A stretch of DNA of 25,838 nt from a virus (Duplodnaviria; Caudoviricetes), in IMG/VR virus record IMGVR_UViG_3300042315_000041, positions 1-25,838 of that record. One strand, written 5' to 3'. A program made the translations under genes and the position numbers. Position 1 is the stretch's first letter; each line of letters opens with the position of its first letter. The notes under the pieces are model-generated. The model was not told where the DNA came from, searched no databases, and saw only the letters and a list, made by a program, of their open reading frames with translations. Shown here piece by piece: positions 1 through 25,838 of this stretch.

Positions 1-693
1 GCCGACAGCGCCACCGGGGGCCATCGTCATGCCGGGGGCGGCTGGTGCTGGCGCGGTGCCGGTCACAGCGCGAACGAGACGACCGGGTGCCTCCAGCGTG
101 GCTCGCCCAGCTGCTGTCGCAGCCGGTATCGCCACAGCGCCGACCCTCTGGGCCGTAGCCGCCGCCAACGGAACCTGCTGTCCCACAGCCTGCATTGCCA
201 TGCCGGGGGCCGTGATCTGCGGCAGCACCGGCGGCGCAACCTGCTGGACGAATTCGCCCATCGCCTCGGTGGCCTCGCGGCCCGCTCGAGTACGCGGCTG
301 ATACGTGAACCGCTGCGCCTGCTCCATCGCAGCGCGCTCGACCTCCTGCGCGGCCTCCGGCGTTCCGAACTGGCCCGACAGGATTGACCCTGCGAGCCCG
401 CCAACGGTGCCGCCGATCAGGCCAGCAGTGCCGCCCGTGGCCCCCGTGATCGCGGTAAGCGCGGCCTCGCCTGCACCGATGAGACGCTGCCCAAGCGACG
501 GCGCTGGGCCTGTCTCGACAGGACGCACGGCGGGGGGCGCGGTGTAGGGCTGCTCCGGTACGGCTGGGGCAGCAGGCGCAGCACCAGCAGCCTGCGGAAC
601 GAGCCCACGCCGACGCGCCTCGGCAAGCAGCGCGGCCCTGTCAGGCGGCAGGATTCCACGCCGCTCGGCCTCGAGGAGCAGTTCGAAGTCCAT
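1..693 (-). CDS. Putative DNA ejection (injection) protein, gp16-like position; runs off the left edge
   Basis: ATG at 693 overlaps the stop of the 532 aa gene. My translation MDFELLLEAERRGILPPDRAALLAEARRRG...GQRLIGAGEAALTAITGATGGTAGLIGGTVGGLAG... stays open to base 1. Gly/Ala-rich; third gene of the ejection cluster by P22 synteny. Not in the ORF track. Confidence 0.65.
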   Translation of the reverse strand, partial: MDFELLLEAERRGILPPDRAALLAEARRRGLVPQAAGAAPAAPAVPEQPYTAPPAVRPVETGPAPSLGQRLIGAGEAALTAITGATGGTAGLIGGTVGGLAGSILSGQFGTPEAAQEVERAAMEQAQRFTYQPRTRAGREATEAMGEFVQQVAPPVLPQITAPGMAMQAVGQQVPLAAATAQRVGAVAIPAATAAGRATLEAPGRLVRAVTGTAPAPAAPGMTMAPGGAVG

Positions 694-2291
694 CAGCGGC
701 TCCCGGGCGGCATCGCCAGCCGGCGCAGGATTTCGTCATTGGACAGGCCGCCGTATGGGGAAGCGGGCGGGGCCGGTCGAGGACCACGCCCCGCAGGAGC
801 AACCTGCCCAGGCTGCACAGGAGCGCCAGGAATGGCCGGCGCAGGCTGCCGAGGTGCCCCGCCATCGCCAGCGGCGTATCGGTTGGAGATGTCTTGCGAA
901 ATGCGCGCCGTGAGATCGACGAACGTCTCGCCGGGATTGGCCGTGAACTCGCCGGCCTGGAAGCCGCTGCGTGCGCGTGCCAACGATCCGCGATTGTTGG
1001 TCAGCCAGTCCACGCGGGCGTTTTCGACGGCGCTGTTGATGTCTTGCAGCTTGGCCATGCCGCGAAGGAACCCAGCCATCGTGCGCGAATCAGCGTTCGC
1101 GGGCGGAAAACCCTCGAGCACCAGCGCGATGTCGCGGTCGGTGGCGGGTCCGGGCGGCAGCGATTGCACGGCTGCGCTGTTGCGCAGGCGGGTGAACTCC
1201 TGACGGAGTTCCTGCATATAGCCCTGGTTGCCGGTGGCCTTCTTCAAGTAGTCCGTGGCCGACGAAAACACGCCGAAGCCGCCGCCCTCTGCGGCTAACT
1301 TGTCAGCCAACGAATTGAACTGCACCGCCTGCTGCTTCGCCGTCCCAGACGCCACAGCAGCCGTGTTGATGTCCTTCTTCGCCTGATCCGGCAGGCTGTT
1401 GGCGATCTCACCCACGCGCGCCAGCGTCAGCGCAATGTCGGCGGTCGTCTTGTCGCGATCCAGCCCAAGCCGAGCCGATTCCACACTGATGCGGTTCTGC
1501 GCGGCGCGGATGTTCCAGTTGCGCTCGGTCAGGCCGGCCTGGTTCAGTTGGTCGGCGAAGCGAGCATCCGATGCGGCTTTGATGGCCTCTGCCTGCGCCT
1601 TGCCGAGCCCAGCCACGGCCAGCGCGGGCGCATACTGTGCATCGACGCCGGCTTTGATGGCCTTCGCCCTTGCTTCGTCCGCATCGGCTTGAGCCTTTGC
1701 CAGCCCCGGCCCGAACATCGCAGTCTGGCGCTGCTGCTCCTCAAACTTGCCAATGGACTCGATCACCTTGTCGCCACCCGGCAGACGCGAAACCAGCGTG
1801 CCGATGGTTCGGCGGGCCATAGCCGGGTCAAGTTCAGCAATGCCGGCCCAAGTCTCGAGCGCCTTCGCGCGATCCTCTCGCCCCTGATTGCGTTCCCCTG
1901 CAGCACGCTCGCGCAACATCGAGATGGCGACCTCTGGGCTTTTCTCGACAGCGGATAGCACCTGCCCCCCGAACGTCAGGTCGTTTTCCTTCTGCTCGGT
2001 GCTCAGTTTCTCCCAGCTCTGCATCAGAGTCGCCGCCTGATCCTTCGGCAGCAGCACGGCCACGTTCTGATAGTCGCGGAAAGTCGGATTCGGGTTCGCC
2101 ATCAGACCGGACAGCGCCTGCTGCATCGCCTGCTGCTGCTGCACAGCCTGCTGCTGGGCCGCCGCCTGCGCCTCCCGCTGCATGCGCGCGGCTTCGATGT
2201 TTGCCATCTGCGCACCAGCGTTCATCCCCTGCAGCACGCTCTCAAAGGGCGTGGCGACCTGCATCTGGTAGTTGATTGGGCCGAGTGCCAT
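693..2291 (-). CDS. Putative DNA ejection protein (gp20-like position)
   Basis: 532 aa Ala/Gln-rich, apparently helical protein with strong GC3 bias; follows the gp7-like gene as in P22-like phages. Confidence 0.65.
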   Translation of the reverse strand: MALGPINYQMQVATPFESVLQGMNAGAQMANIEAARMQREAQAAAQQQAVQQQQAMQQALSGLMANPNPTFRDYQNVAVLLPKDQAATLMQSWEKLSTEQKENDLTFGGQVLSAVEKSPEVAISMLRERAAGERNQGREDRAKALETWAGIAELDPAMARRTIGTLVSRLPGGDKVIESIGKFEEQQRQTAMFGPGLAKAQADADEARAKAIKAGVDAQYAPALAVAGLGKAQAEAIKAASDARFADQLNQAGLTERNWNIRAAQNRISVESARLGLDRDKTTADIALTLARVGEIANSLPDQAKKDINTAAVASGTAKQQAVQFNSLADKLAAEGGGFGVFSSATDYLKKATGNQGYMQELRQEFTRLRNSAAVQSLPPGPATDRDIALVLEGFPPANADSRTMAGFLRGMAKLQDINSAVENARVDWLTNNRGSLARARSGFQAGEFTANPGETFVDLTARISQDISNRYAAGDGGAPRQPAPAIPGAPVQPGQVAPAGRGPRPAPPASPYGGLSNDEILRRLAMPPGSR

Positions 2292-2304
2292 GTCGTCAGC
2301 CTCC

Positions 2305-3012
2305 TTACATCGGCACGCCGCTCGGGATCATCCCCGATGGCAGCCCGCCGCCGTAGCCGCTCGGTGCACCCCCAAACGACGGGAACGGAATCCGACCCAT
2401 GCCCACGCCCATGCCGTACATCTGAGCGGGCATCTGGAGCAGGTTGGCAAACGGTGCCGCCCGGCCGAGCGCCCCGCCTGCGCGAGCCGCGCCCTGCTGC
2501 TGGAGCAGACCGGCGACATCACGGCCCGTCTGCATGCCCGCCGCGCCCACGCCCGCAGCAGACTGCTGTCCGAGCGCCGTGAGCCCGCCGAGGCGAGCAT
2601 ACTGCTGGTCAAGGGCCTCCTGCAGCATCTGCGGCCGGAACTGGGCCAGCGCGGCCTGCATGTTGCCGCCTCGCAGGCCACCCGTAGCCGACGCCTGCTG
2701 CAGCATCGCCTCCTCGCCCTGACGGGTGAGGGCCTGCAGGAGCGGGCTCTGCTCGACGCCTGCGATGGCCTGCTGCTGCGCCTCTGCGCCCTGCAGCCCG
2801 AGCATCGCCTGCATACCCTGGAGCGCGGGCTGGCCGGCCTGGGTGTACGGCTCCAGAAGCTTGCGCATCTCGTCAAACTGACGGCGCTGCTCCTCGATGC
2901 CAGCCTGTGCGGCGTCGGCCTGCTGGCCTGCGGCTTTGCCCGCAGCGCGGGATTGCATGGCGCTGCCGAGTACGCTCGACCCGGCAACAATTCCGGTTAC
3001 TGGATCAGGCAT
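2305..3012 (-). CDS. DNA transfer/ejection protein, P22 gp7-like
   Basis: Start at MPDPVTGIVAG after GGAGG. Sequence AAGKAAGQQADAAQAGIEEQRRQFD...LEPYTQAG...ATGGLRGGN resembles gp7-type pilot proteins. Confidence 0.75.
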   Translation of the reverse strand: MPDPVTGIVAGSSVLGSAMQSRAAGKAAGQQADAAQAGIEEQRRQFDEMRKLLEPYTQAGQPALQGMQAMLGLQGAEAQQQAIAGVEQSPLLQALTRQGEEAMLQQASATGGLRGGNMQAALAQFRPQMLQEALDQQYARLGGLTALGQQSAAGVGAAGMQTGRDVAGLLQQQGAARAGGALGRAAPFANLLQMPAQMYGMGVGMGRIPFPSFGGAPSGYGGGLPSGMIPSGVPM

Positions 3013-3448
3013 CGCGCCCTCCATCGAATTCGTTGAGATAGGCGTCGAACTTCTCGCCGTACAGCCCCATGACAAACGGCGCGGCCTTCATTGCAGCCGC
3101 TGCCCCGTGGCAGATGCAGACCACCGAGAGCACAATGTCGTAGTACCCGGCACGCCAAGCGAAGGCCATCGCGCTCGGATTCCCGGCACGCTCGGCTGCG
3201 TCCGACGCCTGCCACTTGAGGATCGCCTGCGAGAGCAGCGGCAGCAGGACGGCACTGTGCTGCTGGAAGAACGGGCTGGCAGGCAGCGCGAACAGCAGAT
3301 TCCAGATCGCCGCGTCAAGGTCTGCGCGCTCCACCTTGTCGCCATCGGCAACGTCGTCAAGCACCTGGATGCAGTCGTACAGCGCGAGCAGCCACTCAAC
3401 CGCCGCTGGCGGGAGCCGGAACACTTGCTCGAAATTCTCACGCAGCAT
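3005..3448 (-). CDS. Hypothetical phage protein with DDxxD motif
   Basis: ATG at 3448 preceded by GGAGG; helical-looking protein containing VLDDVADGD; stop overlaps the next gene. Confidence 0.7.
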   Translation of the reverse strand: MLRENFEQVFRLPPAAVEWLLALYDCIQVLDDVADGDKVERADLDAAIWNLLFALPASPFFQQHSAVLLPLLSQAILKWQASDAAERAGNPSAMAFAWRAGYYDIVLSVVCICHGAAAAMKAAPFVMGLYGEKFDAYLNEFDGGRDA

Positions 3449-3494
3449 GGCACCTCCCGGTGGCTGCTGGCGGCCGACAGACTCAGCGGATGCC

Positions 3495-3523
3495 ATCATA
3501 CCCCCTAGCTAACCTCGCGTCCA
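3495..3523 (-). promoter_or_regulatory. Candidate sigma70-type promoter for the ejection-gene cluster
   Basis: Minus strand TGGACG-17 nt-TATGAT. Confidence 0.45.
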
Positions 3524-3840
3524 GACACCCGCAGCGTGAGCGAGGTCGCATTGCTCGCGATGGTCGAGATGAACCCACCCGGCGCGAGCACATGGCCCAC
3601 GAGCTCGGGGCACAGGTACGTCTCGTCGGGCTGCACGGTGCGCGTGTCGATCACCAAGTTGGCATTCCCGGCCGACCCGCCGCTTGTGACGATGTTCACC
3701 GAGAACGTGCGCGACACGGTGTCCGTGTTCGTCACGGTGGCCTTGTCGATGATGGCCCGCACGTTCGTGGCGGTGTACTGCGTGGTCTGCGTGGCCTCCA
3801 TCTGCTTGGGAGGCACGAGCACGGTAACGGTTACGGTCAT
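3505..3840 (-). CDS. Hypothetical virion-associated beta-rich protein
   Basis: 111 aa Thr/Val-rich ORF, ATGA-coupled to the upstream gene. Confidence 0.75.
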   Translation of the reverse strand: MTVTVTVLVPPKQMEATQTTQYTATNVRAIIDKATVTNTDTVSRTFSVNIVTSGGSAGNANLVIDTRTVQPDETYLCPELVGHVLAPGGFISTIASNATSLTLRVSGREVS

Positions 3841-4625
3841 GATTCGACGCCCCCGATGTTGTTTGCGACTGTGAGGATGATGGACGGGATGCCCGGGTGC
3901 GGGGCCACGGCACCGGATGCCAGCAGCCGCACGCCGAGGTCGGTGACGCTGAACATGACTTCAACGTAATCGCCGGACTTGAGGTTGAAGAAGTAGTTCA
4001 GCGCCAAGAAGACCTCGGCGTTGTTGCCTTTCACCCGCACTTGGCTCGCGGAGTTTGCGACATCCACGCCATTCAAGCGAAACCACAGGTAGAACTCCTC
4101 GTCGGTTGCAACCGTCGAGTCGAGCTGGATGCTGGTCTGGAAGTTGTAGATGCCCTCGGTGTCCACATAGACCCGCGATGTCGGCGTACCGATGTACACG
4201 CCCCGCGACAGATCGGTCGTGTTGAACGTGATCGCGGTGGCCGTGTTGATCACGGTCGCCGTCTGCGTCGTGGTGTCGTAGAACGACCCGTAGCGACTGC
4301 GCTTGAACTCGCGCGGGGGCGGCGCAGTCTCCACGAAGTCAGCGATGTGCTTGAGCGCGAGCACCTGCTGCAGCGCCAGCGTGGCCTTGGCCTCGCACGC
4401 GGCCAGAGTCGCGGCCAGCGCCTGCTCGGCGTTCTGCACCTGATCCTGGGCCAGCACGGCTGCGGCCTGCGCCGTTCCAATGGCCTCAATCGCCTCGGCC
4501 ACCACATCAGGCGCGATGGCCTCGGTGATGGCGAACAGGTTCTCGAACGCCCGGATCTGGCGCTGGTTCTGCAGGAACGAAGCAAGCTCGTCCCGCGTCA
4601 GGCGCAGCGGCGGCGTGTTGGCCAT
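3837..4625 (-). CDS. Putative tail needle-like protein with C-terminal C1q/TNF-like knob
   Basis: Directly follows gp10-like gene (gp26 position). Ala-rich coiled N-half, then YGSFYDTTTQ...ITFNTT...GIYNFQTSIQL...LKSGDYVEV, a C1q-like beta pattern. Confidence 0.55.
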   Translation of the reverse strand: MANTPPLRLTRDELASFLQNQRQIRAFENLFAITEAIAPDVVAEAIEAIGTAQAAAVLAQDQVQNAEQALAATLAACEAKATLALQQVLALKHIADFVETAPPPREFKRSRYGSFYDTTTQTATVINTATAITFNTTDLSRGVYIGTPTSRVYVDTEGIYNFQTSIQLDSTVATDEEFYLWFRLNGVDVANSASQVRVKGNNAEVFLALNYFFNLKSGDYVEVMFSVTDLGVRLLASGAVAPHPGIPSIILTVANNIGGVES

Positions 4626-6139
4626 CAGACGTTCAGCGGCTCAAGCCGCGCCTCCAGCCTCAGAAACGAGATGTGCGCGTCCGAGTCGCCCCGGAAGCGC
4701 TGCATACGCAGAGATTCCATGTTGCCCTGCTGGAACCACACGAGGCGCTTGCGGGTGTCGCCCGTGGTGCCAGCACCGATGAACCGATCCTGACTCCACG
4801 ACAAGCCATCGGTGCTGTACGAGGTCGAGATGGTCGGGTTCGATCCGACCGTCACGCGCCCCGGCAGCGCCACGAGTTCGAGTTCGTGGAAGATCGCGCC
4901 CTTGCTCTCGTTGTAGACGATGGGCGTGGAGAACTCCCAGCGGGTCTTCTGGCCCCACTGGCTGCTGATCTTGCGGTCGAGGTAGCCGATCACGCCGTAC
5001 TCGATGTCCTCGACGCCGAGCGTGTCCTCGCCGGCCTCCAGCGCCAGGCCGTCGCCGCCCTCGGTCAGCAGCGTGCCGGTCAGCGTGTCGGACAGTTGCG
5101 TGTCGCCCACGATCCAGCGGTCGTAGGCCCAGACGAGGTTCTGCGCGCGGTAGCGGTGGAAGTCGCATGTGCCGCTCGTGAGCGTGAACCAGACCCGCAT
5201 CTGCAGCGCCTGGCTGGCCGCGTGGTCGTACACCAGCGTGCGGTCGGGAAGATGGACGTACAGCAGCTTGTGCGCCCGGTCGATGCGGGTTTCTAGCTTG
5301 GCCGTCGCCAGTTGCGCCTCGGTGTAGGTCTGCAGCAGCAGATCGACGTCCTGCGTGGCCAGCGAGGCGCTGGTGGAGTTGCCACCGAGGTAGACGCTTG
5401 GCGGTTCGTTCCGGCCGCTGCCGAGGAACGCGATCCCCTCGTCCCCGAAGACGCACGCGGCGTGTGTGCCCACCACGCCCCGCATGATTTGCGCGCCGTC
5501 GATCCGCTGGAATGGGAACAAGCTGCCGCCCACGTTGTCGAACACCTCGATGGTGTTGCGGTTCAGCGCGTAGATTTCGTTGCGCGACTTGAACAGTCCC
5601 ACCACGGGGTCGGGGGAGATTTCAGACGATCCGTACTTCAGCGGGTTGACCTGCGTCGGGTCGCTCAGTTCGGTGACGACGAGAAACTCGCCGTCCGTGG
5701 TCATGAAATACCCGTCAACCCACACGACATCTAGCACCACGCCGAGATCCGGGTCCGTTACCTGCACGAGCCCGAGCGTAGGCGACCAGTAGTACAGCCT
5801 GCCGCCGCTGGCGATAGCCAGCCGGTCGAACGAGAAGTCCATCGTGACGTAAGTGTCCACCGGCCCGCCAACGTCACCGAGCACTGTGATAGCGCCGGCA
5901 GACGAGACGGACACGAGACTCGTGCCCATGACCCGGTAGCAGACGTTGTTCCAGTTGATCCCGCCACGATCCTGCGAGCCTGCGAGCGTGCCGAACTCCA
6001 GCACGCCATCGTGCGGGCGCAGGTACTCCTGTGATACCCCTGAGCCCTTGGGCACGGGCATCAAGTTGACCGGGAACGCCGTCCGGATGTCCGGGCCTGC
6101 GTCCGAGTAGATGCCGGCAACTATCGGTATGGAAGCCAT
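4625..6139 (-). CDS. Packaged-DNA stabilization / tail hub protein, P22 gp10-like
   Basis: 504 aa; PVNLMPVPK...YLRP, RGGINWN.VCYRVMG, WVDGYF, SSEISPDP resemble the gp10 family; synteny fits. Confidence 0.8.
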   Translation of the reverse strand: MASIPIVAGIYSDAGPDIRTAFPVNLMPVPKGSGVSQEYLRPHDGVLEFGTLAGSQDRGGINWNNVCYRVMGTSLVSVSSAGAITVLGDVGGPVDTYVTMDFSFDRLAIASGGRLYYWSPTLGLVQVTDPDLGVVLDVVWVDGYFMTTDGEFLVVTELSDPTQVNPLKYGSSEISPDPVVGLFKSRNEIYALNRNTIEVFDNVGGSLFPFQRIDGAQIMRGVVGTHAACVFGDEGIAFLGSGRNEPPSVYLGGNSTSASLATQDVDLLLQTYTEAQLATAKLETRIDRAHKLLYVHLPDRTLVYDHAASQALQMRVWFTLTSGTCDFHRYRAQNLVWAYDRWIVGDTQLSDTLTGTLLTEGGDGLALEAGEDTLGVEDIEYGVIGYLDRKISSQWGQKTRWEFSTPIVYNESKGAIFHELELVALPGRVTVGSNPTISTSYSTDGLSWSQDRFIGAGTTGDTRKRLVWFQQGNMESLRMQRFRGDSDAHISFLRLEARLEPLNV

Positions 6140-6140
6140 G

Positions 6141-6842
6141 TCAGGAAGTCGGGAACGCCGCAGCAGGCGGCGTGAAGGTGGCGGTGTAGCGGGCTACGCC
6201 CTTGGTGATGCGGAGGTCGTCGATGTAGCCGTTGAACAAAAACCCGGTTGAGTACCACCCGCCAATAACGAAGTATTGATCTGTGTAATTGGTAGTGTCT
6301 GCGACGGAAATTATTGAAGTCCCGGCCACGTAGAGTTTAGTCGTGCCAGAGGACCGGACAATTGCTGTGTGGTACCAAGTGTTGATGGCGGGAATATTGC
6401 CCGTGGATTGTGTGAAAGTAGTCCCGTGGTAGATAGTCCACTGGCCTGTGCCGTTTTCAGCACCCAGACCCGGCCCGCGAACTTGGGAATTCAAATAACC
6501 GTCGCTGAGTTGGTAAATACCCTGACCGTTGCCGACCGGGGTGACTGCAAAACGAACCCAGCACTCAATTGTGAAATCTCCGGTGCCGAGAGACATGGCA
6601 GCGGTTGCGGGGACGGTCAGATAGTCGCCGGTCTCGTCGAACAGCATCGAACTCCCGCCGAACTTCGACTGCGCCGTGCTGATCTGCGCGTTGCCGACGG
6701 CGGTAATGATCTGAGGGCTACGGCTGTAGTCCAAAATCGTCGTGCTGCCGTTGGCCCCGTTTCCAGGCAGCAACAGCGACACGCTGCCATAAGACGGGTC
6801 GCCGTAGAACCCGGCCAGCGCAGCGTGCGAGGCACCACTCAC
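6141..6842 (-). CDS. LamG/concanavalin A-like lectin domain tail protein
   Basis: GTG at 6842 overlaps upstream stop. GNAQISTAQSKFGGSS, GTGDFTIECW, NTWYHTAIVR, GYIDDLRITKGVARY are typical phage LamG-like motifs. Confidence 0.85.
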   Translation of the reverse strand: MSGASHAALAGFYGDPSYGSVSLLLPGNGANGSTTILDYSRSPQIITAVGNAQISTAQSKFGGSSMLFDETGDYLTVPATAAMSLGTGDFTIECWVRFAVTPVGNGQGIYQLSDGYLNSQVRGPGLGAENGTGQWTIYHGTTFTQSTGNIPAINTWYHTAIVRSSGTTKLYVAGTSIISVADTTNYTDQYFVIGGWYSTGFLFNGYIDDLRITKGVARYTATFTPPAAAFPTS

Positions 6843-8161
6843 GACAGATTGCTCCCGCTGATGATCCACGAGGTCGAAGTGACCTTCACCGCCGTCGCCA
6901 TGCCATAGGCGGCAAGCGTGCGCGAGCCCGTCGCCCCAGACCCGGCGAGATACATCGTGTCCGTGGTGATCGCAATCGTCACGGTGTTGATCATGTTGAT
7001 GAACGTGATCGCGGTGCCGACTGGGTAGGGCACGTTGGCATTGCTGTCGATGGTGAACGTGCGGGCGTTGTTGTCCGTGATCGGGTGGACGATGGACTTG
7101 CCGGCGTCCGCTGCAACGGTCGTGTACGCCGCGCTCTGAGCGTTCTGCGGCAAGCCTCGGAACCCCACGCTGTCCGCGTTCGCCGGGTTGCCGTCAACCT
7201 GATCGCCCAGGTACGACTTGCCCGCAGCGATGTACGTTGCCCACGGGTTTGTAATCGTGACGTTGCTGCCAGCATTCGGAGCGCCGTGGACGTAGATTGT
7301 GCTGGCGTTGGTGTAGGTGACTGTCGCGTTGGTGGCGGCGATGCCCTTCAGCCCGAAACTGCTGACGGTCCCGTGAGACACCGTGCCGCTGGCGGCGGTG
7401 GTGTTGTCAACGTAGGTGTTGCCGCTGCGGACGTAGAGATCAGCGGGCGCGGTCGTTGACAGCGCGGGGCCGTTCAGGCCAACGGCGTTGCCCATCTCCA
7501 GCCGACCGTTTGCCTCGACGCGGCCGACCTCAGTTGTGGCCGTCCCGCCTGTCGGCGTGATCGTGAACGACATGAACGTGCCGTTCGCGCCTGCGGTCCA
7601 GTTCTCTGCCGCGTTAAGGCTGATGGACGCCCGAGAGGCCGTCGTGTACGCAGTGCCGTTGTAACCGCTGCCGGTGACGACACCGATGGTGTCATTGAGC
7701 TGCAGCGTGGTCGGTGCTGCCGCAGTGCCGTTAGCACGACGGAAATCGACCGCTGTAGCCGCGCCATACGCGGCAATCATGCTGCGAGCGCCAACACCGT
7801 TTGACCCGTGTATCGCCAGCACAGACCCGGCCGCAAACACAGAGGGAGGCACCGCGCCCGCATTCGCACTCGCCACCGTGCTGCCGGTAAGCGTGGCCCC
7901 CGAGGCAGTCGGCGTGGTCAGCGTGGGGCTCGTGGCAAACACCGCAGCGCCCGTGCCCGTCTCGTCGGTCAGCACAGCGCGCAGGTTGTCGCTCGACGGC
8001 GTGGCGAGGAACGTGCTCATGCCCGAGCCGAACAGCGTCGGGCTCGTCAGGAGCGCCGTCATCGACAGCTTCTTCGTCACCCCGCTCTGCACCAGCGGAA
8101 CGACATCGACGCCGGTCGCTGCGGTAGCGGTCGGGAGCGCGGAGATTTTGACGTTGGCCAT
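6839..8161 (-). CDS. Putative tail fibre / receptor-binding protein
   Basis: 440 aa Thr/Ala/Gly-rich; N-terminus MANVKISALP; DETGTGAAVFATSPTLTTP; C-terminal TIDSNANVPYPVGTAITFIN module seen in phage fibres. Confidence 0.7.
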   Translation of the reverse strand: MANVKISALPTATAATGVDVVPLVQSGVTKKLSMTALLTSPTLFGSGMSTFLATPSSDNLRAVLTDETGTGAAVFATSPTLTTPTASGATLTGSTVASANAGAVPPSVFAAGSVLAIHGSNGVGARSMIAAYGAATAVDFRRANGTAAAPTTLQLNDTIGVVTGSGYNGTAYTTASRASISLNAAENWTAGANGTFMSFTITPTGGTATTEVGRVEANGRLEMGNAVGLNGPALSTTAPADLYVRSGNTYVDNTTAASGTVSHGTVSSFGLKGIAATNATVTYTNASTIYVHGAPNAGSNVTITNPWATYIAAGKSYLGDQVDGNPANADSVGFRGLPQNAQSAAYTTVAADAGKSIVHPITDNNARTFTIDSNANVPYPVGTAITFINMINTVTIAITTDTMYLAGSGATGSRTLAAYGMATAVKVTSTSWIISGSNLS

Positions 8162-8163
8162 GA

Positions 8164-8463
8164 CTACTTCTTTCCTTTGTTCCGCGCCGAGATGGCCTTG
8201 GCCTTCGCCCGTGCGTCTGCCTTGCTCGACGCGCCCCAGGCTTGCAGAGACAGCAGCAGCCGCGTGGGTTCGCCATCCTTGCGCTCAGGCCCCGGCATGT
8301 TGCCCATGCGGGCGAGGAAACTTGCTCGACGGGGGTTGTCGCCTGACTTGACAGGGGCCTTGAGGTTCATGCCTTCGGCGCGTGCGGAGGCGCGGCCCTT
8401 GGCGTTGAGGCCGCCCGTGGGGCTCTTGCCCTCCTTGCGCTGCCAGGCTGGGGTCTTGGGCAT
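8164..8463 (-). CDS. Small basic phage protein (DUF6321-like)
   Basis: PAWQRKEGKSPTGGLNAKGRAS...NLKAPVKSGDNPRRASFLARMG, recalled as a widespread phage family. Confidence 0.75.
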   Translation of the reverse strand: MPKTPAWQRKEGKSPTGGLNAKGRASARAEGMNLKAPVKSGDNPRRASFLARMGNMPGPERKDGEPTRLLLSLQAWGASSKADARAKAKAISARNKGKK

Positions 8464-8466
8464 CGC

Positions 8467-8922
8467 CTACCCGATCCGGTACCACGAGTTCGTCGCGGCG
8501 TACCAGCGCAGCCGAGCGAACCCGCCAGCCGCAAGCGTCGTGGGAGAGCCGTACACCGCCGTCGCGCCGTTCAGGGCCACGGTGAGTGTGGTAATGATCT
8601 GTGTGCTCGTGAGCAGGATTTCGGTGCCGTCAGCCACGCCCGTGTTGAGCGGCAGCGTGACCGTGCCCGTGGCCAGCGTGCCAGCGGGCTGCAGCAGCAC
8701 CCACAGCGCCTGCGTGGTGGGCGTGGGCAGCGAGATCGAGAAGCCCGTCGTGGGGACGTACAGGCTCGTTGCCATCGTCGGCGCGGCGAACGTCTGCTGG
8801 AAGAACTGCAGCAGCGTGTTCAGGCTCGACCGCCTGGCGTCGCCGTTGGCGGTGTTGTAAACCGCGATCTGGTCGCCGCTCGAGAGTTGCGAGACGACAG
8901 GTAGTTGATTGATCAGCGGCAT
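8467..8922 (-). CDS. Hypothetical tail-associated protein
   Basis: 151 aa, MPLINQLP start, PAGTLATGTVTLP...DGTEI...WYRIG; tightly packed in the operon. Confidence 0.75.
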   Translation of the reverse strand: MPLINQLPVVSQLSSGDQIAVYNTANGDARRSSLNTLLQFFQQTFAAPTMATSLYVPTTGFSISLPTPTTQALWVLLQPAGTLATGTVTLPLNTGVADGTEILLTSTQIITTLTVALNGATAVYGSPTTLAAGGFARLRWYAATNSWYRIG

Positions 8923-8931
8923 GGTGCGCCC

Positions 8932-9411
8932 TCAGTAGAGTTCGATGGGGCCATCAGGCCCAGCCAGCACCGGATCGACCGGCCCCGGCATGAACGGCGT
9001 GTCGTAGCGCCACGGCTTCTGCCCTGCGCCCAGCGGCAGCGTGCGGGGGAACTGCTGCTCCAGCGGGAACGTGGCTCGAGCGAGCAGGGTGTCGTATCCG
9101 AGCTTGGCCGTCGTGCGAGTGTCGATCTGCACCGTCTTGCCGTACTGCGGCGCGATGCGGATCGCTAGGTTGGCGACGATGGCCTCGTTGGCGCTGTCGG
9201 GCACCTGCGTCTCGGTGTCGAGGTCGCTGTCCTGCGGGCTGCTCGGCAACGGGTAGCCCAGCCGGATGCCCTTGGCATTCCAGGTCGCCATCATCGCGTC
9301 CAGCCGGTGCAGCGCGGTGTCGAGCTGCTGCGGCTGGAGGTCGAAGGTGTAGTTCGCCATGCCGAGTTCGGCAAAGGCTTCCTCCACGAATTGGCGCTTG
9401 GTGTAGCTCAT
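8932..9411 (-). CDS. Head-to-tail adaptor, P22 gp4-like
   Basis: Start MSYTKRQF at 9411; ALHRLDAMMATWNAKGIRLGYP...EAIVANLAIRIAPQYGK...LPLGAG fits the gp4 family. Confidence 0.8.
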   Translation of the reverse strand: MSYTKRQFVEEAFAELGMANYTFDLQPQQLDTALHRLDAMMATWNAKGIRLGYPLPSSPQDSDLDTETQVPDSANEAIVANLAIRIAPQYGKTVQIDTRTTAKLGYDTLLARATFPLEQQFPRTLPLGAGQKPWRYDTPFMPGPVDPVLAGPDGPIELY

Positions 9412-9418
9412 GCCGACC

Positions 9419-9721
9419 TCAGATGCCGGCCTCGCCAGGCTCAACGCGCAGGTTCGGGGTTCCGGCCGCAGCGATGTGCGCCACGGTGTCAAGGTCTTGA
9501 TCTTTCTGGATGATGATCGTCTGGCCAGGCCGCACCATCAGATCGGCGGTCGTAGCCGTGCTCGTGCCCCGGCTCACGCGGACATGGATCGCGTTCGTGG
9601 TGTCGAGGTTCATCAGCCGCAGGCACTTGCTGCCCCGGCCGATGGTCGTGGTGCCAGATGTGCCCGAGGTGGCGATGGTCTGGCCAGCGCCGGGGAGCGG
9701 TAAGAATGGTCCGTAGATCAT
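9419..9721 (-). CDS. Hypothetical protein (small beta-rich, probably virion)
   Basis: 100 aa ORF with GAGGA RBS, in operon order. Confidence 0.75.
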   Translation of the reverse strand: MIYGPFLPLPGAGQTIATSGTSGTTTIGRGSKCLRLMNLDTTNAIHVRVSRGTSTATTADLMVRPGQTIIIQKDQDLDTVAHIAAAGTPNLRVEPGEAGI

Positions 9722-9731
9722 GATTCGGTCC

Positions 9732-10130
9732 TCAGATTGGATCGTCAGCAGCAGGCTCGGCCGCCATCGCGGCGTTGATCTTCGCCAGCAGCGTCTCGTC
9801 GCTCCAGCGGCGATCGACCTTCAGGCCCAGCAGTTCGGCCTGCTGCATCATCTCGGCGCGGGTCGGCGGGGCGTTGTCTGCGGGCGCAGGCTCGGGTTCC
9901 GGGGCAACCTCGACCACCTCGGCCTCGACCATCTCCTCGTCCCACGGCCCAGCCTGGTCGCAGGCCGTCCAGACGTTCAGGTGCCAGCCATCGGCCAGCG
10001 CCGCCTCAACCTGCTCCATCGTGTCGCAGGCCAGCGTTGAGAACGTCGTCGCGTTGCCGTACCTGTCCAACGGGCCAGGCCAGGTGCCGCCGCGCTTGTA
10101 GAGGATGGTCGGCAGTTCGACGCGGATCAT
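9732..10130 (-). CDS. Hypothetical protein with C-terminal HeH/LEM-like helical motif
   Basis: PTRAEMMQQAELLGLKVDRRWSDETLLAKI after an acidic Pro-rich linker; ATGA-coupled. Confidence 0.7.
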   Translation of the reverse strand: MIRVELPTILYKRGGTWPGPLDRYGNATTFSTLACDTMEQVEAALADGWHLNVWTACDQAGPWDEEMVEAEVVEVAPEPEPAPADNAPPTRAEMMQQAELLGLKVDRRWSDETLLAKINAAMAAEPAADDPI

Positions 10131-10291
10131 TTCTTGCCCTTCTTGGCGGTCTTGGCCGACTCACGGAACGCAGCGGCGGTCGGTGCGCCCTTCGCGCCAG
10201 GCTTGCGCATCTTCTCGCCGCTGCCGGCAGCGATGCGCTCGCGCTTGGCGTTGATCGCAGCGTATAGGCCAGGAGATCCAGGCTTCTTCAC
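10127..10291 (-). CDS. Small basic phage protein (54 aa), not in ORF track
   Basis: GTG start overlaps upstream TGA; MKKPGSPGLYAAINAKRERIAAGSGEKMRKPGAKGAPTAAAFRESAKTAKKGKK; stop overlaps next ATG. Confidence 0.8.
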   Translation of the reverse strand: MKKPGSPGLYAAINAKRERIAAGSGEKMRKPGAKGAPTAAAFRESAKTAKKGKK

Positions 10292-10461
10292 TTCATGCCC
10301 TTCTTCGCAGGGGCCTTGCCCGGCTTGCCAGCCTTCATGGCCGCCGTGCGCGCCGTGTTCAGCGCGATGGCGACGGCTTGCTTCTGCGGCTTGCCGGACT
10401 TCATCTCCTTGGAGACGTTGGCACTGATCGACTTCTGCGAGTAACCCTTCTTCATCGGCAT
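10288..10461 (-). CDS. Small basic phage protein (57 aa), not in ORF track
   Basis: AGGAG RBS; MPMKKGYSQKSISANVSKEMKSGKPQKQAVAIALNTARTAAMKAGKPGKAPAKKGMK. Confidence 0.8.
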   Translation of the reverse strand: MPMKKGYSQKSISANVSKEMKSGKPQKQAVAIALNTARTAAMKAGKPGKAPAKKGMK

Positions 10462-10475
10462 CTCAGTCTCCTGAT

Positions 10476-10514
10476 ACGAAAACGCGGGCGGCAGCCTCAG
10501 ACCACCGCCCGCGT
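10476..10514 (-). terminator. Intrinsic terminator after coat/decoration genes
   Basis: Minus strand ACGCGGGCGG...CCGCCCGCGT stem followed by TTTCGT. Confidence 0.7.
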
Positions 10515-10531
10515 GTCACTGGGTTACCCGA

Positions 10532-11434
10532 TCAACGCTGCTGGTGAGCGCCGACCCAGTCCACCGTCATCGACCGCGCCGCCCCCGTGCCGTTCTGCAC
10601 CAGCAGGGACAGTCGCAGTTCGCCGGTCGGCAGGTTGGCCAGCGAGGTCGCCTCACCGATGATCTGGCGGTTCTGGGTGTAGAACAGCTTCGCGCCATCG
10701 TAGTAGAAGCCGACGTTCACGTAGGTGTCGTTGGCCATCACGATGCCGGTCGTCACCACCGTCTCGGTCGAAGACGCCTCGATGACGAGGTTCAGCGCGG
10801 TGGCGGTGGTCAGGCGGCGGAAGTACACGCCATCCGACACGCCACCCTCGGGGTCGGTGTCCGTGACGTACAGGCCGATCATGGTGTCGGCCAGCACGTT
10901 GTCCACCTTGAACCGAGCGTCGAACCACAGCGCCTTGCCACCCGTGAACTTGAAGCACTCGCCGTTGGTCTTGCCGAGCTGCAAGGCGTGCTTGTCGTTG
11001 TCGGTGCCCGCGTTGGTCAGCACCAGCGTGCCTCCCACTTCGTCGCCCGACAGGTCCGTGCCCGCGCCCGTCTCGGTGATCGTCCACGTTGCCGAGTCGT
11101 ACTCAACGAAGTCCGTGAAGTAGCCGAAGAACGACGGGTTGCCAATCGGTGCGTCGAACACGACCGCGCCCATCGGGTTCGCGTCGACGTTGTAGAACAC
11201 CTGATTCGGGCCGGCTTCGATCTTGATCACGCCGCCGCCCGTGAACGGCCCGAAGCTCTTCTCCTCGTCGGACACGGTGCCGAGCAAGGTGTACGAGTTC
11301 GGGTAGTTCGGGAAGCCAGCCTGCCGGTAGACAGACGCCGGATTGCCCGGACCCGTGGTGCGCACCGCAATTGCTTGGGTGGCAGTCAGCGAGACTTGGG
11401 CGTCGCCGTAGGGGAAAACAATTTGCTGTGCCAT
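10532..11434 (-). CDS. Putative capsid decoration protein with beta-sandwich C-terminal domain
   Basis: 300 aa, right after coat and before the terminator, so likely highly expressed; AGGAG RBS; beta-rich. Confidence 0.6.
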   Translation of the reverse strand: MAQQIVFPYGDAQVSLTATQAIAVRTTGPGNPASVYRQAGFPNYPNSYTLLGTVSDEEKSFGPFTGGGVIKIEAGPNQVFYNVDANPMGAVVFDAPIGNPSFFGYFTDFVEYDSATWTITETGAGTDLSGDEVGGTLVLTNAGTDNDKHALQLGKTNGECFKFTGGKALWFDARFKVDNVLADTMIGLYVTDTDPEGGVSDGVYFRRLTTATALNLVIEASSTETVVTTGIVMANDTYVNVGFYYDGAKLFYTQNRQIIGEATSLANLPTGELRLSLLVQNGTGAARSMTVDWVGAHQQR

Positions 11435-11453
11435 TTCGGTTGCTCCTGGTGGC

Positions 11454-12716
11454 TCAGTTGAACATCAGCACGCCAGCCATTTCGGGCTGCTTGCACACCA
11501 CACCGAAGAGGCAGTCCAATCGGTACTTGGTCTTCATGTTGTTGATGTCGTACTGCTTCGTCATGACCAGTTCGATACCCTGATCCGTGCTCGCGCGCAT
11601 CACGGCCGCACCGGCATCTGTCGGCACCGCATAGCGACCCGGCAAAAGCTCGATGGCGTCCTTGTGCCAGAAGCAGTTCAGGTACGAGGCCGTCGTGTTC
11701 AGGAACGTGATCGCGGCGGTTGCCGAGGTCGAGGTGATCCGGCAGTTCTGGTACTGCGCGGTCGAATCGACACCGGCCTGCGCCGGGATCAGCGGGGGGC
11801 TGATCACGAGCGTCGTGGCCGACGGCACGGCGATCACGCGGAACGTCTTGGGCTGGCCCGTGTCTTCCTTGGTGATCATGTGCACGGCGTTGACGTTGGC
11901 AATCGTGAACGAGTCGCCCACCGCGATGCTGGTGGTCGAGTTGACCGTCACCGTCTGGAAGCGGTTGTCCACGTTGCTCGTCTCGCCCGTGGCCGAGGTC
12001 GAGGTGGCCTTCGGGGTGTAGTAGTTCCCGCCCGCTGCCGTCGTGTTGATCTGAATGCCGGCACCCGCCGCAGCAGCCTTGCGCTGGGCGTAGTCCAGCT
12101 TGTACGTCTCGAACGAGGCGACCTGGCCCACGAACGCCCGACGCAGCGCGCTGTCGGAGATGTCGTTGCCGAAGCTGCGGGTGTTCTTGGCGAGGTCGCT
12201 GGCCATGCCGTTGTAGTCGCGCGTCGAGAGCGCGAGATACCGGCTGTCCATCGGAACGCCCGTCTCGTTCATCACCGCCTCGACAAGCGCCACATCATCG
12301 AAGCCAGTGGCGGCCGAACGCTTGATCGCCAGCGTCCCCTGCTGGCCTGCGACGGTCAGCACGGCGACGTTGATGTCAGAGGCCAGCTTCTGCTTGGCGG
12401 CATCGCCCAGGCGACCCTCTTGCAGCGCATCACGCAGCTCGGTGGCCGACATGATCCACGGCACCGACTTCTGGTAGCCGATGGTCGCGGGAACGGTGAG
12501 CTGGGTGTAGTCGTCGAAGTTGCCCGTCATGTCCGTGCCGTTGTACGACACAGCGATGTAGGGCATCGGACGCCAGATGACGTTGTTGGTCCGCTCCATC
12601 ATCGTCTGGTCGGTGTTGTAGACCGAGACGTTGCGGGACAGTACGAGGGCGTCTTGGAAGCCTGCAAGCAGGTCTTCAAACGCGACGCGCTCTTCCTTTG
12701 AGAAGGCGTTGGCCAT
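11454..12716 (-). CDS. Major capsid protein, P22 gp5 coat family
   Basis: 420 aa; MANAFSKEERVAFEDLL, IWRPMPYIA, AAKQKLASDIN, C-terminal RLDCLFGV...PEMAG; follows scaffold. Confidence 0.9.
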   Translation of the reverse strand: MANAFSKEERVAFEDLLAGFQDALVLSRNVSVYNTDQTMMERTNNVIWRPMPYIAVSYNGTDMTGNFDDYTQLTVPATIGYQKSVPWIMSATELRDALQEGRLGDAAKQKLASDINVAVLTVAGQQGTLAIKRSAATGFDDVALVEAVMNETGVPMDSRYLALSTRDYNGMASDLAKNTRSFGNDISDSALRRAFVGQVASFETYKLDYAQRKAAAAGAGIQINTTAAGGNYYTPKATSTSATGETSNVDNRFQTVTVNSTTSIAVGDSFTIANVNAVHMITKEDTGQPKTFRVIAVPSATTLVISPPLIPAQAGVDSTAQYQNCRITSTSATAAITFLNTTASYLNCFWHKDAIELLPGRYAVPTDAGAAVMRASTDQGIELVMTKQYDINNMKTKYRLDCLFGVVCKQPEMAGVLMFN

Positions 12717-12857
12717 TGGTGGCTCCTAATTCGGAATGAGTGAACGATTGCGGCTACTGCCGCGCCTGCTTACTCACCCGGTCGGAGTCGGGCGGCCACT
12801 CGTGATCTGGTCGCTACTGCCACTTGAGGGCTGGCGAAACCCGGTGCGATTGGGCCG

Positions 12858-12890
12858 AATATAACACGGCCCGTGGGTTCGTCAAGCCCT
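12858..12890 (-). promoter_or_regulatory. Candidate coat gene promoter
   Basis: Minus strand TTGACG-16 nt-TATATT with extended -10 TG and a CACGG-G-CCGTG dyad in the spacer. Confidence 0.55.
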
Positions 12891-13799
12891 CGCCTGCGCC
12901 TTCGCCGCCAGTTGCCGTTTGTACGCCACGACCTTCGTCATGTCGCCCGTGCGGGACGCCTCCTCGCGCAGCCTCTCCAGCGTCGTATCTGACCCGCCGC
13001 TGACGGGTGCGGTGCCTGCCGGCAGGCTGCGCTCGGGCGCGGGGGGCTTGGTTCGGGGTGTGACTTTCAATTGTGCCTCCAGTTTGGCGACGGCAAATGC
13101 GAACTTCACCGGGTCGGTGAGGGCGGCCAGTTCCTTGGCCTTCTTCGGGTTCTTGCCCAGCGCGTAGACGACGAGCGCGGGGTTCTCCGCGCCCTGCAGC
13201 ACGACGCCCTGCTGGGTAACGTTCAGCGTCTCCATGACCGTGTGCTCGGCCTCGTCGTAGTCGCGCACCTTGAGCTCGACCTTCGCCTTGCCGTACCCGT
13301 CGAGCTTGGCCTGCCACGCCTTCTGCGCCTCTTCGGCCTGGCGCTGCGCCTCGCGCTCGGCCTTATCAGCCGTGGCCTTCTGGGCGTACCACGACTCCAG
13401 CGCCGTCTCGTATCGGTCGGTGTCGTAGTCGTGGTCTTCGAGCTTGGGCTTCGGGCCGACAGTGGGCCGTGCGGCCGGCGCGGCCTGCTCCTTGGCCTCG
13501 TACTCGCGCACCTTCTTCTGCAGTTCGCGGTGCTGCTTGCGCAGGTCGCGCACCCACTCAGGGGCGGCGCGTTCCTCGTCCTCGGCTGGCGGGGCATCGT
13601 CTCCGATGCTGACCGTCACCTCGTCGGGTTCGGGTGCGGCGGCTGCAGGGGCATCAGCCTGGGGAGACGGGTCAGGCGTGTCTGGTGCGCCCTGAGCCGC
13701 CGCAACCTGCTCGCCCTCGTCTGCCTCGGGCGTGTCCTCGTTGCCCTCATGCACCTCTTGCGTGCCATCGGGCTGCGTTACTTCGATCCTGATTCCCAT
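12882..13799 (-). CDS. Scaffolding protein, P22 gp8-like
   Basis: Between portal and coat. Acidic disordered N-terminus, coiled coil, PKPKLEDHDYD, C-terminal helix-turn-helix LERLREEASRTGDMTKVVAYKRQL like the P22 coat-binding domain. Confidence 0.8.
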   Translation of the reverse strand: MGIRIEVTQPDGTQEVHEGNEDTPEADEGEQVAAAQGAPDTPDPSPQADAPAAAAPEPDEVTVSIGDDAPPAEDEERAAPEWVRDLRKQHRELQKKVREYEAKEQAAPAARPTVGPKPKLEDHDYDTDRYETALESWYAQKATADKAEREAQRQAEEAQKAWQAKLDGYGKAKVELKVRDYDEAEHTVMETLNVTQQGVVLQGAENPALVVYALGKNPKKAKELAALTDPVKFAFAVAKLEAQLKVTPRTKPPAPERSLPAGTAPVSGGSDTTLERLREEASRTGDMTKVVAYKRQLAAKAQARA

Positions 13800-13855
13800 C
13801 CGTCTTCCCTCTCGGCTGATGCGGTCAGCCGGCAACCGTTCGGCACCGTGCCGAT

Positions 13856-15895
13856 TCAGAGTTCAGGTCGCGGCGGCGTCTGCTCGGGCAGGCCGATCAT
13901 CTTCACCGCGTCCATCGCCATGCGGGTCTGATCCATGTCAATCTTGGAAACCGTCTCGAGCGTCTTCGCCCGCGCCAGCTCGCTGTCTGCGACGGTCTTG
14001 ACCACGCCTGCACGGGCCTGCGCGGCCTTGGCGAGCGCTTCCTCGGCGGCGGCCTGTAGGAACACCGCATTCGGGTCGGGCTGTGCTCCAGCCTGGGCCA
14101 TCTGTGCGGCCTCCTCCTCGGTCGGCTTCACCACGCCCATCTGCACCAGCTGCTTGCGGAAGAACTCGGAAATCTCGCTCAGGCCCTCGCCTTCCATGTT
14201 CATGAGCGCCGCAGCCTGCAGCACGCGCTGTGCCTCGGGGTCTTGCGTCACGGCCATCATCTGCGTGAGGGCGCGAACCGTCGCGGCACGCTTGCTGCTC
14301 GAGGACGGGCCGACCTCGACGGCGACATCGAACTCGGCCTCTGAGAGATCGTTCTCGTGCTCGAGTTCGCCCTCGTCGTTCACCATCGGGCGCATCAGTT
14401 CGATACTCGACATCTGGCCCTGCGACCCGATGCCCTTCATCTTCCGGCCAGGCTCTGCGTACACCTCGCGGGCCATGCCGAGCCAGACCTCGCCGGCACG
14501 GCGCACGGCCTTGGCGTAGTTCGACATGTAGATGAACGTCTGCATGTCCAGGCGCTGCTGGACCATTTCGACGGCCTTGCCGCTGACGTTGGCGACGATC
14601 TTGTCGCCCTGCTCCTGATTCCCGAGGACGTCTTTCATGTCCTGCTCGGTGATCTGCAGGAGCGCCGCCATCGCGGGCGGGATCTGAGGGGACTTCGTGT
14701 AGGCCAGCGGTCCAGCAGCCTGTGCGCTGCCGTCAGGCCCCGTGATCGGGTTGATGAGCAGGTACGGGTAATTGCGCAGGTTGTCGTCCTGCCACATCAC
14801 TTGGTGGCCGGCGACCTGCTCGGGGGTCAGGATGGGCTTCTCGACGCTCGAGAGCGCGGCGATCTCGGCCAGCTTCGACCGCTGCATGTTCGCCAGGCGC
14901 TGGGCGTCTTTCGCCAGCCTGACATGCCCCGCGCAGCGCTCCACGTTGTCGATGAACCAGCGGCGGCCGTAGACCGGAACGACAGGGATGTGCTTGCCGG
15001 CGATGAAACCGGAGTCCTCGAGCACCTTCGCGCCGCTCAGGACATACTTTCGCACCCGCTGACGCTTCATGCGCTTCTGTCGAACCTCGACAGAACCGAC
15101 TGCCTCGAGCTGCGCCAGCATCTCATCGTCCAGCTCGCTGTCCCGGTAGCGCTCCTCCTCGCCGTCGAGGCTGCGAAATATGCGCACGGTTTCGGACACC
15201 ATCTCGGCGCGGAAATACTCGGCCACGTACACGACGTCAGGCGTGAGCCAGTCAAACTCGTACTGATGGATTTCCTTCGGCCAGCTTGCCGGGTCATCCC
15301 CGTACTCGGCCTTGTACGCCTCGCGGGTCATGCTCGTGAGCACGAAGCACCGTTTCGCGTCGGCCTTGTCCTGGCGCTTGGCCTGGAGATCGAAGAACAC
15401 GCTGCTGTCCGCGTCGAAGATCGGCTCGATGCGGATGCGCTGGCGCTCGTCCTCGTCGTCCTCCTCGTTCTCGTAGGCCGTGCGCAGCCGGAACGCACCG
15501 AAACCGCCGCCGACAGCCTCCTCGAAGGCGTTGTCGTAGGCTTCCTCGGCCCCGCTGTCCTGCTCGTCGGCCCGGTACAGGTCGTCGCAGGTGTCTGCGA
15601 GTCCGTCGTATTCCTTGCCTTCCTTGGACACGAAGTCCACGGTGACGCGGTTGGCGCGGTACTCGCTGAAGATGCGCTGCACAGCCAACGCGATCTTGTT
15701 CACCTCGAGTTTCGGCTTGTTCTCGAACTGCGCCCCGAGCGGGCCTTCCCACTGCGCCCCGGCGATTGAATAAAATCGTCGGTCAGCCAAACATTGTGTT
15801 CTTTCGTCACGAAGTGCCGATTGAATATTATCAAATTCACGCATCGCCTCTTCGTGCACCTGCGCAAGTTGCTGCTCTTTAGTTGGTCTTGCCAT
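13856..15895 (-). CDS. Portal protein, P22 gp1-like
   Basis: 679 aa from ATG 15895 with AAGGA RBS; DRRFYSIAGAQWEG, EEAVGGGFGAFRL, HIPVVPVYG, GHVRLAKDAQRLANMQ; helical C-terminal barrel. Confidence 0.9.
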   Translation of the reverse strand: MARPTKEQQLAQVHEEAMREFDNIQSALRDERTQCLADRRFYSIAGAQWEGPLGAQFENKPKLEVNKIALAVQRIFSEYRANRVTVDFVSKEGKEYDGLADTCDDLYRADEQDSGAEEAYDNAFEEAVGGGFGAFRLRTAYENEEDDEDERQRIRIEPIFDADSSVFFDLQAKRQDKADAKRCFVLTSMTREAYKAEYGDDPASWPKEIHQYEFDWLTPDVVYVAEYFRAEMVSETVRIFRSLDGEEERYRDSELDDEMLAQLEAVGSVEVRQKRMKRQRVRKYVLSGAKVLEDSGFIAGKHIPVVPVYGRRWFIDNVERCAGHVRLAKDAQRLANMQRSKLAEIAALSSVEKPILTPEQVAGHQVMWQDDNLRNYPYLLINPITGPDGSAQAAGPLAYTKSPQIPPAMAALLQITEQDMKDVLGNQEQGDKIVANVSGKAVEMVQQRLDMQTFIYMSNYAKAVRRAGEVWLGMAREVYAEPGRKMKGIGSQGQMSSIELMRPMVNDEGELEHENDLSEAEFDVAVEVGPSSSSKRAATVRALTQMMAVTQDPEAQRVLQAAALMNMEGEGLSEISEFFRKQLVQMGVVKPTEEEAAQMAQAGAQPDPNAVFLQAAAEEALAKAAQARAGVVKTVADSELARAKTLETVSKIDMDQTRMAMDAVKMIGLPEQTPPRPEL

Positions 15896-16634
15896 TTTGC
15901 GATTCCTTACAATTGGCAAAATGCCAACGTTTCATGAGAGATTGGCCGCCTTGTTTTTTGCAATGCGGACACTCTACCTTTGGCTGCACGCCTTTTGGAA
16001 CGCGTAATTTTAACTTTTGATCTTCAGTAAGTTTCTTGCCCTTGTTTGACAAAACGAAGGCTTGATACTGTTTTTCGTTTAACTTTTTGCCCTTGTTCAC
16101 GGCAAGTTTTTGTCGCAACTCAGGCGTGTAGTCTATGGCTTGCCGCGCGCGTGCCATTGCATTTTTATGGCTCTCTGTCTTCGGCTTTCCCTTCAGTGCG
16201 TCAGACAGTTTTGCTCGTGTCTCGGCGCTTACACCTGCCGCCCTTCTGGCTGCATGCAACTTTTTTACAGCCTGATCTGATAATTTCCGGCCGGTATTAG
16301 CAATCGAAATTTTCTTTCTGGCTTCGGTTGACAATTTCAAGCCGATTTGAGCTTCTGCTCTTTTCCTTCGTAACCACCCAAATTTTTTGTTATTGCGCCA
16401 CTTGCCTTGGGTCATTCCCCATGCCGCAAAAACTAATTTTTGATTTTCTGGATGCAGTTTTACTAGCAACTGATGCGCTACGAAATGTTCCTCAGGTGTT
16501 AGCAACACAAGATTGTTTTTGTCATCACCTCCACCCATGCATTTCGGCACAACGTGGTGTCTCTCAACGTATCCGATGATCTCTCGAGACCTCGCTCGAC
16601 CGATCAGGGCTTCGTAGTGGGACTTGTAATCCAT
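15879..16634 (-). CDS. HNH homing endonuclease with NUMOD3-type repeats
   Basis: YVERHHVVPKCMGG.D..NLVLLTPEEHFVAHQLL; repeats LSTEARKKISIANTG and SAETRAKLSDALKGKPK; terminal CPHC..WHF.NC; much more AT-rich than flanks. Confidence 0.9.
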   Translation of the reverse strand: MDYKSHYEALIGRARSREIIGYVERHHVVPKCMGGGDDKNNLVLLTPEEHFVAHQLLVKLHPENQKLVFAAWGMTQGKWRNNKKFGWLRRKRAEAQIGLKLSTEARKKISIANTGRKLSDQAVKKLHAARRAAGVSAETRAKLSDALKGKPKTESHKNAMARARQAIDYTPELRQKLAVNKGKKLNEKQYQAFVLSNKGKKLTEDQKLKLRVPKGVQPKVECPHCKKQGGQSLMKRWHFANCKESQNGKTN

Positions 16635-16639
16635 GCCCG

Positions 16640-16668
16640 ATTATGCTACGCGAGGCGTTCGGTGTCTA
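16640..16668 (-). promoter_or_regulatory. Candidate promoter giving a leaderless HNH transcript
   Basis: Minus strand TAGACA-17 nt-CATAAT, then 5 nt, then ATG; no SD. Confidence 0.5.
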
Positions 16669-17898
16669 TCGCCAGCGGTGGGCGGTGGGAAGGACGAGGC
16701 CAGGATCATGCGCAGGCCGGTTCGCCTTGGCCGCGCGGCGCGCGCCTTCGCAGGCATATCGCAGGGCGTCGATCACGTGGTTTTTCTTGTCCTGCAGCAC
16801 CGGCAGCACCTTGCCAGTCAGCGGGTCGGTCTTGAAGCTGTAGTGCGTCAGCTCGTCAATCGTGTGCAGGCACCTCGGATGCACCACGATGTCGTAGGAC
16901 TTGAGCCACTCGACGCCTTCCTCAACGGACTTCGGCCCCTTCACGGCTGGCATGATCTTCGGAAACCCGTGCCGGCGCATGTGGCTGATCGTCTCGGGCC
17001 TGGATGAGTCGCCAACCATCGGCCACTTCTCTGCCTCGGGCACGGTCATGAACAAGTCAGGCGTGCTCGTGATCTCGCAGCCGACCATGTACGCCTCGTG
17101 GTCGATGTACAGCGTGCGGCCGAAGATGTGGCAGCGCACAAGCACTGTCGGGTCGGTAGCGAAACCCCAGTCTGCGCCCAGCCGGTGGATCGCATCGCGC
17201 GGAGCCTCGAACTCCTCAACGCGCCAGTTCTTGAACACTCGCGCGCTGCTGTTCTGCACGTAGCCGCCGCGCCATACGTGGGCGTACTTGTCCGGGTCTC
17301 GGCCCAGGTCGTACTCCATCTCGGCCCGCAGAACGTCCGGGAACCAGGGATTCTGGTCGAAGTTCACCTGCAGCACCACGGCATCCGGTGGCGGCTTCGG
17401 GCCGCGCAGCAGGTGATCCACTGGATCACTCGACAGATTCGGGTTCCACGTAAACCACAGCTCCGAGCCAGGCTTGCGGATCGTTGGCCGCAGCAGGTCC
17501 AGGCTGCGCTGGCTCAGGCTCTGCGCCTCCTCCACCCAGGCGCGGTCGTAGCCCTCCAGCGACTTGATCGAGTCGGCCGTGTGGTTCTGCATGCCCTGAA
17601 AGATCAGCAGGCCATCTCCGCGCACGGACTTGATGACTGCCTCTTGAACCTCGAAGTACGCGCCCGCGTTCAGGGATTCGATCTTGAGCTCGAGCAGGCG
17701 CTTCACCGACTGGGCCAGCGACTTCTGCACCTCGCGCACGCAAACCGAGCGGCTGCTCGGGTCCATCAGGTGCGCCTCGATCATCATCTCCGCGAACGTG
17801 TGGGACTTGCCAGAACCGCGCCCGCCGTGCGCACCCTTGTACCGGGACGGCTTCAGCAGCGGCTCGGCCCAGCTGGGGGTCTGGATTCTCAGTTCCAT
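16666..17898 (-). CDS. terL: Terminase large subunit (PBSX/SPP1-like family)
   Basis: Walker A GGRGSGKS, CVREVQKS, IKSLEG, Walker B AWVEEA, TIRKPGSELWFTWNP, nuclease GADWGF..DP, NHVIDALRYA. Confidence 0.95.
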   Translation of the reverse strand: MELRIQTPSWAEPLLKPSRYKGAHGGRGSGKSHTFAEMMIEAHLMDPSSRSVCVREVQKSLAQSVKRLLELKIESLNAGAYFEVQEAVIKSVRGDGLLIFQGMQNHTADSIKSLEGYDRAWVEEAQSLSQRSLDLLRPTIRKPGSELWFTWNPNLSSDPVDHLLRGPKPPPDAVVLQVNFDQNPWFPDVLRAEMEYDLGRDPDKYAHVWRGGYVQNSSARVFKNWRVEEFEAPRDAIHRLGADWGFATDPTVLVRCHIFGRTLYIDHEAYMVGCEITSTPDLFMTVPEAEKWPMVGDSSRPETISHMRRHGFPKIMPAVKGPKSVEEGVEWLKSYDIVVHPRCLHTIDELTHYSFKTDPLTGKVLPVLQDKKNHVIDALRYACEGARRAAKANRPAHDPGLVLPTAHRWR

Positions 17899-17904
17899 CG
17901 TGGA

Positions 17905-18288
17905 TTACTTGACGATTTCCCGCACGATTTTCGTGATGGATTCTCCGACCTGATGCGTGGTTTCGATTTTCTCGCCGTATTTCTTAGGCGCGAGTTTCGC
18001 GGCGCGCCATTGATATGCGCTCAATACTACGCGAGCTGCATGCGGGTCCATTTCTCCGTTTTCTACTCGCTCAGCCACGGACAGAATCTTCTCGTCCATT
18101 ACCTCGGCCTGGAGTTCCCTCGCGCGCGCGCACCTGTGTGAGAAGTCCGGGTCGTCCTTCTGCCAATCCATCACAGCCCAGATGCTCGGCATACGCTTGT
18201 CACGGCAGACGGATCGCATCGACTCGCCTTCGCTGATGCGCTTGACGATCTCGTCCATGACTTCGGGGGTCTTGCGGCTGGCTGGCAT
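17905..18288 (-). CDS. terS: Terminase small subunit (Sf6 gp1-like HTH)
   Basis: TPEVMDEIVKRISEGESMRSVC...MPS...W...PDF...ARARE...WRAAKLAPKKYG; directly upstream of terL. Confidence 0.85.
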   Translation of the reverse strand: MPASRKTPEVMDEIVKRISEGESMRSVCRDKRMPSIWAVMDWQKDDPDFSHRCARARELQAEVMDEKILSVAERVENGEMDPHAARVVLSAYQWRAAKLAPKKYGEKIETTHQVGESITKIVREIVK

Positions 18289-18315
18289 GTTTGCTCCAAA
18301 AGTTAGTGACCACTC

Positions 18316-18411
18316 AGGGGAGGGTAGGGGAGGGTCATCCTATTCCACGGGTATCGCGTGCGCGTGCGCGTGTGACGTATGAAACCGAACAAGTATCCCC
18401 TACCCTCCCCT
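18316..18411. repeat. 16 bp perfect inverted repeat flanking an alternating purine-pyrimidine tract; candidate replication origin
   Basis: AGGGGAGGGTAGGGGA (18316-18331) and TCCCCTACCCTCCCCT (18396-18411), with CGCGTGCGCGTGCGCGTGTG between them. Confidence 0.7.
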
Positions 18412-18423
18412 AAACCGAAAATG

Positions 18424-20760
18424 TTAGGGTAAACCCTGATTTCTGGCCTTTTCCGTTGCGTTCAGGTCGATGCCCTTCAGAGTCATGATCCCGGACATCT
18501 TAACCTTGCGCAGCCCAGAAACCAGGGTCATCTTCTCGCCCCACACCGTCTGCGAAGGCTCGTGCTCGCCGCGAGACTGCTTCCAGCGCCTGAACGATGC
18601 GTAGAGGTCTGACGATCTGGCGTGCGTTCCTGCGTCGATTTTGCAGCACTCCTCGATCCACATTGCGATGTCATCGTGCTCGGCCATGTAGTCCCGGCTG
18701 GCGTCCTCGACCTTACCTGGGATGGCTAGTCCGTCTGCATACCACTTGCGTGCGCCCTCAATCGCCCAGGCCATGATCCCAGGCGCTTCGGCTTTCAGCT
18801 TCTCGGGCAGCTTGGCATCCTTGGCTGCGCCTTCGAATTTCTGCAGAAACGGCAGCAGCACCATGCGACGAGCCATCGCAGGGTCTCCACCCTTCAAGCG
18901 CGGCTTGTGGTTCCCGGCGATCAGGTGCTTGTGCGACATCGTGAACGTGAAGTTGTCCTGACGCATGAACCGAGCCGTTAGCGTCTCGTCCCCGGTGAGT
19001 TCCTTAATCCGCGCCTCGGCCCAGAAACTGCCCTCCTCGAGCTCGTTGCTGACAGCTAGGCGCTTGCCGTGAAGCTGGGCAAGTTCGGTCGGATGCCGCT
19101 CGTTCCTGCTCGCCATCAGCGCAGTGGTTGGCAGTTTGAGGGCGTAAGAGCCCATCATCCACATGAGAATGTCGAGCAGCGTAGATTTTCCGTTACTGCC
19201 CTGACCGTGCGCGAAAAACAGTTTCTGCTCGCGTCTGTCGCCGGACAGACAATACCCACACATCCTCTGCACAAACTCTATTGTATCAATATCGTCTGCG
19301 AACACTTGTGATATGAACCGGAGCCAGTTCTCTGTCGGTTGCTGAGTATCTGGAGATACCCGAGAAATCTGCGTCAGATACTGCCCACGATTACGCTCGT
19401 GGAGTTTGCCGGTGCGTAGATCAACGATCCCTGCCGGGGTGTTGATCATCAGCGGATCGCTGTCCCACTGAGCGGCCGGAACCACGATAGCCGGGTCAGA
19501 CTGCGCTAGGAACAGAAGCGCGTTGACGGTCTTTGCGCTGGTAATGGCCTTGCGGATTTTCGCGTCGGCAAGCTGCGCTGATGCACGAGCGGTGCGCCTA
19601 GCAAGGTCGAACCGAATCAGGTGTTCGTCTCGCTTCCAGTGTGTGCCATCATCGTGCATCCAGCCAAGGCCTGGAGACCACCTCAAGCCGGCCCCGTACT
19701 GCGCAACGAACTCCAGCGCAAGCGAGTCGTCCGAGAACTCGGGCGGCAGTGCTTCGACCTCTCCGGTCTCGGGGTCGATGATTTCGGTGGCTTGTGGCGG
19801 TGCGGGCAGGGCCGGTGGCGTTCGCGTGGCGACCGGAGCCCACACCGATGCCCGATTAATCGCCCAGGCCCTGAAGTCCTGCCACGAACTAAATCCCGCG
19901 TCGGCCGCATCCGATCCGTCAGGCTGGCCCGATACGTCCAGCACCTTGACCTCGGCCGCATCCCCGGCGATGATCTGTGCCACACGTTGCATGGCCTTTT
20001 TGCCAGGCTCATCTGCGTCCGGCCACAAGAGCACCTTGCGTCCCTTGAGCGGCGTCCAATCGGCTTTGTCCACCGCCATCGCGCCTGCGGGCCATGTGAC
20101 CACCGCATAAGGCGTGGCAAACCCACGCGCGGCGTCTGCGGCTTTCTCTCCCTCGACCACCAGCACGGCGGCATTGGGACGAGCCGCGAGTTCCTGCAGC
20201 CCGTACAGCGGCCTCGGCGCGGGCCACTGGCCCATGCCCCAGGCGTCTCCGTCCCATGTCCAAGGGATGATCTGCTTTCGGTCGCCTGCAGGGTCGTAAC
20301 GTGCGACGTAGCCCAGCACCTCGCCGTTGCCGTCGAAGTACGTCCAGCGGTGCGATGGCTGCCCGAATCGCGGATGCACACAGGCGCAGTCTGCGATGGC
20401 TTCCGGGACCGGCGTCACGACGCGCCGAGCTGGTTCCGAAGGCGGCGGCGGTCGGTGCGTTCCGTTGACGCTAGCAGCCGGCTTGGATTCCCCGCCGAGC
20501 TGCTTGTAGGCGTCGCCCATCTGCAGGCCGTGGATGGCCGCGTACAGACTGATTAGGTCGCTGCCGTGGTCGCCCGTGGCGAAGTCCGACCATGCGCCGT
20601 TGGACAGGTTGATCTTGAGCGACTGACCGGAAGCCCCGCTTAGGTCTCCAGCCACCCATGCGGTTCCGCGTTTGCGGCCTCCGGGTAGCCAGGATGCGAG
20701 GTGAGATTCAGCCGATGCGAGCAGTTGACGGGCCAGGCCGTCGAAGTCGAGGCCGGCCAT
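18424..20760 (-). CDS. Primase-helicase fusion: TOPRIM primase plus D5/P4-type SF3 helicase
   Basis: VLVVEGEKAADA and LLWPDAD (TOPRIM); GQGSNGKST Walker A, IKELTGDETLTARFM, GNHKP, AMARRM (D5-like SF3). Confidence 0.9.
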   Translation of the reverse strand: MAGLDFDGLARQLLASAESHLASWLPGGRKRGTAWVAGDLSGASGQSLKINLSNGAWSDFATGDHGSDLISLYAAIHGLQMGDAYKQLGGESKPAASVNGTHRPPPPSEPARRVVTPVPEAIADCACVHPRFGQPSHRWTYFDGNGEVLGYVARYDPAGDRKQIIPWTWDGDAWGMGQWPAPRPLYGLQELAARPNAAVLVVEGEKAADAARGFATPYAVVTWPAGAMAVDKADWTPLKGRKVLLWPDADEPGKKAMQRVAQIIAGDAAEVKVLDVSGQPDGSDAADAGFSSWQDFRAWAINRASVWAPVATRTPPALPAPPQATEIIDPETGEVEALPPEFSDDSLALEFVAQYGAGLRWSPGLGWMHDDGTHWKRDEHLIRFDLARRTARASAQLADAKIRKAITSAKTVNALLFLAQSDPAIVVPAAQWDSDPLMINTPAGIVDLRTGKLHERNRGQYLTQISRVSPDTQQPTENWLRFISQVFADDIDTIEFVQRMCGYCLSGDRREQKLFFAHGQGSNGKSTLLDILMWMMGSYALKLPTTALMASRNERHPTELAQLHGKRLAVSNELEEGSFWAEARIKELTGDETLTARFMRQDNFTFTMSHKHLIAGNHKPRLKGGDPAMARRMVLLPFLQKFEGAAKDAKLPEKLKAEAPGIMAWAIEGARKWYADGLAIPGKVEDASRDYMAEHDDIAMWIEECCKIDAGTHARSSDLYASFRRWKQSRGEHEPSQTVWGEKMTLVSGLRKVKMSGIMTLKGIDLNATEKARNQGLP

Positions 20761-20762
20761 TC

Positions 20763-20999
20763 TCAGACCTCGCCGTCGATGTCCGCGTTTGCGCGCTCCG
20801 TGAGGATCTGCTCGCGCTGCATGATGAGCCGCGTCACAGCCACGACATCGGCCCCCGTAAAGTCTCGCACTCGACTTTGCAGGAGCATCTTCTTCGCCAT
20901 GTCCAGCGAATCGCCTACTTGCACCAGCGCGTCGTGCCAGTGGCTTTCCCCGCGCAGGTTCTTCAGCGCAAGGTCGAAAGGATGCGTATCAGGGTTCAC
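20763..20999 (-). CDS. Hypothetical protein
   Basis: GTG start with GAGGTG RBS; 78 aa; abuts the primase gene. Confidence 0.7.
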   Translation of the reverse strand: MNPDTHPFDLALKNLRGESHWHDALVQVGDSLDMAKKMLLQSRVRDFTGADVVAVTRLIMQREQILTERANADIDGEV

Positions 21000-21027
21000 G
21001 TTTTCACCTCACAAACAAACAGACGGA

Positions 21028-21092
21028 CGGGCCGGAACGTCATCCGGCCCGCTTATAGTATAGCCCGCTCATGCGGGCGGTCGTCAAGCCCT
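21028..21092 (-). promoter_or_regulatory. Candidate replication-operon promoter plus 5' hairpin
   Basis: TTGACG-19 nt-TATACT with GCCCGC-ATGA-GCGGGC dyad in the spacer, followed by CGGGCCGGA-N6-TCCGGCCCG (21028-21051). Confidence 0.5.
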
Positions 21093-21471
21093 ACCAGGGC
21101 ACATCATCGTCCATGCTATCGAACCCGGTTCCGCTCGATGCACGCGGCGCAGTCTCCCGAGCCCTGCGCTCCGCGATGGCCTGAGCGTCCCTCTCGGCCT
21201 GAGACGGACGCCTCGGTGCGGCCGGTGCCGGCGCTGCCGCAGGAGCCGGCGCAGGCGCAGCGGCGGGGTAAGAGGCATCCTTGGGCTGAACGCTGAGGGA
21301 CATGTACTTCTGCCCCTCGAGCTTCGTGCCCTCGCGTCCCTCCTTAATCCAGGCCGACAGCCAGTATTCAACCCCGGCCACGTTGATTGAGCCACGGTAG
21401 TCGGGGCGGGATTCGTTGCCCTGCTTGTCGTTGCGGGTGAGCATGCCCCGGTTGGTGTTGTCGTAGTTCAT
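21091..21471 (-). CDS. Putative single-stranded DNA-binding protein
   Basis: RPDYRGSINVAGVEYWLSAW...YMSLSV beta core, Pro/Ala linker, SSB-like acidic tip MDDDVPW. Confidence 0.6.
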   Translation of the reverse strand: MNYDNTNRGMLTRNDKQGNESRPDYRGSINVAGVEYWLSAWIKEGREGTKLEGQKYMSLSVQPKDASYPAAAPAPAPAAAPAPAAPRRPSQAERDAQAIAERRARETAPRASSGTGFDSMDDDVPW

Positions 21472-21483
21472 GCGATGGTCTCC

Positions 21484-22362
21484 TCAGAATTCACCTGCTG
21501 CCGGGAACAGATCAAGATGTGTCCCGTACAGCTTCGACATGGGATTGCCTTGCAGGAAATTGCTCAAGGCGCTCATGGTCTTGTTGTACGTTTCCTCGCG
21601 CACCGACGGACTGCTGGCCCCGCGCAGTGAGCGTGTGAAGTCGCGCAGCCGTATTGCCGCCGATTCGTGCTCACCTCGCACAATCCCCGTGCGCAGCACC
21701 TCCATGAACCTTTGAATCTTGTCCCTGTCTTGCGAGTATGCGGCCTTCGCACACACAGCCAAAACAGCAGAGCTCATGCCGGCAGTCTTGCGAGTTCCAG
21801 AACACACGAAATCAACAACATCGGCGTGATCTTGGTAAGCATCCAGCAGCTCATTGAATGACTTGGAGCCCTGATCTCTCGGGCCGTACCTGATCAGGCG
21901 CGCCACGCCGGCCTTGCGGCTCTCGAGCTCTGCTCCGAGAAAATTCGCCACATCGTTGATCGTGCGAGTCAGTCCGCGATCCATTGCCGCAATCGTTTCG
22001 CGCGGCACGTTTCGGGCCACCAGCAGCTCCTGTTGGCGTCCGCTGCGAACGATGGCGTTGAGTGTGTGCTGACCGTTTCCAAGAGCGCCCGTCTCAAGGA
22101 AGCAGATTGCCACGGGCTTACGTTCCCAATGGAGTGTCTCCATGTCCCGCGCATACTGCGCCACAGTTGGCTCGCGCAGGCGACGGTTGCCCGTGTTCTG
22201 TTCCAGCCACTTCTTCGCAAGCGCCGGGGTCACGATTTCGACCGTCAGCGTCATCTGTCCATACTGAAGCATACGTCTCTCCTCATGATGCGGCGTCTCT
22301 GCCGCTATCTGTGCCGCCACTATCTCGGCAGCCCTAGCCCTAATCGCCGTCATGTCGATCAT
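21484..22362 (-). CDS. ParB/Srx-superfamily (DGQHR-like) protein
   Basis: VTPALAKKWLEQNTGNRRL...YARDM...W...GNGQHTLNAI...MDRGLTRT matches the phage ParB-N-like pattern. Confidence 0.65.
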   Translation of the reverse strand: MIDMTAIRARAAEIVAAQIAAETPHHEERRMLQYGQMTLTVEIVTPALAKKWLEQNTGNRRLREPTVAQYARDMETLHWERKPVAICFLETGALGNGQHTLNAIVRSGRQQELLVARNVPRETIAAMDRGLTRTINDVANFLGAELESRKAGVARLIRYGPRDQGSKSFNELLDAYQDHADVVDFVCSGTRKTAGMSSAVLAVCAKAAYSQDRDKIQRFMEVLRTGIVRGEHESAAIRLRDFTRSLRGASSPSVREETYNKTMSALSNFLQGNPMSKLYGTHLDLFPAAGEF

Positions 22363-22582
22363 CTATGTCCTCTCTGCGCCTCTGGCGCGGTTGTGCGGGC
22401 CTGCGCCCGAGGTGAAACTGATGGCAGAAAGTGCAGTGGTATACCTGCCGAGACTTGCCGCGTCTGGTGCCACGCACGGCGACGAGCTGGGCCTGAGTGA
22501 ACGATGAAAAACTGACCTTACCATCGCACGCCGAAGCCCGGTACGTGTCGCGTGGCGAGTGCGCGGGCTGGTGGTCGCTCAC
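22340..22582 (-). CDS. Small putative Zn-binding protein
   Basis: GTG at 22582 after GGGGAG; C-D-G-K...VYHCTFCHQFHL. Confidence 0.65.
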   Translation of the reverse strand: MSDHQPAHSPRDTYRASACDGKVSFSSFTQAQLVAVRGTRRGKSRQVYHCTFCHQFHLGRRPAQPRQRRREDIDDRHDGD

Positions 22583-22629
22583 GGCTCCCCCGCACCGATA
22601 CGAACACGCGCTGTGCTCACGGCTCCCCC
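22577..22629. repeat. 15 bp direct repeat, 38 bp period
   Basis: GCTCACGGCTCCCCC at 22577-22591 and 22615-22629. Confidence 0.9.
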
Positions 22630-23111
22630 AGTATCTCAATCGCATCCTCCACCGACTGCACAATGCCAGCAACGCCGCCGTTGGCCTGACACGCGCCGAT
22701 GAGCATCTCCTGCTCGATGGTGCCCTTGCGCACACCGGGCCGCTTGCACTCCAGCAGGAACAGCCGCCCATCGGTGAGCTGCCCGAGGTAATCGCTTGCG
22801 CCGCGCGTGATGCCAGACATGCCGCGCATGTACAGCCGATAGAACACCGTGTAGCGATCCCCGTCCTGCACCGCGCCAGAGTTCAGGCGCATGAACCACG
22901 CCACGCGCCGATGCACCCGCAGCAGGTCGAACACTGCGCGCATGACGTCGGCTTCAGTGGCGTCTGTGCTGGGCTGGCGTTTGGCTCGAGGTTTTGGAGG
23001 CGGCGGCGCGGTGAGCTCGACCCGTGGCCGGTCACTGAGTGCGGCGTAGAGGTCCATGCTCGCCTGGTTGCGGGCGATGGTTTCGCGGAGGGTTTCGCGG
23101 CGGCGGGTCAT
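22617..23111 (-). CDS. VRR-NUC (PD-(D/E)XK) nuclease, probable Holliday junction resolvase
   Basis: ATGA-coupled start at 23111; TEADV...RLNSG...GASDYLG..DGRLFLLECKRPG...EQ...GGVAGIVQSVEDA. Confidence 0.85.
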   Translation of the reverse strand: MTRRRETLRETIARNQASMDLYAALSDRPRVELTAPPPPKPRAKRQPSTDATEADVMRAVFDLLRVHRRVAWFMRLNSGAVQDGDRYTVFYRLYMRGMSGITRGASDYLGQLTDGRLFLLECKRPGVRKGTIEQEMLIGACQANGGVAGIVQSVEDAIEILGEP

Positions 23112-24920
23112 GCGAGATGCTCCGCGATACGCCGACCGATCCACCGCACCACCGGCACCGCCCAGGAGTTGCCGAGGGCCTTGTAGCGCGGGCCGTCGGG
23201 GCACTCGCTTGCGGGCTTCTTGCGCCACGGGATGGCGGTGTAGCCGTCAGGGAAACCTTGCAAGCGCTCGCACTCGACGGGGGTTAGGCGGCGCACTTGC
23301 ATGGACACAGGTGGCAGCACGCACGCACCCTCGCCGCCGGCATCACGGCGCAGGCAGTTTGCAAGGTCATCGCCAACCTTGGGAGTCGTGTCGTCTTGGA
23401 CGAAGACCGCCGCCGTCGCACACCCTTGCCCGTTGCCGGTGCCGATGGCGTGGCAAACATCGGTGTTGCTGATCGGGTCTTGGGTGGGGTGGAAGGCGAT
23501 GTAGTTCTGCTGCTGCGCGCCAGCATCAGCTGCCAGCGCGCCGACCACCTGACCGTCGCCGCCGATCTGACGCACCTCGCTGCGGCTGTTCTGAGTGAAC
23601 GCCACCGCCACCCCCTGCGTAGCGTGCGTGTCCACGGTGTACGCCGTTCCGTCGTCGTTCCATCCGCGCCCGTTCTGGGCCTTGTTCATGGCGCGAACGT
23701 CCTGCAGTGCCACCGGCTGCATCACCACCGCGTGCTCCGCATTCGATCTTGCCAGCGTGTGGCACGGGTCACCGGGCTCGCGCGACTGCCGATTTACGGG
23801 CGCGGTGATGTTGAAGAAGTCGTAGGTGACCGGCTGCATCACCGCCGTCGTCGTGCTGTTCTCCACGCCGCTCGGGATGCGAGCGCGCAGGCTGCTGGAT
23901 AGGTCGGTGAGGCTCGCCACGCTGGCTGTGCCATCTGTGCCGTGGAGGGTGATGCCGACAGGCCCATCGAAGCCGCCCCCGATGGTAGGAATCAGCGTCT
24001 CCGATTCCGCATCCAGCCGCCGCTGCCCCCCCCGCGTTGAGGCACATGGAAACGACGGCGTGCTGGTCTACGCAGTTCTGCGTATACGCCACATCAGCAA
24101 GCACCTCACCATGCTGCGGCCCGGCTTCTGGCTTTCTGCCGATGGCGGCGCCCTTGATGCACCATGTCTGCTGAATTACTCCTCCGTCGCAGTCAAAGTC
24201 GGTTCCGAGGCCGCCGCCTGCAGTGCTGCGTGAAGGGATGGTGGGAGCGACTTTCCCCGCTTCTCTGCTCGGCGCAGAATCCCGGCGCACGCCGTCGAAC
24301 TCAAGAAGAACCGCTGCGGGATCGAACCCGTCTCGAGCACTTGCGACAACGAACACACGCTTGCGTCGTTGGGCCAGGCCGAAATATTGGGCATCCAAGA
24401 CGCGCCAGGCAACTGTTCTTTCGGGTCCAGCAACCACACCCGCGTCGGTCCACCCGGTCGCGGCCAGCGGGTCGATGGGGGTATCGCATCCAGCAAGCGC
24501 GGAGATGAAGCATCCGAAGGCGTTGTCGCGGGTTGAAAGGACTCCGGGCACGTTTTCCCAGAAGACGATGCACTCTGGTTCGCCTCGGGTTCGTCGAACA
24601 TCATCAATTGCATTTGCGATCTCGCAGAAGGTGAGCGACAGGTTTCCCCGCGCGTCGTCAAGGGACCGGCGCAGGCCGGCAACGCTGAAGGCTTGGCAGG
24701 GCGTGCCGCCGCAGAACACATCAGGTGCTTCGACCTCACCCAACCGGATGCGCGCTGGCAGCGTGGTCATGTCGCCCAGGTTTGGCACCTCTGGGTAGTG
24801 GTGGGCCAGCACCGCCGATGGGAACGGCTCAATTTCAGCCAGCCACGCCGCACGCCAACCAAGCGGATGCCACGCCACGCTGGCGGCTTCGATGCCGCTG
24901 CATACGCTGCCGAATCTCAC
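23108..24920 (-). CDS. C5 cytosine DNA methyltransferase, frameshifted at a G8 tract (24026-24033)
   Basis: GTG at 24920 with GGAGG. Motifs I (FGSVCSGIEA), IV (GGTPCQAFS), VI (WENVPG) and VIII (QRRKRVF) are in one frame; IX/X (RRLTPVECERLQGFPD...YKALGNS) are in another. Removing one G joins them into 603 aa. Confidence 0.9.
24176..24613 (-). CDS. Overlapping alternative-frame ORF inside the methyltransferase; putative beta polypeptide
   Basis: MQLMMFDE...SSGKTCPES...WPNDASVCSLSQVLETGSIPQRFFLSSTACAGILRRAEKRGKSLPPSLHAAL; pattern recalled from internal ORFs of dcm-type genes. Confidence 0.6.
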   Translation of the reverse strand: MQLMMFDEPEANQSASSSGKTCPESFQPATTPSDASSPRLLDAIPPSTRWPRPGGPTRVWLLDPKEQLPGASWMPNISAWPNDASVCSLSQVLETGSIPQRFFLSSTACAGILRRAEKRGKSLPPSLHAALQAAASEPTLTATEE

Positions 24921-25138
24921 CGATGGCCTCCCACAAACGCCACCGTCAGAAACACCCCAGCGTGCTGCAGTTTCACTAGCGCCGGGATGCCCCGCCTCCT
25001 CCAGTTCGCCACCCGCTGCGGGCCGCCGGCACCGAAACCGAGCCGTCGCGCCAGCGCAGTCGGGCCGCCGAGGTTGTCGATGATTTCGGAGTCGGGGTGC
25101 AGGCTCAGGCTGTGAGCCAGTGGGGGTGATATCGTCAT
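24917..25138 (-). CDS. Cro-like HTH transcriptional regulator
   Basis: DSEIIDNLGGPTALARRLGF...QRVANWRRRGIP; first gene of the leftward operon; TGA overlaps the MTase GTG. Confidence 0.75.
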   Translation of the reverse strand: MTISPPLAHSLSLHPDSEIIDNLGGPTALARRLGFGAGGPQRVANWRRRGIPALVKLQHAGVFLTVAFVGGHR

Positions 25139-25228
25139 GGGATACGACTGTAACACGGCGTGGATACGGATGGGAAGGGGTCGGCGCAGAGAGTCGCATA
25201 AATCCCTGCGATTCTGTCGGAATAGGGG

Positions 25229-25256
25229 TTGACGGGATAAACGGATCGTTTATAGT
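25229..25256 (+). promoter_or_regulatory. Rightward promoter with overlapping 17 bp palindromic operator
   Basis: TTGACG-16 nt-TATAGT; ATAAACG-GAT-CGTTTAT at 25237-25253. Confidence 0.7.
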
Positions 25257-25288
25257 TCACCCATCGACACACCAACTGGAGCAACGAG

Positions 25289-25525
25289 ATGAACGCAAAC
25301 CAACTCTTCCAAGACATCAACACCGGTTGCCTCACCGAGGTTGCCGAGGCCGCCACCTCTTACTACAGCGACATCCGCGGGTTGACCGTCCGTCAACAGT
25401 ACTTCATCTATCCCAACGGCACCATTGTGTGCCTAAACGCCGTCGACGGCGGCTACTACACCTCGGTTCTTGAGGATGACAACGAGGCCATCTTCCAGCA
25501 TACCTACCGCCGCTATTTCAACTAA
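25289..25525 (+). CDS. Hypothetical early protein
   Basis: GGAG RBS; first ORF downstream of the rightward promoter; 78 aa. Confidence 0.75.
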   Translation: MNANQLFQDINTGCLTEVAEAATSYYSDIRGLTVRQQYFIYPNGTIVCLNAVDGGYYTSVLEDDNEAIFQHTYRRYFN

Positions 25526-25575
25526 CCAAGAGACCTGCCAACGGCAGGCCAGTGCCCACCAACCAAGGAAACCAC

Positions 25576-25767
25576 ATGACACCAGACAAGTTGCTCCATC
25601 TCATGGACGAAATGATCAAAATCGACGGCGAAGACCTAATGCGGCTCAAGCCCTCCACCGCGCCGCTTGAAGCACTGCTCGCGTTCAACTCTCGTCGCTT
25701 GGCCCGCACGACGGACATGCTCTGCCTGACGATTGCTTTCGTTGCCGATCAAGCCAACAAACGCTAA
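25576..25767 (+). CDS. Hypothetical early protein
   Basis: AAGGA RBS before ATG 25576 (MTPDKLLHLM...). Confidence 0.65.
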   Translation: MTPDKLLHLMDEMIKIDGEDLMRLKPSTAPLEALLAFNSRRLARTTDMLCLTIAFVADQANKR

Positions 25768-25789
25768 CCAACCACAGGACACCAAACCC

Positions 25790-25838
25790 ATGCACTACAC
25801 CACCCTAGGCCCCGGCGACCACGCCACATGGACCGCGC
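25790..25838 (+). CDS. Hypothetical protein, 5' fragment (runs off the right edge)
   Basis: AGGA RBS; MHYTTLGPGDHATWT... Confidence 0.5.
   Translation, partial: MHYTTLGPGDHATWTA

Follow-up and report, generated by a model that had tools for sequence, protein, structure and literature searches.

A G8 run takes a phage C5-methyltransferase gene out of frame: a real frameshift with an unproven switch function

Slippage in nucleotide runs of phage DNA-modification genes is already in print. The closest described cases are the A-run of the T2 agt gene, studied along with T4 rIIA (Gomez, Barrick, Waters 2025, PMC12633550), and a G run in the bpm methylase of phage BPP-1, which is cited in the same article. 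Run mutants of T2 and T4 were reported there to revert about 1000 to 10,000 times more than point mutants. In C. jejuni, G8 tracts mutate chiefly by insertion, while G11 is deletion-biased (PMC3401435). Two gene layouts known among the C5 methyltransferases are of interest as well. The catalytic gene of M.EcoHK31I encloses a further ORF read in a different frame (PMC2836561); M.AquI occurs naturally as two parts, divided within the variable region, and C5 methyltransferases complement as fragments (PMC3404938). In the literature searched, outside which most subscription journals lay, we found no G-run switch in a phage C5 methyltransferase.

The window, i.e., the whole stretch of DNA analysed here, is a 25,838-nt linear virus record of a phage; all coordinates below refer to it, and its features of interest are collected in Table 1. 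Its genes include P22-like head genes, those for a terminase and a primase, and, on the minus strand, an early operon. The phage also encodes RecE/RecT-like proteins, and no integrase, repressor or DNA polymerase was found among the 53 ORFs scanned. A divergent control region at 25150-25300, seen also in L322 (G001 12000-24500), has the small DNA-binding gene on one side and the RecE/RecT-like genes on the other; PHROGs detected no repressor or integrase around it. Besides, an HNH homing endonuclease gene of low G+C (15879-16634, minus strand) sits between the terminase and the portal gene, overlaps the portal start, and contains all three T6 runs of the window.

Table 1. Features around the G8 run, in window coordinates.
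Feature	Position	Strand	Remark
Small DNA-binding gene (phrog_8008), upstream	24917..25156	-	Stop overlaps methyltransferase start
C5-methyltransferase ORF as written (383 aa)	23769..24920	-	Catalytic N part to codon 298, then 85 off-frame residues
Nested ORF, 145 aa, +1 frame, inside catalytic part	24176..24613	-	Layout like M.EcoHK31I beta chain
Module of ~90 nt containing the run	23965..24056	-	Same as L084 save run length (G7); L002 has G7, flanks match
224-nt block, 99% common to the L085 (G003) methyltransferase, G8 included	23829..24052	-	
G8 run, one G above the in-frame allele of relatives	24026..24033	-	
Out-of-frame distal part (305 aa)	23108..24025	-	Short variable-region modules and motifs IX-X
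GGAG, 6 nt, then in-frame GTG 23728	23726..23738	-	Possible internal restart; chance possible
Endonuclease/resolvase-like gene (phrog_93, phrog_5702), downstream	22617..23111	-	Start overlaps methyltransferase stop

The methyltransferase gene starts with a GTG at 24920. At the break, the minus strand reads AAC GCG GGG GGG G CAG CGG, as a sequence-only reading of this DNA had stated; on the plus strand the run is a C8. Translation and Pfam search also confirmed its claim that the chain as written ends after 383 aa and lacks motifs IX and X. The frame is lost after codon 298 and continued in the +1 frame by the distal part; with G7 the two in-frame parts would make, as claimed, a protein of 603 aa. 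Coupling to the neighbouring genes was verified on both sides, with GTGA (24920-24917) at the start and ATGA (23111-23108) at the stop. Both parts match PF00145 above the Pfam cut-off, the N part at positions 3-163 and the C part at positions 270-323, the motif IX/X end. Taken together, the two parts have the features of a C5 methyltransferase, namely the catalytic Pro-Cys within motifs I-VIII, then a variable region and motifs IX-X. L027, a short relative that is intact, has a fold like that of M.HhaI, M.HaeIII and the DNMTs (E about 1e-6).

The distal part contains no stop and no second break. In comparison with L084, its 266 compared codons showed 40 synonymous and 7 non-synonymous changes, a pattern without decay. 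This undecayed state fits a recent break as well as ongoing use. Every other homopolymer in the window is shorter than the G8 run, and no run of at least 7 occurs in the 10,717 bases added by the complete 36-kb assembly. Still, such a run is not rare: a G or C run of at least 8 arose in 18% of 300 windows simulated with an order-3 Markov model.

Homopolymers are error-prone in sequencing, and the earlier reading had considered a sequencing error, with G7 as the real allele, or a null mutation as probable as a switch. We found parts of the stretch in 24 public runs, mostly labelled lake water and possibly from a single campaign; 13 of them contain half of the stretch or more. In each of the eight runs examined, a gap-free contig crosses the G run with no indel row there. 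Seven of these span the run by at least 31 bases on either side, and two of the seven may be the source of the window. G8 is also present in two other assemblies of the same phage, L086 and L083; the latter is complete at 36.4 kb and 100% identical to the window by BLAST, with 3 mismatches over the 1784 bases compared. No other run length was seen for this phage in the eight runs and two assemblies, all of them contigs, where rare alleles drop out. G8 is the dominant allele in this phage. Since it appears in separate contigs of all eight runs and in both further assemblies, an assembly error is excluded; it occurs, moreover, in one unrelated phage, and G7 was correctly assembled in other phages, so that an error of any kind is extremely improbable, short of one systematic fault common to all these data. 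A null mutation, on the other hand, fits the data at least as well as bet-hedging.

The same runs contain minor contigs that match the sister allele L084, at nine of nine listed positions in X6 and in X8 and at the five listed for X4. The view that X4 and X8 hold two strains both with G8 was dropped, as the minor contigs are of the L084 type and a one-base bubble may have been popped.

The length of the run does vary among relatives. A gapped pattern scan detected five viral contigs with the exact module, with G8 in L083, L086 and L085, and G7 in frame in L002 and L084. Over 92 nt, L084 differs from the window by a single base, the one in the run. The repeat length sets the reading frame: G7 is in frame and G8 is out of frame in otherwise identical module DNA. 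A check of allele lengths gave G8 throughout for this phage (eight of eight runs, in contigs rather than reads), with G7 found in relatives. Wider pattern scans brought the number of contigs with the module to 36. The run was at most 6 long in 25 of them, with spellings such as GCC GGC GGC, GCC GGG GGC or GCA GGA GGG; six had G7 in frame, four (from two phages) had G8 out of frame, and one had G8 in frame by way of an extra Lys codon. Runs of 9 or longer were found at the module site in none of the 36. Homologues thus keep the homopolymer only where they are closest to the window; the G7 and G8 copies are 90-99% identical to each other, which points to one branch and not to independent retention. 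Pattern scans of metagenome contigs and of genome contigs returned unrelated matches (14 of 14 and 25 of 25, respectively), and the latter gave no host lead.

The L085 contig belongs to a 60-kb phage that is otherwise unrelated and has little but pieces of the methyltransferase in common with the window. These pieces include the 224-nt block of Table 1, which probably moved between phages by recombination. The simplest reading is that G8 arose once and reached L085 in this way; two independent slips could also have produced it.

For a view of the whole gene family, we collected 305 loci. Whole genes, present in 247 of them, formed 185 clusters, 130 of which were found without regard to the module. 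The region after motif VIII is a mosaic of exchangeable modules. Pieces of 30 aa from the variable region were common to 0-17 of the 184 other clusters, compared to 120-180 for pieces of the core. The modules of the variable region are probably target-recognition modules; they may correspond to the target-recognition domains of the multispecific enzymes of Bacillus phages. Between 23100 and 24300, joints skipping 162-931 nt were seen in the runs X1-X8, so module arrangements vary among co-occurring phages.

The catalytic part, by comparison, carries a nested ORF in the +1 frame in 183 of the 185 clusters. Its frame was open in all 105 clusters that could be scored (80 lacked one of the two search motifs), compared to 17 expected. 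The nested protein had 2047 protein matches; it belongs to no Pfam family, matched no solved structure in sequence and profile searches, hit no NCBIfam model above cut-off, and when folded alone had a pLDDT of 52 (low confidence). The dmt gene of phage P1 carries the nested ORF as well, unannotated in NC_005856 and AF234172, and the ORF is also seen at 6714-7202 of L221. A tblastn search with it hit 532 plasmid records and 146 phage records. Among the matches listed were E. coli plasmids of about 76-97 kb, Dam-annotated and likely P1-like, and only the main gene or hypothetical proteins were named over the nested ORF. Neither this ORF nor the mosaic, many-module nature of the variable region is in the sequence-only reading. 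The nested ORF matters both to the annotation and to the expression of this methyltransferase family, P1 Dmt included.

In the window, the nested ORF ends 143 nt before the G run, and another stop follows at 24070-24068; with these two stops in between, the nested ORF is not fused to the distal part. In two other loci, L239 (G11, gene offset 810) and L175 (G9, offset 687), the run precedes the nested stop. There, the +1 state would extend the nested protein into the variable region and motifs IX-X, and the main chain would end early. In the database proteins P0003 and P0104 the catalytic N-terminus passes over into the nested frame, owing to a frameshift before the nested ORF that is either a true allele or an error of assembly. 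Further runs lie in the core, whose double coding means that one slip would upset both frames: L075 (G10), L227 (G7), L077 (C8) and L165 (G7 and C7).

We observed broken genes in 4 of 167 clusters, i.e., the 130 found without regard to the module and 37 held-out ones, the latter contributing none. Two are broken at runs behind the nested ORF (L066 at G11 and L175 at G9), one, L165, at its two core runs, and one, L105, at no long run. A further candidate, L173, was rejected as a broken gene: it has an intact methyltransferase followed, ~2 kb on, by a partial second copy with a deletion.

The expected number of runs was derived by resampling synonymous codons in 120 intact genes of the module-blind clusters (10 were skipped). 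In the first 70 codons of the variable region, G runs of at least 7 numbered 5 versus 3.0 expected (P 0.2), compared to 0 versus 4.9 in the distal modules and 2 versus 7.7 in the flanking genes. The relative contrast between the proximal zone and the others had a P of 0.004, and of 0.0002 once two broken genes were added, for a zone picked post hoc. Three of the five proximal runs belong to one module type. In the held-out set of 33 genes, which is small and underpowered, we counted 1 proximal run versus 1.05 expected, so the excess was not repeated. A raw count of G or C runs of at least 8 (4 in 117 kb of the gene, 0 in 351 kb of flank) was set aside, as it ignores that the protein is Gly-rich.

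Just behind the nested ORF, five more module sites have runs of G8-G11, in and out of frame. For example, L259 (G10, off) and L262 (G9, on) are 96% identical over 3 kb; the off-state L259 has, in addition, lost 15 nt close to the start of the gene, as relaxed selection would predict. The second run site, after EDQHAL/HIN (L259 versus L262, L274 and L313; L107; L066; offsets 705-843), was seen with G9 on, G10 off, G7 on and G11 off, and the off-frame GGALFVP behind it is alike in L107 and L262. With the module-biased loci counted, the genes out of frame at G8-G11 in this zone are those of the window, L085, L066, L239, L175 and L259. All six (five of them independent) are shifted by +1, into the frame of the nested gene (two-sided P about 0.06, computed by hand). 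The insertion bias of G8 tracts in C. jejuni implies that this direction needs no selection as far as short runs are concerned.

These observations bear on the possibility of an evolved contingency locus, in which the runs behind the nested ORF would be kept for turning methylation ON and OFF and for passing restriction or methyl-directed defences. The phage would then be OFF at present because its current host disfavours methylation or does not need it. The natural occurrence of the same module DNA with G7 (on) and with G8 (off), the G9-on/G10-off pair at a second site, the six out-of-frame genes in a single zone and the weaker depletion of runs there speak for it, as does the precedent of the T2 agt A-run, set against TgvAB and McrA/BC (PMC12633550). 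However, the run length was invariant in the contigs of eight runs, most homologues have no run, G7 and G8 are short, and the excess was defined post hoc, came largely from one module type and did not recur in the small held-out set. The case for an evolved switch is weak, and we regard such a switch as possible but doubtful. The phase-variable ON/OFF switch proposed from the sequence survives to the extent that a true homopolymer sets the frame and that an in-frame G7 allele exists; against it are the unvarying contigs, the 25 of 36 contigs without a long run and the unrepeated excess.

A still more speculative reading, which we consider unlikely, extends to the P1 Dmt family as a whole. The zone behind the nested gene would be a switch zone that leaves the enzyme ON, OFF (the window, L085, L066 and L259) or rewired into a two-chain enzyme (L239 and L175), with OFF modules crossing between unrelated phages by recombination. 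As for what the three states would consist of, an equally tentative suggestion is that ON is the full chain with its small partner, and that in the rewired state the nested protein gains the recognition modules and motifs IX-X.

The G8 allele could also be less than fully OFF. A C-terminal fragment started from GTG 23728, or a full-length chain made by slight +1 slippage, could complement the N part, giving a split enzyme, or one present at low dose, with a smaller set of specificities. The GTG is preceded at 6 nt by GGAG and lies 41 nt past the off-frame stop, but this GGAG comes from Ala-Glu codons and is a frequent sequence at 64% G+C. The complementation of C5 enzymes by fragments and the natural split of M.AquI are in favour; here, however, 85 foreign residues would be attached to the N fragment, and in M.SssI complementation fell when such tails were longer (PMC3404938). 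G8 is kept in two phages, and the two differences in the common block look synonymous in the distal frame when inspected by hand. A mild RNA structure follows the run (z -2.3), but the same structure follows the G7 alleles. Ribosomes making a classical -1 shift on G GGG GGG would enter a short dead frame; a programmed -1 frameshift at the run is ruled out, as it enters the wrong frame. All in all, we think residual activity of either kind quite improbable.

With modest confidence, we favour the view that G8 arose by slippage and is an OFF allele, able to revert, in a dispensable gene that shuffles its modules. Polymerase slippage in a G7 run would have added a G, and with the frame lost the methyltransferase is likely inactive. 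In C5 methyltransferases, motifs IX and X are needed for methylation; by this anatomy, a protein lacking both should be unable to methylate. The G run itself would be a by-product of the GCG GGG GGG codons in one branch, as most relatives spell the module without a run. The single origin of G8 would have been followed by its passage to L085, with recombination helped by the RecE/RecT-like genes. A slip back from G8 to G7 should be far likelier than the reversal of a point mutation, and the reversion of run mutants in T2 and T4 implies that the G8 allele would revert easily. Because of such easy slip-back, the locus, if under selection, would behave as a weak contingency locus without being shaped as one. 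G8 likely persists because the gene is dispensable and not because the run evolved as a switch, and its uniformity may be explained by a near-clonal lineage, given the few mismatches between the window and L083.

Several findings go against a revertible OFF allele of this kind. No decay is seen in the distal part (which a recent break would explain as well), two unrelated phages carry the broken allele, and a sister allele type, which may differ in run length, co-occurs in X4, X6 and X8, where contigs would hide minor alleles. In addition, the proximal zone is not depleted of G runs (the relative contrast being post hoc), and there are the five further G8-G11 sites and the G9-on/G10-off pair. 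By the loose definition of PMC12633550, the G8 locus is probably a putative contingency locus; it does not yet qualify under stricter criteria for phase variation, which include reversibility, rate and selection for both states (PMC11868660).

If G8 is a null allele, then a lake phage of many samples can spare its methyltransferase, and broken modules hitchhike between phages. If it is a true switch, phage contingency loci, so far linked to T-even glucosylation, would come to include cytosine methylation in the wild; allele frequencies could then be followed from raw reads of the many runs with this phage.

The closest likeness to a described system is with the A-run of T2 agt and with T4 rIIA, as studied by Gomez, Barrick and Waters (2025, PMC12633550), where a single base also slips in a run of one nucleotide within a phage DNA-modification gene; the trade-off between defence systems proposed for agt is a further likeness. 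There, however, the run is an A-run, and the authors measured how fast it reverts as well as the selection for either state, whereas the window offers a G run in a C5 methyltransferase and static alleles of different phages. The bpm gene of BPP-1 has, as the window does, a G8 in a phage DNA methylase gene. In the bpm record, however, the G8 is in frame, the annotation is adenine methylase, and the protein has no C5 motifs, which makes it an analogue and not a homologue; its G run reportedly goes back to Liu et al. 2004. Among the bacterial genes and methyltransferases that are phase-variable through simple sequence repeats, such as cj1139 (G8) and cj0031 (G9) of C. jejuni, the G8 length is a likeness, and the insertion bias of G8 tracts matches the +1 direction (PMC3401435). 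On the other hand, their rates were measured to be high and their modal length is nine, compared to a population that looks uniform and homologues mostly without a run in our case.

With respect to gene layout, phage P1 dmt aligns at 56.5% over 2-236 and has the same nested ORF. M.EcoHK31I, which we compared by the description of its layout, likewise has an additional ORF inside its catalytic gene, in a different frame (PMC2836561). Its beta chain is said there to carry motif IX, while here an IX-like RLTP..ERLQG is in the main frame, although the naming of motifs could differ; the window also has a long mosaic array as its variable region. The split of M.AquI lies in the variable region (PMC3404938), and L239 and L175 are AquI-like, with the distal part fused to the nested ORF. 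In the window, by contrast, two stops part the nested ORF from the distal part, and there is no second chain of that kind. The frameshift in the window is real and a switch function is unproven; judged from its sequence, the locus would be one more instance of slippage in a phage DNA-modification gene.
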